Source of the DNA: an uncultured Gammaproteobacteria bacterium
GTDB lineage: Bacteria > Patescibacteriota > Patescibacteriia > UBA11705 > DATKZF01
Direction of reading: 5' to 3'
NCBI GenBank assembly: GCA_964411255.1
Contig: CAYPKD010000003.1
Coordinates: forward strand, 92,439-156,438
DNA: 64,000 nt
The notes beneath the pieces were generated by a model. The model made no database searches, had not been told where the DNA came from, and worked only from the letters and a program-made list of their open reading frames with translations. This document shows, in pieces, positions 1 to 64,000 of this stretch. Position 1 is the first letter of the stretch, and each line of letters opens with the position of its first letter. Both the position numbers and the translations under genes were made by a program.

Positions 1-779
1 AGCATAGTTAATATATCCACCACCCGATAAGCTGCGCCATATAATCCTACATCTGCTTCTGGCCGAACTAAAGACAAAATAATGGTATCTGTTTTTAAAT
101 ATAAGAGATTGCATGATATTGAAATGGCAATTGGCCAGCTTTTTTTCAAAATTTCTTTCCATACATCCCAATTAAATCTAACACGAAATTTAACATATCT
201 GGTTGCAGCCACAAATGATATAATCATATGCGTAAAACTGCCCAAAGTAATCATTAAAAAAATATTATATATGCCCAACTTAAAATACATGGCAATGGCA
301 ATTCCAGATAAAAGAATTATTCGTCCGGCAACCTCAGCCAAAGTGTAAATGAACATTTTTAATTCTTTTTGAAATACACTGGCTAAAATATTATTGACTG
401 AAATAAAGAAAAATGACCAGGTGACAATTAAAACTCCCCACTTTACTTCAATTGCATAAGGGAAAAACCAAACAACCAAAGGGGCAAGCCCCATAAAAAT
501 AAAAGATGACAAAAGCCGAATTGTCATCATATTGCTCATGTATTTATCAGCATCAATCCCAGGTTTGCCAAGTGTTCTGGTCGCAGTTAATGAAAGGCCA
601 AAATCTACAATAATTCCAAAAAAAGCTAAAAAAGCAGTTACTGTAATATATTGGCCAAAACCGTCTTTGCCCAGATACCGAGTCATTAAAGCAACTACCA
701 AAATTCCTAATATAGTAGTAACCACTTTGCCAATGTACTGGATTAATGTGTTGTAAGCAATTTTTTTCGTCAAGGACAT
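1..779 (-). CDS. Polysaccharide biosynthesis/MOP-family flippase (Wzx-like), partial; C-terminus runs off the window start
   Basis: Reverse translation from ATG (complement of 777-779) gives MSLTKKIAYNTLIQYIGKVVTTILGILVVAL..., a typical Wzx/MOP flippase N-terminus, followed by multiple hydrophobic helices. It is absent from the ORF track only because it is 3'-truncated by the window edge. Confidence 0.6.
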   Translation of the reverse strand, partial: MSLTKKIAYNTLIQYIGKVVTTILGILVVALMTRYLGKDGFGQYITVTAFLAFFGIIVDFGLSLTATRTLGKPGIDADKYMSNMMTIRLLSSFIFMGLAPLVVWFFPYAIEVKWGVLIVTWSFFFISVNNILASVFQKELKMFIYTLAEVAGRIILLSGIAIAMYFKLGIYNIFLMITLGSFTHMIISFVAATRYVKFRVRFNWDVWKEILKKSWPIAISISCNLLYLKTDTIILSLVRPEADVGLYGAAYRVVDILTM

Positions 780-897
780 AAGAATTTTCAACCTAGAATA
801 TTTAAATTTTTAAAAAATGATCAATTTACAATATACAAATGTTTGAAAATTTGATCATTGAAAATTATTTAAAAATTGTTAAATTGAAAATTAAAAA

Positions 898-1158
898 TTA
901 TTTTACTGGGTCATCCCCTCCCTTAGACCATGGGTTACATCTCATAATTCTCCAAATTCCTTTAGCGCAGCCTCGAATAAGTCCGTATTTTGCAATCGCC
1001 TGATAAGTATATTCTGAACAAGTTGGATGATAGCGGCAATAACCGCCAGGGAATAAATCTTTAAAGGGTCCGTGATCAAAAGAAAAAGTCCGTTGATAAA
1101 AACGAATCATTTTTAACCCAATTATCTTAGGATATTGAACAAAAGTATTTTTATCCAT
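898..1158 (-). CDS. yidD: Membrane protein insertion efficiency factor YidD
   Basis: 86-aa protein carrying the [19 protein letters not shown] hallmark. It overlaps the rnpA stop by 8 nt, the classic rpmH-rnpA-yidD order. Confidence 0.85.
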
Positions 1159-1519
1159 TTGTTTTGTAAAATTTTATTTTTTTCAATAAAGAATCTACTT
1201 CTTTTTCAAGATCATTAAAAGACAAATCAACTATTCCCTTTTTTGTAATAATTAAAATGTCATAACCTTGTTTAAATTTATTTAAATTCAACCGAAAAAT
1301 TTCTCTTAACCGTCTTTTTACTAAATTTCGCTTGGTGGCGCGTTTATCTATTTTTGTTGAAATTACAAAAGCAAAACGGCTTATATCTAAATCATTTTTT
1401 AAACTTTTTAAAATCAAATGATTGCTAGAGGCTGAATAACCTTTTGCCTTTTTAAATTCTGATCCAAAAAACTTATCAAAATCTGTCTTTTTTGTAATTC
1501 GATGTAATCTTTTTAACAT
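1151..1519 (-). CDS. rnpA: Ribonuclease P protein component
   Basis: 122-aa basic protein with the [25 protein letters not shown] RnpA motif region, located directly downstream of rpmH. Confidence 0.85.
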
Positions 1520-1599
1520 AATTTAAATTATCGTATAAATCCATGCTTATTATAATTATATGCGATTCAGCGTAATAAAAAAAGATCACAGTAGTGATC

Positions 1600-1737
1600 T
1601 TATGCTGATAGTTTTTTTCTTCCTCTTGCCCGTCTTCTCTTTAATATATTTTTTCCATCCGTAGAGCTCATCCTGTTTCTAAACCCATGCTTTTTCTTTC
1701 TCTTTCTTTTCTTTGGTTGGTATGTTCTTTTTGGCAT
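1600..1737 (-). CDS. rpmH: 50S ribosomal protein L34
   Basis: Not in the ORF track because it is under 60 aa. Hand translation gives [45 protein letters not shown], the canonical L34. An inverted repeat agatcac...gtgatct sits just downstream. Confidence 0.85.
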
Positions 1738-1894
1738 ATAATTTGTAATAATGAATCAATAGAAACATTCTATATTATATAACAGTTTTTGTCAATAATT
1801 GAAGGTAATATCCAGGGTACGATTTTATAAATTTGCATTATTCAAAAATTCCTATACAATGAATTTAAGATATGCACATCTCATTCACAGCTTA

Positions 1895-1935
1895 CTAACG
1901 AAATCCACATTTTAAAAATTTTATCCACAAATGTT
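1895..1935. promoter_or_regulatory. oriC-region DnaA boxes upstream of dnaA
   Basis: A perfect TTATCCACA lies at 1921-1929 with a near-box AAATCCACA at 1901-1909, in the AT-rich intergenic between rpmH and dnaA. Confidence 0.5.
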
Positions 1936-2041
1936 TTGTGATATAATAATCAAAGTATAAATCCCCCAAATTTAACTTACTACAATGAACATTAACTTCA
2001 TTTAAATAAAAACAAAAAAAGAATTAACCCCACTTTTCCCT

Positions 2042-3436
2042 ATGACACAAGATAACGAGCAACTCTGGCAAGCTGTGCTCGGTGAATTAGAGCTCAATTT
2101 AAGCAAAGCCAGCTTTACCACTTGGTTCAAAAATACTTTTATTATTGAAAATGAAGAGGGGCGTATTATTATTGGCGTCCCAAATACCTTTTCTCAGGCC
2201 TGGCTGAAACAAAAATACCACAATGACATTTCTAAAACTCTGCAGAATTTGACAGGACTAAGACTTAAAGAAATTTCCTATAAAGTCCAAAACAAAAAAG
2301 ATTTTAAACCAATTGAAAAAGAACCTGAACATAAAATTGAAATAAGTCAAACTGAAATTAAACAAAAAACAGCTGAGTCAAGCTATACGCAGCCGTCAAG
2401 CGAAGAACCACATCAAAACATAAACCCTAATTATGCTTTTGTCACCTTTATCGTTGGCAAAAACAATGAATTAGCTCAGGCTGCTTCTAAGGCAGTGGCT
2501 GAAAATCCAGGATTTACTTATAATCCTCTTTTTATTTATGGCGGAGTTGGTCTAGGAAAAACTCATCTTTTACAAGCAATTGGTAATGATATTGTTGAAA
2601 AAGACTCAAATAAAAAACTTCTCTATGTTACCTGCGAACAATTTACAAATGACTTTATCAATTCGATATCTGCCGGAAATACAGAAAAATTTCAAAAACA
2701 TTATCGTACCCCTGATGTACTGCTAATAGATGACATTCAATTTCTTACTGGAAAAGAAGGAACGCAGGAAGCTTTCTTTCATACCTTTAATGACCTGCAC
2801 CAAAGGAACAAACAAATTGTTATAACTTCAGACCGGCCTCCAAAAGCAATTGCTACATTAGAAGACAGGTTATTATCAAGATTTGAATGGGGAATGATAG
2901 CTGATATCTCACAGCCTGACCTAGAAACACGAGTAGCAATATTAGAAAAAAAATGTCAGGAGAAAAACTGCGAATTAGACAGGGACATAATCAACTACAT
3001 TACTCAAAACATTCAAAATAATGTCAGAGAATTAGAAGGGGCGCTAAATAAGATAATTGCCTATCATCAATTAAACAAAATTCCACCAACAATTGAGAAC
3101 GTAAAAAAAATAATATTTTCATTAAGCAATGCTGGTGGGCAAAAAGCTTCCATTACCCCTAAACATATGATCGAAACGGTCGGAAAGTTTTATGATATAA
3201 GCACAGATGACATAATTGGAAAATGCAGACAAAAAAGATTAGCTTTTCCAAGACAAATCATTATGTTTTTAATGAGAGAAGAAATGAGATCTTCTTATCC
3301 GTCAATTGGCCAAGAACTAGGAGGCAGAGACCATACAACCGCTATGCATGCCCATACAAAAATTTCAGACTTACTTGAAAATGATGAGAAGCTCAGGCAG
3401 GAAATAAACTTAATCAAGCAACTTTTATACCAATAA
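2042..3436 (+). CDS. dnaA: Chromosomal replication initiator protein DnaA
   Basis: 464 aa. N-terminal DnaA domain (WQAVLGELELNLSKASFTTWF), AAA+ Walker A GGVGLGKTHLLQAIGN, and a C-terminal DNA-binding domain. Confidence 0.95.
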   Translation: MTQDNEQLWQAVLGELELNLSKASFTTWFKNTFIIENEEGRIIIGVPNTFSQAWLKQKYHNDISKTLQNLTGLRLKEISYKVQNKKDFKPIEKEPEHKIEISQTEIKQKTAESSYTQPSSEEPHQNINPNYAFVTFIVGKNNELAQAASKAVAENPGFTYNPLFIYGGVGLGKTHLLQAIGNDIVEKDSNKKLLYVTCEQFTNDFINSISAGNTEKFQKHYRTPDVLLIDDIQFLTGKEGTQEAFFHTFNDLHQRNKQIVITSDRPPKAIATLEDRLLSRFEWGMIADISQPDLETRVAILEKKCQEKNCELDRDIINYITQNIQNNVRELEGALNKIIAYHQLNKIPPTIENVKKIIFSLSNAGGQKASITPKHMIETVGKFYDISTDDIIGKCRQKRLAFPRQIIMFLMREEMRSSYPSIGQELGGRDHTTAMHAHTKISDLLENDEKLRQEINLIKQLLYQ

Positions 3437-3559
3437 ACTGTTTATAGTCTTTGGACAAGTCTGTGTAGAAGATGTTCTTTAGTAAAACGATAAAAGTGGA
3501 AAACTTTTATGGCTAAAACTTATTAACTTTTCCTAAAAAAAAGCCACAGCTTAATACTC

Positions 3560-3650
3560 AATTATCCAACCACTTATTCACAACAATGACTTTAAAAATA
3601 ATCAATATAATTAAGATTAAATTAGTTTTACCACTCTATCCACAATATTA
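3560..3650. promoter_or_regulatory. DnaA-box cluster / probable DNA-unwinding part of oriC between dnaA and dnaN
   Basis: TTATCCAAC at 3562-3570 and CTATCCACA at 3636-3644 sit in a highly AT-rich spacer. Confidence 0.4.
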
Positions 3651-3699
3651 TTAATAAACTTATTATATATTTAAATATATTTTAAATTAATAATTAAAT

Positions 3700-4830
3700 A
3701 TGAAATTCATTTGTACGCAAGAAAATCTAAATAGGGGGTTGTTTATTACTGGTCACTTGTCAAACAAGAATGTTAACTTACCAATTTTAAATAATGTCTT
3801 AATGAAAATAAAAGACGGTATTTTAACATTGGCTTCGACAAATTTAGAAATAGGAATAAGTTGTTCTGTTCGTGGAAAATCCGAAAAAGAAGGTGAATTC
3901 ACAGTTGAATCAAAATTAATAGCTGACTTTGTTAATTTATTATCAAATCAAAAAGTTGAAATAGAATTAGATAAAGATGATTATTTAAATATTAGTACTG
4001 CCAATTCAAAAACCAGAATAAAAGGTTTACCATCAACTGACTTTCCAGTAATTCCTCAAATTGAAAAAAAAGATCCGTATATTATAAATATTAAAGATCT
4101 TCAGAAAGCAATATCTCAAACAATTTTTGCAGTATCGACAAATGAATCAAGACCAGAAATAAACGGTATTTTTATGAGCTTTCACAATGAAACTGGTAAA
4201 TTGACATTGGTTGCCACGGACAGTTACAGACTAGCTGAGAAAAAAATAGAAATTGCCGGGAATAGCAAAAAACAAGAATTTATTGTACCAGTAAAAACGC
4301 TGCAAGAGCTTCTTAGAATATTAACAGTTCTAAAAGATGAACCTGAGGCAGTAGAAAATGTAAATGTTTATACTTCTGAGAATCAAGTTTTATTTTCAAT
4401 TGATAACGGAGTAGAAATAATTTCCAGAACAGCAGAAGGGCAATACCCTGATTATAGGCAGATTATTCCAGGTGAAAATAAGACAAAGTGTACTTTAGAG
4501 ACAGCTCATCTTTTAAAAACAATTAAAACAACAAGTTTGTTTTCTAAGACTGGAATTTTTGATATCAATTTGGAATTTTTACCTGAAAAGAATAGTTTGG
4601 TAGTTTCTTCAACTAATAATCAGCTTGGAGAGAGTGTTGCTGAGATAGAGGTTGATTTTCATGGCGATAAAAACCAGTCAGTTATAAATTACAGATATTT
4701 GCTTGATGGTTTGAATAATTTAGACAGTGAAAAAGTATCGCTGGAATTAATCGACGGTAATGTGCCTTTAGTTATTAAACCAGCAGAAGATACCAGTTAT
4801 TTGTATATTGTAATGCCGATTAAACAATGA
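3700..4830 (+). CDS. dnaN: DNA polymerase III beta sliding clamp
   Basis: 376 aa, directly downstream of dnaA, with the three-domain clamp length and a typical N-terminus (MKFICTQENLNRGL). Confidence 0.9.
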   Translation: MKFICTQENLNRGLFITGHLSNKNVNLPILNNVLMKIKDGILTLASTNLEIGISCSVRGKSEKEGEFTVESKLIADFVNLLSNQKVEIELDKDDYLNISTANSKTRIKGLPSTDFPVIPQIEKKDPYIINIKDLQKAISQTIFAVSTNESRPEINGIFMSFHNETGKLTLVATDSYRLAEKKIEIAGNSKKQEFIVPVKTLQELLRILTVLKDEPEAVENVNVYTSENQVLFSIDNGVEIISRTAEGQYPDYRQIIPGENKTKCTLETAHLLKTIKTTSLFSKTGIFDINLEFLPEKNSLVVSSTNNQLGESVAEIEVDFHGDKNQSVINYRYLLDGLNNLDSEKVSLELIDGNVPLVIKPAEDTSYLYIVMPIKQ

Positions 4831-4921
4831 TAATGGAGTACATATCATGGATCAAATCTTAAATTACCAATTACTAATTACAAATTACAATAAATAAAAG
4901 ACACTGGAGTGATCCAGTGTT

Positions 4922-5335
4922 TTATAATGTCGCAGGCCAGGGTCTTGGTTTCTCAAAAGAAATAACACCTCTTACCCAGCAGAATGGCTCTTTCTGTCTA
5001 TCGATTCGCTGCTGAATTTCTTCTTTAGTAAGTATGTGTAATGATTCTTGATCTGGATGTTCAACACTCATATCAAAACCAATCCCTAGTTCCGGATTAA
5101 CCAAAAAACGATTTATCTCAACCACCTTATAATCCCTGTGAGGAAGTGTGTTTCTGACTTTTAATAAAAGATCTTTATCAAGGCAAACAGCAATTTCATC
5201 AGTTCCAGATATAAGAGCAGGATGAGTTCCCATACAACTATGATCAATTTTTAGAAAAAAGCCTGTGACTAGGCTGAATCCAGCTAAATCTTTATCTGTG
5301 AAATCCTTAAGTTTTTTTCTGTCCAGTTTTCCCAT
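4922..5335 (-). CDS. Hypothetical protein
   Basis: 137-aa ORF with no recognisable motif, located between dnaN and the tRNA cluster. Confidence 0.45.
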   Translation of the reverse strand: MGKLDRKKLKDFTDKDLAGFSLVTGFFLKIDHSCMGTHPALISGTDEIAVCLDKDLLLKVRNTLPHRDYKVVEINRFLVNPELGIGFDMSVEHPDQESLHILTKEEIQQRIDRQKEPFCWVRGVISFEKPRPWPATL

Positions 5336-5480
5336 TTTTTTATCTCCATTTTGAGGATTTGGTGATTATGAATAAATAAAGCCAAACCATTGTTTGACCT
5401 CCTATAATTAAATTATCTGAAATAGTATTAAAAATCAAGGTTTTTAAAAAATAAAAAAATACTTTTCTAAATAAGTATTT

Positions 5481-5509
5481 TATGGCCTGCCAGCCGAAGC
5501 TCCGAAGGC
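5481..5509 (-). repeat. Conserved GC-rich tRNA 3'-trailer hairpin element (copy 1)
   Basis: ggcctgccagccgaagctccgaagg lies immediately 3' of the tRNA-Leu CCA end. Near-identical copies occur at 5776-5810, 14879-14929 and 50035-50088 (plus strand). Confidence 0.6.
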
Positions 5510-5596
5510 TGGTGCCGGCGGACGGAGTCGAACCGTCACGGATTTTCATCCACAGGATTTTAAGTCCTGCGTGTCTACCAATTCCACCACGCCGGC
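5510..5596 (-). tRNA. tRNA-Leu(UAA), type II with long variable arm, CCA encoded
   Basis: Hand fold: acceptor GCCGGCG/CGCCGGC, anticodon stem CAGGA/TCCTG with loop CTTAAAA, T-arm GACGG-TTCGACT-CCGTC, discriminator A, CCA. Confidence 0.85.
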
Positions 5597-5609
5597 CTAC
5601 GCTTTCGCC

Positions 5610-5725
5610 TTACTCAAGCTTCGGCCGACAGGCCGGCCAAAGCGTAAACTTTACTCAAGCTTCGGCCGACAGGCCGGCCAAAGCGTAAACTTTACTCAAG
5701 CTTCGGCCGACAGGCCGGCTAAAGC
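5610..5725. repeat. Tandem 41-bp repeat, about 2.8 copies, between tRNA-Leu and tRNA-Gly
   Basis: The unit ttactcaagcttcggccgacaggccggccaaagcgtaaact is repeated head-to-tail and contains a cggcc-gaca-ggccg hairpin. A related motif lies in the tRNA-Gly 5' leader (5886-5945). Confidence 0.8.
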
Positions 5726-5775
5726 TGATTTTCTAAACTCCAACCCTCGATTCTCCGACGTACTGACAGGTGATT

Positions 5776-5810
5776 TGGCCTGCCAGCCGAAGCTCCGAAG
5801 GAGCGAAGGC
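5776..5810 (-). repeat. Conserved GC-rich tRNA 3'-trailer hairpin element (copy 2)
   Basis: tggcctgccagccgaagctccgaaggagcgaagg lies directly 3' of tRNA-Gly. Confidence 0.6.
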
Positions 5811-5885
5811 TGGAGCGGGTAACGGGAATCGAACCCGTATCTCTGCCATGGCAAGGCAATATAATAGCCATTATACTATACCCGC
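5811..5885 (-). tRNA. tRNA-Gly(GCC)
   Basis: Hand fold: acceptor GCGGGTA/TACCCGC, anticodon loop TTGCCAT, T-arm ACGGG-TTCGATT-CCCGT, discriminator T, CCA. Confidence 0.85.
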
Positions 5886-6088
5886 CTACGCTTTTCTTTG
5901 AAAAGCTTCGGCGGGCAGGCCCGCAACCGAAAAGCTTTTCAATATGAAAAGAGTAAGAATTATGTATTATTTATTTTATACTGATCTACCAATCTAATAA
6001 TAACATCAAATATTATAGCAAATCCACATAAAATGTCAATGATTAGTTGATTTATTAAATAAAAAACAGCCCTTTTTAAGTGCTGTTG

Positions 6089-6601
6089 TTAAGTGGATTT
6101 TGCATCTTTTAAACTAACATTATAATCAACAACTACAATTTTATTATCTATCAGTCTGATATAAAAGGCCATATGCGGAACTTTGGGAAATTCCAGCTTT
6201 AATATCTGTTTAACTTCCTCCACTGAAGGATCATCTTCAAACTCGAGCCATGAACCGTTTTCACTCGTATTTACAATATAGTCAGTATTGTGAAATGCTT
6301 TTTCCTCTTTTCTAATAACTGATCCTAATTGTTTAATTAGGAAATTTTTTTTACCAATTTGATTAATTTGGTTTTTTAAAAAAAATGCAAACACAACACA
6401 ACCGAGAGTACATAAGAAAAGCAAAGTAAAGAGCGGCCATACAACTTTAATAAATTTATCAGGAATTTCTTTAAAAGGATAAAGCAGAGTTATCATGAAG
6501 GTAAGGCAAATAATCAGAGTAAAGAAAAGACAATGTATGATATAATTTCTGAATAATTTGTCAATTTTATTTTTTTCAGAGCTGCTCATTTTTTCCTCCA
6601 T
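6089..6601 (-). CDS. Hypothetical membrane protein (2 TM helices)
   Basis: 170-aa ORF with an N-terminal hydrophobic region. Confidence 0.45.
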   Translation of the reverse strand: MEEKMSSSEKNKIDKLFRNYIIHCLFFTLIICLTFMITLLYPFKEIPDKFIKVVWPLFTLLFLCTLGCVVFAFFLKNQINQIGKKNFLIKQLGSVIRKEEKAFHNTDYIVNTSENGSWLEFEDDPSVEEVKQILKLEFPKVPHMAFYIRLIDNKIVVVDYNVSLKDAKST

Positions 6602-6654
6602 TGGTTAAACATTAAATAATAGTGTATTTATAATATTTTGTCAATTAAAGCAAA

Positions 6655-6686
6655 AAACCTTTTGAAAATATTCAAAAGGTTTTTTT
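6655..6686. terminator. Bidirectional intrinsic terminator
   Basis: Perfect hairpin aaaaccttttgaa-aatatt-caaaaggtttt flanked by A/T tracts, directly 3' of the second tRNA-Leu. Confidence 0.6.
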
Positions 6687-6772
6687 TGGTGCTGGGAGAG
6701 GGACTCGAACCCTCACGGCATTGAGCCAGGGGATTTTAAGTCCCCTGTGTCTACCAATTCCACCATCCCAGC
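6687..6772 (-). tRNA. tRNA-Leu(UAA), second divergent copy, type II, CCA encoded
   Basis: Hand fold: acceptor GCTGGGA/TCCCAGC, anticodon stem GGGGA/TCCCC with loop CTTAAAA, T-arm GAGGG-TTCGAGT-CCCTC. Confidence 0.85.
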
Positions 6773-6995
6773 ATTTTTATTTGATTTAGTATTATATCAT
6801 TTATATAAAAAATTGTCAATGTTTAATAATGTAATAAAAATTGCAATTTCCTATGAAAATAGCTTAAATTAGCAAAACCTTTGACAAAATTAATAAAAGA
6901 TGCTAGAATAATATGATACAAATCAGTCCGGAAATACTGGATTTGATCGTTTTTTTACAATAAAAACTATATATCGATAATGAAAGGAGTTAAAA

Positions 6996-8396
6996 ATGAG
7001 TGAGATGGACGTTAGGAAGAATCCTTCGGAGTTTGAAATTAAGATTTTGGGAAATAAGAAAAAAGTCGGTGCTGCTTGTTATGCTTACATTAAGTATCTG
7101 ACAGATGGTACACGCCAAATTATATTAATTGATTTTGGATCTGATCCATCGCGTTTTCTTGATATGGAAAATGGCAATGGTAATATTGACACCAGTGTTT
7201 TGCCTGATCTTGATTGGGTAAAAGAAAACCAAAAAGATATTATTGCTATTTTTTTCACCCATGGTCACATGGATCATATTGGTGGAGTGAGATTTTTGCC
7301 TCAAGAATTGCTTGAAAGAGTTGCTATGTTTGCGACGCCATATACAGCTACATTGTTGCAAGATGGAGATAGGGGTTTTCGTGGAGAAAGAAAGCAGCTG
7401 GTAAATATTACAACTTTTGACGCGCAGCTTCTTGAACCGATTGAAATCGGGGTTTTCAATGTAACTCCATTTCCTGTTCCTCACAGCGTTCCAGATGCTT
7501 GCGGCTATATGATTGAAACCAGAGATCCGATGAAAAAAGTGGTTCATATCACTGATTTCAAATTCAATGGTTTGGATCATACTGATAAGATGCGCCTGAC
7601 CAGAACTTTGGGCGCAATTGGCCGTCATATTATTGATACACTTGTTATTGAAGCTTTGAATGCTCGCTTTGAAGGATATACTCCTCAGGAGAATTTGACT
7701 TTTGAAGCAATTTTCAACCTGGTTGAAACCATTCCTGATGATAAGCGAGTGATTATTACCCATTTTGCTTCAAATGTGTATCGAATGCGGGCAATACTTG
7801 ATATTGCCAGATATACAGGTAAAAAATTTGCTCTGGACGGAACTGCGATGAAAAAACACTTCAAACGTGCTAAAGAGCATGAGTTCATTGATCGCGGCTG
7901 GCAGCAAACATTTCCAAATAATGCAAGAATGATCTTAGTTACAGGTTCTCAGGGAGAACCACAGGCGGTTTTGGCAAAAGCTGTAGATAACTTGATTGAT
8001 TTGGAAATTGATGAGAATGATGTGGTTATTTTCTCATCAAATGTTATTCCTGGGAATGAAGATGATTTTGTGGATTTGGTTCTGGATCTAGAAGATCTGG
8101 GTGCTACAATCTATGTGGATGCAAATTCTGATTTTGAAAATTTTGATGATTTGGATATTCACTTAGTTGAAAATCTTCATGTTTCCGGACATGGCAACTG
8201 GGCAGACAAACAGCGGGCAATTGAATTGATTCGTCCTCAGAAAAATATCCTAATGGTTCATGGTGAAGAATCAGATGAAGATGATTTTCGTAGCCGAATT
8301 GATGAATTGAAAAAAATTGAGGCTGAAAGTAAAACTGGTTCAATTTGGAGTCATCTAAAGGTGATCTCCAGTGAGATCGGATTAGTTTTGGTCTAA
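6996..8396 (+). CDS. RNase J-like metallo-beta-lactamase fold RNA hydrolase
   Basis: 466 aa with the HGHMDHIGG (HxHxDH) MBL motif. The N-terminal region resembles RNase J, but it is shorter than canonical RNase J. SD gaaaggag precedes the ATG. Confidence 0.6.
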   Translation: MSEMDVRKNPSEFEIKILGNKKKVGAACYAYIKYLTDGTRQIILIDFGSDPSRFLDMENGNGNIDTSVLPDLDWVKENQKDIIAIFFTHGHMDHIGGVRFLPQELLERVAMFATPYTATLLQDGDRGFRGERKQLVNITTFDAQLLEPIEIGVFNVTPFPVPHSVPDACGYMIETRDPMKKVVHITDFKFNGLDHTDKMRLTRTLGAIGRHIIDTLVIEALNARFEGYTPQENLTFEAIFNLVETIPDDKRVIITHFASNVYRMRAILDIARYTGKKFALDGTAMKKHFKRAKEHEFIDRGWQQTFPNNARMILVTGSQGEPQAVLAKAVDNLIDLEIDENDVVIFSSNVIPGNEDDFVDLVLDLEDLGATIYVDANSDFENFDDLDIHLVENLHVSGHGNWADKQRAIELIRPQKNILMVHGEESDEDDFRSRIDELKKIEAESKTGSIWSHLKVISSEIGLVLV

Positions 8397-8477
8397 TATA
8401 CTATAAAGACATTGTTAACAAGCAGTGTCTTTTTTAATTTTGGCATTTTTAAAGATTTAAGCTAAAATACATGTACT

Positions 8478-9494
8478 ATGTCAGATAATGAATCAAGAAT
8501 TTCAAATCCAAAAAGTCAGGCCAAGGAAAAAGAGCTTGAGTTATGTTTGCGACCCCAAATAATGGGTGAATACATTGGCCAGGATAAAGTTAAGGAAAAC
8601 ATCATGATTTCAATTGAGGCAGCAAAAAAGAGACAGGATCCGCTTGAACATGTATTGCTTTTTGGCCCTCCAGGACTTGGTAAAACCACTTTAGCTCATA
8701 TTATTGCCAATGAAATGGGCACAAATTTACGAGTAACCTCTGGTCCGGCAATAGAAAAGAGTGGAGATCTGGCAGCGATTTTAACAAACTTACAACCTGG
8801 GGATATACTGTTTATAGATGAGATTCATAGGCTTAACCGCAATATTGAAGAAGTTTTGTATCCTGCTATGGAAGATTTTTGTTTGGATATTGTCATTGGC
8901 AAAGGACCGTCAGCCAGAACTGTTCGATTAGATTTACCAAAATTTACATTAATTGGAGCTACAACAAAGATCAGCAAGCTTTCCTCCCCTCTCAGGGATC
9001 GTTTTGGTAATGTATATCGATTGGATTTTTATTCTGACAATGATATTGAAAAGATAATAATGAGAACTTCAAAAGTTCTTAATTGTAATTTTATAGATAA
9101 TTCTTCAATAGAAATTGCACAAAGAGCAAGAAAGACTCCCAGAGTGGCAAACCGGTTGTTAAAAAGAGTAAGAGATTTTGCTGAAGTGAAAAACGACGGT
9201 TTGATAAATACAAACATAACTAAACAGGCTTTAAAAATGCTTGAAATAGACGATTTAGGTTTGGATGAAATAGACAGAAAGATACTTTTGACCATTATTG
9301 AAAAATTTTCAGGCGGACCTGTAGGTTTAAATACTATATCAGCAGCTACCTCTGAAGAAATGGATGCAATTGAAGATGTATTTGAACCATTTCTCTTGCA
9401 GCTTGGCTTTATAAATCGCACACCGCGTGGTAGAATAGTAACAAGCAAGGCGTATGAACATTTGAATCTGCCGTTTAATAAGCCTGCATCCTGA
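8478..9494 (+). CDS. ruvB: Holliday junction branch migration ATPase RuvB
   Basis: 338 aa with [22 protein letters not shown] Walker A and the RuvB arrangement. Confidence 0.9.
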
Positions 9495-9553
9495 AATCCA
9501 AAATCTGAACTCTGAGGCCTTATCGTTTAACTTTTTTATATTTAACTTTCATT

Positions 9554-9811
9554 ATGTCAGTCGAAATTCCATTATATAGTTTTTTAATAATATATCTGGT
9601 GTATATTGGAATTTTTTTGATTTTTAGTTTGTTTAATATTTATCACCTGGTCAAGCACGGTTTTTCCAGTGTTTTTGTTTATGTCGTAATAATTTTGTAC
9701 ATAGTTATCGCTGCAGTCGTAGTTTTTATAACATATTATTATCTGCAAGATGTAGAGTGGAGCCAGGTTTTATCATTGTTATCTGAAAAATATAAAAGTT
9801 TGGGATTTTAA
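9554..9811 (+). CDS. Small hydrophobic membrane protein
   Basis: 85 aa with two predicted TM helices. Confidence 0.4.
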   Translation: MSVEIPLYSFLIIYLVYIGIFLIFSLFNIYHLVKHGFSSVFVYVVIILYIVIAAVVVFITYYYLQDVEWSQVLSLLSEKYKSLGF

Positions 9812-9814
9812 CAT

Positions 9815-10438
9815 ATGTATACCATGACCCGTTTTCCTAATCAGCAGGAAGATGAAAATATATTAATTTTTTTACGCAGACATTGGATTGTTGTTTTCAA
9901 GTTTTTTATTTTATTTGTATTATTAGTTGTTTTTGTTTTAGTCCTGGATGTGGCAACTTATTATTTTACAAATATTTGGGAAGGCCAAATTAGTTATTCT
10001 CTTATTATTTTAGGAAACAGCGCGTATTTTCTGTTTGTTATGCTGTTTACTTTTGCCAACTTTGTAGATTATTATTTAGATGTCTGGATCGTGACGAATA
10101 AAAGAATTCTAAATATTGAGCAAAAAGGACTTTTTTCCAGGGTGGTCTCTGAAAAAGAAATAGTTCGAATGCAGGACGTCACTTCAGAGGTGCATGGATT
10201 TTTAGCCACATTTTTTAATTATGGAAATATATATATTCAAACTGCAGGAACAAAAGGAAGATTTATTTTTAAACAAGTGCCAGATGCTGCCAGTGTTGCT
10301 CAGGAAATTAGTAATTTGGTTACAAAGACACGAGAATCGCAACCCCAGCAAAAACCTGTATACACAGAGGAAAAAGAATCAGTGGTTTTAGAAAAAGAAA
10401 AAAAGCCCAGCGTTGAACAAATTGGGAAAGAAGAATAA
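9815..10438 (+). CDS. Membrane protein with bacterial PH-like (bPH_2/DUF304-like) domain
   Basis: 207 aa. ENILIFLRRHWIVVFKF plus two TM helices followed by a soluble domain, which is YdbS/YdbT-like architecture. Confidence 0.4.
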   Translation: MYTMTRFPNQQEDENILIFLRRHWIVVFKFFILFVLLVVFVLVLDVATYYFTNIWEGQISYSLIILGNSAYFLFVMLFTFANFVDYYLDVWIVTNKRILNIEQKGLFSRVVSEKEIVRMQDVTSEVHGFLATFFNYGNIYIQTAGTKGRFIFKQVPDAASVAQEISNLVTKTRESQPQQKPVYTEEKESVVLEKEKKPSVEQIGKEE

Positions 10439-10464
10439 ATTTATTTTTTATATTCAATGATAAT

Positions 10465-10489
10465 AAAAAACCGCTACGCGCGGTTTTTT
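10465..10489. terminator. Bidirectional intrinsic terminator between convergent genes
   Basis: aaaaaaccgc-tacgc-gcggtttttt. Confidence 0.6.
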
Positions 10490-10586
10490 GGATTTATTAA
10501 ATTTAATTGTAATTGTTATTTTGATGAAAAATTCTGGTGAAATCAAGGTAAATATGACTTGGAATTTTTAACTCCTTGTTTTGATA

Positions 10587-12260
10587 TTACCAGACTTTTT
10601 CTAAATTAATACCAGTATAATAATACTTTAGTATTTGATCATAAGATGCCCCGCCTTCGTCCTCATTCGCCCTATGATAGGCGTCAGTGGCATCAATACC
10701 CACTCCATGACCCCAGAGCTCTTTTCCTTCGTTGTATGGGCAGGGAACAGAAACTAAATATGGGACGTGATTATACCAAACTTCTTCAAAGCTTCTGGTG
10801 CGGCCATCGCTTCGAGAAAAATATGCGGCTACAATCGGCTTGCCATCATAAGTAGCGATAATACCGTTTGTTTGGTCCACTGCACCCTGCAGATCTCTCA
10901 TTATTTCTTGAGAGGCATAGCCTTTATATACCTGATCATAAGTAGCGTCAACATGAAAATATTCATGAGCATGTTTTGTGCCTTTGGAATAATGATAGTA
11001 AGCATATGTTCTGGCAGCAACTGTCATTGTTTTCAAATATTCAATTGGCGAACCATTGCTGGTTTCAGCAATGCCGCGCAAATAATTTTCCATGTAAATT
11101 TCTTCAATTAACCATGTTCTTTCCCTTGATTCATTATAGCGAACCTCTAAGTTACCTGAAAAATTATTCCAATTAATTGCAGGATTCCAAGTTGGACGAC
11201 GGTCATAATTTACTATTTCCCAGATTCCATTATTTGTATTTTTTAATTTTAAATAATAGGTATGATTTGTCGGCGTTCCTGCTCTTTTATATTGATAAGT
11301 AGATAATTCCTCAATATAGTCAACGGTAATCACTTCATTTGCTGGAACACTGATAAGTAAAGAATTGTTTGCATCTAAAAGTTGCCAGGATTTTGTATTT
11401 TTTATTTGAAAATTATCTTCAGAATGATATAAACCTACGCGAAGAAGTGGCCCGTTTGAATTTCTTTGCGGAATGCAATTAGTAGAACCTGAGACTGAAG
11501 AAGTATTATCAATATATGGACAAGAAGTGACAGTAGGGGGTGGAGTTGGTACAGGAGCTGGATTAGGCCTTGGTGTTGGTGTCGGCGCTGGTGTTGGTGC
11601 TGGTGCCGGAGTTGGTGTAGGTGCAGGCGCTGAAGACTTTTCAGGATCATCAGTTACTTCCATTGAAATTGAAACCTCACCGTTTTGAATCATTATATTG
11701 TCATCAGCTAAAACAAAATTTCCAGAATAAGTACCATAATTTGGCGGAGATTCTACAGCAAATTTAAATGTTGCTTCCTGGCCTGGCCAGACAACGTCTT
11801 GTTCCAGACTTCCAGGATGATATGGATCTGGCCAATAATCATGATGGAATTTTAGGCCAGTGCTTAATGATTTTAAGTATACTTTACCTTTATTCCATGC
11901 TTTTGTACCAGTATTTTTAAATTTAACAATAAAAGTAAAGCCTTTATTTGGAATAATATTGACATGTTTATGAGATTGAACTAAAAAAGCTGCCTGATTA
12001 TTATTTTCAGCAGCTAAAGCAACTGTAGTATGAAAAGGGTTTAATTGATTTTTTGTTTTTATTTGATTAAGAGAATTAATAACATTATCTTCAATAAATC
12101 TCATGCCAAAACTGCAAAGAGCCACAATAACAAAAGAAAGAAGCAGACTCATGGTAAAATGTGTTCCTTTTTTTGTTTTTGGAAGCTTATTTTCACAATT
12201 TTTTTTAGAATTTAAGGCATTATGAAAATAAGACAAATGATTTTTGTTTTGGTCTTGCAT
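10587..12260 (-). CDS. SpoIID/LytB-domain cell-wall protein with N-terminal membrane anchor and Pro/Thr/Ala-rich linker
   Basis: The C-terminal YLRGIAETSNGSPIEYLKTMTVAARTYAYYH matches the SpoIID/LytB amidase-enhancer domain. A PAPTPTPAPAPTPAPTPTP low-complexity linker is encoded around 11530-11640. The start codon is uncertain and may be an internal Met at the MSLLLSF anchor. Confidence 0.7.
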   Translation of the reverse strand: MQDQNKNHLSYFHNALNSKKNCENKLPKTKKGTHFTMSLLLSFVIVALCSFGMRFIEDNVINSLNQIKTKNQLNPFHTTVALAAENNNQAAFLVQSHKHVNIIPNKGFTFIVKFKNTGTKAWNKGKVYLKSLSTGLKFHHDYWPDPYHPGSLEQDVVWPGQEATFKFAVESPPNYGTYSGNFVLADDNIMIQNGEVSISMEVTDDPEKSSAPAPTPTPAPAPTPAPTPTPRPNPAPVPTPPPTVTSCPYIDNTSSVSGSTNCIPQRNSNGPLLRVGLYHSEDNFQIKNTKSWQLLDANNSLLISVPANEVITVDYIEELSTYQYKRAGTPTNHTYYLKLKNTNNGIWEIVNYDRRPTWNPAINWNNFSGNLEVRYNESRERTWLIEEIYMENYLRGIAETSNGSPIEYLKTMTVAARTYAYYHYSKGTKHAHEYFHVDATYDQVYKGYASQEIMRDLQGAVDQTNGIIATYDGKPIVAAYFSRSDGRTRSFEEVWYNHVPYLVSVPCPYNEGKELWGHGVGIDATDAYHRANEDEGGASYDQILKYYYTGINLEKVW

Positions 12261-12398
12261 ATTTGTTTTACTATTACTATTGTATCATTTATTTTTAATT
12301 TTGTCAATAGTTTTTATGCTAAATTTAGCTAAAAAAACAATTTATTCAATTGACTTTTCCGAATAATATTGTAAAATTAATTTTTTTAAAATGAAAAT

Positions 12399-12415
12399 TC
12401 CCGCTCGTGGGCGGA
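12399..12415 (-). terminator. Intrinsic terminator (family A) after the 12421 gene
   Basis: tcccgctcgtgggcgga hairpin preceded by an A tract on the plus strand, which is a T tract for the minus-strand transcript. Confidence 0.5.
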
Positions 12416-12420
12416 AATGT

Positions 12421-12750
12421 TTAACTTGCTATTCGAACCAATGCCACTGCCAGGAAGTAGAATATTATAATTGCTATAATAATGCCTATAATCTGAATTA
12501 TCCTATATATTTTTCTTTTTTCTAAAAGTCTATTTTTAACATCTGTTCTTATTTCATAATATGGATGGTAAAAATCACGAAAAGCCACTGTTCTATGATT
12601 ACATACTGGACAAATAAAAGTAATATCTATATTGGAAGTTCCTTTTTGTTTAGTTGTCTTTAAATTATTTTCATAAATTCTAATTACAGATAAGCAAAAA
12701 TGGCATTGTGAATACATACTCCAAGGTCCTGGGGTGCTTATGACCTCCAT
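12421..12750 (-). CDS. Small zinc-ribbon protein with C-terminal TM helix
   Basis: 109 aa. CHFC...CPVC cysteine pairs and a hydrophobic IIGIIIAIIIFYFLAVALV tail. Confidence 0.45.
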   Translation of the reverse strand: MEVISTPGPWSMYSQCHFCLSVIRIYENNLKTTKQKGTSNIDITFICPVCNHRTVAFRDFYHPYYEIRTDVKNRLLEKRKIYRIIQIIGIIIAIIIFYFLAVALVRIAS

Positions 12751-12828
12751 CAGTACCTCCGTTTGAATAATATAAAGAACAACCTATTTTTAGGTTAACA
12801 AAAAGAGGATTTTTGTCAAATAAAAAAA

Positions 12829-12846
12829 TTCCACGCGTGGGTGGAA
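12829..12846 (-). terminator. Intrinsic terminator (family A)
   Basis: ttccacgcgtgggtggaa hairpin plus A tract (T tract on minus strand), right after the stop of the 12853 gene. Confidence 0.5.
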
Positions 12847-12852
12847 TAACAA

Positions 12853-13176
12853 TTAAATCGATGCTTTAACAGATGCCTCGACTATATCGCTTATGTCCTT
12901 GCCGGTCAATCTATTAAAAAAAGCTTTGATATTTTGATTGTGTTCGGTCAATCTTGAATTATGAATTTCACAGACAGTCTGTACCAGCCCCCCAGTATGC
13001 ATGCATGCAGTACAATTTTTAAGATGTTCCAGAGCATCAGTCATAAGTTGTTCGTTAAAATTTGCTATACCCAAAGCTGCCGCTGCAAGAATCATTGCTT
13101 TTTCAAGGTCAGTGCAGCCTAATTGCTCAACAATTTTTGAATAAACAACCAAATATTGTTTTGATTTTTCATCCAT
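12853..13176 (-). CDS. Hypothetical protein
   Basis: 107 aa with a Cys-containing CTACMHTGG motif and no confident family. Confidence 0.45.
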   Translation of the reverse strand: MDEKSKQYLVVYSKIVEQLGCTDLEKAMILAAAALGIANFNEQLMTDALEHLKNCTACMHTGGLVQTVCEIHNSRLTEHNQNIKAFFNRLTGKDISDIVEASVKASI

Positions 13177-13249
13177 TGTTACCTCCCTTCCTAGTTGATT
13201 TAGGCGATATTTAATATTAACTGACTATAAATCTTTTGTCAAAAAAAAT

Positions 13250-13264
13250 TCCGCAGGATGCGGA
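13250..13264 (-). terminator. Intrinsic terminator (family A)
   Basis: tccgcaggatgcgga hairpin plus a run of 8 A (8 T on the minus strand), directly after the GIY-YIG gene stop. Confidence 0.55.
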
Positions 13265-13284
13265 TTTTATTAATTGAGAAATGG

Positions 13285-13533
13285 TTAATGACTAGATTTA
13301 ACCAGATTTTCTTTTTCAATTTTCGTTAAACGTTTTATTTGCGCTTCTCTTTTCTGTGCTTCTGATCGGCTGTTAAATTTTTCAAAATAAACAATTTTTA
13401 CAGGTCTTCTATATTTTGTATATTTAGCTCCTTCGCCTTTATTATGCTTTTCTTCTCTAGCTTTAATATTTATACAAGATCCTGTGTATAACGAATTGTC
13501 ATTACATCGGGCAATGTATGTGAAGTATTTCAT
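13285..13533 (-). CDS. GIY-YIG nuclease superfamily protein (UPF0213/YhbQ-like)
   Basis: 82 aa. YIARCNDNSLYTGSCINIKAREEKHNKGEGAKYTKYRRPVKIVYFEKFNSRSEAQKRE matches the small GIY-YIG domain pattern. Confidence 0.75.
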   Translation of the reverse strand: MKYFTYIARCNDNSLYTGSCINIKAREEKHNKGEGAKYTKYRRPVKIVYFEKFNSRSEAQKREAQIKRLTKIEKENLVKSSH

Positions 13534-13614
13534 TTTAATATATAAAAGATTTAATTAATTTGTATCACTATTTATGGCTGTGCTATTCGAAGTTCGCCAA
13601 AGGCGAACGAAGAA

Positions 13615-13690
13615 TGGTGGACCTGACTGGACTTGAACCAGCGACCTCCTCCATGCCATGGAGGCGCTCTACCAACTAAGCTACAGGCCC
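13615..13690 (-). tRNA. tRNA-Ala(GGC) with G3:U70 identity pair
   Basis: Hand fold: GGGCCTG acceptor with G3-T70, anticodon loop ATGGCAT, T-arm GTCGC-TGGTTCAAGTCC region, discriminator A, CCA. Confidence 0.8.
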
Positions 13691-13757
13691 GGAAAAAAAT
13701 CAAAAATGAAAAAGTAAAAATTAAAAATTATGGAAACTCATTTCGTGGGCCTTTGAT

Positions 13758-14684
13758 TTATTTATATATATCATTTTCAATATTTTTGCGTGTTTTTTTC
13801 AAACTTTTTATAGCTTTCTTTGACAATATATTATCTGGCATTTCGATTTGCGCACTACAGCTCAAAAGAAATAGATTTTTCATTTCCTCATATTGTTCCT
13901 CACCTTCTGGCAGCTTATTTTTATATTGAAATGCCTTGGCTAAAGTTTGATATGAGCCAACGATATCCTCATCAGCGATTCTTCTTTCAAAAATATCAGG
14001 AATTGATTGGATTTCAGAGGTTTTCATTATTGTAGAAAATCTTTCCTGGTCTTTTTTAGAAATTTCCTTGGATTTCATAATAAGTTCAGGACCAGTAACA
14101 AAATCAAAAGAATCTGATTCTACGTTTGATTTTAATACTTGCAATTCTACCCGGTATTCTAAAGCTATATTCTCTTTTTTCATTAATGTATCAATATAAC
14201 CGATAAATTTAGTTTTCATTGCCTCGTATTCTGGAAGATTTTCAGTATGAGCTCTTTCTAAATGCCCGCTGGCAGCGGCAATCATACCGTGTTTTATTGA
14301 ATTTTCAAATAAATCGTGAGTAACTTCAGTAAGCACTTTTTTAAAATAATCTTCAGTAGTTATTTCTGTTTTTATTGGTTCTTTTTCAGCTGTAGTTTTT
14401 TTCTTTTCTGCAATTTTTTCAGGACGGGCAGCAACAGTTTTTTCTACACCGGTTATTTTTCCAGAAGCTTGGGTTTGGGCTGTACCTAATTTTTCAGTTT
14501 CCATTTCATCATACGCTTCTTTTGCAGCCTCAACCTGTGCAGGAGTGACCTGAGTTTCAAGGCCAGATACTTTCCAGCCTTTTTCTTTTTTGGGTTTTGC
14601 CTGTCTCTTTTTGAGTTTTTCTGGAGAGTCAGGAACGGATATTTGCGTTTTTTCAGGTTTTTGTTGCTCCGGTCTAAATACCAT
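13758..14684 (-). CDS. Hypothetical Lys/Glu-rich protein; the track ORF 13758..14933 is trimmed to the first ATG not overlapping tRNA-Lys
   Basis: The longest ORF runs through tRNA-Lys. The internal ATG at 14684 (MVFRPEQQKPEK...) gives a 308-aa product clear of the tRNA. No motif recognised. Confidence 0.45.
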   Translation of the reverse strand: MVFRPEQQKPEKTQISVPDSPEKLKKRQAKPKKEKGWKVSGLETQVTPAQVEAAKEAYDEMETEKLGTAQTQASGKITGVEKTVAARPEKIAEKKKTTAEKEPIKTEITTEDYFKKVLTEVTHDLFENSIKHGMIAAASGHLERAHTENLPEYEAMKTKFIGYIDTLMKKENIALEYRVELQVLKSNVESDSFDFVTGPELIMKSKEISKKDQERFSTIMKTSEIQSIPDIFERRIADEDIVGSYQTLAKAFQYKNKLPEGEEQYEEMKNLFLLSCSAQIEMPDNILSKKAIKSLKKTRKNIENDIYK

Positions 14685-14761
14685 ATTTTTTAAAATTAAA
14701 TGTAATAAAGGTCTGCCATCCGAAGCCCGACCTTGAATTTGTCGAGAGGGAGAGCGAAGGA

Positions 14762-14836
14762 TGGTGGGTCGTGAAGGACTCGAACCTTCAACCAATGGCT
14801 TAAGAGGCCACTGCTCTACCATTGAGCTAACGACCC
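14762..14836 (-). tRNA. tRNA-Lys(CUU)
   Basis: Hand fold: GGGTCGT acceptor, anticodon stem GTGGC/GCCAT with loop CTCTTAA, T-arm GAAGG-TTCGAGT-CCTTC, discriminator A, CCA. Confidence 0.85.
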
Positions 14837-14878
14837 TTGGTATGAAATAATAAATAACAAAATCCAAAAGAATATTTA

Positions 14879-14929
14879 TGGCCTGCCATTTGAAGCTCCG
14901 AATATTGTGAGGAGCGAAGAATGGCGCAG
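14879..14929 (-). repeat. Conserved tRNA 3'-trailer element (copy 3)
   Basis: tggcctgccatttgaagctccgaatattgtgaggagcgaagaatggcgcag shares gagcgaag and ccgaagctccgaa modules with the other copies. Confidence 0.55.
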
Positions 14930-14958
14930 TCATGAACCATTCACTTTATTTGGATTCA

Positions 14959-15035
14959 TGGCGCAGCCGGAGGGACTCGAACCCCCAACCCTCTGGTCCG
15001 AAGCCAGATGCTCTATCCAATTGAGCTACGGCTGC
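14959..15035 (-). tRNA. tRNA-Arg(UCG)
   Basis: Hand fold: GCAGCCG acceptor, anticodon stem TCTGG/CCAGA with loop CTTCGGA, T-arm GGGGG-TTCGAGT-CCCTC, discriminator G, CCA. Confidence 0.85.
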
Positions 15036-15068
15036 ATGTTGCATATTAAACGAATTGTAAATTTTTTT

Positions 15069-15230
15069 CCCAACCCTCTGGTTCGAAGCCAGATGTCCCG
15101 ATTTTTAGAGCCGCTAATCAGCTTAATAATCGAGGATTCTCGAAATTGTAACAAAATCATAAATTTTGACAATTTCGGGACTCTATCCAATTGAGCCCTA
15201 CCCTGAGCGAAGTCGAAGGGTGCGGCTGCA
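15069..15230 (-). pseudogene. Fragmented tRNA-Arg(UCG)-like copy with two hairpin insertions and truncated T-arm/acceptor
   Basis: The reverse strand reads GCAGCCG, then a 26-nt insert, then GCTCAATTGGATAGAG, then an insert of roughly 85 nt bounded by TCCCGA...TCGGGA, then CATCTGGCTTCGAACCAGAGGGTTGGG, then an A tract. It matches the 5' two-thirds of the adjacent intact tRNA-Arg but lacks its 3' part. Confidence 0.5.
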
Positions 15231-15340
15231 TAAGAAAGTTATTGGTGTCACTTTAGGATAATCTTGTATAGATAATTGTTGCAAAAAAATCCTGTAAATA
15301 AAACTTAAGCAAAGCTGCCTAAGTTTTATTTATTTTTATA

Positions 15341-16033
15341 TTAGCTCCACTTTTTCTTTTTTATAGCCTTCTCAGCGGCTATTTCCTGAGCTTCCTGCTT
15401 ACTTAATCCTGATCCTTTAGTTACCAATTCTTTTCCCAAATAAACACCTACTTCAAATATTTTAGCATGGTCTGGACCGCTTTCTTTTGATACTTTGTAT
15501 GTTGGTGTAATACCCACTTTTTCCTGGGCAGCTTCCTGGAATTTACTTTTTGGATCCAGATATAGTTGATGTTTCAGAATATATGGCAATTCTGGCAAAA
15601 GTTTTTTTTCTAAAAATTCTTTTGAGGCCTGCCATCCCTGATCCAAATATATTGAGCCAATTAATGATTCAAAGGCATTAGCCAAAATGTACTGGCGCGC
15701 TTTTCCAATATCCTTTGATTCACCTTTGCTTAAATATAAATAAGTTTCAAGGCCAATTCGCTGCGCCAGTTTAGCTAACATTTTACTATTGACTAAACTT
15801 GCCCGCCAATTAGTTAATTCGCCTTCTGGGTTTTCATAATTAAGATAAAGATGTTCAGTCACAACTAATTCAAGGACTGCATCTCCCAAAAATTCCAGCC
15901 TTTCATTATGTCCCAGATGGAAATCAGGATGTTCATTTAAGTAAGAACGATGGACTAGTGCTTGTTCCAGTAAGTCCATGTTTTCAAATTTAACCCCTAT
16001 TTTCTTTTCTAATTTTGAAAAATCTTTTTTCAT
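15341..16033 (-). CDS. rnc: Ribonuclease III
   Basis: 230 aa with the ERLEFLGDAVLELVVTEHLY RNase III signature and a C-terminal dsRBD. Confidence 0.9.
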   Translation of the reverse strand: MKKDFSKLEKKIGVKFENMDLLEQALVHRSYLNEHPDFHLGHNERLEFLGDAVLELVVTEHLYLNYENPEGELTNWRASLVNSKMLAKLAQRIGLETYLYLSKGESKDIGKARQYILANAFESLIGSIYLDQGWQASKEFLEKKLLPELPYILKHQLYLDPKSKFQEAAQEKVGITPTYKVSKESGPDHAKIFEVGVYLGKELVTKGSGLSKQEAQEIAAEKAIKKKKWS

Positions 16034-16040
16034 ACTGACA

Positions 16041-16080
16041 AAAACAGATCAACAGATCTGCAACAGATGAAACAGATAAT
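16041..16080 (-). promoter_or_regulatory. Conserved 40-nt ATCTGTT-heptamer element in the rnc 5' region (copy A)
   Basis: aaaaacagatcaacagatctgcaacagatgaaacagataat ends 7 nt upstream of the rnc ATG. A roughly 90% identical copy lies upstream of tig (60054-60096). Confidence 0.55.
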
Positions 16081-16121
16081 GCATTATCTGGAATATCTGT
16101 AGTAGGTCAATAGATCCGTAG

Positions 16122-16616
16122 TTACTTTTTCTTAGAGTCTTCGTTTTTTTTAGTTTCTTCCGCTTTTACTTTAATTTGTTCTTTATCTTCTGTTTTTATT
16201 ACTTCACCCATGTCTTTATAAATTGAACCTAAAACACCGTTAATAAATTTTCCAGATGATTCGCCACCAAAAGTTTTACCAATTTCTATGGCTTCATTAA
16301 TTGCTACTTTAGCAGGAACATCCTTGTCAAAAACTAATTCATATATGCCGATTCTAAGAATGTTTCGATCAATAGTCGTTATTTGTTCGATTGGCCATTC
16401 TGGGGCATATTTTACAATATGCTCATCAATTTTTTTTATTTTTTTGATTACGCCGTCAATAATTTTTTCAGTAAAGGATTTATCTTTAACCGTTGGAGCA
16501 AATTCTTTAAAATTGTAATCAATAAATTTAGGCAAATCTTTTGTGTTTTTGCCAAGAAAATCCCACTGAAATAATGTTTGCATTGCAATGGTCCTGGCAA
16601 GGTGTCTATTAGCCAT
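16122..16616 (-). CDS. nusB: Transcription antitermination factor NusB
   Basis: 164 aa with the [20 protein letters not shown] NusB N-terminus. Confidence 0.85.
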
Positions 16617-16746
16617 AAATTGTTCATTTTTAGGTTCAAATATAAAATGGACTTATCAATATTTTACTATATTTTATTGGTTTTGGCAAGCCCTGAGTTT
16701 AAAAATAAAAAATCCCTTTATTTTTAGGGATTTTTTATAAACGTGA

Positions 16747-17409
16747 TTATTGAGTCATTAAACTTAAGGTAAATCTAATTTGATCATCCTGACTAAAGAT
16801 AATAATGGTAGCATTTTTATTGTCTTTAGAATAGCTTAATGAAGTGGTTTCATCTGTTTCATATTCTGAAATCTTTTTCCAGCCAGAGTCTTCCATTTCA
16901 TTAAGATAAAAGCCTTTAACATCATCTTTTGACTTGTTCGTAGTAAAAGTACCGCCAATGCCAAGTTCTGCCATTTCATTTAAAGTAACCATTTTTGCTG
17001 AATCCATAATAGGTATTGCGTTTTTTAATTCTTTTGGTACATCAATACCTGATTCATCTGTTTTGACTTTAAATTCTCCTTCCTGCCCTTCTTCATCTGT
17101 AAATTTCATTTTGAATGTTCCTTCTTCATCACCATCAATATCAAATTCTATTTCACCTTCCCCATCTTCGCCTTTTATCTTTATGGTGTCTCCGCTTTTA
17201 TCAATATCAATATTTGTTCCGGTTTGAGATTCAATCATTCTTTCTAAAGCAGTTTCTGTTACATTATTGACTACAGCCCGATAAATAAAATAGCCGATCA
17301 AGGCAACAATAATAATAGCCACAATTACAACCACAATAATAATGGTTGAATTTGATTTTTTAGGAGAGCTTGGGCTTGGGGGTGGTGTTGGTTGTGTTTG
17401 ATTTTCCAT
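16747..17409 (-). CDS. Hypothetical membrane-anchored acidic protein
   Basis: 220 aa with a Pro-rich N-terminus, one TM helix and a D/E-rich ectodomain. Confidence 0.45.
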   Translation of the reverse strand: MENQTQPTPPPSPSSPKKSNSTIIIVVVIVAIIIVALIGYFIYRAVVNNVTETALERMIESQTGTNIDIDKSGDTIKIKGEDGEGEIEFDIDGDEEGTFKMKFTDEEGQEGEFKVKTDESGIDVPKELKNAIPIMDSAKMVTLNEMAELGIGGTFTTNKSKDDVKGFYLNEMEDSGWKKISEYETDETTSLSYSKDNKNATIIIFSQDDQIRFTLSLMTQ

Positions 17410-17474
17410 AAATAAATTCTTTATGAGTAAGTTGTGTTTAGTATAGTCAATTTTAATAGTTTGTAAATATTATA

Positions 17475-18185
17475 CTATTTTGCCATTGCTTTTTTCTTCA
17501 ATGATACGGGCATTTTTTCAATTGCATAACGTAAAGCTGTTCTGGGCATTTTGTGTTTTCGTAGCATTACAAAATTAAAAATATCTTTTTGGTAATGGTT
17601 GGCAGCTTCCTTTAACATCCAGCCATACCCTTTTTGAACTAAGTCATCCTTGTCAAGCAAAAGAATGTCAGCAATTTGAAAAACATCTTTTAAATATTTT
17701 TTGTTTTGTTTTATCAGCGGAATCATTATCACTGCTGATGCCCGACGAACCCAGCGATTTTTTGACTTGGTCCATTGCTTTATGATTTTTAAATATTCCG
17801 GATATTTTATGATTAAATGCCCAAAGGCATTGGTACAAAAAATATCACACATTGCCCAATTGGTAACATATTTTTTCAGCCATTGCTCAAAAATTTTATA
17901 ATCTTTTTTTTGATATTGCTTTGTAAGTCTTTTTGCCCAATCAAAAGCAATCATTGCTTCTTCATTATAATTTGATTGTAAAAGCTTTTCGCACAGGGTA
18001 AAGACTCGATGTTTTGGAAGTAATTTGATGGCCGCAAAATTGCCTGCGGCAATTTTGCGGACGATCGGAGCCCTCACTCCGTAAAGTTTTATTGGTTCAT
18101 TAAAAAAATTTTGTGAGCCTTTTTTATATTTAGGGTCAATGTTGGTTTTAAGCTCTTTTCTGATTTTAATAATTGTATTGTTCAT
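17475..18185 (-). CDS. DNA alkylation repair enzyme (AlkD-like HEAT-repeat glycosylase family)
   Basis: 236 aa. The overall pattern (WVRRASAVIMIPLIK, GYGWMLKEAANHY) matches the DNA_alkylation family. Confidence 0.65.
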   Translation of the reverse strand: MNNTIIKIRKELKTNIDPKYKKGSQNFFNEPIKLYGVRAPIVRKIAAGNFAAIKLLPKHRVFTLCEKLLQSNYNEEAMIAFDWAKRLTKQYQKKDYKIFEQWLKKYVTNWAMCDIFCTNAFGHLIIKYPEYLKIIKQWTKSKNRWVRRASAVIMIPLIKQNKKYLKDVFQIADILLLDKDDLVQKGYGWMLKEAANHYQKDIFNFVMLRKHKMPRTALRYAIEKMPVSLKKKAMAK

Positions 18186-18739
18186 AGCTTTTGATTTTCT
18201 AAAATCATATTTGGATAACCGCTTGATTTATATTCTGATTGATTAAGCTGTATCCCCAGTTCTTTTGCGAAGTCAAAGCAGGCTTGTCTGGTTTTTTTTG
18301 CGTTTCCAAAGTCTTTTTTTGCCTCTATTTCAATAAAGTTTCCGAGTTCTTTAATATTATCTAATACAATTTCAAAGTTTTCTACTTGGAAATATTTTCT
18401 GGTCTTGGTTACAGTTACTTTTAATTCATGCCCGAGCTGTTTTAGGAATTCCTCTGCGGTTTTGGGATCCTCAATATTAAATTCATATTCATCGGATGTT
18501 AACAGAACAGTTTTATTATCGTATTTTGCATCAGTGTAATTTAAGTGATGTTTATCATCTTCATACCTGATTCGTAAATATTTTGATACAGGTTTTATTT
18601 CAAACCAGTCTTGATTTTGTGGAACAAAATATTTATCAGTTTGTTTTCGTTCTTTAATAAATCGACCTTTTTCAAGAATTTTTTTCTCAATCTCATCTGG
18701 ATTGGAAATTTTAATTTTAATCTCTATTTCTTGATTCAT
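18182..18739 (-). CDS. CYTH-domain protein (CyaB/thiamine-triphosphatase-like)
   Basis: 185 aa with an N-terminal EIEIKIKI (ExExK) motif and a C-terminal IEIEAK motif. Confidence 0.7.
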   Translation of the reverse strand: MNQEIEIKIKISNPDEIEKKILEKGRFIKERKQTDKYFVPQNQDWFEIKPVSKYLRIRYEDDKHHLNYTDAKYDNKTVLLTSDEYEFNIEDPKTAEEFLKQLGHELKVTVTKTRKYFQVENFEIVLDNIKELGNFIEIEAKKDFGNAKKTRQACFDFAKELGIQLNQSEYKSSGYPNMILENQKL

Positions 18740-18782
18740 ATGTTTATATTGTAAAAGAGAGTTAAGATTTACTCAAGTCTTT

Positions 18783-20231
18783 TTGTTTTTAATGTTATTT
18801 ATGACTTTGACAAACATTGGATATTATGATAAATTTGAAATCACAATCAAAGGAAAAAACCATATAGCAACATTAACCATAAAAAAATACTTAGTTAAGC
18901 TGTTTTTAGGGATTTGCGATAAATTAGCTGTTTTTGGTAAATATATGAAAAAAGGCTTGATATATATTTCAAGACCTTTTGTGCGCGCAGGCAAATTCAT
19001 ATTCAAGTTTGTAATATTATCATTTTACAAGCTTTATTTATTTTTAAAGAAAAGGCTTCAGGTTTTTTATTTACCAGCTAAAAGCCGGGTGTTTTCATTT
19101 TTTTCAAAAAAATATTTAATCCATTTTGCAATAATAATCATTTCTTTTTTGGTTGTGGTGAACAGTATTAGTGCCAAAGAAATACGGGATGAGGATTTTG
19201 GCGAGCAGACCATAATTTATGCCATGTATAATGAAAAAACTCTGGGCGCTATCGAGGAAGTGGTTGTTAAAGACAGCCAGACAAAGATCTTAAGCTATCT
19301 GGACAAATCAGCGGTTTCCAGCAAGCCAACAATAGTTCCTGACAATAAAACTGAAGATGTGACAGAAGATCAAATCGCTGATAGCCTGGCAGCTGTTACT
19401 CAAGGGGGCGCTACTTTGGTAAAGCCAAATATTACTGAAACCAAAATTGCCAAAAGACCAAGAGAAGAAATTATTTCTTACGCAGTTAAAGAAGGCGATA
19501 CTTTAAGCATGATTGCTGAACAATTTGGCGTTTCGACCACTACTATTTTGTGGGAGAATAATTTATCAGAGAACAGCACTATTAAACCTGGTGATACTTT
19601 AAGCATTTTGCCAATAACCGGTCTGACTCATACTGTAAAATCAGGCGATGCTCTTAGCAAGATTGCTACTCGTTATGATGTTGAGACAGATAAAATTATT
19701 GAATTTAATAAATTAGCTAATGCAGAAGATATTCAGGAAGATCAGATTTTAGTCGTTCCTGGAGGTACAATGCCGATTGCCATTGCAAAAAAGACGACTT
19801 ATACCCGAAGTAATGTTAGTATTGCTCCAATTAAAAATTTAGTTGCTCCGCCAGGTGCGCCAACCATCCCAAGCGGTAAAATGGTTTGGCCAACTAATGG
19901 TCACAGAATAACGCAATATTATAGTTGGCGGCATAAAGGTTTAGACATCGACGGTGATTATAGCTCTCCGCTTTATGCAGCAGAAGCTGGAACTGTGGTT
20001 AAGGCTGGCTGGGGTACTGGTTATGGTAATGTAATTTATATTAATCATGGAAACGGCGTACAGACGCGTTATGCTCACATGAGTAAGTTTTTTGTATCAA
20101 ACGGGCAGCGAGTCTCTAAGGGACAGACTTTGGGCATGATGGGATCAACTGGCTGGTCAACTGGTACTCATATTCACTTTGAGGTCAGAATTAATGGTAC
20201 GCCAATGAATCCGTTGAGTTATATTAGATAA
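18783..20231 (+). CDS. LysM-domain M23 family peptidoglycan endopeptidase
   Basis: Two LysM repeats (GDTLSMIAEQFGVS.., GDALSKIATRYDVE..) and C-terminal M23 motifs HKGLDIDG and GTHIHFEV. The start is uncertain and may be the internal MKKGLIYI near 18946 ahead of a signal/TM segment. Confidence 0.8.
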   Translation: MFLMLFMTLTNIGYYDKFEITIKGKNHIATLTIKKYLVKLFLGICDKLAVFGKYMKKGLIYISRPFVRAGKFIFKFVILSFYKLYLFLKKRLQVFYLPAKSRVFSFFSKKYLIHFAIIIISFLVVVNSISAKEIRDEDFGEQTIIYAMYNEKTLGAIEEVVVKDSQTKILSYLDKSAVSSKPTIVPDNKTEDVTEDQIADSLAAVTQGGATLVKPNITETKIAKRPREEIISYAVKEGDTLSMIAEQFGVSTTTILWENNLSENSTIKPGDTLSILPITGLTHTVKSGDALSKIATRYDVETDKIIEFNKLANAEDIQEDQILVVPGGTMPIAIAKKTTYTRSNVSIAPIKNLVAPPGAPTIPSGKMVWPTNGHRITQYYSWRHKGLDIDGDYSSPLYAAEAGTVVKAGWGTGYGNVIYINHGNGVQTRYAHMSKFFVSNGQRVSKGQTLGMMGSTGWSTGTHIHFEVRINGTPMNPLSYIR

Positions 20232-20302
20232 AAAAAGTAAAAATTAAAAAGCTGGCAAAGTGCTGGTTTTTTTGATTCAATGAATTAAGGTTTATTGCTT
20301 AT

Positions 20303-20330
20303 TGACTTTTTGGATATTATATGATATAAT
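20303..20330 (+). promoter_or_regulatory. Sigma-70-like promoter for the GC-rich island ORF
   Basis: -35 TTGACT (20303-20308), 16-nt spacer, -10 TATAAT (20325-20330). Confidence 0.5.
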
Positions 20331-20334
20331 AAAA

Positions 20335-20426
20335 TACTAGTGAAAGTCGCTAGTATTTAATTAATTGCGTTGCGTCTAGACAGCTTAGTCCTGTCGCATG
20401 GACGCACAGACACAAGGAGGTTCGTC
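20335..20426 (+). promoter_or_regulatory. Structured GC-rich 5' UTR with two hairpins, ending in SD AAGGAGG
   Basis: Hairpin 1 is atactag-tgaaagtcg-ctagtat. The second structure is nested: tgcgtc..gacag-cttagtc-ctgtc..gacgca. SD AAGGAGG sits 6 nt before the ATG at 20427. Confidence 0.5.
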
Positions 20427-21146
20427 ATGACACGCCAAAAAGGAATGTGTCGCCCTGACGAATGGGAGCTCAAGCTCCGAAGGCAGTGTGACGAGTTGAT
20501 TCGTCGTTCAATGCGAGGCAGTGCAACATTTGGCTGGGAGGAAACTTCCGAGCGATTGCAGCGGTTGATTGCCCCACCTAGGAGGCCAACAGCTGAGGAA
20601 TTGTCCAAACTGGCTTCTCTGCGGCTTGCTCAGATGGATCGGTTCTTCAGTGAAATTCTGAAACTGGATATTGAAATTCCTGATCCGTCTGCTTCTGGTC
20701 GTCAGATCCGGCGGTACCAGCGTGAAGGCTGGGAACTTTTTTGCCGGCCAATTGACCATCTCAGTTTCATGAAGGCTCTTTGGGCTCGCTTCGAGAGCAT
20801 TAAACCCGGTTATGAGATGGAAGAACCGTTTTGTCATCGGATCAAGTGGGCTGATTTTACCAAACCATATTGGTTTTGGTATCGGACATTTGATCCGCAT
20901 GGGGATGCTGGACCAAAGCAGCTTCGCGAGATAGGCGGAAAGGAACGTGACCCACACTTGGAAGAGTACAAGATCGCCTATCATTACCAAGCCCTGAAAG
21001 GCAAGGAGATGCATTTGGCAAGCACAAACCTTTTGACATTTATTGCCATTGAGGGCGGATTCAATCGCATGGAAGCAACTGGCCACAGGATTTGTCAGCA
21101 TCCGCAGTCGATTGATTCTGAAAGAATTACCCAGCTGACTTCTTAG
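20427..21146 (+). CDS. Hypothetical protein encoded in a GC-rich, codon-atypical island (239 aa)
   Basis: About 52-55% GC versus about 30% in the flanks. Uses CTG/CGG/CAG codons where the host prefers TTA/AGA/CAA. Strong SD and ATG. No family recognised (Trp/Arg-rich). Confidence 0.55.
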   Translation: MTRQKGMCRPDEWELKLRRQCDELIRRSMRGSATFGWEETSERLQRLIAPPRRPTAEELSKLASLRLAQMDRFFSEILKLDIEIPDPSASGRQIRRYQREGWELFCRPIDHLSFMKALWARFESIKPGYEMEEPFCHRIKWADFTKPYWFWYRTFDPHGDAGPKQLREIGGKERDPHLEEYKIAYHYQALKGKEMHLASTNLLTFIAIEGGFNRMEATGHRICQHPQSIDSERITQLTS

Positions 21147-21157
21147 ACTAATCTTTG

Positions 21158-21190
21158 CCCCGCATTGCATTACAATGCGGGTATTTTATT
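21158..21190 (+). terminator. Strong intrinsic terminator after the island ORF
   Basis: ccccgcattg-cat-tacaatgcgggg followed by tattttattttt. Confidence 0.7.
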
Positions 21191-21309
21191 TTTAAAATTT
21201 AAAAACCACGGCCCTTATTTTACTAGATTCCCGATCGAGGTCAGGAATGACGTAATGGGCAGCGGTCTTATAATAGTCGTTATAATCAATAGATTACATG
21301 ATCTATGAT

Positions 21310-22824
21310 TCAGGATTTAGGACGATACTGTAAAGCCTCAGCCACATGTTGAACATCAAGGTTGTATTTATGATCTAGGTCAGCAATGGTTCTGGCCAGT
21401 TTTAGAATTCTATGGTAGGAGCGGGGAGAAAGATGCATTTGTTTCACTGCTGATTTCATTATATCTAAACATTTATCATCCAGTTTACAAAATTCTTTAA
21501 TTTCCTGAGTACGCATTTCAGCATTAAAATTAATTGGCAAGTCTGAAAATCTTTTTCGTTGAATGTTTGCCGACTCAATTACCCGAGTTCTAATATTATT
21601 TGACAATTCTCCCCCATCTTCAGATTGAAGCTTTTCAAATTTAACTCTGGGAACTTCTAAATGAATATCAATGCGGTCAAGGATTGGGCCGGAAATCTTT
21701 TTTTGATATTGAATAATCTGTGCTGCTGAACAGGTGCATGGTTTTTCCGGATCATTATGATAGCCGCAGGGGCAGGGATTTTGGCTGGCAATCATCATAA
21801 ATCTTGCTGGATAGGCAATTGTGCCTTGCGCTCTGGAAATAGAGATTACCCCGTCTTCTAGGGGCTGCCGTAGGTTTTCCAAAACGCTTCTGGGAAACTC
21901 TGGCAGTTCATCTAAAAATAAGACACCGCGGTGGGCTAAAGAAATCTCTCCTGGCTTTGGAAACTTGCCACCGCCGACCAGGGCCACGCCTGAAGAAGTA
22001 TGATGGGGAGAGCGAAAAGGCCTTTTTGAAATTAATGGATTTTTTTCAGGTAAGATACCGGCAATTGAATACATTTTAGTTACTTCTAAAATTTCTTCAT
22101 TGGTCATTTGAGGCAAAATTGATGGCAATGTCTTTGCTAATAATGTTTTGCCAGAACCTGGTGGGCCGCTCATCAAGACATTATGCGCGCCTGAGGCAGC
22201 GATTTCCAATGCGCGTTTAGCATGTTCCTGACCTTTAACATAAGCCATATCAACATCAAAAGTTTCCTTTTCATCTAAATCATCCAATAAATTTTTGTCT
22301 AAAGGGTTGATTTGTTCAAGGCCAGTTAAATGCCTGAACAGTTGATCTAGATTTTGTACTGGATAAATTTCAATTTCAGTGATTAAGCTGGCTTCCTGGG
22401 CATTAATGGCTGGGATAAAAAGTTTTTTAAAATTATTTTCTTTGGCAAAAATAGCCACTGGCAAAATGCCGTTTGTATGGCGAAGTTGGCCGTCCAGAGC
22501 TAATTCTCCAACAAATAGACTGTCAGAGATGTCATCTGTGATTTGTTCTGATGCTTTTAAAATACTGACAGCCATTGGCATGTCATAGGACGGACCTTCT
22601 TTTTTAATATCAGCTGGCGCCAGATTAACAGTTACTTTATGTTTTGGGAATTCTATATCACTGTTTCGAAATGCTAAAAAAACTCTTTCGCGAGCTTCTT
22701 GGACAGCCATGTCTGGTAGGCCGACAATTTTAAATTTTCTCACCTGACTGGAAATGGCAGTTTCCACTTCTACCAGCTGGCAATCAAGGCCGAGCACAGC
22801 ACAGGAGTTTATTTTACTGTACAT
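21310..22824 (-). CDS. comM: YifB/ComM family Mg-chelatase-like AAA+ ATPase
   Basis: Walker A GPPGSGKT, sensor and Mg-chelatase C-terminal regions. The start was moved to the internal MYSKINSCAVLGL typical of the family. Confidence 0.85.
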   Translation of the reverse strand: MYSKINSCAVLGLDCQLVEVETAISSQVRKFKIVGLPDMAVQEARERVFLAFRNSDIEFPKHKVTVNLAPADIKKEGPSYDMPMAVSILKASEQITDDISDSLFVGELALDGQLRHTNGILPVAIFAKENNFKKLFIPAINAQEASLITEIEIYPVQNLDQLFRHLTGLEQINPLDKNLLDDLDEKETFDVDMAYVKGQEHAKRALEIAASGAHNVLMSGPPGSGKTLLAKTLPSILPQMTNEEILEVTKMYSIAGILPEKNPLISKRPFRSPHHTSSGVALVGGGKFPKPGEISLAHRGVLFLDELPEFPRSVLENLRQPLEDGVISISRAQGTIAYPARFMMIASQNPCPCGYHNDPEKPCTCSAAQIIQYQKKISGPILDRIDIHLEVPRVKFEKLQSEDGGELSNNIRTRVIESANIQRKRFSDLPINFNAEMRTQEIKEFCKLDDKCLDIMKSAVKQMHLSPRSYHRILKLARTIADLDHKYNLDVQHVAEALQYRPKS

Positions 22825-22962
22825 ATTTTGATAGTGCGACGAGCAAGACAAGTTTTCGGATGCTTGTGGCACTTGTCGCATCAGTCTTGCTGGTCGTACT
22901 GGTTATATCAATTTATCATTTACCAGTGAAATTAGCAAATAAAAAAAATCCTGATTATTGAA

Positions 22963-23508
22963 TCAGGAAGTCTCAGATTGTTCTATTTGTGCAAGCTCTG
23001 CTTGGACTGATAAATCGAGCTTAGTGAGGCAAATTGACTCCAGGCCTTGAGAAAGATTTTTGTAACCTGGCAGCTGAAGCTGTCCGTGTACAACTTCGCT
23101 GGCAAACAGATTTGCCAAAATTAAGGCTGATTGTCCGTAAATACAGCTGATGGGTTTTAAGGAGAATAAAAATGATTTTTCAATGTCAATTTCTTCTGAA
23201 AGAGCTTGTTTATTTTCATGCCAAACCCCAATAATCTTTTCATCAACTGTGCGGATGCAAATGCGAGCTGTTTTTCTTCTGTCAGGTTCTATTTTATAAT
23301 ACAGTTCACCTAAAATATCAAGAAACCCTGCTAGGGCTTTGAGAATTCCTACAATAAATAAACCCACATCCAATTCTTCATTTTCATCTACTCCTTCAAG
23401 AGGAATATCTTTATTATCGAGAATTTCCATCCATTTTCCAAACAGAATAGCGCCTTTTTTTCTGTATCGCTTTAAAAATCGCCAATAAAGGATAGTTTTG
23501 TTTGTCAT
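22963..23508 (-). CDS. Hypothetical protein
   Basis: 181-aa ORF with no motif. Confidence 0.4.
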   Translation of the reverse strand: MTNKTILYWRFLKRYRKKGAILFGKWMEILDNKDIPLEGVDENEELDVGLFIVGILKALAGFLDILGELYYKIEPDRRKTARICIRTVDEKIIGVWHENKQALSEEIDIEKSFLFSLKPISCIYGQSALILANLFASEVVHGQLQLPGYKNLSQGLESICLTKLDLSVQAELAQIEQSETS

Positions 23509-23611
23509 GTTAGCCTCCTTTGGGGTTCAAGACATTTTACCTTAGCAAAAAAAATGCGTTTTGTCAATATTAAAAAATCTCCGAAATGATCGGAGAATAT
23601 TATGAATTTAT

Positions 23612-23842
23612 TCATACAAATGAATCAGGATCTTGCCCGTTATCAATTAATTCCTGGCGGCTAACAAATATTGGATATAGACCAGTAGATGAAATATCTT
23701 TTCCATGTGAATCATATGCAATTTCTCCTTTTCTTTTTGTCTTCCACTTACTTTGGTTGAACCCAGATGGAGTAATATTGCACAAAAAGATTTCGCCTTC
23801 ACGTGTTTCAGGATGTTTTTTACGCTTGTCTGGCGATGACAT
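23612..23842 (-). CDS. Small hypothetical protein (76 aa) with strong SD
   Basis: ATG at 23842 is preceded by AAGGAGGT with a 6-nt spacer. The track ORF began at an upstream TTG. Confidence 0.4.
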   Translation of the reverse strand: MSSPDKRKKHPETREGEIFLCNITPSGFNQSKWKTKRKGEIAYDSHGKDISSTGLYPIFVSRQELIDNGQDPDSFV

Positions 23843-23903
23843 AGCCAACCTCCTTTGGTATGGGGATTGATTATTATATCATCAATAAATTTATTTGTCA
23901 ACA

Positions 23904-24587
23904 TTAAATGACTCCAGCTAAAATTAATATACCAAATACAAGCATTAGTAAACCAATTATTAAGCGCAGCCATGAACGGCTTTGTTTTCTCATCTCTTCT
24001 ATCTTTTTTGAAGAATAGCCATAGTAAACAACCAATAAAATTACAATTAAAGGCAGTACAAAGATTAAATTATATAAAAGAAGATATAAAATTCCAGTGG
24101 TATATGAAGTTTTAACTGCTAAAAGGCTTAAGATTGCAATATATACTCCACCAGTGCATGGCAGTTCAAAAGCTGAAACCAATAATCCTAGTATTATTGC
24201 AGCTGGAATGCTTGCCTTTTTTACATATTTTTCAATTGTTGGTTTTTTACTTTCAGGAATGCTTAAGCTCAGGCCCTGGCCATACCAGAAAAAGTCTTTT
24301 ATATTTAATAATCCTAAAATTATTAACAAAACGGCTGACAGTTTAAAAATTGTAAGCGTAATTGTTGAAGAAGCAACGCCTAAAGCAGCTAATATTCCAA
24401 GACCGGCTAAAAAGTAAGTTATATATACAATAGCAATATAGATCAGACCAATGATGAGCATTTTTTTAGGGCTTTTTAAGACACTTAAAAAGGTAATTAG
24501 AAAAACTAAAACAGCAATTGCGCATGGATTAATTGAATCAATTGCAGCAGCACTGATTACAGTTGTGATTGTTACTGAATCAAACAT
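23904..24587 (-). CDS. ccdA: Cytochrome c-type biogenesis / thiol-disulfide transporter CcdA (DsbD transmembrane domain)
   Basis: 227 aa, about 6 TM helices, conserved Cys in INPCAIAVLVFL and FELPCTGGVY. Confidence 0.7.
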   Translation of the reverse strand: MFDSVTITTVISAAAIDSINPCAIAVLVFLITFLSVLKSPKKMLIIGLIYIAIVYITYFLAGLGILAALGVASSTITLTIFKLSAVLLIILGLLNIKDFFWYGQGLSLSIPESKKPTIEKYVKKASIPAAIILGLLVSAFELPCTGGVYIAILSLLAVKTSYTTGILYLLLYNLIFVLPLIVILLVVYYGYSSKKIEEMRKQSRSWLRLIIGLLMLVFGILILAGVI

Positions 24588-24589
24588 TT

Positions 24590-25132
24590 TTATTTCTTTT
24601 TAATAAATTGAGTATAAATAAAGATAAGTATTGCAGCCACTATTATTCCTAAAATGATCAGCACTTTGGTATTTTTTTCTTTTTGTTCCTGTTTATCAAT
24701 AATCACCTGCTCTGCTGATGCGGCTTCAGCCTGCCGGTCAGCATAATTTTGAATTATTTCACTTGGCTTTGGACAAAAATTATCTCTGCAATTTAGAATT
24801 GCATTTTCAATTTGTTCCAGATCTGCACCAACAATATGTTCTTCACCGATAAAAGTTAAGGGCACGCCTTCTGCCTGAAAATTATAAGCACCCAGAGCGT
24901 TTATTAATAATTCAACATTTTTATCTTCAACAATATCAAATTTATGCACTTCTATTTCAGGATATTTTTCAGCCTTCCATTCCTCAAGTTGCTTTTCTAC
25001 CTTTGAGCAATGAGGACAGCCCTGCTGAACAAAGAAATAAATTTCAACTGAATCATTTTCTTCTGCTAAGACAGAAGTTGTTGGCATTATAAAAATAGCC
25101 AATAAGAGTAAAATAATAAATTTATATTTCAT
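24590..25132 (-). CDS. Secreted/membrane-anchored thioredoxin-like thiol-disulfide oxidoreductase
   Basis: Signal peptide, CPHC active site, C-terminal TM anchor. Adjacent to ccdA. Confidence 0.7.
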   Translation of the reverse strand: MKYKFIILLLLAIFIMPTTSVLAEENDSVEIYFFVQQGCPHCSKVEKQLEEWKAEKYPEIEVHKFDIVEDKNVELLINALGAYNFQAEGVPLTFIGEEHIVGADLEQIENAILNCRDNFCPKPSEIIQNYADRQAEAASAEQVIIDKQEQKEKNTKVLIILGIIVAAILIFIYTQFIKKK

Positions 25133-25133
25133 A

Positions 25134-26267
25134 TTATTTAAATTTTAATTGTTTAGATTTTTTAGACCTGGTTTCAAACCAGGCAGCAAACATAGCAGTC
25201 AGCGGTATCGCTCCGATTAAGCCGATGCTACCGGCAATTGACCGAATAATTTCTTCAGCCATAAATTCAAAATTGAATATTTTCAGATAGCTTTCTCCAA
25301 AACTGGAAAATAATAACAGCAAGCCAAGTGAAGCGCCAACATAGGCATATATAAGCGTATTGCTCATTGTGCCAATAATATCTTTTCCAATTCGCACGCC
25401 AGATTTAAATAATTCCTTTGAATTTAGTTTTGGATTAGCCTTTTTTATTTCATTGATCGAAGATGAAATGGACATAGCAACATCCATTACTGCGCCGATT
25501 GCGCCAATCATAATTGCTGAATAAAATAAGCCGTTAAAATTGAGATTTGGAAATTTTGCAAAGAGCGTTCTGGTTTCTTCATGGCCAAATCCGGTTAAAA
25601 TGGTCATTTTTCCGAAAATTAATGCCAAAATAACTGAGACAATAAGGCCGAAAATCGTTCCTAATATTGAGGATGCAGCCTTTTTATTCCAGCCACTGAT
25701 TAACAGAAATGTTATTACAGTAATAACACTGCAAAATATAATTGTCAAAAAAATCGGACTTGTTCCTTTTAATATTCCAGGAAGTAGGAATTTTAATATA
25801 AATAATATTCCTAAAAGTAAACTGATAACAGTTTTTAAACCCTGAAAGCCTCCAAAAATTATTAACAAGGCAAAAAATATTAAAATTATTACAATGATTT
25901 TTCCCAGTCGATAATAATCATGCACATAATGATTGATCGTTCCATCTGACATTTGTTCAACGTAAAGTACGATCTTGTCTCCTTGTTCTAAATCCATCGC
26001 ATATGGATTGTTTTCAATTGTGTTTGTTAAAGAAACGGTTTGATTTTTAAATTCACCGCTTAATATTTTTACTTTTAATTCCTGTAATACACTTTCATCT
26101 TCAAGTTGAACTTGATGAATAGCTAAAATTTCAGCTTTTTCATAATGAGATTCAGAAATTGTTTTTGGCTCAATATTTTCAGCTTCAGCAGTGATTTCCA
26201 TATCCTGTGCAAAAGCTGGCTGTGATGCAAGCAAAAATAAAAAAAATATAAATAAAAGTTTTTTCAT
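25134..26267 (-). CDS. YibE/F-like polytopic membrane protein
   Basis: 377 aa with a signal peptide, an extracytoplasmic N-domain and multiple TM helices. Family assignment is from overall architecture only. Confidence 0.45.
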   Translation of the reverse strand: MKKLLFIFFLFLLASQPAFAQDMEITAEAENIEPKTISESHYEKAEILAIHQVQLEDESVLQELKVKILSGEFKNQTVSLTNTIENNPYAMDLEQGDKIVLYVEQMSDGTINHYVHDYYRLGKIIVIILIFFALLIIFGGFQGLKTVISLLLGILFILKFLLPGILKGTSPIFLTIIFCSVITVITFLLISGWNKKAASSILGTIFGLIVSVILALIFGKMTILTGFGHEETRTLFAKFPNLNFNGLFYSAIMIGAIGAVMDVAMSISSSINEIKKANPKLNSKELFKSGVRIGKDIIGTMSNTLIYAYVGASLGLLLLFSSFGESYLKIFNFEFMAEEIIRSIAGSIGLIGAIPLTAMFAAWFETRSKKSKQLKFK

Positions 26268-26734
26268 ATTTTACCTTTGAAAGGTTCTTTTAAAAGTAAA
26301 ATAGCCACTCCGATTACAATCCAGACATCAGCTAGATTAAAAACTGCAAGTTGATAATCAAATATGTTAAGTGAAATAAAATCAATAACACCGTCATGAA
26401 TAATCCTGTCAAAAAGATTTGAAATGGCACCAACAATAATTATAAAATACGCTATAATCTGGATGCTATTATCTTTCTTTATTGCCCTATATAAAAGATA
26501 TATTAATATTATAATGATCAAAGCAACAATGGCAAAAATAATATATTGCGGCATAGATATGCTAAACGCCAGGTTTTGGTTTTTTATTAATTGCAAGGAA
26601 AAAACAAAATTATTTTGTTCAATTAAAAAAACACCTTCTTGCGGAATTTTTGTTAGTACTAGAAATTTTATTGTTTGATCAATGGCAAGTAATAAAATTG
26701 GAATTATATATGCCAAGATTTTTTTGCCAGGCAT
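26264..26734 (-). CDS. lspA: Lipoprotein signal peptidase II
   Basis: AISNLFDRIIHDGVIDFISL and AVFNLADVWIVIG motifs. The start was moved to the internal MPGKK, 4 nt after the upstream gene's stop. Confidence 0.8.
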   Translation of the reverse strand: MPGKKILAYIIPILLLAIDQTIKFLVLTKIPQEGVFLIEQNNFVFSLQLIKNQNLAFSISMPQYIIFAIVALIIIILIYLLYRAIKKDNSIQIIAYFIIIVGAISNLFDRIIHDGVIDFISLNIFDYQLAVFNLADVWIVIGVAILLLKEPFKGKI

Positions 26735-26738
26735 TTTA

Positions 26739-27107
26739 TTAAAGAGATTTAAGTTTTGTTTTACAGGTGATGCAGGCACTTGATGTTGGGCGAGCTAACA
26801 ATCTGTCCCCATTTATTGGCTGCTTGCAATATTTACACGTGCCATAAATTCCTTTTTTTATTCTATCTAGAGCCTTATTAACATCACGTAATTCCTTTTC
26901 TAAAGTAGCTTCTAAAGTCAAATTCACATCAAAAGTAGCCACCTCATTCGTATTTTCCGTTTCATCATCACCATAATTTGGAAAATCAGACTTGTAATCA
27001 GATGGATCTTTTTTGCTTGGATGTGCAAATTTAGCTAATTCTTTTTCTAAATTAGCTTTTTCCTCGAGTAATTTTTCCTTTATTTGATTTTGTATGTCTT
27101 TTTTCAT
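26739..27107 (-). CDS. DksA/TraR-family C4 zinc-finger protein
   Basis: 122 aa with a coiled-coil N-terminus and C-terminal CKYCKQPI...CITCK. Confidence 0.7.
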   Translation of the reverse strand: MKKDIQNQIKEKLLEEKANLEKELAKFAHPSKKDPSDYKSDFPNYGDDETENTNEVATFDVNLTLEATLEKELRDVNKALDRIKKGIYGTCKYCKQPINGDRLLARPTSSACITCKTKLKSL

Positions 27108-27171
27108 AAAGCCTTATTATATATAGTTTACCTATTAATGGTGTTTTTTGCAATATAGCACATTTTTTTTA

Positions 27172-27475
27172 AAAATACAAAGGGGCACTACTACGACCCA
27201 ATTGTTTAAAAGTGGCCTGTGTGCCCCTAGAAGTAAAGGAGATTACGCTACTTCCATTTCGATTTGGAGAATCGAGCTGGAAGACAAAGCGATTTCCTGA
27301 TTTTGCGCTCGACTCGCGATCCAGTCCCCGTTTCCTAGGTGTTGCCTTAGGCGCAAGGTCACCGTTCATTTTGTTTTTGTTTTTGTTTCATTACAGGAGT
27401 CCTGTCGAGGCGGGGCTCGCTGTATAAGAAAACAGGATGACTGGAGTTTTCCTAGGTTAGAAAAACTCAGTGAGG
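27172..27475 (-). ncRNA. Candidate structured non-coding RNA or long leader of the dksA-like/lspA operon (class unknown), ending in an intrinsic terminator
   Basis: About 48% GC over roughly 300 nt in an AT-rich genome. No convincing ORF: frames lack SD and read through the terminator hairpin ggggcac..gtgcccc (27183-27227), which is followed by tttgtattttt on the minus strand. Class-specific motifs for tmRNA, RNase P, SRP RNA and T-box were not found by eye. Confidence 0.3.
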
Positions 27476-27689
27476 AAATATAGTTGTTTACTATAAAGAA
27501 CTGTAAAGAACAACAAATTTATTCAATGGTTTTCCTTTTGATAGATAGAATGTGATCTACCTACTTATATTATATCAAGACCATTTTTTTGCGTCAATGT
27601 CCAATTTTTATTTATTAAAAAAAATGGCTCATTTTAGCCAAATATATGCGCGATAATTACAAATTTAAATATAAAAATAATGAATTTTC

Positions 27690-27726
27690 TGTGGATAACC
27701 TATATAAAAGTGGGTACTTATCCACA
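27690..27726. promoter_or_regulatory. Inverted pair of perfect DnaA boxes (TGTGGATAA ... TTATCCACA) flanking a TATATAAAA element
   Basis: 27690-27698 is the reverse complement of TTATCCACA. 27718-27726 is TTATCCACA. A 19-bp spacer contains tatataaaa. An 18-bp near-palindrome gtacacactagtgtatac follows at 27733-27750. Confidence 0.5.
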
Positions 27727-27739
27727 GCGAAAGTACACA

Positions 27740-28948
27740 CTAGTGTATACAAATCGCTATTCTGTCTGTTGATCTATTGATTAGAATATTTTCGAAAATG
27801 AATCGTGATGGGTCATTAATGTAAATGATATTATTTTGGCCATTTTTGTTTAGTGTTGTCAAGCCACATTTTTCATATTTGATTTGATCTGAAAAAGATA
27901 GTGTATGATCAATATTTGATAATTGGATAAAATTTTGATCATAAAGCCTTAAATAATATTTTTCATTTTGGTGGGAAATTGAAAGGCTACCATTTTCATT
28001 TTCTTGCCAATTATATACTGTCCTGTCAGCAATTATTTGAGTTGAGATTGAACCATCTACCAGCCGTTTTGTCTGCTTTTTGGGGTATTTGTAAGCTAAA
28101 TGATCAATTATGCTATTTTTTATTGTATTTTCTGCTGTTTTTGGCGCTAAAACCAGCCAATTATCTTCATCATTTATCAATAAATCAATACAGGTATTAG
28201 TATTTGCTAGAAAGGGAATTTTTGTGAGATTATTGTTGCTTGTTGATAAATTGTTAATATAATACTGATAATTTGAAAAATCAGGAATTTGTATATTATT
28301 TTTACAATTATTTGGGTTTTTTAGCTGTTTTGCGCTTAATTTCGTAAAATCATTTTCAATTTGTATTTTCCAAAAGGTCTCTTCATCAAGAATCAGCATA
28401 TTTTCATTAAAATATGGCAGATCAGAATAATCTTTAATATAAATGTTTGCCTTTGAAAAATCAAAGCGTTTTTTTGTTCTATATGTATGATTGTTTGATA
28501 ATGGCTGATTTTCATCAATTACTGTCTTTACTATACTCACATTTTCTGTTGATTCAATTGCATAGCTATTATATTTCAATGATTTTGAGAAAATATTAAA
28601 ATCTGTTGGTTTGAAAATAAAAATCCATTGCTTTTCCGCCTGAATAATTGCGAATTCTGAAGAATTCATCAATTTTTCCTTAAAATTATCAGGAAAATTT
28701 TTATTTTCTGATGCAGATTCAATTATTTTGTCTAGGTTAGCACTTTCTTGTTGAAAAATTTTCTTTATTTTCCAATGGCTATATACATTTACATCTTCAT
28801 TAACAAAATCATCAATTGAATCAAAATGATAATTGAATAAAAAGAGGATAAAAAGAAAAATTCCTCCTAAAATCATAAGTAAAAATATAAGCAGAGGAAT
28901 TTTTCTTCTTTGGTGAGTTGCGTTATCTTTTATATTTAGCTCGATCAT
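27740..28948 (-). CDS. Hypothetical membrane-anchored protein (Asn-rich)
   Basis: 402 aa with an N-terminal TM helix. Its start overlaps the pnp stop by 26 nt. Confidence 0.45.
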   Translation of the reverse strand: MIELNIKDNATHQRRKIPLLIFLLMILGGIFLFILFLFNYHFDSIDDFVNEDVNVYSHWKIKKIFQQESANLDKIIESASENKNFPDNFKEKLMNSSEFAIIQAEKQWIFIFKPTDFNIFSKSLKYNSYAIESTENVSIVKTVIDENQPLSNNHTYRTKKRFDFSKANIYIKDYSDLPYFNENMLILDEETFWKIQIENDFTKLSAKQLKNPNNCKNNIQIPDFSNYQYYINNLSTSNNNLTKIPFLANTNTCIDLLINDEDNWLVLAPKTAENTIKNSIIDHLAYKYPKKQTKRLVDGSISTQIIADRTVYNWQENENGSLSISHQNEKYYLRLYDQNFIQLSNIDHTLSFSDQIKYEKCGLTTLNKNGQNNIIYINDPSRFIFENILINRSTDRIAICIH

Positions 28949-31130
28949 CCTTTTTGGAATCTTTATTAATTGCTTTAATAGATAAATTCACTCTTCCCTG
29001 GTCATCAATACTGATTACTTTCACCTTTACTGGCTTACCAACGCTAAGCACGTCAGATACTTTATTTACCCGGTATGGAGCAATTTCAGATATGTGAACT
29101 AGGCCTTCTTGGTTAGGTAGAATTTCAACCATTGCTCCAAAATCAAATAGTCTAGATACTTTACCTTCAAAGATTTCACCAACTTTTGCTTCTCTGGTTA
29201 AACTTTCAACCCATTCTGTCGCTTCTTTTGCCCCAGCCTGATCGGTTGAGGTTATTAGTACTAATCCATCAGGCTCGATATCAATACTGACACCGGTTTT
29301 ATCAATAATTTCATTAATCATTTTTCCTCCAGGACCGATAACATCCCTTATTTTATCTGGATTAATATTCATTGAAATAATTCTTGGCGCATGTGGTGAA
29401 AGTTCTGACCGCGGTTCTTTTATAATATTAGTTATTGAATCAAGAATTTCCAGGCGGGCGGTTTTTGCTTGATTTAAAGTATCTTTTACAATATCCAAAC
29501 TTAACCCACTGGTTTTTGTGTCCATTTGAATACAGGTGATCCCCTCTTTCGTGCCTGTAATTTTGAAATCCATTCCACCATCACTGTCTTCTAAGTCCTG
29601 CAGATCTGTTAAAATTTTGTAATTGCCTGAATTATCTGATGCAAGGCCCATGGCAATTCCAGCTACTGGTTTTGAAATAGGAATACCCGCGTCCATCATT
29701 GCTAAAGTTGAACCGCAGGTAGCTGCCATTGAGCTTGATCCGTTTGATCCTAAAACTTCAGATACCACTCTTATTGTATATGGAAATTTTTCTTTATCTG
29801 GTAAAAGAGACTTGATTGCTTTTTCAGCAATTGAGCCATGCCCAATATCTCTTCGGCCAGGGCCTCTTAATGGACCGGTTTCACCCACTGAATATGGAGG
29901 AAAATTGTAATGATGCATGAATCTTTTTTTGCCACTCTCTTCCATTCCCTCAAGTGTTTGCTCATCACCAGGAGAACCAAGGGTGACAACGGACAATACC
30001 TGCGTTTCTCCGCGTTGAAATAGCCCGCTGCCGTGCGTTCTAGGCAATAAACCAACTTCTACATCAAGTTTCCTGATTTCATCGATTTTTCGGCCATCAA
30101 CTCTAATACCAGTCTCTATGATCGTTTTGGTTATTTCATCTTCAATAAACTTTATAAAGAATTGTTTAATTAATTTATTTCTTTTTTCTTTGCCAATTTG
30201 TTTTTCAACTAAAAATTCTTCCAGTACATCTTGCAGTTTGCTAATCATTTCTTTCCTTGCCTTTTTGCTGTCTTTTGGTACGTTAAAAACATATTCATCC
30301 AGTTTTGGACGAAGAAATTCTTTACTTTCCTCAATTAATTTCTCAAACTCTTCCTGAGTGATTTTTTCTTCTTTTGTTAATTCATCCTCTTCGCTCATTA
30401 TTCGCGTTGATTGTTTTTCTTTACCTACTTTTTCTCTGATTTGATCAAGGAATTCCAGCTGCTTTTTCGTTTGCTTAATTGCAAATTCAAATGCTTTATA
30501 TACAGTTTCTTCATCTGCTTCTTTTGCTTCAGCGTCAATCATAATCACTTTATCTTTAGTAGTTCCTACAACCAGGTCAAGTATTGATTTTTCCCGAGCT
30601 TCATGTGATCCGTTAATTACCCACTCGCCATTGATTTGGCCGATTCTTATTCCGGCAACTGGACCAGCCCAAGGAATATCTGAAATATGAAGAGCGCATG
30701 AAGCTGCTATTAATGCGATTACATCAGGATCATTCTCTCCGTCAGCTGACAGAACTGTTAAAATGACCTGTACATCATTTCTTGTTGAATGATCAAAAAG
30801 CGGCCGCAAGGCGCGATCAATCATTCGAGAATTCAAAATTGCTTCATCAGAGGGGCGGCCTTCTCTTTTTATAAATCTAGAGCCTTTAATTTTTCCTGCC
30901 GCATACAATTTTTCTTCATAGTCTACCATAAGTGGGAAAAAATCTATGCCTTCACGGGGTTCTTTTCCCATAGTGGCTGTAGCTAAAATAACAATCCCTC
31001 CATAATGCACTACACAGCTGGCATTTGCTTGATGTGCTAATTTTCCAGTCTCTACAATCAATTGTTCTCCATTTAGCTGCATTTCAAATCTTTGAACTTT
31101 GTCTTTTTGTTCTTTTTTCTTAAAAAACAT
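28923..31130 (-). CDS. pnp: Polynucleotide phosphorylase
   Basis: 735 aa with two RNase PH domains plus KH and S1 (ETGKLAHQANASCVV..., GEIFEGKVSRLFDFGAMVEI). An alternative start at MQLNG (31082) is possible. Confidence 0.9.
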   Translation of the reverse strand: MFFKKKEQKDKVQRFEMQLNGEQLIVETGKLAHQANASCVVHYGGIVILATATMGKEPREGIDFFPLMVDYEEKLYAAGKIKGSRFIKREGRPSDEAILNSRMIDRALRPLFDHSTRNDVQVILTVLSADGENDPDVIALIAASCALHISDIPWAGPVAGIRIGQINGEWVINGSHEAREKSILDLVVGTTKDKVIMIDAEAKEADEETVYKAFEFAIKQTKKQLEFLDQIREKVGKEKQSTRIMSEEDELTKEEKITQEEFEKLIEESKEFLRPKLDEYVFNVPKDSKKARKEMISKLQDVLEEFLVEKQIGKEKRNKLIKQFFIKFIEDEITKTIIETGIRVDGRKIDEIRKLDVEVGLLPRTHGSGLFQRGETQVLSVVTLGSPGDEQTLEGMEESGKKRFMHHYNFPPYSVGETGPLRGPGRRDIGHGSIAEKAIKSLLPDKEKFPYTIRVVSEVLGSNGSSSMAATCGSTLAMMDAGIPISKPVAGIAMGLASDNSGNYKILTDLQDLEDSDGGMDFKITGTKEGITCIQMDTKTSGLSLDIVKDTLNQAKTARLEILDSITNIIKEPRSELSPHAPRIISMNINPDKIRDVIGPGGKMINEIIDKTGVSIDIEPDGLVLITSTDQAGAKEATEWVESLTREAKVGEIFEGKVSRLFDFGAMVEILPNQEGLVHISEIAPYRVNKVSDVLSVGKPVKVKVISIDDQGRVNLSIKAINKDSKKDDRAKYKR

Positions 31131-31144
31131 ACATGTTTTTTTGA

Positions 31145-31204
31145 CCGTCAGACTTTAGATTTCAAGAATGTTATAATTCTTCATAAAATCTACTTGTCTG
31201 ACGG
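31145..31204 (-). promoter_or_regulatory. Long imperfect hairpin in the pnp 5' leader (candidate RNase III autoregulatory stem)
   Basis: ccgtcagac (31145-31153) pairs with gtctgacgg (31196-31204), enclosing the inner stems agattt/aaatct and caagaat/attcttc. Confidence 0.4.
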
Positions 31205-31230
31205 ACAAAGTTTATTTATAAATTTAATAA

Positions 31231-31734
31231 TTATTTTTTTAATAAATATTTTGCTTTGCTTTTACTCAAATCAATAAAATCATCAGCAATTTCTAATAAT
31301 TTTCCAGAAGCAGTTTCACCAAAAGCCATTACTTCAACTAAACAGCCTTTATTTTCTTGCAGATAAGTAACTAAAGGCTGAAAGTCACCATCACCTGTTA
31401 CTAAAACGATAACATCAAGCTTATCAGCTGATTTAACAGTATCCATTGCTATGCCTACATCCCAGTCTCCTTTTTTCATACCTCCTGGAAAAATTTGCAG
31501 ATCTTTCATTTTAACCTCAAATCCCTGTTTGGTCAAAGCATCAAAAAAGGATTGCTCTTCTTTTGTCTGAGCTTTAATTACATAAGCAATTGATCTGATT
31601 AATTTTCGTTCTGCTATGGCATTTTTTAATATTTCCTGGAAATTCACTTTTTTGCCATATAAATTCTTTGCTGAATAATACATGTTTTGTACATCAACAA
31701 AGACACCGATTCTTTGGTTTTTGTGTTTTATCAT
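31231..31734 (-). CDS. NYN-domain (LabA-like PIN-fold) putative RNase
   Basis: GVFVDVQNMYY...VLVTGDGDF motifs. Start placed at the internal ATG (MIKHK) because the track start is a TTG. Confidence 0.65.
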   Translation of the reverse strand: MIKHKNQRIGVFVDVQNMYYSAKNLYGKKVNFQEILKNAIAERKLIRSIAYVIKAQTKEEQSFFDALTKQGFEVKMKDLQIFPGGMKKGDWDVGIAMDTVKSADKLDVIVLVTGDGDFQPLVTYLQENKGCLVEVMAFGETASGKLLEIADDFIDLSKSKAKYLLKK

Positions 31735-31770
31735 ATATTTAAAAAAGGCAGCCAAAAGGATGCCTGATAG

Positions 31771-32124
31771 TTAAGAATCTTTTTTCTTTTCTTCTGCTTT
31801 TCTTTCAGTTTCCATTTCTTTTAATAATTCTTCAGGTTCTTCAGTTTTAATTTTTCTTGAAATTTTTATGTTTAATTCATTCACTACTTTTTCAAAACCT
31901 TTTGGATTATCACTTTCTAAGTAGCGTAATAATCGTCTTCTTTCTCCAAGTTTTTTTAATAAACCTCTTCTTGACGAATGATCGTGTTTATGTGTTCGTA
32001 AATGTTTGGTTAGTTCTTTGATTTCTTCAGTTAAAATAGCAATTTGTACCTCTGCTGAACCTGTATCCTTTTCATGAGTTTTAAATTTGTTAATGATTCT
32101 TTGCTTTTTTTGTTGTGATAACAT
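31771..32124 (-). CDS. rpsO: 30S ribosomal protein S15 with charged C-terminal extension
   Basis: The N-terminal 90 aa match S15 (LTEEIKELTKHLRTHKHDHSSRRGLLKKLGERRRLLRYL). An extra 27-aa KE-rich tail follows. Confidence 0.85.
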   Translation of the reverse strand: MLSQQKKQRIINKFKTHEKDTGSAEVQIAILTEEIKELTKHLRTHKHDHSSRRGLLKKLGERRRLLRYLESDNPKGFEKVVNELNIKISRKIKTEEPEELLKEMETERKAEEKKKDS

Positions 32125-32419
32125 ACTTTTTGCAAATACCAGAGTGTAGACGCTTCCTTTTTAAGACTGTCTAAAACCCAAGTACCGCACTAATAATTAA
32201 ATCTCTTAACAAAAAGTCTAGCACGATATGAAAAATAAGTCAAAGATTTGTGTTATCTTACCTTAATTGTACAGGGCCAGGTAAAATACTCTTTTCAAAA
32301 TTTATTTTGTGTCGTAAAATATAGATAGTTAAGAGTTGAAGAAGTTAGAAAAGTTAAAATAGTTAAGGATTAAAGTTTACAGCATATTACTGCTCTTACA
32401 TTATTTCCCTTATAACTTT

Positions 32420-33379
32420 ATGCCAACAAAAACAGAAATAGAAAAATTAATTCAGGATTTTTTAGAAGATCTTGAAATAGCTTATAATCGCTCTCTTCGG
32501 ACAGTGACTAATTATAATTTTTATTTATCTCGTTTTGCTGATTGGTTAAAGGAAAATAAAATTACAAAACCGCAAAATATAACCCAAAATCATATCAGGC
32601 AGTATCGGTTATGGCTTAATCGATTAAAAAGCAATAAAAAAGAAGGATTAAAGACTAATACGCAGAATTATCATTTGATTGCTGTTCGTGCCTGGCTAAA
32701 ATATTTGGCAAAAAGAGATATGAATACTTTAGCGCCGGAAAAAATTGATCTGGCAAAAGTGCCGATTCGCACTGTGGATTTTTTAGATGGCTCAGATTTA
32801 GAAAGATTGCTTGAAGCCCCTCTAAAAACAAATAATATTGGCATTATTAAAAAACGAGATAAAGCAATATTAGAAACTCTTTTTTGCACCGGTCTACGTG
32901 TTTCTGAACTGGCAAATTTAAAAGTCGATTCAATAAATTTAAAAAAGGATGAATTTACTGTCAGAGGCAAAGGTGATAAGCCAAGAATTGTGTTTTTATC
33001 AAATCAGTCAAAGTTTTGGATTGCAGAATATCTTAATATGCGAAAAGATTCAAACCCTTTTCTTTTTATTTCACATGACCGGGCATCAAAAGGAAGAAAA
33101 ACAATTGAGCAAACCGGCCTCACCCCTAGAAGCATTCAAAGATTGGTAGAAAAATATGCAAAGGCCGCAGGGATTACAAAAAAAGTAACACCTCATACGA
33201 TGAGACACAGTTATGCCACTGATCTTTTAATGAATGGAGCAGATATTAGAAGCGTACAATCAATGCTTGGTCATGCCTCAATTACTACCACGCAAATTTA
33301 TACCCATATTACAAATCAGCAGCTTCGGGATATACATAAGGCTTTTCATGGACGAAATAGAAGAAAAAAGAAATCCTAA
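32420..33379 (+). CDS. xerD: Tyrosine site-specific recombinase (XerC/XerD family)
   Basis: 319 aa with the C-terminal catalytic HTMRHSYATDLLMNGADIRSVQSMLGHASITTTQIYTHI (R..H..R..Y). Confidence 0.8.
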   Translation: MPTKTEIEKLIQDFLEDLEIAYNRSLRTVTNYNFYLSRFADWLKENKITKPQNITQNHIRQYRLWLNRLKSNKKEGLKTNTQNYHLIAVRAWLKYLAKRDMNTLAPEKIDLAKVPIRTVDFLDGSDLERLLEAPLKTNNIGIIKKRDKAILETLFCTGLRVSELANLKVDSINLKKDEFTVRGKGDKPRIVFLSNQSKFWIAEYLNMRKDSNPFLFISHDRASKGRKTIEQTGLTPRSIQRLVEKYAKAAGITKKVTPHTMRHSYATDLLMNGADIRSVQSMLGHASITTTQIYTHITNQQLRDIHKAFHGRNRRKKKS

Positions 33380-33382
33380 TTT

Positions 33383-34510
33383 ATGAAAATACTATATTTA
33401 GTCACGCAATCTAGCTGGGGTGGGGCGCAAAAATATGTTTTTGAATTAGCTCAGGCATTACAAAATGAACATGAAGTTTGCGTTGCCTGTGGAGGAACTG
33501 GAGAGTTATATCAAAAATTACGGGATTATAATATTAGAGTAATTCCACTTTCATATCTCAAGAGAGATATTTCTTTTTTTTATGAAATTAAAGGATATTT
33601 TGAACTTAAGAATTTATTGAAAAATGAAAATCCAGATATATTTCATGTTAATAGCAGCAAGGCTGGTGTATTGGGAAGTTTCGCTGCTAGAAAAATGTCT
33701 GTTAAGGTTATATACACAGTTCACGGAGCGGTTTTTACAGCAGCTTTTAGTAAAGCAAAAAAAATATTTTTTAAATGGATAGAAAAAATGACAGTCAAAT
33801 ATAAAGACATAGTTATTGCAGTTTCTGAAAAAGATCGACAGTTATGGCTGAAAAATAAAATTTGTAGTTCAGGAAAAATCATAACGGTCAGAAATGGCAT
33901 TAATCCTTCAGCTGAATCGATGTTTTTTTCCAAGGATGAAGCTAGGCAGAAACTCAACCTGGGCTTAAATGAAAAAAAAATAATTGGAATAGTGGCAAAT
34001 TTTTATCCAGAGAAAAATTATTTTTTTTTAATTAAAGCATATGCGGAATTATTAAAAGATAAACCTGGTACAAGACTTGTAATTATTGGCGATGGTACAG
34101 AAAGAAATAAAATTGAAAATGAAATTGCAGCATTACAGCTAAGAGAAAAATTTTTTTTACTTGGTTTTGTAAAAGATGCTTCTAGATACATTAAGGCGTT
34201 TGATATATTTGTTTTACCGTCAATAAAAGAAGGATTGCCATGCACGTTGCTTGAAGCGCAGCTGGCTAAAGTTCCGATTGTGGCCAGTAAAGTAGGAGGT
34301 ATACCTGAAATTATATCTGATGAAAAATCAGGCTTGTTATTTGATTCAAATGATCAGAATCAGTTTTTAGAAAAAATAAAAAGATTACTTGAAGACGATG
34401 CATTAAGTAATCTTTTAATAGAAAACGGGTATAAATCAGTTAAGGAAAAATTTAATTTCAATAAACAAATTTTAAAAACAACAAAAATTTATTCGGATTT
34501 AACGTCTTGA
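33383..34510 (+). CDS. Glycosyltransferase family 4 (GT-B, group 1)
   Basis: 375 aa with the EGLPCTLLEAQLAKVPIVASKVGGIPEII E-x7-E motif region. Confidence 0.8.
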   Translation: MKILYLVTQSSWGGAQKYVFELAQALQNEHEVCVACGGTGELYQKLRDYNIRVIPLSYLKRDISFFYEIKGYFELKNLLKNENPDIFHVNSSKAGVLGSFAARKMSVKVIYTVHGAVFTAAFSKAKKIFFKWIEKMTVKYKDIVIAVSEKDRQLWLKNKICSSGKIITVRNGINPSAESMFFSKDEARQKLNLGLNEKKIIGIVANFYPEKNYFFLIKAYAELLKDKPGTRLVIIGDGTERNKIENEIAALQLREKFFLLGFVKDASRYIKAFDIFVLPSIKEGLPCTLLEAQLAKVPIVASKVGGIPEIISDEKSGLLFDSNDQNQFLEKIKRLLEDDALSNLLIENGYKSVKEKFNFNKQILKTTKIYSDLTS

Positions 34511-36525
34511 GAGGAAAGTACTGCATCATCAGTGCTTGAAATTTGTTTTTTTGGAGCTTTTTGTGTTTTTATAAATCTTGGTAAAAGATCTTTGTCTTTT
34601 GCGATTTGCAGATATTCATCTGCTTTTTGTTTTTCTCCAATTCTTAAATAATATTCTGAAAGTTTATAATAAGGCAACGCAACCTCAGAATCGATTTTTA
34701 TTGCTTTTAAGAAAATACCAATTGTTTTTTCTATTTCCCGGCGAACGTGCATATTTTCTGCCCAGGTCCAGTAGACATCATGCCTGGTTGGAGTCAGATT
34801 TACAGCTTTTATAAAATATTTATCTGAGGTTTCAAAATCCCCGTAAACATTATAAATACTGGCAAGATTCATTTGGCTGATGTAATTATCTGGGAATAGT
34901 TCTGTATCTATTAAAAAAAGATTTTTTGCTTTTTTAAAATACTCTTCTGCTTTTTGATCCTCTTTTTGGCCTGCAGAAAATGCCTGGGAAAGATAATGAG
35001 AACTGAGTCTGGCCCGCAGATGAGGTGATGGCCATTTTTTATAAGCAGTGTTTAGAAAGTATTCAGCATTTTGAGGTTGTTTCATTGATTGAGTAAATGA
35101 ATAATTAGCTGAGATTCTAGGAAGAGTTCCCCAAATCAATATTAATAAGAAAATAATAGCTGCAGGTGAAGCGCAAATATATTGAATAATAGATGACATT
35201 TTTTTTGGCTCTTTTTTAGCCAAGTCTTCTTTAGAAATAAAATTCATTGAAACAACCTGACTAAAGACGAAAAATATTATGATATAAGAGGAAATAACCG
35301 GATACATGAAAAAATATTGCAGACCATAGCCGATCACAAAGAAAATTCCCAAAGCTCCAATCCAGTTTTTTTCCTTATCTTCTTTATCAAAAAATAATTT
35401 AAATGAAAGATAAAGTATATAAGCGAAAAAAGCCATAAAGGCAAAAAATGCAAAAATACCTTCTTCTACCAGCACATCTAAAAAGATATTATGTGCTCTA
35501 TCAATTCTCGTTTCTGGCAGGTCAGTCAGTTTTGGCGGATAATTTCTGTCAAAACCAATATTTAAATTTTCTTCACCCCAGCCAAACCATGGTTTGGCTG
35601 CAAATGCTCTCCAGGATCCCTGCCAAAAATATATTCTTTGCTTGTTTGACAAATCTTCTTTGTCAAAAATACTAAAGGCTCTTTGAATATATTTATTTTG
35701 TATTAAATCTGGCTTTGCATTGCCAATATAAATAAAACTGGTGATAAAGATTATGGATATGATTGAAAAGATAATAAGCCATTTTTTGTTTTTTGAATTT
35801 TTTAGAAAATATAAAAATAAAACAATAAGTACGCCAATAGTAAAGGCTGCCCAAGAACTTCTTGATTTTGTAAACATCAGATTTAATATTTGGCAGAAAA
35901 AGACAAAGGCGGCAAAGCCTTTGGCTGCATAACTTTTAAAATTAAAAAAACCGTAAATTGACAAAGGGATAGTAAATATCATCAATGCACCCAAATGAAT
36001 TGGATTTCCTAAAGTGCCAATCGGCCTGATATCAACATTTCCGCTCCATTTTTCACCAATATATCCATAGTGCTGTAAAAATCCAAATAAAGTGATGATA
36101 AAACTTGTAATTAATATGAGAACAAGATAAATATTTCTCTTTTTTTTATTAATAAAATTAAAAGCCAGGATTAAAAAGAAAATTATATAAAACGACCAGG
36201 TAAGAATGCCTTCAAGTTTTGAATATCCTCCCCAAAAACTTTTATGATGATTAACGCTAAAAATGAAAGATGTAATTTTAAAAATAAAAAAACCTCCCAA
36301 AATTATTAGCAGCGTTTTATACTTTTTCCAAAAGGAAATATTTTTTTTAATGTAAACCAAGATGGCAAAAATCAAAGCCAAAGAAACTAAAGAGATAAAT
36401 ATGGTGGTTTTTAGCAGTCTAAAACTGTTATAAAAATTTGCAGTAAAAATTAAAGGAACCATTACTAAAATACTGATTAAAATAATATCTAAAATAGTTT
36501 GATTTATTTTTTCAGGTTTTATCAT
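34489..36525 (-). CDS. O-antigen ligase/Wzy_C-like polytopic membrane protein with C-terminal TPR repeats (paralog 1)
   Basis: About 10 TM helices, DRAHNIFLDVLVEEG (Wzy_C hallmark), and C-terminal TPR-like repeats (YYKLSEYYLRIGEKQKADEYLQIA). Confidence 0.6.
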   Translation of the reverse strand: MIKPEKINQTILDIILISILVMVPLIFTANFYNSFRLLKTTIFISLVSLALIFAILVYIKKNISFWKKYKTLLIILGGFFIFKITSFIFSVNHHKSFWGGYSKLEGILTWSFYIIFFLILAFNFINKKKRNIYLVLILITSFIITLFGFLQHYGYIGEKWSGNVDIRPIGTLGNPIHLGALMIFTIPLSIYGFFNFKSYAAKGFAAFVFFCQILNLMFTKSRSSWAAFTIGVLIVLFLYFLKNSKNKKWLIIFSIISIIFITSFIYIGNAKPDLIQNKYIQRAFSIFDKEDLSNKQRIYFWQGSWRAFAAKPWFGWGEENLNIGFDRNYPPKLTDLPETRIDRAHNIFLDVLVEEGIFAFFAFMAFFAYILYLSFKLFFDKEDKEKNWIGALGIFFVIGYGLQYFFMYPVISSYIIIFFVFSQVVSMNFISKEDLAKKEPKKMSSIIQYICASPAAIIFLLILIWGTLPRISANYSFTQSMKQPQNAEYFLNTAYKKWPSPHLRARLSSHYLSQAFSAGQKEDQKAEEYFKKAKNLFLIDTELFPDNYISQMNLASIYNVYGDFETSDKYFIKAVNLTPTRHDVYWTWAENMHVRREIEKTIGIFLKAIKIDSEVALPYYKLSEYYLRIGEKQKADEYLQIAKDKDLLPRFIKTQKAPKKQISSTDDAVLSSQDVKSE

Positions 36526-36528
36526 AAA

Positions 36529-38571
36529 TTAATTTTCTTTCACCTCATCATTGGTCGCCTTTGTTTCCTCACTGGCTAAATTTTTTAAGTATTTTTTGTC
36601 ATTTAATGATAAATTTCTATATAATAATCCTTTATCCAAAGCCAAATCCCGGTATTTATCTGCATTTTCCACATCTTCAAGCGCTCTGTAATAAATTGAT
36701 AATTTGTAGTATGGCAAAGCAACCTCTGGATCGATTTCAATTGCTTTGTTAAATATTTCAATTGCTTTTTCTGTTTCATCACGTAGGCCTAAAAATCCAG
36801 CCCATTTCCAATATATATCATGCCTGGTTGGGAAATTATCAACTGCTTTTTGAAAAGTCTCATCAGTTAATTCATATTTTTCATACAAATCATATGATTC
36901 AGCTAAAAAGATATAATTAGAATAAATAGAAGGATATTGTTCAACTAATTCCTTAAAAATTATTGAAGCCTTTCCCCCGTGACTTACCTTCAGAGCGGTA
37001 TTATCTGATACTCGGGCTTCATTCGCATATTTTAAATGTAATGAAGCATGCTGTTGTTTGTAAAAATGAGAAGGAAAGGTGTTTTTTGATTTTTCCATGC
37101 GTTCCTGCACTTCTTCCTGTAAAAGAACTGCTTTTGTAAATTCTTTATTGGCCAGAACTGGTTTCATTAAAATAGCGGCTACAAATACTGCCATGCCAAT
37201 ACCAATAACTAAATATAAATTTGAATTTTTTTTCAATTTTTCTAAAAGGTTTGATCGAATTATGCTTGTAGTATTTTCATTTTCAGTGTAGCTTTGAGAA
37301 TAAATAACAGCCAGAGCAAAAATTATTATCAAATGCGGAGAGATCAGAGCAAACATAAAGAAAAACTGTAATAGACAGGCTGCCATTAAATAAATAAAAA
37401 TTAATCCTACAGACGCCTTTTCTTTATCTTTTCTTTTTAATAGTTTTATTGATTTCCAGGTTGCAAAAAGCAATATTGCCATGGTCAATACCCAGACAAG
37501 CCCGCCTTCCATTACCAAAACATCCAAATGCCAATTATGAGCACGGTCAATATTGGTTTCAGGCAGATCTGATAATTTGGGTGGAAAATTCTTATCAAAA
37601 GCATAGCCTAAAAAGTCCTGTCCCCATCCAAAGACAGGCCTGTCTTTAAATGCATCAAAAGAGCCCTGCCAGAATAAAAGCCTTTGCTTATTTGAATTAT
37701 CCTCAGTGTTGAAAATACTAAAAAGTCTTTTTAGCGCAGGATTTGAAAATTCCTCATATTTATTAATTCCAATATATGTAAAGGATGAAGCTAAAATAAC
37801 ACCTAATATTAGTAATGCTAAAAATGCCTTTTTATTGCGCTTAAAAAAGTAAAAAGTAAATATTACAAAGTTTGCAAATAAAAATGCAATCCAAGAACTT
37901 CTAGAACCAGAAAAGTATAAAGCGACGACAGTTATAATATATCCAGCACCGGTTATGATTTTAATAAAAATATTTTTATAAAAAAATATGCAGTAATAAA
38001 AAAATGGAATGGTTAAAATTATAAAAGCACTAAAATTTAATGGATTACCCATGGTGGAGATAATACGACTGGCTACATTTCCTGACCAAATATTCTGAAT
38101 AAGGCCGAATTTTTGTAAATATCCATAAAGTGACATTAAGGTGGCAGACATTACAATAGCAAAAGCATAGTATCTGATTTTTTGCTTTGTCCAGTCATTA
38201 AGCAGCAATAAAACAAAAAACAAAATAAAAAATATCCAGAGCAAAAAGCCTTCTGTACGGGTATAATCCCCCCAGAAACTAATATCGCGGTTCTCACTAA
38301 AGAACCAAGATAAAAATTTTAATATTAATAGCACTGCTGTTACGCCTAAAATAAATTTGTATCGTTTTAGGTTAATGGATTTTTTTTCCAAAAAATACAT
38401 TATGGAAAAAAATAAAGCCAGCAAGGTAAAAATTATAAATAATGTAGTTTTTGGCAGACGGAAACTGTTATAAAGCCTAGTAGAAAAAGTTAAAGGGATT
38501 AAAAACAGAATAATTAAAAAAAAGGCATTTCTGGAAATGTTGGCTAAAATGATTTTGCTTTGGGTCTTCAT
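36529..38571 (-). CDS. O-antigen ligase/Wzy_C-like membrane protein with C-terminal TPR repeats (paralog 2)
   Basis: DRAHNWHLDVLVMEG. Same architecture, tandem to paralog 1. Confidence 0.6.
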   Translation of the reverse strand: MKTQSKIILANISRNAFFLIILFLIPLTFSTRLYNSFRLPKTTLFIIFTLLALFFSIMYFLEKKSINLKRYKFILGVTAVLLILKFLSWFFSENRDISFWGDYTRTEGFLLWIFFILFFVLLLLNDWTKQKIRYYAFAIVMSATLMSLYGYLQKFGLIQNIWSGNVASRIISTMGNPLNFSAFIILTIPFFYYCIFFYKNIFIKIITGAGYIITVVALYFSGSRSSWIAFLFANFVIFTFYFFKRNKKAFLALLILGVILASSFTYIGINKYEEFSNPALKRLFSIFNTEDNSNKQRLLFWQGSFDAFKDRPVFGWGQDFLGYAFDKNFPPKLSDLPETNIDRAHNWHLDVLVMEGGLVWVLTMAILLFATWKSIKLLKRKDKEKASVGLIFIYLMAACLLQFFFMFALISPHLIIIFALAVIYSQSYTENENTTSIIRSNLLEKLKKNSNLYLVIGIGMAVFVAAILMKPVLANKEFTKAVLLQEEVQERMEKSKNTFPSHFYKQQHASLHLKYANEARVSDNTALKVSHGGKASIIFKELVEQYPSIYSNYIFLAESYDLYEKYELTDETFQKAVDNFPTRHDIYWKWAGFLGLRDETEKAIEIFNKAIEIDPEVALPYYKLSIYYRALEDVENADKYRDLALDKGLLYRNLSLNDKKYLKNLASEETKATNDEVKEN

Positions 38572-38573
38572 AT

Positions 38574-39926
38574 TTAACTAAATAATTTACTAATGGTTTT
38601 AAGTACAATTTTTAAATCTAATATAAATGATTTGTGTTTTAGATAATAAAGGTCATAGCGTAATTTGTTTTTATGCTCTTCTAAGCTGGTGCAGTATGGA
38701 TAATTAATTTGTGCCCAGCCAGTTACGCCAGGCCGGATTAAATGTCGTTGATTATAGAAAGTAATTTGCGAATTTAGCTGTTCAACAATTTTTGGTTGTT
38801 CTGGCCGCGGGCCTACCACACTCAGATCGCCTTTTAATACATTTATTATTTGAGGCATTTCATCAAGATGGGATTTCCTCAGCAGTTTCCCCATTTTAGT
38901 CACTCTCTTGTCATTTGGTGTTGCGCAGATCTGAACATCATCAGCTGAGTGAGTCATTGTTCGGAATTTGTAAATGTAAAACACTCTTTTATTTTGCCCT
39001 ATTCGTTTCTGTTTGTAAATGACTGGTCCGTTCGAATCAAGTTTTATCAATATTCCAATAATTGGATAAAAGCAGATTAAAAAACCTGTACCAATAGTAG
39101 AAAGAAGAATATCAATTGCTTTTTTACCAATCAAATAAATGTTTTGGCCAGGCCGAAGATTATAAATAAACCAGCGCTTATCCAAATTTTCTAAAGTAAT
39201 TTTTGAATGAAGTTTTTCATAAAAATCTTGCAATTCATAAAATTCGCTTTTCATTTTTGGAATTTCAGAAAAGAAAAGATTAATTATTTCAGTGGCATAA
39301 GTAAAATTTTTATCAAGTATAATTTTATCAAAGCGATTGTTTTCCATTGTTTTTAATAGGTTTTTGATTGGGGGCTTGATAACTTGAGTGGCCTGATTAT
39401 CAAAATTTATTAAAAAAGCATCAGAATAGATTATAATTTTTTTCTTTTGCGGGCCATATGATGATAGATCTTCAAATAACTGATGCGCTCGCTGGCTATT
39501 TCCAATGATTAAGTAGCTTTCCTGTTTTTTTGAAAGAATATAAAAAATTAAAAGCCGGGAACTTATCCAAAGAATTAAAAAAATGGCTGAAAAGATAATT
39601 AGAAGAGTCTTTGGAGTAATATTTGTGTCTTTTGGATACCAGTAAAAAAATAAAGTGCTGAGAACTGTTAAAACAACAATTGCGACTAATTGTTTTTTAA
39701 AATAATCAATTCTGCCATGAAATTTATTTAAATGATAAAGATTTAAAATATAAAAAACAAAAAGCCAAATAATCAGCAATATACTAAATTTAATCAGATT
39801 TTGATTAAAATATTGGTAGGAAAAAATTTCTCTATGCCTGATAAAAAGGCTAATGAAAAAAGAGAGGAAAAATATTACAATATCTCCTCCTAGTAAAAAG
39901 TATTTTGATTTTAGTATTTGAGCCAT
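38574..39926 (-). CDS. Polyprenyl-phosphate sugar phosphotransferase (WbaP/exopolysaccharide priming transferase family)
   Basis: C-terminal DEMPQIINVLKGDLSVVGPRPEQP bacterial sugar transferase motif with N-terminal TM helices. Confidence 0.8.
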   Translation of the reverse strand: MAQILKSKYFLLGGDIVIFFLSFFISLFIRHREIFSYQYFNQNLIKFSILLIIWLFVFYILNLYHLNKFHGRIDYFKKQLVAIVVLTVLSTLFFYWYPKDTNITPKTLLIIFSAIFLILWISSRLLIFYILSKKQESYLIIGNSQRAHQLFEDLSSYGPQKKKIIIYSDAFLINFDNQATQVIKPPIKNLLKTMENNRFDKIILDKNFTYATEIINLFFSEIPKMKSEFYELQDFYEKLHSKITLENLDKRWFIYNLRPGQNIYLIGKKAIDILLSTIGTGFLICFYPIIGILIKLDSNGPVIYKQKRIGQNKRVFYIYKFRTMTHSADDVQICATPNDKRVTKMGKLLRKSHLDEMPQIINVLKGDLSVVGPRPEQPKIVEQLNSQITFYNQRHLIRPGVTGWAQINYPYCTSLEEHKNKLRYDLYYLKHKSFILDLKIVLKTISKLFS

Positions 39927-40006
39927 AACTTGGTTAAATTATAGCAAAATAAGTCAAAAAACAAAAACCAACTTTTTCAGTTGATTTTTGTGATATTCAC
40001 GTTTGT

Positions 40007-40579
40007 TTATTTCAATTTAAATGAGGCAAGCATGGCTTCAGCCGCATCAATATGATTATTATAGTTGGCCAAGGTAGTTGAATATGACCAGTGGTATAGG
40101 AATTTACCATTTGGACCTGGGATTACTACTTGTTTTTGATGAATTCCAAGGTCTTTCATACTGACCACAATTTGTCTACCCATTAATTTTGTACCATCCG
40201 CAGTAGTATATTCATAATCTTTTTCAGCAAAATACTCATTATTTGAACCTATGTCTGCAGAAGTGGTTTTAAAACCATCGATTACTTCAGCTGCTGTAGA
40301 AAAAGTTCCGCCATTTGATTTGGTTGGATAAGTTTGGATGTTAATAATGGCCACATTTGCAGGATTAGGCGGAGCGTTTTGAATAACTAAAGCATTGTTC
40401 TCTGCAACTTTATATGACCAGTCAGCTGGATAGCCAATTGTATAATTTAAACTGGCTTCGTTAACTGTATTATTAAGTGAAATTTGCTTGGTTTGTTTTG
40501 TGGTTTTTTGTCCACTGCCGCAGGCAGCTAAGGTGAAAATTAATGCAATAGACATTAAAATAATTGGAAGTTTTTTCAT
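40007..40579 (-). CDS. Lipoprotein of unknown function
   Basis: Signal peptide with lipobox LAACGSG. Confidence 0.5.
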   Translation of the reverse strand: MKKLPIILMSIALIFTLAACGSGQKTTKQTKQISLNNTVNEASLNYTIGYPADWSYKVAENNALVIQNAPPNPANVAIINIQTYPTKSNGGTFSTAAEVIDGFKTTSADIGSNNEYFAEKDYEYTTADGTKLMGRQIVVSMKDLGIHQKQVVIPGPNGKFLYHWSYSTTLANYNNHIDAAEAMLASFKLK

Positions 40580-40668
40580 AAAGTTAATGCTTATTTATTA
40601 GAAGTATTTAAGCATATAAAGTATATCATTATTGAGAAAATAAAAAAACTTCAAATATTATTGAAGTT

Positions 40669-41196
40669 TTATCTCCTTAAACTGTTTGCTTCTTTAGCTC
40701 CAGCCATAACTTCCTGGAGTTGATGGACCAATGAGCTTGGTTTAATCTTTGTTAAAAGAATTGACATTGCCTGTTCTTGGGTGAACCCAGCTTCTGTAAG
40801 ATTTTTGAAATCTCGGAAATGAGATTGCGCTGCCAATTTTGAATGTTTAGCCAGCTCTGGCTCAAGTTTTTCCTTAAGTTCTGCAAAGGCAGTGATAAGA
40901 AATGTAATAACTTCTGATACAGTTTCTTTGGTTCCGTCTTTTTTCCAAGAAGATCGCAAGGTATAGAAATAATCTAATATATTATTCCTTAGAAACTCTT
41001 GTATCTCTTCTCTAGCTCTGAGTAAATGTAATTCTTTACCCAATTGATCAATAGAAGCTGTAAGTCTTTGCCTCTTAATTATATTTTCTTCAGTTTCTGC
41101 ACCATCCCAGCGCGGAAGCGAGTCTCGCTCGTCTCTTTTTTGGTCTAATTCTTCTCCTAGTGTTCTAATATGTCTTTGCAATCTGGTTTCAGGCAT
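40669..41196 (-). CDS. Hypothetical protein
   Basis: 175 aa. SD GGGGGGA precedes the ATG. Probably co-transcribed with the upstream gene. Confidence 0.45.
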   Translation of the reverse strand: MPETRLQRHIRTLGEELDQKRDERDSLPRWDGAETEENIIKRQRLTASIDQLGKELHLLRAREEIQEFLRNNILDYFYTLRSSWKKDGTKETVSEVITFLITAFAELKEKLEPELAKHSKLAAQSHFRDFKNLTEAGFTQEQAMSILLTKIKPSSLVHQLQEVMAGAKEANSLRR

Positions 41197-41208
41197 ATTG
41201 TCCCCCCG

Positions 41209-42102
41209 TTACCTGCGCAGAAACATTCTTTCAATTAAATGATCAGCCATTTTATCAAATGCAGCTTTCATCAGCCTTTCACCAAGTCGTGGATCAGTGG
41301 TCAAACGCTCAGTAAGCATTTCTTGAATTTTTTCAGCAAAATCTCGATCTCTGAACAGAACATCTACTGCCCGATCAACCAGATTAGCAAATTCTTGATT
41401 TTCTGCCATTCGTTCAGTAGGATCAAATCGATTTTGAATGTATTTTTGCATTTCATCTTTGGCTACTTCTTTAATCATATCTTCAACCTGCTGCTTAAAA
41501 GTAAAGTCAGAAAGCAATTGAGAAATTTGTTTATCCAGATTTCTCCAAAAATCATCTGGCATATTTTCATCCCAATCACATTCTTGATTATAATAATTTC
41601 TGACTACGGTTTTGATTTTTTCAAATATAGTTTTTTCAATTTCCGGCTCTTGAATAATTTTTTTCACCAGATTTTCTATATCGATTTGCTCAATAAGATT
41701 TTCATCATCAGGCAAATCATTTCCATCAATTGCAGCAATTGCATCAAACAATGTATTTTTAACTTTTTGAGTTACTTTATCTCTTATTTCTCTGTCCCTT
41801 TCAAATAATTGGGTAAGAATAGTTTCAATGTTGAAATTGTCTGGCATATAATCAATAATATCTCGTGATTCTATATCAGATTCAATTTCATTGGATCCAT
41901 CTTCACGTATTTTTTTGAGAAGAAGTGATTTTACTTTTTTTCGTAAAGCATCTTGAACTTCATCATCGCTTTCAAATAGATCAATAGCGATTTGTGAAAT
42001 ATCAGCATATTCTCTAATAGCCTCGTCGATGTCATCACTATTAGAATCAACTGATGCCAGTATTTGATCAATGATTTTTTGTACTACTTCTTGAGCTGAC
42101 AT
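41209..42102 (-). CDS. Hypothetical acidic protein (298 aa)
   Basis: Start moved from the track's TTG to the ATG at 42102, which has SD AGGGAGGG. D/E-rich, no family. Confidence 0.45.
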   Translation of the reverse strand: MSAQEVVQKIIDQILASVDSNSDDIDEAIREYADISQIAIDLFESDDEVQDALRKKVKSLLLKKIREDGSNEIESDIESRDIIDYMPDNFNIETILTQLFERDREIRDKVTQKVKNTLFDAIAAIDGNDLPDDENLIEQIDIENLVKKIIQEPEIEKTIFEKIKTVVRNYYNQECDWDENMPDDFWRNLDKQISQLLSDFTFKQQVEDMIKEVAKDEMQKYIQNRFDPTERMAENQEFANLVDRAVDVLFRDRDFAEKIQEMLTERLTTDPRLGERLMKAAFDKMADHLIERMFLRR

Positions 42103-42297
42103 TTGTCCCTCCCTTTTTTCAAAGGACAAAACCTGTTTTTAGGCACTTTGCCTAAATCAGCTTATTTTAACAAAAATTATAATTTTGTCAAATAAAAAAT
42201 AATGCGGTTTTTTAGCGTTATTTGCTTAATTGGTATTTTACAGTATAATAAAATCTGGTACATTTAAAATAACTCATAATAAATGAAAGGGGGCTTA

Positions 42298-43971
42298 ATG
42301 TTAAAAGTTGAGAAAATATGCAAATCATATAAGGGAGATCTTATTTTACAAGATATTTCTTTTGGAATTGGGAAAAATCAGAAAATCGCATTTATTGGGC
42401 CAAATGGTGCTGGAAAAACAACATTATTGAAAATTCTAGCTGATAAGGAAAAAGCTGATAGTGGAACAGTAAAAATTGATGATAATGTAGTAATAGGATA
42501 TTTGCCTCAGGAAATTGATACTGTTGGAGATGAGACAATTGATCAATATTTAAAAAGAGTTACTGGAATTGATATGTTAGAAGAAAAGATGCACAGATTA
42601 GAACAAGATTTAGAAGATGCAGAAAAATTAGAGCAATATTCAGAAATTCAACAGCAATTTTTACGTTTGGATGGATATAATTTTATTCAGAAAAGAGATA
42701 TAATATTAGCCGGATTTGGATTAGTTGAAATTTCTTCAGATAGATTAATAGCTTCATTGAGCGGTGGTCAAAAAGCCAAAGTGGCTTTGGCCGGGCTTTT
42801 ACTTCAAAGTCCAGATTTATTACTACTTGATGAGCCAACAAATAATTTGGATCTGGCTTCAATTATTTGGTTAGAAACTTTTTTGCAAAATATTAAGGTT
42901 TCTTGCATGATAATATCTCATGATCGTCATTTTTTAGATAAAATTGTATCAAAAGTATTTGAATTAGATTGGTTTGAAAGAAATATAAATGAATTTAATG
43001 GAACATATAGTGAATATAGAGATTATAAGGAGAAAAAAAGAAATAGAGAATTGGAAGAGGAGAAACAAATAAAAAGGGAGAAGAAGAGATTAAAAGAGAG
43101 TGTTACAAGGAAAAAAAGCTGGGCCAGTAAAGCATCAAAGCAGACAACCTCAGATAAAGATAAATATTTACGAGGATATAGACGAGACCAATCATCCAAA
43201 ATTACCAAAAGCGCAAAAGCAATCGAAAGTTATGTTGATAAAATAAAGGAAGTTCAAGTAACTCCAGAGCGGGGAAAACTGGAAATTCCAATAGTCGCCA
43301 AAGCGAGCAGAGCAAAGCATTCGATTTCATTACGAGATGTTCGGTATCAGTATGGAAATGTTTTTAGCTTAGGTCCGATTAGCCTACATATTGAATATGG
43401 ATCAAGAATTGCAATTCTTGGGCCAAATGGGTCGGGCAAATCTACTCTACTTCAAATAATCTCTCGGAAAATCATTATAGAAGATGGTGAAATAATGATT
43501 GGAAAATCATTAAAGTTCGGTAATTTAATGCAGGAGAATGAAAACATCGCCAAGGAAAAAACAATTTTTGAATTTTTTACTGAAAAAGAGATTGATAAGC
43601 AGAAAATATATTTTATATTGGATAAGTTTCAGTTTTTAGCCAAAGATGCAGATAAAAAAATAAATGATTTGAGTCCAGGCGAGAAAATGAGGATTTTATT
43701 AGCGTTATTTACCGTTCAAAATGTGAATGTTTTGATTTTAGATGAACCAACCAATCATTTGGATATCGAAGCGCTTGAAGCTTTAGAAAAATCATTGATA
43801 GATTATAGTGGGACAATAATTCTTGTATCTCACGATAGACTTTTTTTAGAAAATATATCTCCTTCTCATTTATTTATGATGAGTAATGGCAGTATTAAAG
43901 CCATTTCAAATCAAGATGATTATCAGAAATCATTAGAACGAGAAGCGAAGAAGCTAATAAAACAGCTTTAA
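42298..43971 (+). CDS. ABC-F family ATPase (two tandem ABC domains, no TMD) with long charged interdomain linker
   Basis: Two Walker A motifs (GPNGAGKTT, GPNGSGKST) and two signatures (LSGGQKAKV, LSPGEKMRI). K/R/E-rich linker of about 90 aa. SD aagggggc precedes the ATG at 42298. Confidence 0.85.
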   Translation: MLKVEKICKSYKGDLILQDISFGIGKNQKIAFIGPNGAGKTTLLKILADKEKADSGTVKIDDNVVIGYLPQEIDTVGDETIDQYLKRVTGIDMLEEKMHRLEQDLEDAEKLEQYSEIQQQFLRLDGYNFIQKRDIILAGFGLVEISSDRLIASLSGGQKAKVALAGLLLQSPDLLLLDEPTNNLDLASIIWLETFLQNIKVSCMIISHDRHFLDKIVSKVFELDWFERNINEFNGTYSEYRDYKEKKRNRELEEEKQIKREKKRLKESVTRKKSWASKASKQTTSDKDKYLRGYRRDQSSKITKSAKAIESYVDKIKEVQVTPERGKLEIPIVAKASRAKHSISLRDVRYQYGNVFSLGPISLHIEYGSRIAILGPNGSGKSTLLQIISRKIIIEDGEIMIGKSLKFGNLMQENENIAKEKTIFEFFTEKEIDKQKIYFILDKFQFLAKDADKKINDLSPGEKMRILLALFTVQNVNVLILDEPTNHLDIEALEALEKSLIDYSGTIILVSHDRLFLENISPSHLFMMSNGSIKAISNQDDYQKSLEREAKKLIKQL

Positions 43972-44011
43972 AAAAATTGAAAAAGGACACATATTACACA
44001 TGGTCCTTTTA

Positions 44012-45241
44012 TTATTGTAATTTTTTTTTCTCCAAATATTTAGTAAAAGATGTTATTCCGTATGGATCTTTGGCTTGAACATCTTTATGAAAGATATAAG
44101 CCCTTGCTTGGCATTCTCGAAGTCCATTATTTCTGAATTGGTTAAAAATTTTATGGTTTTGCCATTTTTGTAAAAAATGATCATCAAAGGCTGGTAATTC
44201 CCTGTCTTGATAATAGCCTGCAGCAACCAAAGATGGACAAGTTATCATTTTTCCATTCACATCTATCACCAGCCCTGATCTAGTGGCTCGGCATTCATTT
44301 CTTGGCGGAAGCCCAAGAAGTTTTGAAACGATTGCAGCATTGGAAATTCCAATTTTTTCACCTTTATTTTTTCTTAAATTAAATAAGGTGATAATTAAAT
44401 CAAAAAAGCTTTGCGGTTCTGGTATCAGATTTCTATGTTCAGGCTGAAAGGGTTTGAATAAATTGAAATTGCATGGGATTCCAAGTTGTCTGCAATAATC
44501 AATTATTTGTTGATAAAACAAGATATTAATTGAATTGATAGTAAAAGTAGTTTCCACAGCTAAGCCCTTGCTTGTCAATATCCGTAGAGTTTTGTCTACT
44601 TTTCTAAATACTCCTTTACCTCTGATTTTATCATGAATTTTTTTTGTTCCATCAAGGCTAACTAAAAAAGTTAATCTTTTGATTTTGGCTAATTGTTCGA
44701 GCATCTCATTATCAATTAAAGTTAGATTGGTAACAAGATTAATCGCCATTTGATTTTGCTGGCAAGCTTTAATTATTTTCAACAAGCCTTTATGCCTTAG
44801 GGGCTCCCCGCCTATTAGGCTGACTTCAAATATGCCATTTTTAGCCAAAAGATTTACGGTATCAATTGCTTTTTGTGTGGGAACAAATATTTCTTGGTGT
44901 TCAGCCTGAAAACAATGTTTACATCGGAGATTGCACGAAGTTGTAATTTCAAATTCTACGCCCAAAGGCATGTCAAGTTGCCTTTGTTCTAGGACATTAA
45001 AGCCAGACGGCTTTATTTCTTCCTGAATTTGTTGTAAAAATTCAATTACGTCATTGAGAGCCTGAAAAAGTGAAATGTGAAATTTTTTAGATATAGACTG
45101 AGCAATAGAGTCAATATCTTTTTCATGGTTAAAAAATAAATCTAAAATATTTTTTCCAATTTTATTAATTTCAATCACTCGTCTGGTATCTAAAAAGTAG
45201 GCTATATATTGTTCTTTTTCTTGCCTAAATCGCACTAACAT
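44012..45241 (-). CDS. Radical SAM / SPASM(twitch)-domain enzyme with N-terminal PqqD-like RRE region; putative RiPP maturase
   Basis: CNLRCKHC (CxxxCxxC) at about residue 100. The C-terminal Cys cluster (NECRAT.., ITCPSL, RECQAR) is consistent with SPASM/twitch. The N-terminal 90 aa (IEINKIGKNILDLFFNHEKDIDSIAQSISKKFHISLFQALNDVIEFL) resembles PqqD/RRE. SD AAAGGAG precedes the ATG. Confidence 0.8.
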   Translation of the reverse strand: MLVRFRQEKEQYIAYFLDTRRVIEINKIGKNILDLFFNHEKDIDSIAQSISKKFHISLFQALNDVIEFLQQIQEEIKPSGFNVLEQRQLDMPLGVEFEITTSCNLRCKHCFQAEHQEIFVPTQKAIDTVNLLAKNGIFEVSLIGGEPLRHKGLLKIIKACQQNQMAINLVTNLTLIDNEMLEQLAKIKRLTFLVSLDGTKKIHDKIRGKGVFRKVDKTLRILTSKGLAVETTFTINSINILFYQQIIDYCRQLGIPCNFNLFKPFQPEHRNLIPEPQSFFDLIITLFNLRKNKGEKIGISNAAIVSKLLGLPPRNECRATRSGLVIDVNGKMITCPSLVAAGYYQDRELPAFDDHFLQKWQNHKIFNQFRNNGLRECQARAYIFHKDVQAKDPYGITSFTKYLEKKKLQ

Positions 45242-45266
45242 TGGCCGCTCCTTTTTGGGTTATAAA

Positions 45267-45290
45267 AGAGGTAATGATGAAATTACCTCT
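45267..45290 (-). terminator. Intergenic hairpin between precursor-like gene and radical SAM gene (attenuator/partial terminator)
   Basis: agaggtaat-gatgaa-attacctct followed by ttttat on the transcribed strand. Confidence 0.45.
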
Positions 45291-45302
45291 GCCAGTCTGT
45301 TG

Positions 45303-45515
45303 TCATGGCAATTTGATAACACATGACGCCCCCTTTTTTTTGAGATTGAGGGTTGTTTCGAGTCTGATCAGGGCAGACGCGAATGCTTTCCCAGCGTGTT
45401 CTCCTGATTGTAATCCCCCAGGAGAACCACCGCAGCTTGTTAGGCAGCAACCTGATTCTACGGGTTCTGGAAAGTAGCCGCGTCTAAGTACCTTTGGTTT
45501 TTGGTACTTCCTCAT
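45303..45515 (-). CDS. Candidate RiPP precursor peptide (70 aa; Cys/Gly/Pro/Ser-rich core)
   Basis: Strong SD AAGGAGGA lies 7 nt before the ATG. Sequence: MRKYQKPKVLRRGYFPEPVESGCCLTSCGGSPGGLQSGEHAGKAFASALIRLETTLNLKKKGASCVIKLP. GC-rich codons. Stop is 60 nt upstream of the maturase start. Confidence 0.5.
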   Translation of the reverse strand: MRKYQKPKVLRRGYFPEPVESGCCLTSCGGSPGGLQSGEHAGKAFASALIRLETTLNLKKKGASCVIKLP

Positions 45516-45643
45516 TGTGAGGTCCTCCTTTTTGTGAAGGTTCTAGAAATGGGGTAAAATTTTTACCAAGGACTGCTTTAAGCTTATGAAATATATTTAT
45601 TTTTGTCAAATAAAAAAATGCGGTTTTTTCGCATTATTTTTTA

Positions 45644-46462
45644 TTATTTAATATTATTAATAAGTTGTTTAACTTTATTTTCATCAATTCTCTGGTTATA
45701 AGGCTTTATATTTATTTCTTTTTTATCTTTTACGCCTTTTTTAAGTGAAGTACTTACAATTGCTCCGTTTGCGTATTGAAAAAATTCTTGAACATTATTC
45801 TTGTTTAATCCACTGCCAATTAAAATTGGAAAATCATTAACAGAATGTTTAATCATTTGAAGTTCTTGCATATCCGGAGCATTGCCAGTCCAGCTGCCAG
45901 TGATTATTAAAGCATCAGATCCATTTTCTATTGCCAATTGAGCTGACGTTTTTAAATCATGGATTGATAAAAGTTCAGCATGTTTAACTTGAATATCTGT
46001 AAATAAAGCTATATCTTCAGCATTGATTGATTTTTGATAATTAATAATTTGTCTAGCATTTCCATGTATAATTCCATAATCAGTTTTGACTGAATCAATG
46101 AAAACAGGAATTCTAATAAATTTCAGATTTAATATTTTCGCAATTGATAAAGCAGTTTTATAATCATTCCATAAAACACTAATACCAATTGGCAGCTTGG
46201 TTGCTTTTTTAATTTGTTCACCCAAATATGTCATTGAAGCTATTTGTGCTGGATCAATAAATTCTTTATGTGGAAAATCATAATTATTTTCAAAAATAAT
46301 AGCCTTTGCTCCTCCATTTTCAAAGGCTATTTGATCTTTTAAAGCATTTTGTATGGCAATTTCAAATCCTGGAAAATTTTCATAACCTAAAAGAGGTGGA
46401 AAATGAATAGCACCGATTATTACATTTTTATTTTTTTCAAATATTTTTTGAAATTTATACAT
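45644..46462 (-). CDS. BtpA/SgcQ-family TIM-barrel protein
   Basis: 272 aa. GAIHFPPLLGY and overall similarity to BtpA family proteins. Confidence 0.6.
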   Translation of the reverse strand: MYKFQKIFEKNKNVIIGAIHFPPLLGYENFPGFEIAIQNALKDQIAFENGGAKAIIFENNYDFPHKEFIDPAQIASMTYLGEQIKKATKLPIGISVLWNDYKTALSIAKILNLKFIRIPVFIDSVKTDYGIIHGNARQIINYQKSINAEDIALFTDIQVKHAELLSIHDLKTSAQLAIENGSDALIITGSWTGNAPDMQELQMIKHSVNDFPILIGSGLNKNNVQEFFQYANGAIVSTSLKKGVKDKKEINIKPYNQRIDENKVKQLINNIK

Positions 46463-46661
46463 AATAAAAAAATAACGCTGCTTAGCGCTATTTTCTTAAT
46501 CTTCGAGTATGTTTAGCTAATTGCTTGCCTTTTTTAGTTTTTTTCTTTGCATGCTTAGTTCTGGCTCTTGCTGCGCTATTGTGTCCCATATGATTGAAAT
46601 TGTTATTTGTAATACACTTTATTCTATCGTATTTTTTAAATCTGTGCAAGTGCAAATTGTT

Positions 46662-46931
46662 TTATTGGGACAAAGCATTTAAATCGTCAACCTCAATATT
46701 TTGAATATCAGTTTTTAATTTTTGTAGATCTTTTTCTGTTATATCCATTTCAGTATCAGATGTGGCTATTTTTGAATTAGTTGGCTGCGTCTGTTCAATG
46801 TTTGGCTGGCCTAAATCAATTTTAATACCATCCAGTTGTTGTGTTGAAGAAGATTGTTCAGTTTTTTTGCCACAAGCAGATAAAGATAATGCAAAAATTA
46901 AAATTAAGACTATAGAAAGTATTTTTTTCAT
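46662..46931 (-). CDS. Small lipoprotein
   Basis: Signal peptide with LSACG lipobox. Confidence 0.45.
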   Translation of the reverse strand: MKKILSIVLILIFALSLSACGKKTEQSSSTQQLDGIKIDLGQPNIEQTQPTNSKIATSDTEMDITEKDLQKLKTDIQNIEVDDLNALSQ

Positions 46932-46932
46932 A

Positions 46933-47703
46933 TTATTTTGTTATTAAATTAAATGCATGTTCTAATTGCTGCTGTGCGTTTAGCAGGTTTGTTTTTGCCT
47001 GACGCAGATAATTGTTTCCTTCACTGAATTTAATTAAGGGCGTACCAGGTAATTTTACTTGTTTATATGAACTTTCTGCAAAATCAACCTTATCCTGCGC
47101 TGTTTGCAATTCTGTTTTGGCTACATTTAATTTATTTATTATTTCATCACTGTCTGGAAGTTTTTCAGCAGCCGCCCGAATCTTTTGTTCATACGTTTTT
47201 GCTGTTTCAATTAAATCATTTCCAATACTCACCCACATTGATCCAGAATTTCTGGCAACATCAGTTAATAGCTCCAAATAAGACTTTATCATTTTTAGAA
47301 AAGTTGTTCCTAAATTCAGTTGCGAATCAATATTTTTAACATCTGTTCGTAAAGTATCTATTTTTGCTAGATTTGTTTTTACATCAGTTTCAATATTGGT
47401 TTGAATGGTATCTGGCACATTTGGATTTTCCTGAGCTTCAAGTTTTTTCCAGCCAAGCCAGGCCTCAGCTTCATCCAGCGCAGCTTCTAATACTTCTTTT
47501 CCTGTGTCAATCACTGCTTGCTCATTTTCATCAGATTTGTCAGTTGCATAATCAAGCTTTGCTTCCTTATGATCAGCCTCAGCTGCCATTCGAATTTTTA
47601 TAGCATTAAGCCAATCTTGTTTAAGCTGATTTGAAGTTGCAGCTTGTGAAATTCCAGGTAATAACAACATCGTAATTAATAATACTAAAAGTATTTTTTT
47701 CAT
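46933..47703 (-). CDS. Secreted coiled-coil protein of unknown function
   Basis: Signal peptide followed by helical repeats. Confidence 0.45.
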   Translation of the reverse strand: MKKILLVLLITMLLLPGISQAATSNQLKQDWLNAIKIRMAAEADHKEAKLDYATDKSDENEQAVIDTGKEVLEAALDEAEAWLGWKKLEAQENPNVPDTIQTNIETDVKTNLAKIDTLRTDVKNIDSQLNLGTTFLKMIKSYLELLTDVARNSGSMWVSIGNDLIETAKTYEQKIRAAAEKLPDSDEIINKLNVAKTELQTAQDKVDFAESSYKQVKLPGTPLIKFSEGNNYLRQAKTNLLNAQQQLEHAFNLITK

Positions 47704-47831
47704 ATAAAGACGTTATGAATAGTTGAATTAATATTAACAGAGTATTGTTATTTTTTCAATAAAATTGACAAAGAATGTAAATTTTAGTAAGAATAATAGA
47801 ACCCTGGTTTTTTACAATCAAGGAGGTGAAA

Positions 47832-48917
47832 ATGCCATATTATACAGATGAATATTTAGCTTTTGATCATGATCGAGCGAAGGGACCTGGCCTTATATTG
47901 TTTATTTTGTTTTTGTTTGCTTTTGGTATTATGCCAGTGGCTGCATATAATTGGGCAGTCAGGCTTTATTTGTTTACCGGGTTGATTACTTTTATTTTGC
48001 GGCTGAGAAGAAATAGAGCTGAGTTTTTTAAGGAATTAGGCTGTGCGTTTAAATCACATACTACAAATTTTTGGTCTACATTAATATTATGGCCAATTGA
48101 TGTGATTGCCCTTGCCTTAGGCTGTAAATGTTCATTTATAAGTCGATATAGCATACATGAGTTTGATAGGATTTTTAGGAATAATAGAGGCATCCATCGT
48201 GATACGGTCAGAGAACTCGTTGAGCAACAAATTGATATTGGAGAAAAAGAAATAGAACAATTATTTGAAGATATGGTCTACAAGGCCAGAAAAACAACTG
48301 CTGTAGTTGGTTCTGGCGCAATGATTACCTTGGCAAATTATGCTTTTGCAAAGGGAACACCACCAAGAGCAAATGAAGAAGTTGAACTTCAGATGATTAT
48401 TTGGGGAGACTTTATGCATGATCGTCAGTTATGGCTTAAATTAAAGATATGGTATTTTGAGTTTTGGCAGCAAAATCGCTGGCCAGCTGGAAAAGCAGCT
48501 CCAGCTTCATATATTGGAGGTGGATTTAAAGTTCCATTATTCTCAAAATCTGCCATTGTAGTTAATTGTGGCCCACAGGGTTCAGATGAAGGCGTAGATA
48601 GTTTTGCCTTTTTTGTAAATTTGATCCTTGGAGACAAAGATTGGCAAATCGTTCTGGCTAATAGGGCACAAAAAAACTTTTTCAATAAAAAAGTACCATG
48701 GGTAATTATGCATATTCAGTCAATAAAAACTCCATTACTTGAATGGTTGAGACTAAAGGTTGATCAGGCATATTTACTGAATAAGTTAACTAGACTGAGA
48801 GTTGGGCCTGAATTTTCATTTCCAACTGACAGCCTAAAATATTTCAGACTTTGGCCAAGCTATGATTTTATTCAAGAAATCCCGGATGTTAGATTGCAAT
48901 TTCAATATTCATTTTAA
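47832..48917 (+). CDS. Hypothetical membrane protein
   Basis: SD AGGAGGTG precedes the ATG at 47832. Two N-terminal TM helices. Confidence 0.5.
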   Translation: MPYYTDEYLAFDHDRAKGPGLILFILFLFAFGIMPVAAYNWAVRLYLFTGLITFILRLRRNRAEFFKELGCAFKSHTTNFWSTLILWPIDVIALALGCKCSFISRYSIHEFDRIFRNNRGIHRDTVRELVEQQIDIGEKEIEQLFEDMVYKARKTTAVVGSGAMITLANYAFAKGTPPRANEEVELQMIIWGDFMHDRQLWLKLKIWYFEFWQQNRWPAGKAAPASYIGGGFKVPLFSKSAIVVNCGPQGSDEGVDSFAFFVNLILGDKDWQIVLANRAQKNFFNKKVPWVIMHIQSIKTPLLEWLRLKVDQAYLLNKLTRLRVGPEFSFPTDSLKYFRLWPSYDFIQEIPDVRLQFQYSF

Positions 48918-48992
48918 GCAGCAGATAATACTCGCTGCTTTTTTGTAAAAAAAACACCCGCGTAAAAGCGGGATGTTTTTATAAGTTGACTT

Positions 48993-49193
48993 TTAGGCTT
49001 TTTGTACATTGATAGCACGTGGGCCTTTTTCAGACTCTTCAACATCAAAGGTGACAGCATCTCCTTCATTTAAATCATTGTATTCAACACCCTGAAGCGC
49101 TGAAGAATGAAAGAAAATGTCTTTGTCAGGAGATTCATCTGAAGCGATAAATCCAAAACCTTTGTCTGTAAGTCTTTTGATTGATCCGTTCAT
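48993..49193 (-). CDS. cspA: Cold-shock protein (CspA family)
   Basis: MNGSIKRLTDKGFGFIASDE...DIFFHSS RNP1/RNP2 motifs. Start at the internal Met typical for Csp (66 aa). Confidence 0.85.
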   Translation of the reverse strand: MNGSIKRLTDKGFGFIASDESPDKDIFFHSSALQGVEYNDLNEGDAVTFDVEESEKGPRAINVQKA

Positions 49194-49358
49194 AAAAAAA
49201 TAAGATGAATTAATCTGCAAAATTTAGCCTCTTGCAGAAATTCGACTTATTTCTACTAACGGGGCAAACTTTTTGCAGTTTTATAATAGCATAAAATAAA
49301 AATAATGCAAATAGCAAAGCAATAAACAAAAACACCTCCATATTTGGAGATGTATTTG

Positions 49359-49434
49359 TGGGGCGAGTAGAGGGAATCGAACCCTCATCACCGGTACCAC
49401 AAACCGATGCTCTAACCGTTGAGCTATACCCGCC
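49359..49434 (-). tRNA. tRNA-His(GUG) with genomically encoded G-1
   Basis: Hand fold: G-1 + GCGGGTA acceptor, anticodon loop TTGTGGT, T-arm GAGGG-TTCGATT-CCCTC, discriminator C pairing with G-1, CCA. Confidence 0.8.
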
Positions 49435-49580
49435 ATGGTGTAGGATTATGGTGCAAATTGAAAATGTCAAAAACAGAGTAAGTCTAATAAATCGAGGAAA
49501 TATCTATACATTATTCGTATTCTAAAGAACCCTCTTTTATTATTGGCTGAAGGCCATGAGCCTGTTAAGCAGGGATTGGA

Positions 49581-49657
49581 TGGCGTCCGCGGATGGACTC
49601 GAACCATCAACCTACAGCTTAGAAGGCTGTTGCTCTATCCGGTTGAGCTACGCGGAC
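49581..49657 (-). tRNA. tRNA-Arg(UCU)
   Basis: Hand fold: GTCCGCG acceptor, anticodon stem ACAGC/GCTGT with loop CTTCTAA, T-arm GATGG-TTCGAGT-CCATC, discriminator G, CCA. Confidence 0.8.
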
Positions 49658-49895
49658 CGAAAACTAAAATCACCTCACTATTATATCAAATTTCCAGAAT
49701 TGAGTCAATAAAGCAAGGTATATGGATATAATGTGTAAATTCCAAGTAAAATGTTTGATATTTGAATTAAAATATGTTATATTTGAGTATATTTTAGGTA
49801 AAATAGATAAAAATTGGATGAAAATTGCCTTTTGCGACACATATCCATGTATAAAATTAGGCAAATATTTGAAAAAATAGTATATAATGACGGAG

Positions 49896-49915
49896 AATGT
49901 TTCACGTGAAACATT
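49896..49915. promoter_or_regulatory. Perfect 20-bp palindrome AATGTTTCACGTGAAACATT (CACGTG core), copy 1, just downstream of a TATAAT box
   Basis: TATAAT at 49883-49888, with the palindrome starting 8 nt later. About 40 nt upstream of tRNA-Arg(CCU). Confidence 0.5.
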
Positions 49916-49957
49916 TTGGATGCGAATTTCAAATTTCAATTTTTTAATTCCCAAAAT

Positions 49958-50034
49958 GCACCCGTAGCTCAGTTGGATAGAGCGAGACACTCCTAACGTC
50001 TAGGTCGCAGGTTCGATCCCTGCCGGGTGCGCCA
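49958..50034 (+). tRNA. tRNA-Arg(CCU)
   Basis: Hand fold: GCACCCG acceptor, anticodon stem AGACA/CGTCT (A31-C39 mismatch) with loop CTCCTAA, T-arm GCAGG-TTCGATC-CCTGC, discriminator G, CCA. Confidence 0.75.
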
Positions 50035-50088
50035 TCCTTCGCTCTCGCCTCGCGAAGCTCGACTTGAGCTTCGGATGGCGCAGTCACT
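50035..50088 (+). repeat. Conserved tRNA 3'-trailer element (copy 4, plus strand)
   Basis: tccttcgctctcgcctcgcgaagctcgacttgagcttcggatggcgcag shares TTCGCTC and GAGCTTCGGATGGC modules with the minus-strand copies. Confidence 0.55.
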
Positions 50089-50343
50089 GAAAGTCTACAT
50101 TAATTGATCCACAAAGGCATTTACCTGAGATGATTTGTAATTAAGGTCAGTAAGTAACTGACAATTGTATACACTGGTCTATACTTTTAGATGTCAAATC
50201 CCCTATTTGGGGACTTTTTGTTGACAAATAATAAATAGATATTTTGGAAAAATAAGGATTTAATTAACAATGCTATAGGAATATGTTTTATAGTATTTGC
50301 ATAATTGAATACATTGTAAAAATAGAATTCATGGACAAAAAAA

Positions 50344-50361
50344 ATGTTTCACGTGAAACAT
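50344..50361. promoter_or_regulatory. Perfect 18-bp palindrome ATGTTTCACGTGAAACAT, copy 2
   Basis: About 150 nt upstream of the 50509 gene. The adjacent ccttttgcgacaca motif is also repeated at 49833-49846. Confidence 0.5.
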
Positions 50362-50508
50362 AATATTACCTTTTGCGACACAACACTATGTTATTTATGT
50401 AAATTTAGCTAAAATATTAAAAATCTGTTAAATATTTCGAATTTTTGACAATTTTTTGGAAATGTAATAAAAAAGAGACAGTAGATCTTTCACAAAAAGG
50501 GGGAAAAA

Positions 50509-50937
50509 GTGGAACGAAAAATAGCTGAATACGAGTTTGTTGACTGTAAATGCTGTAAAGGCAGTGGAAAATGCAGCTGCTGCAAGGGAAACAGAAGGGT
50601 AAAAACAGAACTCAGAGTTGTTCATTTAATTCCAGAGGATAAAGTAATTGTTGAAAAAAGCTCTAGAAAATATGATAAAATGAAAGAAAAATACGACAAA
50701 ATTGGATTTGATTTTCTTATTGTATCAATGATAACAGTGGTGGCCTTAATGATTCTAGGAATCGTAACGAAAAGTTTTATTGTTTTAATAGGGATTGTCA
50801 TTCCTGTATTTTTCCTATATTTAACACTTATCATTTATGGAAAATCAGATGAGTGGTGGAAAAAATATTTAGAGGTTCGGTACGAAATCGCAAATAAATA
50901 TGGTATAGAGAAAGAAGAGATCTTTGTCATAAAATAA
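50509..50937 (+). CDS. Small membrane protein with N-terminal DnaJ-type double CxxCxGxG zinc-finger motif
   Basis: GTG start with SD AAGGGGG. CKCCKGSGKCSCCKGN followed by two TM helices. Confidence 0.5.
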   Translation: MERKIAEYEFVDCKCCKGSGKCSCCKGNRRVKTELRVVHLIPEDKVIVEKSSRKYDKMKEKYDKIGFDFLIVSMITVVALMILGIVTKSFIVLIGIVIPVFFLYLTLIIYGKSDEWWKKYLEVRYEIANKYGIEKEEIFVIK

Positions 50938-50984
50938 AACCGTCGATCATATTCGACGGTCTTTTTAATTTCAAATTATACAAA

Positions 50985-51206
50985 TTATAATTTTATTTCA
51001 ATTAATTTTAACGGAGAGCTTTTACCAACTTTTATTGAGATATTAGACTTTGGAATATTAAAATGTTTTGAAATTAATTCAATCAATTGTTTATTTGCTG
51101 CGCCATCAACTGGCGCTGCAGTTAGCTTCACCTTAAATTCAGTGTCAGATAGGGGAATGAGCTCTGTTTTTTTTGATTTAGTTAATACCTTTACAGTAAT
51201 GATCAT
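50985..51206 (-). CDS. DUF167/YggU-family (UPF0235) protein
   Basis: 73 aa. VKLTAAPVDGAANKQLIELISKHFNIPKSNISI pattern. Overlaps the tsaC stop by 4 nt. Confidence 0.65.
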   Translation of the reverse strand: MIITVKVLTKSKKTELIPLSDTEFKVKLTAAPVDGAANKQLIELISKHFNIPKSNISIKVGKSSPLKLIEIKL

Positions 51207-51811
51207 ACAATTTTTGAAACATCACCTTTTCCTTGTCTTAAAACAATTGGCTGTTCTTGAGTTAAATCTAAAACTGTTGATGGCTCAGCTTTCAAAATTC
51301 CAGCATCTAAAATAAGGCCTATATTTCCATCTAGATTTTTTTCAATTTCAATTGGATCTGTAAAATGTGGTTGGCCTTTAATATTTGCACTTGTAGATAC
51401 TATTGGATTTCCTAGCATTTTTGTCAATTCTAAACATATTGGACTATCAGGAATTCTAATTCCTACAGTCAATCTTTTTGGCAGAATCTGTTTTGGAATA
51501 AGTTTTGTTGCTTTAAGTACAAAAGTATATGGCCCAGGACTTAGCATTTTTATTATTCTAAAAGCCGCATCACTTAATATTGCATATTTACTAATATCTT
51601 TTAAATCTGGCACAATGAAACTCAGTCCTTCAGAAGTCGGTTTTTGTTTAATTTTATAAATTTTTTGAATTGCATCAGGATTTAATGCATCACATCCAAG
51701 TCCATAAATTGTATCTGTTGGATAGGCAATAACGCCTCCTTGCTTCATTATTTCAACAGCTTTTTTTAGTTTTGGATACTCTGGAGTCTCCTTGTTGATT
51801 TCAATAAGCAT
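51203..51811 (-). CDS. tsaC: L-threonylcarbamoyladenylate synthase (YrdC/TsaC)
   Basis: AYPTDTIYGLGCDALN and VSTSANIKGQP motifs of the YrdC/Sua5 domain. Confidence 0.8.
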   Translation of the reverse strand: MLIEINKETPEYPKLKKAVEIMKQGGVIAYPTDTIYGLGCDALNPDAIQKIYKIKQKPTSEGLSFIVPDLKDISKYAILSDAAFRIIKMLSPGPYTFVLKATKLIPKQILPKRLTVGIRIPDSPICLELTKMLGNPIVSTSANIKGQPHFTDPIEIEKNLDGNIGLILDAGILKAEPSTVLDLTQEQPIVLRQGKGDVSKIV

Positions 51812-51872
51812 AAAATTTTTGTTATTTATCTAATTTCATTTTATAATGCTTGTAGGTATTAGGCAACAAGAT

Positions 51873-52295
51873 ATGAAAAAAATTGTTTTATTATTTCTTT
51901 GTATCATAATTTTATCTGCGTGTGCTAAATCTGAAATTTCAAAGGTTTGTACTGATGAAATTTGTTTTGATGTTGAAATTGCTGATAGTTTATCAGAAAG
52001 AAAGCAAGGCTTAATGTATCGAGAGCATTTAGAAGAAAATAAAGGAATGCTTTTTATTTTTGATGAACAAAAAATTCATCCTTTTTGGATGAAAAATACT
52101 TTAATACCATTAGATATAATTTGGATTGATGAACAAATGGAAATTGTTTCTATTTTCCCAAATGCACAACCTTGCAAAACTGAACAATGCGATTCAATCC
52201 GGCCATTAAAAAAAGCAAAATATGTTCTGGAGATAAATGGGGGAATGGCTGCTGAAAAGGGGATTGATGTTCATGATTTTATTGAATTTAAATAA
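51873..52295 (+). CDS. DUF192-domain secreted protein
   Basis: Signal peptide, RKQGLMYREHLEENKGMLFIFD...FWMKNTLIPLDIIWID DUF192 pattern. Start at the internal MKKIVL. Confidence 0.7.
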   Translation: MKKIVLLFLCIIILSACAKSEISKVCTDEICFDVEIADSLSERKQGLMYREHLEENKGMLFIFDEQKIHPFWMKNTLIPLDIIWIDEQMEIVSIFPNAQPCKTEQCDSIRPLKKAKYVLEINGGMAAEKGIDVHDFIEFK

Positions 52296-52365
52296 TGGAA
52301 ATTGGTTATTTTAAAATTTGAAATTGGTATTCGAAATTAGAAAATGGAAATTGAAATAAAAAAAT

Positions 52366-52384
52366 CCGCTCAAGTGTTGAGCGG
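52366..52384 (-). terminator. Intrinsic terminator (family B, ccgctcaNgtgttgagcgg)
   Basis: aaaaatccgctcaagtgttgagcggtt directly after the stop of the 52385 gene. Two more copies lie at 53291-53309 and 53588-53602. Confidence 0.55.
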
Positions 52385-53218
52385 TTATTTGGTTTTGCCA
52401 TGTTTACGTAGAATTTTATTTATTCTGGCAATATGCTTTTCGTCCTTTATATATTTTAGTTTTTCTTCAAGGTCAATCAAAATTTTTCCATATTCACTTT
52501 CAAAAATATAATTACATAATGTAAGAAATGGATATTTCCCTGGCAATTCTAATGAACCAAGATGTCTTCTGGGAAATAGCTTATATACATGCACATCCAT
52601 AGGAGGGTGATGGATACCACTTCCCAGCGGGGGGAAAACTTTGAGTCTTTTCATGTGCTTTTTCAGGGCCCTTAGCCTTGGAAAAAGAGAAGCTTTTATA
52701 TGGAATATTAGATTAGAAACAACCCAGGCAGCTGATTGAATTTCAAGTTTGTGTTCAGTTGTCCAGACAGGCATGGGGAATCCATAGGATTTATGCGGAA
52801 TCTCACTTGCTTGTGTTAAAGAATGAATTGCTTGCGCAGGTATTGACAAGTTATTCATACGTTCCTCAAAGTCTTTACACTGGATTATTTCAGCAGGATT
52901 AAAACATACGGCATCGAAGTATATTTCCAATAAAGATAATTCCTCGAATTGACATACTACAATTCCATTATCAAATCCCGGTGTAAGCGAGGGATGATAA
53001 AAATGAGCGTCAGCAAGTTTATAAGTCCCAAAAGGCTGTAAGTTTTTTACCGTTTCCCATGCTTTCATACTTCGCTCTTGGCAATAGCTGGCAGCAACAG
53101 CCTTTATCCCCTTGACTGCTTTTTGTGCTTGTCTTTTGGTTATTTGTATGTCAGGCCACGATGAAAGCAAGGCAACTGCTTTTCGTCTTATTCTTTCTCT
53201 TTTTTCTCTATCGAGCAT
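52385..53218 (-). CDS. Hypothetical protein (277 aa), moderately GC-elevated
   Basis: Start moved from TTG to the ATG at 53218, which has SD AAGGGGGA. His/Pro/Trp-rich, no family. Confidence 0.45.
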   Translation of the reverse strand: MLDREKRERIRRKAVALLSSWPDIQITKRQAQKAVKGIKAVAASYCQERSMKAWETVKNLQPFGTYKLADAHFYHPSLTPGFDNGIVVCQFEELSLLEIYFDAVCFNPAEIIQCKDFEERMNNLSIPAQAIHSLTQASEIPHKSYGFPMPVWTTEHKLEIQSAAWVVSNLIFHIKASLFPRLRALKKHMKRLKVFPPLGSGIHHPPMDVHVYKLFPRRHLGSLELPGKYPFLTLCNYIFESEYGKILIDLEEKLKYIKDEKHIARINKILRKHGKTK

Positions 53219-53309
53219 ATTTCCCCCTTGGTTTGAAAAGAACTGTTTCAAATTAGTTTAATTCAGAATTATTGATCTGTCAATAAAAATCCGCTCAGGT
53301 GTTGAGCGG

Positions 53310-53513
53310 TTAGATGCTGGGGTTTATGTAATCATCATCATAGGTGACAGAATATCCAGACTTGAAAAAGTTTCTGGCGCAATTGTAGGCTTTTGTGAAA
53401 GAAAAAGTAAAGAGCAATGTGAAAATGAAAATGATCGTTGCAAATACAAATTGAATTGATAAGACAATGACGAAAAGGAACAAACCTATCGTTAGAAAAG
53501 CTGCAAGATCCAT
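53310..53513 (-). CDS. Small two-TM membrane protein
   Basis: 67 aa. SD AGGGAGGT lies 5 nt before the ATG. Preferred over the overlapping 53338..53595 frame. Confidence 0.45.
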   Translation of the reverse strand: MDLAAFLTIGLFLFVIVLSIQFVFATIIFIFTLLFTFSFTKAYNCARNFFKSGYSVTYDDDYINPSI

Positions 53514-53603
53514 CCTTTACCTCCCTTTGCGATTTGTTTGGGTTCGTTATACTTAATTTATCAATTTGACTTATTTTGTCAATAAAACCGCTCAATGAGC
53601 GGC

Positions 53604-54374
53604 TTATTTATTTTGAATTGTTTTTATTAATGCTTGGTGGACTTTTTTGTTTGAAGCGAGCATGTCTTTGCTCGTTAATGTCCATTCATTATCCTTAAAG
53701 TCTGTCACTTTGCCCCCAGCTTCTCTGACTAATAATATCCCAGCTGCCACATCCCAGGAATGTGCATTTGGAATTATCATAGAGTCAGTTCTGCCAGCTG
53801 CAACATAACCCAGTTCAAGTGAGGCAGAACCAAGCTGGCGCATAAAAGCGGCTCTTAGCTTGTAATAACTATAAAGCTTTATTGCTCTTTTCCATGAAGA
53901 AATGCCAGTGCCATGGCAATATGTTAAAAGTGCTTTGTCCAGTTGATTTCGATTTGATACTTTTAGTTTTTTATTATTAAGCTTTGCGCCCTTGCCAAGC
54001 TCTGCTACATAAAGTTCATCTAATGCTGGTGCATAGATAATACCAAGCTGGATTTCTCCTTTATAAACTAAAGCAGCTGAAACTGCAAAAAGGGGATTGT
54101 GCATGAAAAAATTGGTAGTACCATCTAATGGATCTATTACCCAGAGATAATCAGACTTATTTTTTGAGCGGCCGCTTTCTTCTGATAAAATGGTATGGTC
54201 TGGGAAGTTTTTTTTAATTGATTTTGTAATAATTTTATCTGCGACCATGTCTGCAGAAGTGACTAATTGATGTTTTGATTTATATTGAGCAGTGAATTTA
54301 CCTGAATTATAAATTTTAAGCAATTCTGACCCTGCTTTTTTTACTGCTTGTAAGGCAATTGTTTTTGGATTCAT
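53604..54374 (-). CDS. suhB: Inositol monophosphatase family protein (SuhB-like)
   Basis: WVIDPLDGTTNF metal-binding motif and overall IMPase fold length. Confidence 0.8.
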   Translation of the reverse strand: MNPKTIALQAVKKAGSELLKIYNSGKFTAQYKSKHQLVTSADMVADKIITKSIKKNFPDHTILSEESGRSKNKSDYLWVIDPLDGTTNFFMHNPLFAVSAALVYKGEIQLGIIYAPALDELYVAELGKGAKLNNKKLKVSNRNQLDKALLTYCHGTGISSWKRAIKLYSYYKLRAAFMRQLGSASLELGYVAAGRTDSMIIPNAHSWDVAAGILLVREAGGKVTDFKDNEWTLTSKDMLASNKKVHQALIKTIQNK

Positions 54375-54378
54375 ATTT

Positions 54379-54840
54379 TTATAGATCTTCTAATAATTGT
54401 AGCTCTAATTTTTTTGTCTTTGTATCTAATGTTGCAAACACAGCCTTATAACCCATTCCAGCTAAGGATCCTGGATTAGCTAAATACGTATTATTAAATT
54501 TTTCAATCCATGGCTTATGCGAGTGGCCGTAAAATGCAAAATCTAAATTGTTTTCTTTAGTCATTAGACTGGCTACTATTTCTTTGTGGTGCGCTAATGC
54601 TATTTTTAAAGAATCAATTTCAATTATTTTCTTTTTATCCAAAGTGAACATGTCAGCATTGCCCCTCACGGCGTGAATATCTCCGTTAAAGCTGTCTTGG
54701 ATATAGTTAAATGTTTCTAAAGACGTGACATCACCACAGTGAAGTAGCGTTTTTATTTTATTTTTTTTGCAATAATTTGAAAATTTTTCCAAATTAGGAA
54801 TATTGTCATGGGAATCTGAGATAATCGCAATTTTTGACAT
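54379..54840 (-). CDS. Metallophosphoesterase (YfcE/MJ0936 family)
   Basis: IAIISDSHDN, LLHCGDV and GHSHKP motifs. Confidence 0.75.
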   Translation of the reverse strand: MSKIAIISDSHDNIPNLEKFSNYCKKNKIKTLLHCGDVTSLETFNYIQDSFNGDIHAVRGNADMFTLDKKKIIEIDSLKIALAHHKEIVASLMTKENNLDFAFYGHSHKPWIEKFNNTYLANPGSLAGMGYKAVFATLDTKTKKLELQLLEDL

Positions 54841-54917
54841 ATTTATGACAAAAGAACATAAGAACTCAAGAACTAAAGAACAAAATCATGTTCATAAGTT
54901 CATGCGTTTATTAGTTC

Positions 54918-55757
54918 TTAAGTTTTTCTTAACTTATTTAATATTTCAAGATTTTTTTTATCTGATTTATCATTTTCTTTTGGTGTTTCAATGATAAAAT
55001 TAATTTCCTGCAGTTTTGGATGTGTGATCAAGGTTTTGAATCCGTTTATTCCAATAAATCCTTTTCCAATATGTTCATGTCGATCTTTGTGAGAGCCCAG
55101 TTCAACTCTGCTATCATTAATATGCAGTAGTTTTAGCTTATCAAGGCCAATTGTTTTATTAAATTCTATTAAAGTTTTATTAACTGAGGTTTTTGTTCGC
55201 AAATCATAGCCAGACGCAAAAGCATGAGCAGTATCAAAGCATATGCCAACATCTTTATTTTGTATTTTATTTAGGATAAACGCAATTTCCTCAAATGTAT
55301 CACCCATAATTTTGCCAGCACCTGCTGACATTTCAATTAAAAATTTGGTTGTGCCAGTATATCCATCAAAAATTCGGTCAATACTGCGAACTGTTTCCTT
55401 GAGCGCATCTTTTTCAGTTCTTTCACCAGCACTTCCTAAATGAGTCATGATATATTTTACACCAAGCTGTGTACCTCTTTCTAATTCTTCCCGGCAGGCA
55501 TTGATTGACCCATGCTTTATGCGATTATTTGTTGAAGCTAGGTTAATATAATACGGAGTATGAATGTAATAATCAGTTAACTTATGCTTTTTGCAATTAG
55601 CTTTAAATTCTGTAATCTCTTTTTCAGTTAAAGCTTTTAGTCCTCCGCCCCGTGGTGATCTTGAAAAGAATTGAAAACATTCACAGCCTTGTTTTGCTGC
55701 GTTAAGCGGGGCGTTTTGGATGCCGCCAGCGATTGAGACATGGGCGCCTAGTTTCAT
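54918..55757 (-). CDS. nfo: Endonuclease IV (AP endonuclease family 2)
   Basis: MKLGAHVSIAGG N-terminus and conserved metal-binding His/Asp/Glu positions along a TIM barrel of about 280 aa. Confidence 0.9.
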   Translation of the reverse strand: MKLGAHVSIAGGIQNAPLNAAKQGCECFQFFSRSPRGGGLKALTEKEITEFKANCKKHKLTDYYIHTPYYINLASTNNRIKHGSINACREELERGTQLGVKYIMTHLGSAGERTEKDALKETVRSIDRIFDGYTGTTKFLIEMSAGAGKIMGDTFEEIAFILNKIQNKDVGICFDTAHAFASGYDLRTKTSVNKTLIEFNKTIGLDKLKLLHINDSRVELGSHKDRHEHIGKGFIGINGFKTLITHPKLQEINFIIETPKENDKSDKKNLEILNKLRKT

Positions 55758-55811
55758 AAATTACAAATATTGAATCATTAAATTCGTTAAATGCATTAAA
55801 GTCGTTAAATA

Positions 55812-56240
55812 TTACAAATGATTACAGATATTCTGTACATCGCCTTGCAAAACAATTGGCTTCATTAAATTTATTTCAATAGCATATCTGATATCTTCTT
55901 CAGTCGGTGGGTCAAATAGCAAAAAGATTTTTTTATTAAAATGATGAGCAATGCCCATTTCCATTAAAGTTGAGCCGCCAACATAACCAGCTATTTCATT
56001 TTTTGGATAATTCAGTACCAGTATTGCATCTCTGGGTACTATTAAATCAAAATGAGCTTTTATAATATCATCATAGGTTTTAAAATGTTCAGGATCACTG
56101 GCAAAATCACGTTCTGGATTTTCAGCACACATTTTTGTATCATAAGGTACAACAACTTCATGTCCTAGGTCTTGAAGAATTTTTTGAGCCCCCAGCATTT
56201 GTTGGGCAAATTTCATTGAGCCGATTATGACGATTTTCAT
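55812..56240 (-). CDS. Rossmann-like small protein, possibly nucleoside 2-deoxyribosyltransferase-like
   Basis: 142 aa. MKIVIIGSMKF...GYVGGSTLMEMGIAHHFNKKIFLL. Weak family assignment. Confidence 0.35.
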   Translation of the reverse strand: MKIVIIGSMKFAQQMLGAQKILQDLGHEVVVPYDTKMCAENPERDFASDPEHFKTYDDIIKAHFDLIVPRDAILVLNYPKNEIAGYVGGSTLMEMGIAHHFNKKIFLLFDPPTEEDIRYAIEINLMKPIVLQGDVQNICNHL

Positions 56241-56383
56241 ATGGTTACGAATGTTAAATCATTAAATACATTAAATTCGTTAAAGACATTAAAATTATTA
56301 CAAATGATTGCGAATTAGATTATCTTTGGATTCAGGATAATTACATTATAACAAAAGCAGCTCAACAGAGCCTGTTTAATAAT

Positions 56384-57106
56384 TTATTTTTTTTGTATTC
56401 CAATTTGCTCCAGGAATTTAATTCTGGCAGGTTCAATTTTAATAGCTCCTTTTATATCACCAGGAATTGAATATATTAAAGAATCTTTTGAAATATATAG
56501 CTCAAGTTCAGAAGGATATTTTCGATCGTTATTTATTACAATATCCATATTCACTAATAAAGGCTCTGCTTCAAATTTTTGTACTGTGCTTATAAACTCT
56601 GGTGTAAGTTTAGTATCTGTTAATTTACGTAAAAATTCTTTTTTATCACGAAGAAGACGAGCCGCAAATCTTTTATCAATAGGTACTGTGATATATGTTC
56701 GTATATCTGATTTTTGACCGACAACCTTCTCCTCAATTGTTTGAACACCTTCAACTAAAATGACCTTTGCAGGGGTAAGATTATCAACAGATTTACCTTG
56801 CTGCAATTTGTTAATGGTCATATGCAATTTTTTTAAATCTAGTTCATTGCTGTTAGGAAAATAAAAATTATCAGTACTCACAACTGTTATATCTATTTTA
56901 TCTTCTGCTATTTTCTTACGTAGTTCGTTTGCCAGTGTTGTTTTCCCTGATCCTGTTTTGCCAGACAAGGTGACAAGAATACTTTTCTTTTCATTAAGGC
57001 AGGTCTTTATCTTGTCCTTAAGTAAAGCAATCCCTTCATCAAAATTCTCAGCGCGTTTGTAGGATTGCACATTAGCGTCCTCTTGTTTTGGTCGTTCTAA
57101 ATCCAT
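56384..57106 (-). CDS. P-loop kinase of the uridine kinase/phosphoribulokinase family
   Basis: LSGKTGSGKTTLANEL Walker A followed by VVSTDNFYFP. Confidence 0.55.
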   Translation of the reverse strand: MDLERPKQEDANVQSYKRAENFDEGIALLKDKIKTCLNEKKSILVTLSGKTGSGKTTLANELRKKIAEDKIDITVVSTDNFYFPNSNELDLKKLHMTINKLQQGKSVDNLTPAKVILVEGVQTIEEKVVGQKSDIRTYITVPIDKRFAARLLRDKKEFLRKLTDTKLTPEFISTVQKFEAEPLLVNMDIVINNDRKYPSELELYISKDSLIYSIPGDIKGAIKIEPARIKFLEQIGIQKK

Positions 57107-57244
57107 ATTTATACAATGAAAAATAAATTATCCTGATTCTATTATAACAAAAGCAGCTTTTGAGAGCTAATTTTTAAATTTGACTTTTTATATATCTGCC
57201 ATTAAGCTTATTTAACACAAGGAACCTGGAAAAGGAGGTGTTCG

Positions 57245-57556
57245 ATGTCAGAACAAGAACTTTTACACAAAAAAAGACAAGCCTTTGCGGCAGCTTATAT
57301 GCATATTTTAGAAATTTTAAAAAAAGAGATGGAAAAGGACTCTGATTTATGTCATCCAGGCATATTTGATTTAGATTTTATGGTATTTAGTGGATCTGTT
57401 GAATATGAAAGAATGAGATTGGGTATGAATACTCATATTGGATTGACTATTGTGTGTCAATTAATCAGGCATTGTGATGATATTCATTTTCATAAATGCC
57501 CTACTGATTTAGAATGTTGCTGTAAAAAAGAACAGCGTGACCAAACAAAGATATAA
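57245..57556 (+). CDS. Small Cys/His-rich hypothetical protein (103 aa)
   Basis: SD AAAGGAGGTG. C-terminal HCDDIHFHKCPTDLECCCKK. Confidence 0.45.
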   Translation: MSEQELLHKKRQAFAAAYMHILEILKKEMEKDSDLCHPGIFDLDFMVFSGSVEYERMRLGMNTHIGLTIVCQLIRHCDDIHFHKCPTDLECCCKKEQRDQTKI

Positions 57557-57589
57557 ATTGGTTTTAACTTAGGCAAGGAGGGAATAGTC

Positions 57590-57928
57590 ATGTGTTTGCC
57601 AATGACCTGCTGCGAAAGAGAAACAATGATAATTTTTGGTGAATGGTTATATTTTGCAAAATGGAATATTCGAGGCACTGGTAGAATTTTGTGTCAGGAA
57701 GTGATTGATAGAATTCCAACAGAAAAAAGGAGTAATCAATCACAAAGAGATAGTGGAGGAATTGATGTTCATTTAGCAATAGGTGAGAGGGGCAATTTTA
57801 GAGGATGTTATGATCATCCGATTGATGTTGATGAATTTCTTTTTTCAATTTCAGAGCAAACAGCAATGAAATATTTGCCAAAACTTTTTCAGGACATGAT
57901 TGAAAGCAGGGAAAAGCATGCAGCTTAA
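57590..57928 (+). CDS. Small Cys-containing hypothetical protein (112 aa)
   Basis: SD AAGGAGGG. N-terminal MCLPMTCCE. Terminator hairpin aaacgact-taaaat-agtcgtttttt after the stop. Confidence 0.45.
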   Translation: MCLPMTCCERETMIIFGEWLYFAKWNIRGTGRILCQEVIDRIPTEKRSNQSQRDSGGIDVHLAIGERGNFRGCYDHPIDVDEFLFSISEQTAMKYLPKLFQDMIESREKHAA

Positions 57929-58045
57929 ATAAACGACTTAAAATAGTCGTTTTTTGAATTATAAAACAGCTAGGATTGACAATTTTATAAACATTTGATA
58001 TAATTAAATGTTCGTTTGTGATTGTTTTATTCAATAGGAGGAATC

Positions 58046-58393
58046 ATGTCTGAGAAAAAAAAGAAGAGCCATTGGCCTCTGCTAATTGCCATTATTGCAA
58101 CACTATTTACTTTTGTTGGGATAGCGCTGTTTTTCATATCAAAATCAAATCAACCTGATTATTCTGCAAATCCGATTGAATGCATAAGTACAGTGTCTGT
58201 TCAGACAGGCATAAAAAATATGGACGAACTTTATATCAATAATAATAGCATAGGAGACATTCATTATATTAAAGGTTCAAATGGTTGCTTTGCCTTGTTG
58301 GTTTACAGCTATAATAGAAATAGAATTGATTTCACTTCAATCCCATGCGACCAAGTGCAGACATTTGCCAATACATGTGAGAAAGCCCAGTGA
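58046..58393 (+). CDS. Membrane-anchored hypothetical protein
   Basis: SD AGGAGGAATC precedes ATG 58046. N-terminal TM helix. Terminator cccag..ctggg plus T tract after the stop. Confidence 0.45.
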   Translation: MSEKKKKSHWPLLIAIIATLFTFVGIALFFISKSNQPDYSANPIECISTVSVQTGIKNMDELYINNNSIGDIHYIKGSNGCFALLVYSYNRNRIDFTSIPCDQVQTFANTCEKAQ

Positions 58394-58732
58394 GTAATAA
58401 CTTGCTGGGTTTTTAATTTTAAAAAGCTCAGATGAGCTTCTTTTGTGAAAATTTTACTGCCCTTTGCGTCATTCCCGCGCAGGCGGGAATCTATGAATTG
58501 TATTGTATGAAGCAAAGCAGTAAAATTTTATGCCACTGCAATAAATTGATGAGATCCCCGATCAGGTCGGGGATGACGACCGGGCTGCGGTATCTATTAA
58601 TTATTCGTTTATTTATCAGATTCAATTTTTTTATTATCAGTCTTTTCTGGCTGATGCGGTCTGGAACCCAAAACAGAAGCCATCACCATTGCCCAGGCAA
58701 TAATAATGCTTTTGAAGAATTTAAGTATTTTT

Positions 58733-60040
58733 TTAAGAAATCGTGACATTATTTTTTAGAAACTCAATTACTTTTTTATTAGCAATTAAATTTTCAAAAT
58801 ATCTGCGCGCGTTTTCAGTCTTAATATTTTTTTCAAGCTGATCAAGTTGATTTTGATATTGAGGCTGAAGTTTATATGATGCTAAGGTTTTTTCCTGTTC
58901 TTCATCAATTTCTTTTTTTGTTGCCTTTAGTTCTTCTTTTTTAGCGATCGCCCTGATAGAAAGAGCTGTTTTTACGCGCTTTAGGGCATCAGCTGAAAAT
59001 TCCAAACGCATTTCTGCTTCTGATTTTTTTAGGTGATTTAAGTATTGCTGAAAATCCAATCCTTGTCTGGTTACATTATCTTCTAATTCATGAAGCATTT
59101 TGTGAGTTTCCTCATCAACCAGAATATCAGGAATTTCTTCAAACGTAGCTTTTTCAATAAGTTGTTCAATGATTTCAAATTCTTGCTTTTGAACTGCCTT
59201 TGCCTTTTTTTCATCCTCTAAATTTTTCTTAATTTGATTTTTTAAAGCTTCAACGGTCGGTACGCCCATGCCTTTGGCAAATTCTTCTGTTATTTCTGGC
59301 AAATCAATTTGATAAACAGCTAAAAGTTTGACTTTAAATTTTGCTAATTTGCCAGCAATTGTTTTTTGATGATAGTCTTTTGGGAATTCCAGATCAAATT
59401 CTTTTTCTTCATCTTTTTTCATGCCAATAATTTGTTCCTCAAAACCTGGAATCATTTTTTTATCCCCAATTACTAATGGATATTTTTTTGCCTCTCCGCC
59501 TTCAATCGGTACTTTATCTACACAAGTATTAAAATCAACCTCAACCCGATCGCGCTCTTTTACTTCTCGATCTACTAAGGTTTCTTTGGCTCGCATTTTT
59601 TTCAAGTCAGCTAAAACTTTTTCAATTTCAGAGTCTTCAATTTTAATTTCCTCAAGTTTTTTTGCCTTGATTTTTTTATACTCTGGCAATTCTACGCTAG
59701 GTAAAAGTGATACAGTTGCTTTGAATATAAAAGGATTTTTTGGAGCCATTTTTACAATATCAATTTTAGGCTGTTCAACTGTTTCAAAATTTTCCTGTTC
59801 AATTGCTTTATAATAATTTTCTGCAATCATGTCTTGTGACGCATTTTGATAAAGAGCCATTTCTCCAAATTGCCTCACTACAGTATCAAAAGGAGCTTTG
59901 CCTGGGCGAAAGCCTTTGATTGGTTTATCTTCAGATAGTCTTTCTGCAGCTTTTTCCAAATATGGCTTTACTTCCTTCTCAGACAGCTCAATAATTAATT
60001 CAATTTGTTTTTTAGGTAGTTCTTTTTTTGTAATATTCAT
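58733..60040 (-). CDS. tig: Trigger factor
   Basis: Ribosome-binding N-domain with GFRPGKAPFD (the FRxGxxP motif), a PPIase-like middle and a C-terminal domain. Start placed at the internal MNITKK. Confidence 0.85.
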   Translation of the reverse strand: MNITKKELPKKQIELIIELSEKEVKPYLEKAAERLSEDKPIKGFRPGKAPFDTVVRQFGEMALYQNASQDMIAENYYKAIEQENFETVEQPKIDIVKMAPKNPFIFKATVSLLPSVELPEYKKIKAKKLEEIKIEDSEIEKVLADLKKMRAKETLVDREVKERDRVEVDFNTCVDKVPIEGGEAKKYPLVIGDKKMIPGFEEQIIGMKKDEEKEFDLEFPKDYHQKTIAGKLAKFKVKLLAVYQIDLPEITEEFAKGMGVPTVEALKNQIKKNLEDEKKAKAVQKQEFEIIEQLIEKATFEEIPDILVDEETHKMLHELEDNVTRQGLDFQQYLNHLKKSEAEMRLEFSADALKRVKTALSIRAIAKKEELKATKKEIDEEQEKTLASYKLQPQYQNQLDQLEKNIKTENARRYFENLIANKKVIEFLKNNVTIS

Positions 60041-60053
60041 ATTAATGTTTGGG

Positions 60054-60096
60054 AAAAACAGATCAACGGATGGCAATAGATGAAACAGATATTAGA
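60054..60096 (-). promoter_or_regulatory. Conserved 40-nt ATCTGTT-heptamer element in the tig 5' region (copy B)
   Basis: aaaaacagatcaacggatggcaatagatgaaacagatattag. A partial inverted copy lies at 60117-60140. Confidence 0.55.
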
Positions 60097-60246
60097 TATT
60101 CTGATTTTCCATTGTATCCGTTTCAGATCTGTTGATCCGTGTATTAAAAAAATAATCATTTATCCAGATTATCATATATTAAGAAAGTAGTCAAGTAGAC
60201 TGGTAGAATAGTAGAACAATAAATCTTTATTTGAAATTAGCCATGA

Positions 60247-61236
60247 TCAAGCCTGCGCTGTTAGTACCAATGTTACAATGTAGGCAATGTAAAGCCCGAT
60301 AAAAATTCCCCCCTGCCATTTTTCTAATACATGCCTCTTGCCTATAAACATGAATAGGAATAAGAGAAAGGTGGCGATGATGCAAACAATAACGTCTCTG
60401 TTTAATACTGGTGAAAATTCTAAAGGCCGGATAGTTGCAGTTATTCCTAAAATCCAGAATAAGTTGAAAATATTTGATCCAACCACATTACCAACTGCAA
60501 TATCAGCCCTGCCTTTAAAAGCTGCGATTGCTGATGTTGCCAATTCAGGCAAAGAAGTGCCAATCGCCACAATGGTTAAACCAATGATCGCTTCGCTCAC
60601 ACCAAATGATTGGGCAATGACGATTGCGCCATCAACAATCCATTTTCCTCCAAAGGTCAAGCCGGCAAGCCCAACTAAAATCATTATTATCGACAGCCAA
60701 GTAGCGCGTTTTTTTATTGACGAGTCTTTTTCTTCACCTTGTACTTTAGCAATGCCAAAAGTGTAATAAATAAAAATTATAAAAAATGCCAGGAGTATTA
60801 ATCCGTCAATTCTGGTTAAAGCTGAAAATCCAAGTCTATCAATTAATCCGTCGTTTACCAATATAAATACAACTAAGATGGCTAAGAGACTAAGAGGTAC
60901 TTCCTTCCAGACAGTTCCTTTATGTACGCACAGGGCGCAGATTATTGCTGATACTCCTAATATTAATAAAATATTGGAAATATTACTTCCAATAATGTTA
61001 CCAATTGCCAGGTCTCCCTGACCCTTTATTGCAGAAATTATATTAACAACCAATTCAGGAGCAGAAGTACCAAAAGAAACAACTGTTAACCCAATTACTA
61101 AATTTGAAATTTTTAACTTTTTAGCAATTGAAGAAGCTCCATCAACTAAAAAGTCAGCGCCTTTAATCAATAAAACAAAACCAAGCACAAACAGAATATA
61201 GGTAAGCATATGAATTTTTATTTTAATTCTTTTCAA
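60247..61236 (-). CDS. Na+/Ca2+ exchanger (CaCA/YrbG family)
   Basis: Two alpha-repeat motifs GTSAPELVVN and GTSLPELATS, 10 TM helices. Confidence 0.8.
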   Translation of the reverse strand: MKRIKIKIHMLTYILFVLGFVLLIKGADFLVDGASSIAKKLKISNLVIGLTVVSFGTSAPELVVNIISAIKGQGDLAIGNIIGSNISNILLILGVSAIICALCVHKGTVWKEVPLSLLAILVVFILVNDGLIDRLGFSALTRIDGLILLAFFIIFIYYTFGIAKVQGEEKDSSIKKRATWLSIIMILVGLAGLTFGGKWIVDGAIVIAQSFGVSEAIIGLTIVAIGTSLPELATSAIAAFKGRADIAVGNVVGSNIFNLFWILGITATIRPLEFSPVLNRDVIVCIIATFLLFLFMFIGKRHVLEKWQGGIFIGLYIAYIVTLVLTAQA

Positions 61237-61393
61237 TTATACCATAAATATCACAGTGTGTTTATTATTTTGTGGATTATAATTTTTGAGTTTTGTAATT
61301 TTTTTGCTAAACTAACAGATATAGGAATTGGCTGGTGGCTGGTAGCTTGTAGCTTTTGTAAATCTACAAGCTAGCTTCTGCAAGTTACAAATT

Positions 61394-62188
61394 ATGTTTA
61401 AATGTATATTTATCGGCGACATTATGGGTAAAATCGGCCGTCAGGCAGTGACAAAGATTTTACCTAAATGGAAAAAACAATATAAACCGGATTTAATAAT
61501 TGCCAATGCAGAAAATTTGGCTCACGGAAAAGGAATAACTGAAAAGACAGTACAGGAAATGCTAAATTCTGGTATTGATTTTTTTACTTCAGGCAATCAT
61601 GTTTGGGATAAGAAAGAAGCGTATAAGATATTTGAAGATCCCAAAGCGCCTATTATCAGACCGGCCAACTATCCTCCTGGAGTACCTGGTGATGGTTATC
61701 GGATAATTGAGAGTGGAAAAAATAAAATTTTAATTGCCAATTTAATGGGCAGAGTTTTTTTTCGGGAAGATTTTGAATGTCCGTTTAGGACAATTGACCG
61801 GATTCTTGATTCAAAACCAAAAGATGTAAAGATTGTAATCCTAGATTTTCATGCTGAGGCCAGCTCAGAGAATAAGAGCATAGGATTTTATTTAAAAAAG
61901 AGAGCAAGTGCAGTTTTGGGAACTCATACTCATGTTGGCACCTGCGATTATGAAATTTTGGATAAACATACGGCATATGTTACGCAGGTTGGCATGGCTG
62001 GGGCAAAAAACTCCAGCTTAGGTATAAAATTTGAGCCGGTAATTGAAAATTATCTCACTCAGCTGCCAACAGGACATGAATTGGTAGAAAAAGGACTGAC
62101 TGAGATAAATGCGATTTATTTAGAAATTACGGACGATGGCAAAGCAAAAAAAATAAAAAAGCTTTACGAAGAAGTGCAAATTCGGTAA
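61394..62188 (+). CDS. ymdB: YmdB-family 2',3'-cyclic-nucleotide phosphodiesterase (metallophosphoesterase)
   Basis: FIGDIMGKIGR...IIANAENLAHGKGIT...GNHVWDKKE pattern. Confidence 0.8.
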   Translation: MFKCIFIGDIMGKIGRQAVTKILPKWKKQYKPDLIIANAENLAHGKGITEKTVQEMLNSGIDFFTSGNHVWDKKEAYKIFEDPKAPIIRPANYPPGVPGDGYRIIESGKNKILIANLMGRVFFREDFECPFRTIDRILDSKPKDVKIVILDFHAEASSENKSIGFYLKKRASAVLGTHTHVGTCDYEILDKHTAYVTQVGMAGAKNSSLGIKFEPVIENYLTQLPTGHELVEKGLTEINAIYLEITDDGKAKKIKKLYEEVQIR

Positions 62189-62194
62189 AATGAA

Positions 62195-62294
62195 GTTACG
62201 AGATTTACAAGATCCACATACAAGATATTACGAGATTACAGGATAATTAAATATCTTGTACTATCTCGTATGCAAATCTCGTACATCTTGTAAC
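62195..62294. repeat. Roughly 100-bp imperfect palindrome built from tacRagat octamers upstream of hup
   Basis: Left arm gttacgagatttacaagatccacatacaagatattacgagat. Right arm is its imperfect reverse complement. Centre near 62245. Confidence 0.6.
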
Positions 62295-62312
62295 AATTAA
62301 ATATAAAAAAAT

Positions 62313-62603
62313 ATGAACAAAGCTGAATTAGCCGGTGTCATCGCAGAAAAATGCGGTGTTACAAAAAAACAAGCAGAAGACATGATTGAATGTTTTGTAA
62401 GTACAACAATTTCAACATTAACAGCAGGCGGCGAGGTTGTGTTGACTGGGTTTGGTACTTTTTCTGCCAGAGTTCGAAAGGGCAGAATCGGAGTTAATCC
62501 TCAAAATCCGTCAGAAAAGATTGACATTCCGCCGACCACAGTTGCCAAGTTTAAGGCTGGCAAGGCACTAAAAGATTCACTTAAAGCTTCCACTTCCCAA
62601 TAA
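62313..62603 (+). CDS. hup: Nucleoid protein HU (HU/IHF family)
   Basis: MNKAELAGVIAEK...GFGTFSARVRKGRIGVNPQNPSEKIDIP. Terminator hairpin at 62615-62642. Confidence 0.9.
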   Translation: MNKAELAGVIAEKCGVTKKQAEDMIECFVSTTISTLTAGGEVVLTGFGTFSARVRKGRIGVNPQNPSEKIDIPPTTVAKFKAGKALKDSLKASTSQ

Positions 62604-62755
62604 ATTAGTGAAACAAAGGCCTCTGACAAGAGGCTTTTTTGATAGATAACAGTTTACAATTGAAAGTTGAAAGATGATTATTATCTGCGATTTGTATTAA
62701 ACTTAGCTAATATTCCTTGCTACTATTAGTGATTTATTTTATAATATAGTTAAAT

Positions 62756-63253
62756 ATGGAAAAAGAAAAAAAGCAATTTGATTTTTTAGAAGATTTTTTG
62801 CATGACAATCAAGATGTCTTTTTAAAGAATTTTAAAAAAAATTCTGAGGATGAAAGATGGGCTGAAAATGTTTACAAACCATTAATCGATAAAAATTCTG
62901 AGGTTTTTCAGGATGAGGATGAAGGCCAACTCGCTATTGATGTTTATCAGGATAAAAATAATATAATTGTTTTATCTGCCATAGCTGGAATAGATCCAGA
63001 TAAGCTTGACATTTCCCTGCACAATGATATATTGACTATTCGCGGAGAAAGAGCGATGGATAATGAGATTGACAATGAAAATTACTTTTACAAGGAATGC
63101 TATTGGGGTAAGTTTTCAAGATCAGTAATTTTACCAGTTGAGGTACGAGGTGATAAAATAAACGCCACCATAAAAGGTGGTATTCTAAAGGTTGTTTTAC
63201 CAAAGGTCAATCCAACCAAAAAGATTAAAGTTAAAGTGCTTGATGAAGATTAA
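62756..63253 (+). CDS. Hsp20/alpha-crystallin small heat-shock protein
   Basis: Alpha-crystallin domain ILTIRGER...GKFSRSVILP...GILKVVLPK. Confidence 0.85.
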   Translation: MEKEKKQFDFLEDFLHDNQDVFLKNFKKNSEDERWAENVYKPLIDKNSEVFQDEDEGQLAIDVYQDKNNIIVLSAIAGIDPDKLDISLHNDILTIRGERAMDNEIDNENYFYKECYWGKFSRSVILPVEVRGDKINATIKGGILKVVLPKVNPTKKIKVKVLDED

Positions 63254-63262
63254 GATAAAAAT

Positions 63263-63484
63263 ATGAAAATTGAAGTTGTTTTAGATCGATTTGAGGAGGA
63301 CAAGGCTGTCTTGATTACAAAAGAAGGCAAGGAAATTATTATGCCAAGGCAATTAATAGAGGTAGATATAAAGCCAAAGGAGAGTTTGTGGCTCCAGCTG
63401 TCAGTAGATGCTGAAACTACTGAAAGAAACGCTGATCTGGCAAAAAAAATGTTAAATGAAATTATCTCAAAGGATGAGGAATAA
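63263..63484 (+). CDS. DUF3006-like small protein
   Basis: 73 aa. MKIEVVLDRFEEDKAVLITKEGKEIIMP pattern. Confidence 0.5.
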   Translation: MKIEVVLDRFEEDKAVLITKEGKEIIMPRQLIEVDIKPKESLWLQLSVDAETTERNADLAKKMLNEIISKDEE

Positions 63485-63487
63485 AAA

Positions 63488-64000
63488 AATGACAGCAGAA
63501 GATAAAAAAAGTGTAAAAAAATTTAAAGGCGTACTGTTTACAGTGGCGATTGTTTTTTTATTATTGGCTTTTGTTATTGGAGCTGTTTCAATTTATCAGA
63601 ATGTTCATCAGGAAAAAATTTATACTACAGTTTCAGTTGGAGATGTGAAGTTGGCAAAGATGTCTATTGAAGAGGCGAGTGAAGTTTTACAAACATCATT
63701 TAGGCAGACTTATAAAGACGGTTTTACTTTTTATTATGGAGATCAGGAAGTTACTATTTTAAATAATTACGAAGTAATTCAAGGAGTGGAAAGATCCATT
63801 TTAGAAGTGGATTTTGAAAAAACAGCTCAAAATGCATTTTGGGTGGGACGCTCTGGTAAAATATTTGTTGATTTAAAAGATCAATTGCTAACATTTTTAG
63901 GAGCAAAGAAAATTAAACCGGAAATTAAATTTGATAAGGAATATTTAAAGCAGCAATTAATAGAAAATTTTCAGCAATTCGAGGATCGGGCAGAATCAGC
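63488..64000 (+). CDS. Membrane-anchored protein, partial (runs off window end); possibly VanW/YoaR-like
   Basis: N-terminal TM helix then a soluble domain. 3' truncated. Weak family guess. Confidence 0.35.

Follow-up and report, generated by a model that had tools for sequence, protein, structure and literature searches.

A 70-aa peptide gene and the radical SAM enzyme gene directly downstream of it form a genuine peptide-modification pair that occurs mainly in CPR bacteria, and the gene for an ABC-F ATPase is the conserved third component of the locus. This triad was found in the 64-kb window under analysis (the whole stretch of DNA, 64,000 nucleotides), is kept across many CPR lineages and also occurs in MAGs labelled Clostridia (L012-L014). 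We hold with high confidence that the pair consists of a RiPP precursor and its maturase, and consider it probable that the ABC-F is a functional partner of the two. Because an ABC-F, sometimes together with an Erm, nearly always adjoins the pair, the product may be an antibiotic aimed at the ribosome; a ribosomal target with the ABC-F and Erm as immunity is proposed tentatively, from the neighbouring genes only, and in our judgement falls somewhat short of an even chance. Taken whole, the best reading is a three-gene cassette in which a ribosomally made precursor peptide is joined by its own dedicated maturase of the radical SAM type and by an ABC-F ATPase of the antibiotic-resistance type, with a product that would act on the large ribosomal subunit, and we consider that reading evenly balanced.

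The precursor peptide gene lies on the minus strand at 45303..45515 (start codon ATG, 45515-45513; stop codon TGA, 45305-45303), and its ORF translates to 70 aa, MRKYQKPKVLRRGYFPEPVESGCCLTSCGGSPGG..., followed by an amphipathic tail. A Shine-Dalgarno, AAGGAGGA, was read from the sequence at 45523..45530 on the same strand with a 7-nt spacer to the ATG, as was a possible promoter at 45581..45609 (minus strand; TTGACA, 17 nt, TAAGCT), which has a weak -10 and is called tentatively because it falls below the threshold of the consensus scan. The ORF, its Shine-Dalgarno, the hairpin stem, the radical SAM motif and the GC patch were all found where the first-pass annotation, made from the letters of the window, had placed them. 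The precursor is often missed by gene callers, the ENA gene calls for this contig leave it out, and the sources that hold the precursor protein do not include NCBI.

A precursor profile search yielded 175 clusters at 90% identity, with the core motif in all 120 listed, and 38 representatives at 50% identity, at least two of which (P0381 and P0382) are spurious. The core E-x-G-C-C-[LF]-[RT]-S-C-G-G-x-P is invariant in 120/120 homologues: its E, G, C, C, S, C, G, G and P do not vary in 120/120 proteins and 49/49 loci, and GCC..[ST]CGG is present in 120/120 of the profile hits listed. In the window the core codons, E20-S-G-C-C-L-T-S-C-G-G-S-P32, occupy 45420..45458 (minus strand) and are the presumed modification site. 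The leader codons Y4-Q-K-P7 (45494..45506, minus strand) fit a family consensus of Y-x-K-P-x-[VI], in which P is found in 111/120 proteins, V or I in 106/120 and Y in 87/120, and which we infer to be the element bound by the RRE of the maturase. Precursors range from 47 to 88 aa around the 13-residue Cys-rich core and end in variable, Lys/Glu-rich C-termini. No Pfam, NCBIfam or Rfam match (Rfam at E <= 1) was obtained for the precursor, and 18 precursors searched against the NCBIfam models gave 0 matches; the earlier remark that the Cys spacing of the core fits none of the SCIFF, PQQ and subtilosin families agrees with this.

The small ORF is a genuine protein-coding gene. It is present upstream of the radical SAM gene in 17/17 loci with enough upstream DNA from a set chosen through the radical SAM enzyme and not through the peptide (L001-L019), which bears out its proposed conservation as a peptide gene beside the enzyme in relatives; in loci chosen through the peptide, the radical SAM gene is directly downstream wherever the contig permits (~50/57 loci). 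Across 49 loci the minor-base fraction at codon positions 1/2/3 is 0.17/0.10/0.54, placing the variation in the third position of the sense frame and identifying that frame, not the opposite-strand one raised in the first-pass annotation, as the conserved one. All synonymous codons are used at invariant residues, the Ser codon of the core alternates between AGY and TCN, and the start codon and Shine-Dalgarno are conserved in the homologues.

The radical SAM peptide maturase (409 aa) is encoded at 44012..45241 on the minus strand. Its residues 1-75 form a PqqD-type RRE, which had been suggested from resemblance and was recovered both by HMM search (Pfam PqqD covers residues 17-74 with 28.0 bits; gathering score 23.4) and by structure prediction: in the AlphaFold2 model (mean pLDDT 90.6) the N-terminus is built of three strands (3-8, 11-16, 21-25) followed by three helices (27-38, 43-54, 58-75), with pLDDT ~90-97. 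Pfam Radical_SAM matches at 7.6e-19, and the SAM-cluster motif C103-x3-C107-x2-C110 (CX3CX2C) has three Cys that are invariant in 23 homologues. In the C-terminal region only C317, C335 and C377 are invariant, and these make up the predicted auxiliary-cluster domain (C317-x12-G330-x4-C335 plus C377). With three invariant Cys only and no Pfam SPASM match, the domain is classed from its sequence as twitch-like rather than full SPASM, a term that denotes 7-8 C-terminal Cys including CX2CX5CX3C and two auxiliary 4Fe-4S clusters; of the SPASM/twitch-like label first given to this region, the twitch half is kept. The best Foldseek matches were full-length alignments to SuiB (1.5e-21), CteB (1.7e-17) and SkfB (1.9e-16), which we take to be the three solved RRE-bearing RiPP radical SAM enzymes, and a sequence profile search of the PDB put SkfB first (2e-29), with anSME, MoaA and PqqE weaker than SkfB, SuiB and CteB. 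Together the sequence and the model support an RRE-bearing radical SAM maturase predicted to modify a peptide.

The maturase scored under the cut-off of every NCBIfam model, its top 25 matches all being sub-threshold and the best of them the mycofactocin maturase TIGR03962 (88 bits, cut-off 265). As identities for the enzyme, anaerobic sulfatase maturase, MoaA, NirJ/Ahb and PqqE were rejected (NCBIfam 55-75 bits against cut-offs of 350-650), and the models give no sign of orthology to a known non-RiPP enzyme.

Between the precursor stop and the radical SAM ATG (45241) is a spacer of 61 nt that contains a hairpin at 45267..45290 (minus strand), composed of a perfect 9-bp stem with arms AGAGGTAAT (45290-45282) and ATTACCTCT (45275-45267), a 6-nt loop (TTCATC) and then TTTAT. 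The hairpin folds at -9.6 kcal/mol and the whole spacer at -14.0 kcal/mol (z = -3.2 against shuffles). Among 39 related loci with a gap of at least 40 nt, a hairpin of -8 kcal/mol or better occupies the equivalent place in 33, the fold beats shuffles at p <= 0.05 in 32 and a T-rich tail follows in 25; the hairpins are conserved in position and have differing, unrelated sequences, and the GCCF subfamily has precursor-radical SAM gaps of 3-29 nt without a hairpin. The hairpin itself was thereby borne out; of the T run said to follow it, what is present is short (4 T in 8), for which reason the consensus terminator scan does not list the element. It is a partial terminator or RNA-stability element between precursor and maturase. 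A separate hairpin, AAAAGGACACATATTACACATGGTCCTTTT, lies between the convergent radical SAM and ABC-F genes at 43981..44010, folds at -10.2 kcal/mol and is likely a bidirectional terminator.

The ABC-F ATPase gene is on the plus strand at 42298..43971 and encodes 557 aa from an ATG that follows a AAAGGGGG Shine-Dalgarno; an alternative ATG is at 42283. The protein has two complete nucleotide-binding domains joined by a long inter-domain linker and is without a membrane domain; Pfam ABC_tran matches twice, and each half retains undamaged Walker A, signature, Walker B and H-loop motifs. NCBIfam NF000355 (ribosomal protection-like ABC-F), a broad model whose match does not prove resistance, was passed by the window ABC-F at 445 bits (cut-off 380) and matched by 33/33 cassette-linked orthologues tested (E <= 1e-90). 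None of the specific resistance subfamily models (Vga, Msr, Lsa, Sal, OptrA, CplR, producer type) was passed by the window protein. Judged by aligned spans, its length differs by at most 4 residues from the Msr, Lsa, Sal, CplR and TlrC/CarA/OleB/SrmB models and by at most 1 from the VmlR, VgaA and MsrE chains, and it exceeds the EttA, YbiT, Uup and YheS models by 18-28 residues; the latter difference is an indirect indication of an extended inter-domain arm (ARD). The protein is presumed to be a ribosome-protection or immunity factor. Its 5' leader is short, and no attenuator was found in it; in this the window gene is unlike many inducible resistance ABC-Fs.

An ABC-F gene adjoins the pair in 41/54 non-redundant loci. 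It can precede or follow the pair, in the same or the opposite orientation, and in one locus (L131) it stands between precursor and radical SAM genes; since position and strand vary freely while adjacency is kept, selection for linkage is indicated rather than a frozen gene order. In the reverse test, 8/9 sampled ABC-F homologues (43-57% identity) adjoin a small Cys-peptide gene and a radical SAM gene, 3 of the 8 with the present peptide family and 5 with a second, non-orthologous pair; the ninth (L146) has no cassette. The ABC-F search returned 7,836 hits at 1e-40 and the radical SAM search 185 hits at 1e-10, and with a family so much larger than that of the maturase and a homologue free of the cassette, the ABC-F could be a general CPR translation factor.

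A methyltransferase of the Erm type, a family that acts on 23S rRNA at A2058, directly adjoins the cassette in 10 loci and takes the usual position of the ABC-F in three (L001, L122, L126); the 64-kb window has none. These proteins score 226-240 bits with Erm model NF000499 (cut-off 212) and 148-175 bits with the KsgA model (171), a moderate separating margin, and in the PDB they match ErmC' (102 bits) and ErmE (92 bits) best, with KsgA/Dim1 behind. Two loci with full flanks (L003 and L100) have neither ABC-F nor Erm. Predicted Zn proteases occur in ~9/54 loci overall (DUF2268 in 6, an HExxH protein in 3), and a 7TM sensor histidine kinase adjoins the cassette in ~5 (L010, L017, L123, L128, L145). 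The description of a minimal two-gene system with unrelated neighbours in the first-pass annotation was overturned by the ABC-F, Erm and protease genes of these relatives, while the BtpA-like neighbour proved as unrelated as it had been taken to be and is incidental, being missing in the closest relative (L081). No conserved exporter was found across the 54 loci; this and the presence of a protease in few loci are both unusual for a secreted antibiotic. A precedent is the lincomycin cluster, in which LmrB is a 23S rRNA methyltransferase and LmrC an ABC-F (PMC8546547).

The following mechanism is proposed. The precursor would be transcribed from its own promoter, and the hairpin past its stop codon would either pass only part of transcription into the maturase gene or stabilise a short transcript, in both cases yielding substrate in excess of enzyme. 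The PqqD-like N-terminal domain of the maturase would bind the leader (Y-x-K-P-x-V/I), and the radical SAM core, with a three-Cys twitch cluster that probably offers an open iron site to a substrate thiol, would introduce cross-links into the invariant E-x-G-C-C-x-x-S-C-G-G-x-P. Intramolecular thioether bridges formed by the three Cys are the likeliest outcome, a chemistry suggested only by those invariant Cys and by similarity to SkfB and CteB; in sactipeptides and ranthipeptides such links run from Cys sulfur to the alpha, beta or gamma carbon of an acceptor residue. The mature peptide would then act on the large subunit of the ribosome, close to the peptidyl-transferase centre and exit tunnel, the ABC-F would dislodge it and so shield the producer's own ribosomes, and in some lineages Erm-type methylation of 23S rRNA would protect instead or in addition.

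Two rival explanations deny that the small ORF encodes an enzyme substrate. The first, in which the GC-rich patch would represent a structured non-coding RNA (such as a riboswitch or a small RNA ahead of the radical SAM gene) and the ORF would be accidental, is virtually negligible as a prospect, even with a GC of 0.47-0.55 in the ORF where the window as a whole has 0.33, folding of both strands better than shuffles (z = -3.4 and -4.3) and a GC3 of 0.42 against 0.13-0.25 in neighbouring genes. The first-pass annotation had put the GC-richness down to peptide composition, which is right for only ~60% of the excess; the rest remains on top of what the neighbours' codon usage would give (0.42 expected, 0.486 observed). 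Against an RNA stand the absence of an Rfam match given above, nucleotides that diverge while amino acids stay conserved, the variable third codon positions, the free use of synonymous codons including the AGY/TCN switch, and the conserved start codon and Shine-Dalgarno; the codon-position test over 49 loci refutes the non-coding reading. It is also highly improbable that the ORF is a regulatory leader peptide which, with a terminator, senses ribosome-stalling antibiotics. Genes for Erm and ABC-F resistance proteins are usually controlled by a leader peptide and terminator of that kind, and here too a small ORF and then a hairpin precede a gene, with an ABC-F and sometimes an Erm nearby. Ribosome-mediated attenuation is a common control of resistance ABC-Fs (PMC8546547). 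The gene downstream, however, is always the radical SAM gene and never that for the ABC-F or Erm, which often lies on the other strand or side; it encodes an enzyme with a peptide-binding RRE; the ORF has 47-88 codons and an invariant Cys-rich core, whereas leader peptides are short and poorly conserved; and the hairpin is absent from the closely spaced GCCF subfamily.

The other two rivals accept the pair and dispute the role of the ABC-F. The pair may be self-contained, making an intracellular modified peptide, cofactor or signal (compare SCIFF, mycofactocin and PQQ) beside a housekeeping CPR translation factor, whose adjacency would be old gene order or an aid in translating the Pro/Gly/Glu-rich precursor. 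PMC12992588, citing Chadani 2024 and Takada 2024, describes housekeeping ABC-Fs as resolving hard-to-translate sequences; the excess of ABC-F over radical SAM homologues, the homologue without a cassette, the unconserved exporter, the short and apparently constitutive ABC-F leader and the sub-threshold mycofactocin match of the maturase point the same way. We consider this rather unlikely in view of an adjacency that is kept despite free position and strand, the triad in MAGs labelled Clostridia, an Erm that joins or replaces the ABC-F, which a housekeeping ABC-F does not predict, and a linker length that fits resistance-type and not housekeeping ABC-Fs; the mycofactocin match is also far below its cut-off, and the precursor has neither a C-terminal Gly-Val-Tyr nor the PQQ Glu/Tyr pattern. 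Quite improbable, in turn, is a modified peptide that serves as a cell-cell or host-directed signal, with the ABC-F as a ribosome-acting regulator, in the way that LmrC switches on lincomycin synthesis, and not as immunity. The 7TM sensor histidine kinase beside the cassette would suit such a role, but it occurs in only ~10% of loci and without a conserved response regulator, the window ABC-F has no attenuator upstream, and co-occurrence with Erm fits protection better than signalling.

The preferred reading, a modified peptide with ABC-F immunity, can be taken further. It is possible, if doubtful, that CPR bacteria and a few Clostridia make an unrecognised class of peptides, cross-linked by radical SAM enzymes, whose binding site on the large subunit would lie at or close to the macrolide/PTC site, with a dedicated ARE-type ABC-F and/or Erm as immunity. 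CPR bacteria, whose genomes are tiny, are generally regarded as poor in natural products; no antibiotic family would have been assigned to them before this one, which would also be the first RiPP class with self-resistance through ABC-F and Erm, and the second, non-orthologous Cys-peptide/radical SAM pair beside the same ABC-F clade would be a sister class acting at the same site. A ribosomal target would also provide a new peptide scaffold for a drug target that is already validated, make the cassette an environmental reservoir of an ABC-F and Erm resistance pair and perhaps explain why such a pair exists in nature, and possibly give episymbiotic CPR cells a tool against hosts or competitors. 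Should the target prove otherwise, the precursor family and the twitch-type maturase family are still both new: neither is covered by the Pfam and NCBIfam models or appears in the literature open to searching.

Among known systems, the SCIFF/ranthipeptides (CteA/CteB, PapA/PapB) likewise have a short Cys-rich precursor directly upstream of an RRE-bearing radical SAM maturase, in small cassettes that are often without a dedicated protease or exporter and are widely conserved in one bacterial lineage, and CteB is among the best structural matches of the present maturase. The present precursor differs in that its 3 invariant Cys lie mid-peptide, in a core with a long tail on its C-terminal side, and it matched no SCIFF or other precursor model; the SCIFF and PapB maturase models are far below their cut-offs on the present enzyme (that for SCIFF outside the top 25 matches), which is three-Cys twitch-like and not a two-cluster SPASM protein. 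To our knowledge, linkage to ABC-F or Erm is not a feature of SCIFF loci. The sactipeptide enzyme SkfB, which acts on SkfA (sporulation killing factor), has the RRE, radical SAM and twitch architecture predicted here and forms a Cys thioether, but the SkfB model gives 60 bits against a cut-off of 300, the precursors are unrelated, and the export and immunity genes of the skf operon are of a different kind. SuiB, the enzyme of streptide (SuiA), is the best full-length fold match (E 1.5e-21, ~400 aligned columns at 16-18% identity) and has its RRE, radical SAM core and auxiliary-cluster domain arranged alike; it differs in having a full SPASM domain and in joining Lys to Trp through a carbon-carbon bond on a KxxxW precursor. 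The mycofactocin system (MftA/MftC) is set apart by the unreached TIGR03962 cut-off and by the terminal Gly-Val-Tyr that the present precursors lack.

In function the product would belong with klebsazolicin and phazolicin (both in the exit tunnel), the thiopeptides and lariocidin, modified peptides of ribosomal origin that act as inhibitors of the bacterial ribosome (PMC6783444, PMC11451635). Those peptides are made by YcaO or lasso machinery and not by a radical SAM enzyme, and none is known from CPR bacteria. Their self-protection, as far as we know, is by export or other means and not by ABC-F plus Erm. The macrolide and lincosamide producers make polyketides or amino-sugar antibiotics in actinomycetes, and the window ABC-F, reaching 310 bits where the producer-type model NF000171 requires 800, falls outside the producer clade; the model nonetheless aligns with it end to end with a 4-residue length difference, and the clusters of these producers (LmrB with LmrC; TlrC, CarA, OleB, SrmB) likewise enclose an Erm-type methyltransferase and an ABC-F (PMC8546547).

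The 70-aa precursor ORF (45303-45515, minus strand; stop codon at 45305-45303) is preceded by a Shine-Dalgarno sequence, AAGGAGGA (45530-45523, minus strand), with a 7-nt spacer before the ATG, and in the window sequence 61 nt separate its stop from the ATG (45241) of the 409-aa radical SAM gene (44012-45241, minus strand). GC content peaks at 0.47-0.55 over the ORF, against a window mean of 0.33. In AT-rich genomes a GC island is a textbook mark of structured RNA, and for this reason a structured-RNA reading was tested first. Rfam gave no hit at E <= 1 between 43000 and 47000, a scan of the whole window at gathering thresholds yielded nothing pertinent, and folding z-scores against shuffles were significant on both strands of the GC-rich patch. 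Orthologues of the 409-aa protein were then gathered from one genome per species, of which loci L001-L019 carry orthologues at 41-60% identity and the remainder distant radical SAM enzymes. All 17 orthologous loci having enough upstream DNA carried a small ORF that shares this core, and none of the 61 distant loci did.

Sixteen codons around the core were scored in 49 non-redundant loci. The minor-base fraction was 0.17 at first, 0.10 at second and 0.54 at third codon positions; at invariant residues the full set of four codons was in use for Gly and for Pro, as were the two for Cys, and the codon of the invariant Ser alternated between AGY and TCN. This is the pattern of selection on a protein, and the structured-RNA reading was rejected despite the folding z-scores. 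An antisense ORF (45241-45477, plus strand), raised in the first-pass annotation as a possible conserved frame, was ruled out because the variable sites fall at sense third positions; an antisense frame is open in 29/49 loci owing simply to composition. The same annotation's small ORF, Shine-Dalgarno sequence, 409-aa ORF, spacer hairpin and GC peak are all present in the sequence. Its attribution of the GC excess to peptide composition holds in part: composition predicts a GC content of 0.42, against 0.486 observed, and GC at third positions is 0.42 in the precursor gene versus 0.13-0.25 in neighbouring genes. ENA's annotation of the contig of origin (L147; 388,698 nt) lacks the gene and NCBI is not among the sources holding the protein, so automated annotation misses this system's substrate.

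A profile search recovered 175 precursor clusters at 90% identity, all unnamed or annotated "hypothetical", and an exhaustive search gave 38 representatives at 50% identity, reduced to 36 after removal of two large proteins (P0381 and P0382) as spurious low-complexity or repeat matches. Across 120 sequences (median length 58 aa) the consensus comprises an N-terminus of M-K-x-Y-x-K-P-x-[VI], approximately 8 residues, a core of P-E-P-V-E-[SAT]-G-C-C-[LF]-[RT]-S-C-G-G-x-P and a variable amphipathic Lys/Glu-rich tail, with E, G, C, C, S, C, G, G and P invariant. When 18 precursors were scanned against Pfam and NCBIfam no genuine match emerged, hits to PELP1 and DUF5972 (E ~0.01-0.1) being noise, and the motif strings were absent from searchable papers. 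The complete core (…ESVESGCCLRSCGGSPAP…) also occurs in a precursor-like ORF on a GC-richer contig (L102:4983-7385), followed by a HExxH protein and a different radical SAM enzyme whose N-terminus lacks an RRE, possibly a variant of the system from outside CPR.

The spacer between the precursor and radical SAM genes contains a perfect 9-bp hairpin (AGAGGTAAT/ATTACCTCT; 45290-45267, minus strand) followed by TTTAT, an arrangement pointed out in the first-pass annotation and widely kept in relatives. Among 39 loci with a gap of at least 40 nt, 33 had a hairpin folding at -8 kcal/mol or lower, the fold was better than 95% of shuffles in 32, and 25 had a T-rich tail; the hairpin sequences are unrelated among loci. 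Gaps in the subfamily with a GCCF core are 3-29 nt and contain no hairpin, so that precursor and enzyme are apparently translationally coupled there. The intercistronic hairpin thus characterises the GCCL branch, where it is conserved. In many RiPP operons the precursor is produced in excess over the enzyme, and the hairpin fits such an arrangement. On the other side of the maturase gene, this gene and that of an ABC-F ATPase (42298-43971, plus strand) converge on a shared hairpin (43981-44010).

The maturase matched the Pfam models Radical_SAM and PqqD (residues 17-74), the latter above its gathering score. In the AlphaFold2 model of the enzyme, which is confident (mean pLDDT 90.6), the N-terminus is predicted to form three strands followed by three helices, the topology of an RRE, in agreement with the element proposed in the first-pass annotation. 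SuiB, CteB and SkfB, to our knowledge the three RiPP radical SAM enzymes with an RRE whose structures are solved, were the top ranks both for the model in Foldseek (in that order) and in sequence-profile searches (SkfB, SuiB, CteB). NCBIfam matches were all to peptide or cofactor maturases and far below their cut-offs (best, MftC, 88 bits against a cut-off of 265), which leaves the family nameless. Invariant Cys residues are C103, C107 and C110 together with C317, C335 and C377. The segment C317-x12-G330-x4-C335 is the first half of a SPASM/twitch signature and only one further Cys follows, so of the earlier SPASM/twitch-like designation the twitch-like part stands and the SPASM part does not. 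In CteB the auxiliary cluster has three Cys ligands, and a substrate Cys takes the open site. Thioether bridges from the three precursor Cys would be the likeliest outcome of the reaction, with the invariant Glu and Ser as candidate acceptor or recognition residues.

The locus had been described as a minimal two-gene system with unrelated neighbours, a view that the gene neighbourhoods do not bear out. When all ORFs around the maturase orthologues were clustered, the ABC-F gene (likely start 42298, rather than 42283) adjoined the maturase gene in 17 of the first 20 loci. Metagenome contigs were covered by a further, peptide-centred search. Of the 54 non-redundant loci whose neighbours were analysed, 41 contained the ABC-F, upstream or downstream and on either strand; it lies between the two genes in L111 (maturase, ABC-F, precursor) and L131 (precursor, ABC-F, maturase). 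Of the 13 that lack it, five end within ~1 kb of the maturase gene. Precursor, maturase and ABC-F occur on one strand in MAGs labelled Clostridia, Clostridiales or Clostridiaceae (L012-L014; also L110, L112, L113, L115, L116 and L119); provided that these MAGs were binned correctly, the triad has been transferred between phyla as a unit.

The window ABC-F scored 445 bits on the NCBI "ribosomal protection-like ABC-F" model, above the cut-off of 380, and 33/33 orthologues tested also matched that model. Its aligned span differed by no more than 4 residues from the Msr, Lsa, Sal, CplR and producer-type models and by no more than 1 from the VmlR, VgaA and MsrE chains, and exceeded the EttA, YbiT, Uup and YheS models by 18-28 residues, which suggests that the arm between its domains is lengthened as in resistance-type proteins.

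A methyltransferase of ~290 aa directly adjoins the cassette in 10 non-redundant loci and takes the usual ABC-F position in three of them (L001, L122 and L126). On the model for Erm 23S rRNA methyltransferases it scored 226-240 bits, above the cut-off of 212; it scored 60-85 bits lower on the KsgA model and had ErmC' and ErmE as its best PDB matches. Other recurrent neighbours were a DUF2268 predicted Zn protease (6 loci), a HExxH protein (3 loci) and a 7TM histidine kinase (~5 loci). A degraded cassette (L130:248-1576) retains an intact precursor and a 75-aa N-terminal (RRE) remnant of the maturase, with an Erm-type methyltransferase on the opposite strand. In one locus a 162-aa SpoU-family RNA 2'-O-methyltransferase lies directly downstream of the cassette ABC-F (L145:6756-7244). 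Some SpoU enzymes give thiopeptide resistance; this one is probably housekeeping and TrmL-like.

In the reverse direction, nine ABC-F homologues were sampled at 43-57% identity: three adjoin this cassette (L136, L144 and L145), five a different peptide and radical SAM pair (L138-L143) and one neither (L146). The second cassette (L138:2423-6677, L140:2416-6683, L142:2426-6674, L143:1500-6677 and L141:2229-6677) consists of a highly conserved 60-68 aa protein and a FibroRumin/PapB/SCIFF-like SPASM radical SAM enzyme of 443 aa with 24% identity to that of the window, then MTA phosphorylase and the ABC-F, often followed by a PRK-family kinase. The small protein (…GIVKLCGxQGCCPTVDF…VVLKDDFGGxVxLT…W..LK) contains L-C-G-x-Q-G-C-C-P-T, has no Pfam or NCBIfam match, and has a G-C-C-x-T element in common with the window peptide. 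In L138 (8481-10804; also in L139), ~2 kb past the ABC-F, a 30-aa ORF precedes a 725-aa fused nitroreductase-YcaO protein, an azoline-type RiPP arrangement. Klebsazolicin and phazolicin are azoline-type RiPPs that bind the ribosomal exit tunnel. A search of the 64-kb window for an Erm, a DUF2268 protease, a HExxH protein or this second cassette found none.

A BtpA/SgcQ-family gene just upstream of the precursor (45644-46462, minus strand) was rejected as a partner, being absent from all other loci, including the closest relative (L081; precursor 84% identical), which otherwise has the upstream genes in common; it is a lineage-specific insertion or loss outside the cassette. A very acidic (Asp/Glu-rich), repetitive-looking 306-aa protein (41209-42129, minus strand), encoded divergently to the ABC-F, is not conserved beside the cassette in other loci. 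Two tRNA-Leu(TAA) genes (5510-5596 and 6687-6772, minus strand), ~1.1 kb apart with a tRNA-Gly between, may be a local duplication. A match to HPnc0260, a Helicobacter antisense RNA (13524-13653, plus strand; 60.5 against a gathering score of 59), is probably spurious because it overlaps a tRNA-Ala on the opposite strand (13615-13690).

Erm and resistance-type ABC-F proteins are two classic routes of self-protection in producers of antibiotics acting on the peptidyl-transferase centre or exit tunnel. Because Erm and ABC-F genes are linked to the precursor and its maturase repeatedly and irrespective of position, the reading of the cassette with the best support is a product that targets the ribosome, held tentatively and at somewhat less than an even chance. 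The main rival, that the cassette ABC-F is a general CPR translation factor, we consider unlikely. It would account for an ABC-F family much larger than the maturase family, for the one homologue found without a cassette (L146) and for the lack of a conserved exporter beside the cassette; it also fits the ABC-F leader in the window, which is short, has a fold z-score of -0.9 and contains no attenuator. The co-occurrence of Erm, the linker length of the ABC-F and the triad in Clostridia-labelled MAGs favour immunity instead.

As regards known systems, the lincomycin cluster contains both Erm-type methyltransferase and ABC-F self-protection genes (PMC8546547). No description of the present system was found in family libraries or the searchable literature, subscription journals lying outside this coverage. 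Its kinds of component (RiPP precursor, RRE radical SAM enzyme, ABC-F and Erm) are already known; apparently new are the two families, of precursor and of maturase, and most of all their pairing with ribosome-protection genes in CPR.

Follow-up and report, generated by a model that had tools for sequence, protein, structure and literature searches.

The parS sites of chromosomal ParABS systems occur as a few clustered, origin-proximal copies that are conserved across relatives. The scheme by which ParB acts there as a clamp, builds a partition complex and loads SMC has been established in other bacteria, and paired sites of the ParB type are known to undergo bridging or condensation. Related ParB-fold CTPases likewise read palindromes of 14–16 bp, as in the Noc-binding sites (NBS, ATTTCCCGGGAAAT), which are dispersed over the chromosome and excluded from the terminus, and the KorB operators (TTTAGCSGCTAAA). 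A more elaborate arrangement is found in the centromere of the P1 plasmid, where parS combines box A heptamers and box B hexamers with an IHF bend. Chromosomal parS sites have been tabulated for several species, with TGTTNCACGTGAAACA listed for Bacillus subtilis and Corynebacterium glutamicum, GTTTCACGTGAAAC for Mycobacterium smegmatis and TGTTTCACGTGAAACA, at two sites, for Hyphomonas neptunium (PMC7022226). For the Patescibacteria (CPR) or Saccharibacteria our literature search found no specific study of parS or ParB. The locus described here, which in contrast to the chromosomal parS sites described elsewhere belongs to an uncultivated Patescibacteria/CPR bacterium, carries the same 16-bp palindrome as the Spo0J sites of B. 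subtilis and the parS sites of Caulobacter crescentus and H. neptunium, set within an arrangement of its own.

A search of the window, the whole 64-kb stretch of DNA analysed, located two exact copies of the 18-mer ATGTTTCACGTGAAACAT, at 49897–49914 and 50344–50361. The first copy, here labelled parS_A, is extended to a 20-bp perfect palindrome, AATGTTTCACGTGAAACATT, at 49896–49915, with the core TGTTTCACGTGAAACA at 49898–49913. The second, parS_B, is an 18-bp perfect palindrome at 50344–50361, with the parS 16-mer at 50345–50360 as its core. Neither is assigned a strand, and the two are spaced 447 bp apart. Between them lies the gene for tRNA-Arg(CCU) (49958–50034, plus strand; called by ARAGORN, 63.2 bits to the Rfam tRNA model, with an encoded CCA), which lies 43 nt downstream of parS_A. 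The first-pass annotation had reported perfect palindromes of 20 and 18 bp around this tRNA gene, and direct reading and the exact search both bear this out. Rfam detected nothing besides the tRNA at E ≤ 1 over 49650–50520. Chance expectation for the 18-mer in the window is 0.03, and none of 100 shuffles contained two or more copies. No third match was present in the 64 kb even when up to three mismatches were allowed, and the 12-mer core, searched with up to two mismatches, gave only chance-level matches elsewhere. Two clustered copies in 64 kb at this tolerance are also not what a high-copy interspersed repeat looks like, a possibility that had been raised at the outset.

Both copies match the 16-bp parS consensus tGTTNCACGTGAAACa at 16 of 16 positions, and they correspond to parS rather than to the NBS or the KorB operator. 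Their clustering near the origin likewise differs from the dispersed distribution of the NBS. Among the matches listed for the core TTTCACGTGAAA in the full-text literature, all concern ParB, Noc or parS. The first-pass annotation had suggested a palindrome search as a route to the cognate regulon. Run on the 64 kb, this search gave no further copy. Scanning one genome per species (596 Gb) we found the exact 18-mer in at least 120 species, where by our own arithmetic chance alone would give about nine. These loci, at least 120 in number, span the Actinomycetes (including Streptomyces), Clostridia, Bacilli, Alpha-, Beta- and Gammaproteobacteria and Bacteroidota (including Bacteroidales), with Spirochaetes, Chloroflexota, Acidobacteriota and one Saccharibacteria genome also among those listed. 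At about 29 of the 120 loci listed, two to four copies of the 18-mer lie within a few hundred bases of each other. At 45 of the 120 the same 8-kb block contains an ORF with the arginine patch of ParB, GERRxRA, and at 44 a ParA-type Walker ORF, nearly always beside the ParB ORF. As the listed loci are both widespread and linked to parAB, the sequence behaves everywhere as a ParB centromere site. We regard it as very probable that both palindromes are chromosomal parS, that is, origin-proximal loading sites for the CTP-dependent clamp protein ParB (Spo0J). The parS identity itself is that of a textbook element, and to this extent the core finding is an ordinary one.

To compare the locus with related genomes, relatives were fetched through the neighbouring TsaC gene (51203–51811). 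The names carried by homologues of this TsaC put the organism in the Patescibacteria/CPR, close to Falkowbacteria. Four loci carrying the same zinc-finger protein (L001–L004) were 100% identical to the window and, being uninformative, were left out. The five relatives retained have TsaC identities of 88% (L128), 83% (L213), 79% (L208), 70% (L129, the same as L209) and 69% (L210). All five share with the window the order DUF167, parS, spacer, tRNA-Arg(CCT), parS, tRNA-Arg(TCT), tRNA-His and a cold-shock protein (CSD), so that the tRNA-Arg(CCU) gene lies between two parS sites in every one of them. The parS cores are invariant at all 16 positions in 12 of 12 syntenic sites (six species including the window), and L129 has in addition a third copy with one mismatch (CACCTG). 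The spacer of 260–610 nt between the sites has a mean column identity of 36%, and the flanking intergenic DNA is largely unalignable, with only short islands surviving. A more distant locus (L212, TsaC 63%) carries a symmetric variant, TGTTCCACGTGGAACA, in which the perfect palindrome is retained, as expected for a site bound by a dimer. At the other 78 loci of the metagenome scan, with TsaC identities of 56% or below, no parS was found near TsaC.

The same comparison bears on the earlier proposal that the palindromes are operators for a dimeric regulator of the tRNA and of a small zinc-finger membrane protein encoded downstream. The GTG-initiated ORF itself is present as described, at 50509–50937. 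It had been read as a DnaJ-type double zinc-finger protein with two transmembrane helices; the CxxCxGxG-like motifs are there (CKCCKGSG and CSCCKGNR), and a single hydrophobic stretch, at about residues 63–113, is long enough for two helices. Its sole Pfam match is weak and below the curated cut-off. The gene occurs only in the window and in L213, where the homologous protein is 70% identical, and is missing from L128, L208, L129 and L210. All four of these relatives keep both palindromes, with parS_B lying directly downstream of DUF167. The absence of the gene from four of the five relatives that retain both sites does not support a gene-specific operator, and indicates that the palindromes are conserved for their own sake and not as the control region of this gene. 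The proposed control of the zinc-finger gene thus falls away, and no regulator is encoded next to the sites.

Some observations do speak for an operator. The TATAAT box that had been noted ahead of the first palindrome is present, at 49883–49888, 8 nt 5′ of the 18-mer in copy A. It lies inside the spacer of a promoter-like pair, TTGAAA-N18-GAGAAT (49869–49898, plus strand), with 9 of 12 consensus matches, whose GAGAAT hexamer overlaps the first bases of parS_A. In the same alignment columns L208, L129 and L210 have TTGAAA, TTGGTG and TTGACA, respectively, each followed by N17 and TATAAA and abutting the upstream parS; these assignments, like that in the window, are consensus matches only. The zinc-finger gene follows copy B at a distance of 150 nt, and the ATGT…ACAT ends of the palindrome presumably resemble PadR-type operators. 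Yet the palindrome has exactly the sequence of the universal parS, its neighbours include no transcription-factor gene, and there is no further copy upstream of any gene in the 64 kb. In most species copy B sits past the point at which a convergent gene ends, and L128 has no recognisable promoter at the place corresponding to that upstream of parS_A. The promoter of the neighbouring tRNA-Arg(TCT), by way of reference, is canonical (TTGACT-17-TATAAT). A PadR-type ATGT-N-ACAT operator, a CRP/FNR box and a Rex-type box were each considered and dropped, the literature match to parS being exact. We consider it improbable that the sites are operators of a gene-specific dimeric transcription factor for the tRNA-Arg(CCU) gene, the zinc-finger gene or both, and we extend this judgement to a softer version in which ParB throttles the tRNA. 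As speculation from the overlap of promoter and site, ParB bound at parS_A might dampen tRNA-Arg(CCU) transcription. What survives of the original proposal is the dimeric binder, almost certainly a helix-turn-helix protein; the full consensus match points to ParB in place of a gene-specific regulator.

We also considered whether the palindromes could act at the level of RNA, as hairpins or weak intrinsic terminators, with parS_B ending the tsaC-DUF167 operon. All six species have five to eight T residues after parS_B, read in the sense of DUF167 transcription, and this would fit such a role. Despite this T-run the palindromes lack the stable G+C-rich stem that, followed by a U-tract, makes an intrinsic terminator. 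The hairpins are weak, at −5.5 kcal/mol for copy B (z = −1.2) and −9 kcal/mol for copy A (z = −1.9), with stems of seven pairs (two of them G-C) and ten pairs, respectively, and a terminator scan did not report them. Where the zinc-finger gene is present (window and L213), it and its own strong bidirectional terminator (50936–50963 in the window) separate DUF167 from parS_B, yet the palindrome is unchanged. Furthermore, an RNA stem would tolerate compensatory changes, whereas all 16 positions are invariant across the syntenic sites. A function as RNA hairpins is accordingly a very improbable account of the palindromes, and ParB loading sites are the reading we carry forward.

Two hairpins of a different kind do lie downstream of the tRNA gene. 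The first, GTATACAC..GTGTATAC, is conserved; in the window this element, E3, is an imperfect palindrome, GTATACACTGGTCTATAC, at 50167–50184 on the plus strand, followed by TTTT and located about 130 nt 3′ of the tRNA. It is kept in L128, L208 and L213, and more weakly in L129. Since the variants keep their pairing through G-U on the transcribed strand, we read E3 as an RNA 3′-end hairpin, and it is probably an RNA 3′-end or terminator element. The window holds a second copy at 27733–27750, adjoining two perfect DnaA boxes. Further downstream, at 50199–50220 on the plus strand, a terminator-like hairpin, TCCCCTATTTGGGGA, with a T-run closes the tRNA-Arg(CCU) unit before parS_B, and a similar hairpin and T-run can be read in L128 and L208.

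The start of the window provides a position for the pair relative to the replication origin. The window itself corresponds to positions 205,669–269,668 of a metagenomic contig of 388,698 bp (ENA ERZ27256770). Here we identified yidD (898–1158, minus strand; ORF reading and Pfam YidD), rnpA (1151–1519, minus strand; ORF reading and Pfam Ribonuclease_P), an rpmH-sized gene at about 1600–1740, dnaA (2042–3436, plus strand; Pfam Bac_DnaA) and dnaN (3700–4830, plus strand; Pfam DNA_pol3_beta). An exact DnaA box is present at 1921, and two more, each with one mismatch, at 3574 and 3636 in the AT-rich dnaA-dnaN spacer. The rpmH-rnpA-yidD and dnaA-dnaN arrangement with its DnaA boxes at 1–5 kb places the parS pair about 46–48 kb from dnaA and the origin. 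The largest contigs of the relatives are 0.62–0.76 Mb, and we judge this placement to be origin-proximal. A second pair of DnaA boxes, both perfect, at 27.7 kb counts against fixing the origin exactly, and GC skew across the window was too noisy to place it independently.

This raised the question of where the cognate ParB is encoded. In contrast to chromosomal parS sites elsewhere, parA and parB neither adjoin the sites nor occur within 84 kb, comprising the window and 10 kb on either side, as searched with Pfam and with a ParB HMM. We built the latter from 43 ParB ORFs that adjoin the 18-mer in other genomes; it found no match among the ORFs of the window (best E = 0.78) or at the parS loci of the relatives, and motif searches of the window for GERRxRA and KGGxGKT were likewise negative. 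We infer that the lineage has a cognate ParB because a site with ParB specificity is strictly conserved. In this scheme a ParB dimer would recognise each 16-bp palindrome through its helix-turn-helix domains, close as a CTP-bound clamp and slide onto the flanking DNA, where further ParB would join to form a partition complex marking the origin region. The complex would load the SMC condensin and, where ParA is present, would be moved by it. The effect of two parS sites 447 bp apart would simply be faster loading at a single locus.

A further element accompanies each site. The 14-mer CCTTTTGCGACACA that had been noted beside each palindrome is indeed duplicated, and in differing relative order, with the 14-mer preceding the palindrome 5′ of the tRNA and following it 3′ of the tRNA. 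The positions first given for it (49833–49846 and 50366–50379) were wrong, however, and the copies lie at 49828–49841 and 50369–50382. A 30-nt direct repeat with 80% identity (49821–49850 and 50362–50391) has the 14-mer as its core, as does a motif that we term D1, with the consensus TTAYCTTTTGCGACnCA. D1_A (49825–49841, plus strand) is centred 72 bp from the centre of parS_A, and D1_B (50366–50382, same strand) 22 bp from that of parS_B. The D1 core CTTTTGCGAC is found exactly at these two places only in the 64 kb. In all six species one copy stands beside each parS, always on the same strand. The centre-to-centre distance to parS_A is 72, 73, 83, 94, 94 and 94 bp, and that to parS_B is 22 bp in all but one of the species, which has 33 bp. 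These distances shift by 11 bp at a time, close to one turn of the helix, which suggests a constraint on the helix face and hence a partner of the parS complex at the level of DNA, although the phasing rests on perhaps three independent indels and its statistical weight is modest. Around parS sites in other phyla we counted 12 D1 matches against about 10.6 expected, which is no association.

Several other identities for D1 were tried. As a −35 element for sigma-70 its spacing to AT-rich hexamers would differ between module A (14 nt) and module B (17 nt), and the core occurs nowhere else in the 64 kb, while the real promoters look canonical. A sigma-54 −24/−12 element would call for a conserved GG, which is lacking; a dif/Xer site was rejected because L129 does not keep the arms, and an IHF site for want of a match. 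An element of the DUF167 3′-UTR was also rejected. D1_B is kept even in the genomes whose zinc-finger gene, with its terminator, cuts it off from the DUF167 transcript, which argues against such a role. D1 is most likely, from its position and phasing, an accessory or architectural DNA site of the parS complex.

Direct repeats around a tRNA gene could also mark a mobile element, with the palindromes as its repeat ends or as remnants of an attachment site at, or carried with, the tRNA gene. Transfer RNA genes are common targets of integration, the segment has D1 on both sides as direct repeats and the zinc-finger gene is variably present. Against this, the context from DUF167 to tRNA-Arg(TCT), tRNA-His and CSD is fixed in the six species, and it is short motifs alone, with no element body, that are conserved. 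The segment contains no integrase or transposase, the nearest tyrosine recombinase being XerC/D-like and 17 kb away. Such an origin is the least probable of the accounts considered here, and we find it hardly credible beside the assignment as parS.

The succession of D1, parS, tRNA-Arg(CCU), hairpin, parS and D1 is thus a conserved cassette specific to this lineage. It differs from chromosomal parS loci elsewhere in that a tRNA gene lies within the pair and in that an asymmetric motif peculiar to the lineage stands next to each site at a phased distance. That a parS pair encloses a tRNA gene is unusual: among the matches listed from other phyla, parS lies within 300 bp of a tRNA at 1 of 160 sites. 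There is also a likeness to the P1 centromere, in which an inverted repeat of the TTTCAC type is joined by a second, asymmetric short motif at a spacing that looks constrained. Box B of P1 is TCGCCA, compared with GTCGCA(AAAG) here. Unlike in P1, the D1 copies are direct repeats and are not mirror-symmetric about parS, their distances are 22/33 and 72–94 bp, and no IHF site was recognised; a domain of the lineage's ParB that would read D1 in the manner of box B would be hypothetical. It is possible, though we think it rather unlikely, that the cassette forms a composite centromere specific to the lineage, in which D1 would serve as the binding site of another factor, or of an additional domain of the lineage's ParB, that shapes the partition complex; expression of the rare-codon tRNA between the sites might be coupled to the complex as well. 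Taken to the extreme, the lineage might have no canonical ParB, with some other protein reading parS.

The reassignment removes a false lead, since the palindrome is the universal centromere sequence and not a novel operator or the signal of a new regulon. Together with dnaA, the two perfect parS sites give a firm landmark of the origin domain in an uncultivated, small-genome lineage of the Patescibacteria, and the pair would imply that this lineage has retained ParB-based segregation or SMC loading. Only the conserved architecture around the sites goes beyond textbook knowledge, and here the tRNA gene within the centromere and the D1 motif might repay further work. If real, the enclosed tRNA gene and the phased D1 would speak for a partition complex that this lineage assembles in its own way.

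The parS palindromes that enclose tRNA-Arg(CCU) are accompanied by an asymmetric motif, D1 (consensus TTAYCTTTTGCGACnCA), which is kept next to each parS in the window and in the loci of the five related species that share the cassette. The two D1 copies lie on the same strand in every locus, at 49825-49841 and 50366-50382 in the window, 1329 and 1837 in L128, 3384 and 3881 in L213, 6856 and 7721 in L208, 5870 and 6718 in L129, and 6863 and 7673 in L210. Measured between centres, D1 and parS are 22 or 33 bp apart at one end of the cassette and 72-73, 83 or 94 bp apart at the other, with the spacings at both ends differing by 11-bp steps.

Within the cassette, a strong G+C-rich hairpin (50028-50082) begins within the last bases of tRNA-Arg(CCU) and is predicted to pair with the acceptor/CCA end of the tRNA (-29.5 kcal/mol, z = -3.4). 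At the matching position L129 carries a G+C-rich insertion of ~290 nt (~6200-6490). In L210 the palindromic repeat AAAGTCTAGACTAGTCTAGACTTT occurs four or five times in the spacer between tRNA-Arg(CCT) and parS (7100-7420), which also contains a microsatellite, (AAAGT)n. On the other side of parS, the gene for the zinc-finger membrane protein varies in its presence: two of the six species (window 50509-50937 and L213 2828-3256, 70% identity) have it inserted between DUF167 and the cassette, with its own promoter-like site of the TTGACA type and a bidirectional terminator (50936-50963). The parS pair lies 17 kb from a gene for an XerC/D-like tyrosine recombinase (32420-33379, + strand), which contains Phage_integrase and SAM-like N-terminal domains; no dif-like site was recognised close to this gene or to parS.

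Two G+C-rich non-coding islands stand out from the genome (33% G+C), at ~27180-27430 and ~45241-45520. Both contain only spurious-looking ORFs, and neither matches an Rfam family when hits up to E <= 1 are admitted. The islands probably encode structured RNAs missed by current models, for example divergent CPR forms of tmRNA, RNase P, SRP or 6S RNA. Elsewhere in the window, the Rfam match to HPnc0260, a Helicobacter antisense RNA (13524-13653, + strand; 60.5 bits against a gathering threshold of 59), overlaps a tRNA-Ala on the opposite strand and is most likely spurious.

Besides parS we observed a second palindrome family, E3 (GTATACAC-YRG-GTGTATAC), the copies of which have common flanks, gcgaaa...caat, followed by TTT(T/C). 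E3 occurs at 50167-50184 and 27733-27750 in the window and at L128 1502, L208 7393, L213 3554 and L212 7130, the last in a more distant species; no matches are expected by chance. As the sequence variants retain base pairing via G-U, E3 probably acts as a hairpin at RNA 3' ends or as a terminator.

Just 6 nt from an E3 motif, and adjoining an AT-rich stretch, are two perfect, inverted DnaA boxes 19 bp apart (27690-27726). In L212 a parS variant, an E3 motif and two DnaA boxes (7163-7190) all fall inside 200 bp. The dnaA gene itself is ~25 kb from the window pair. DnaA could control a second site here, or the boxes could belong to the true origin.
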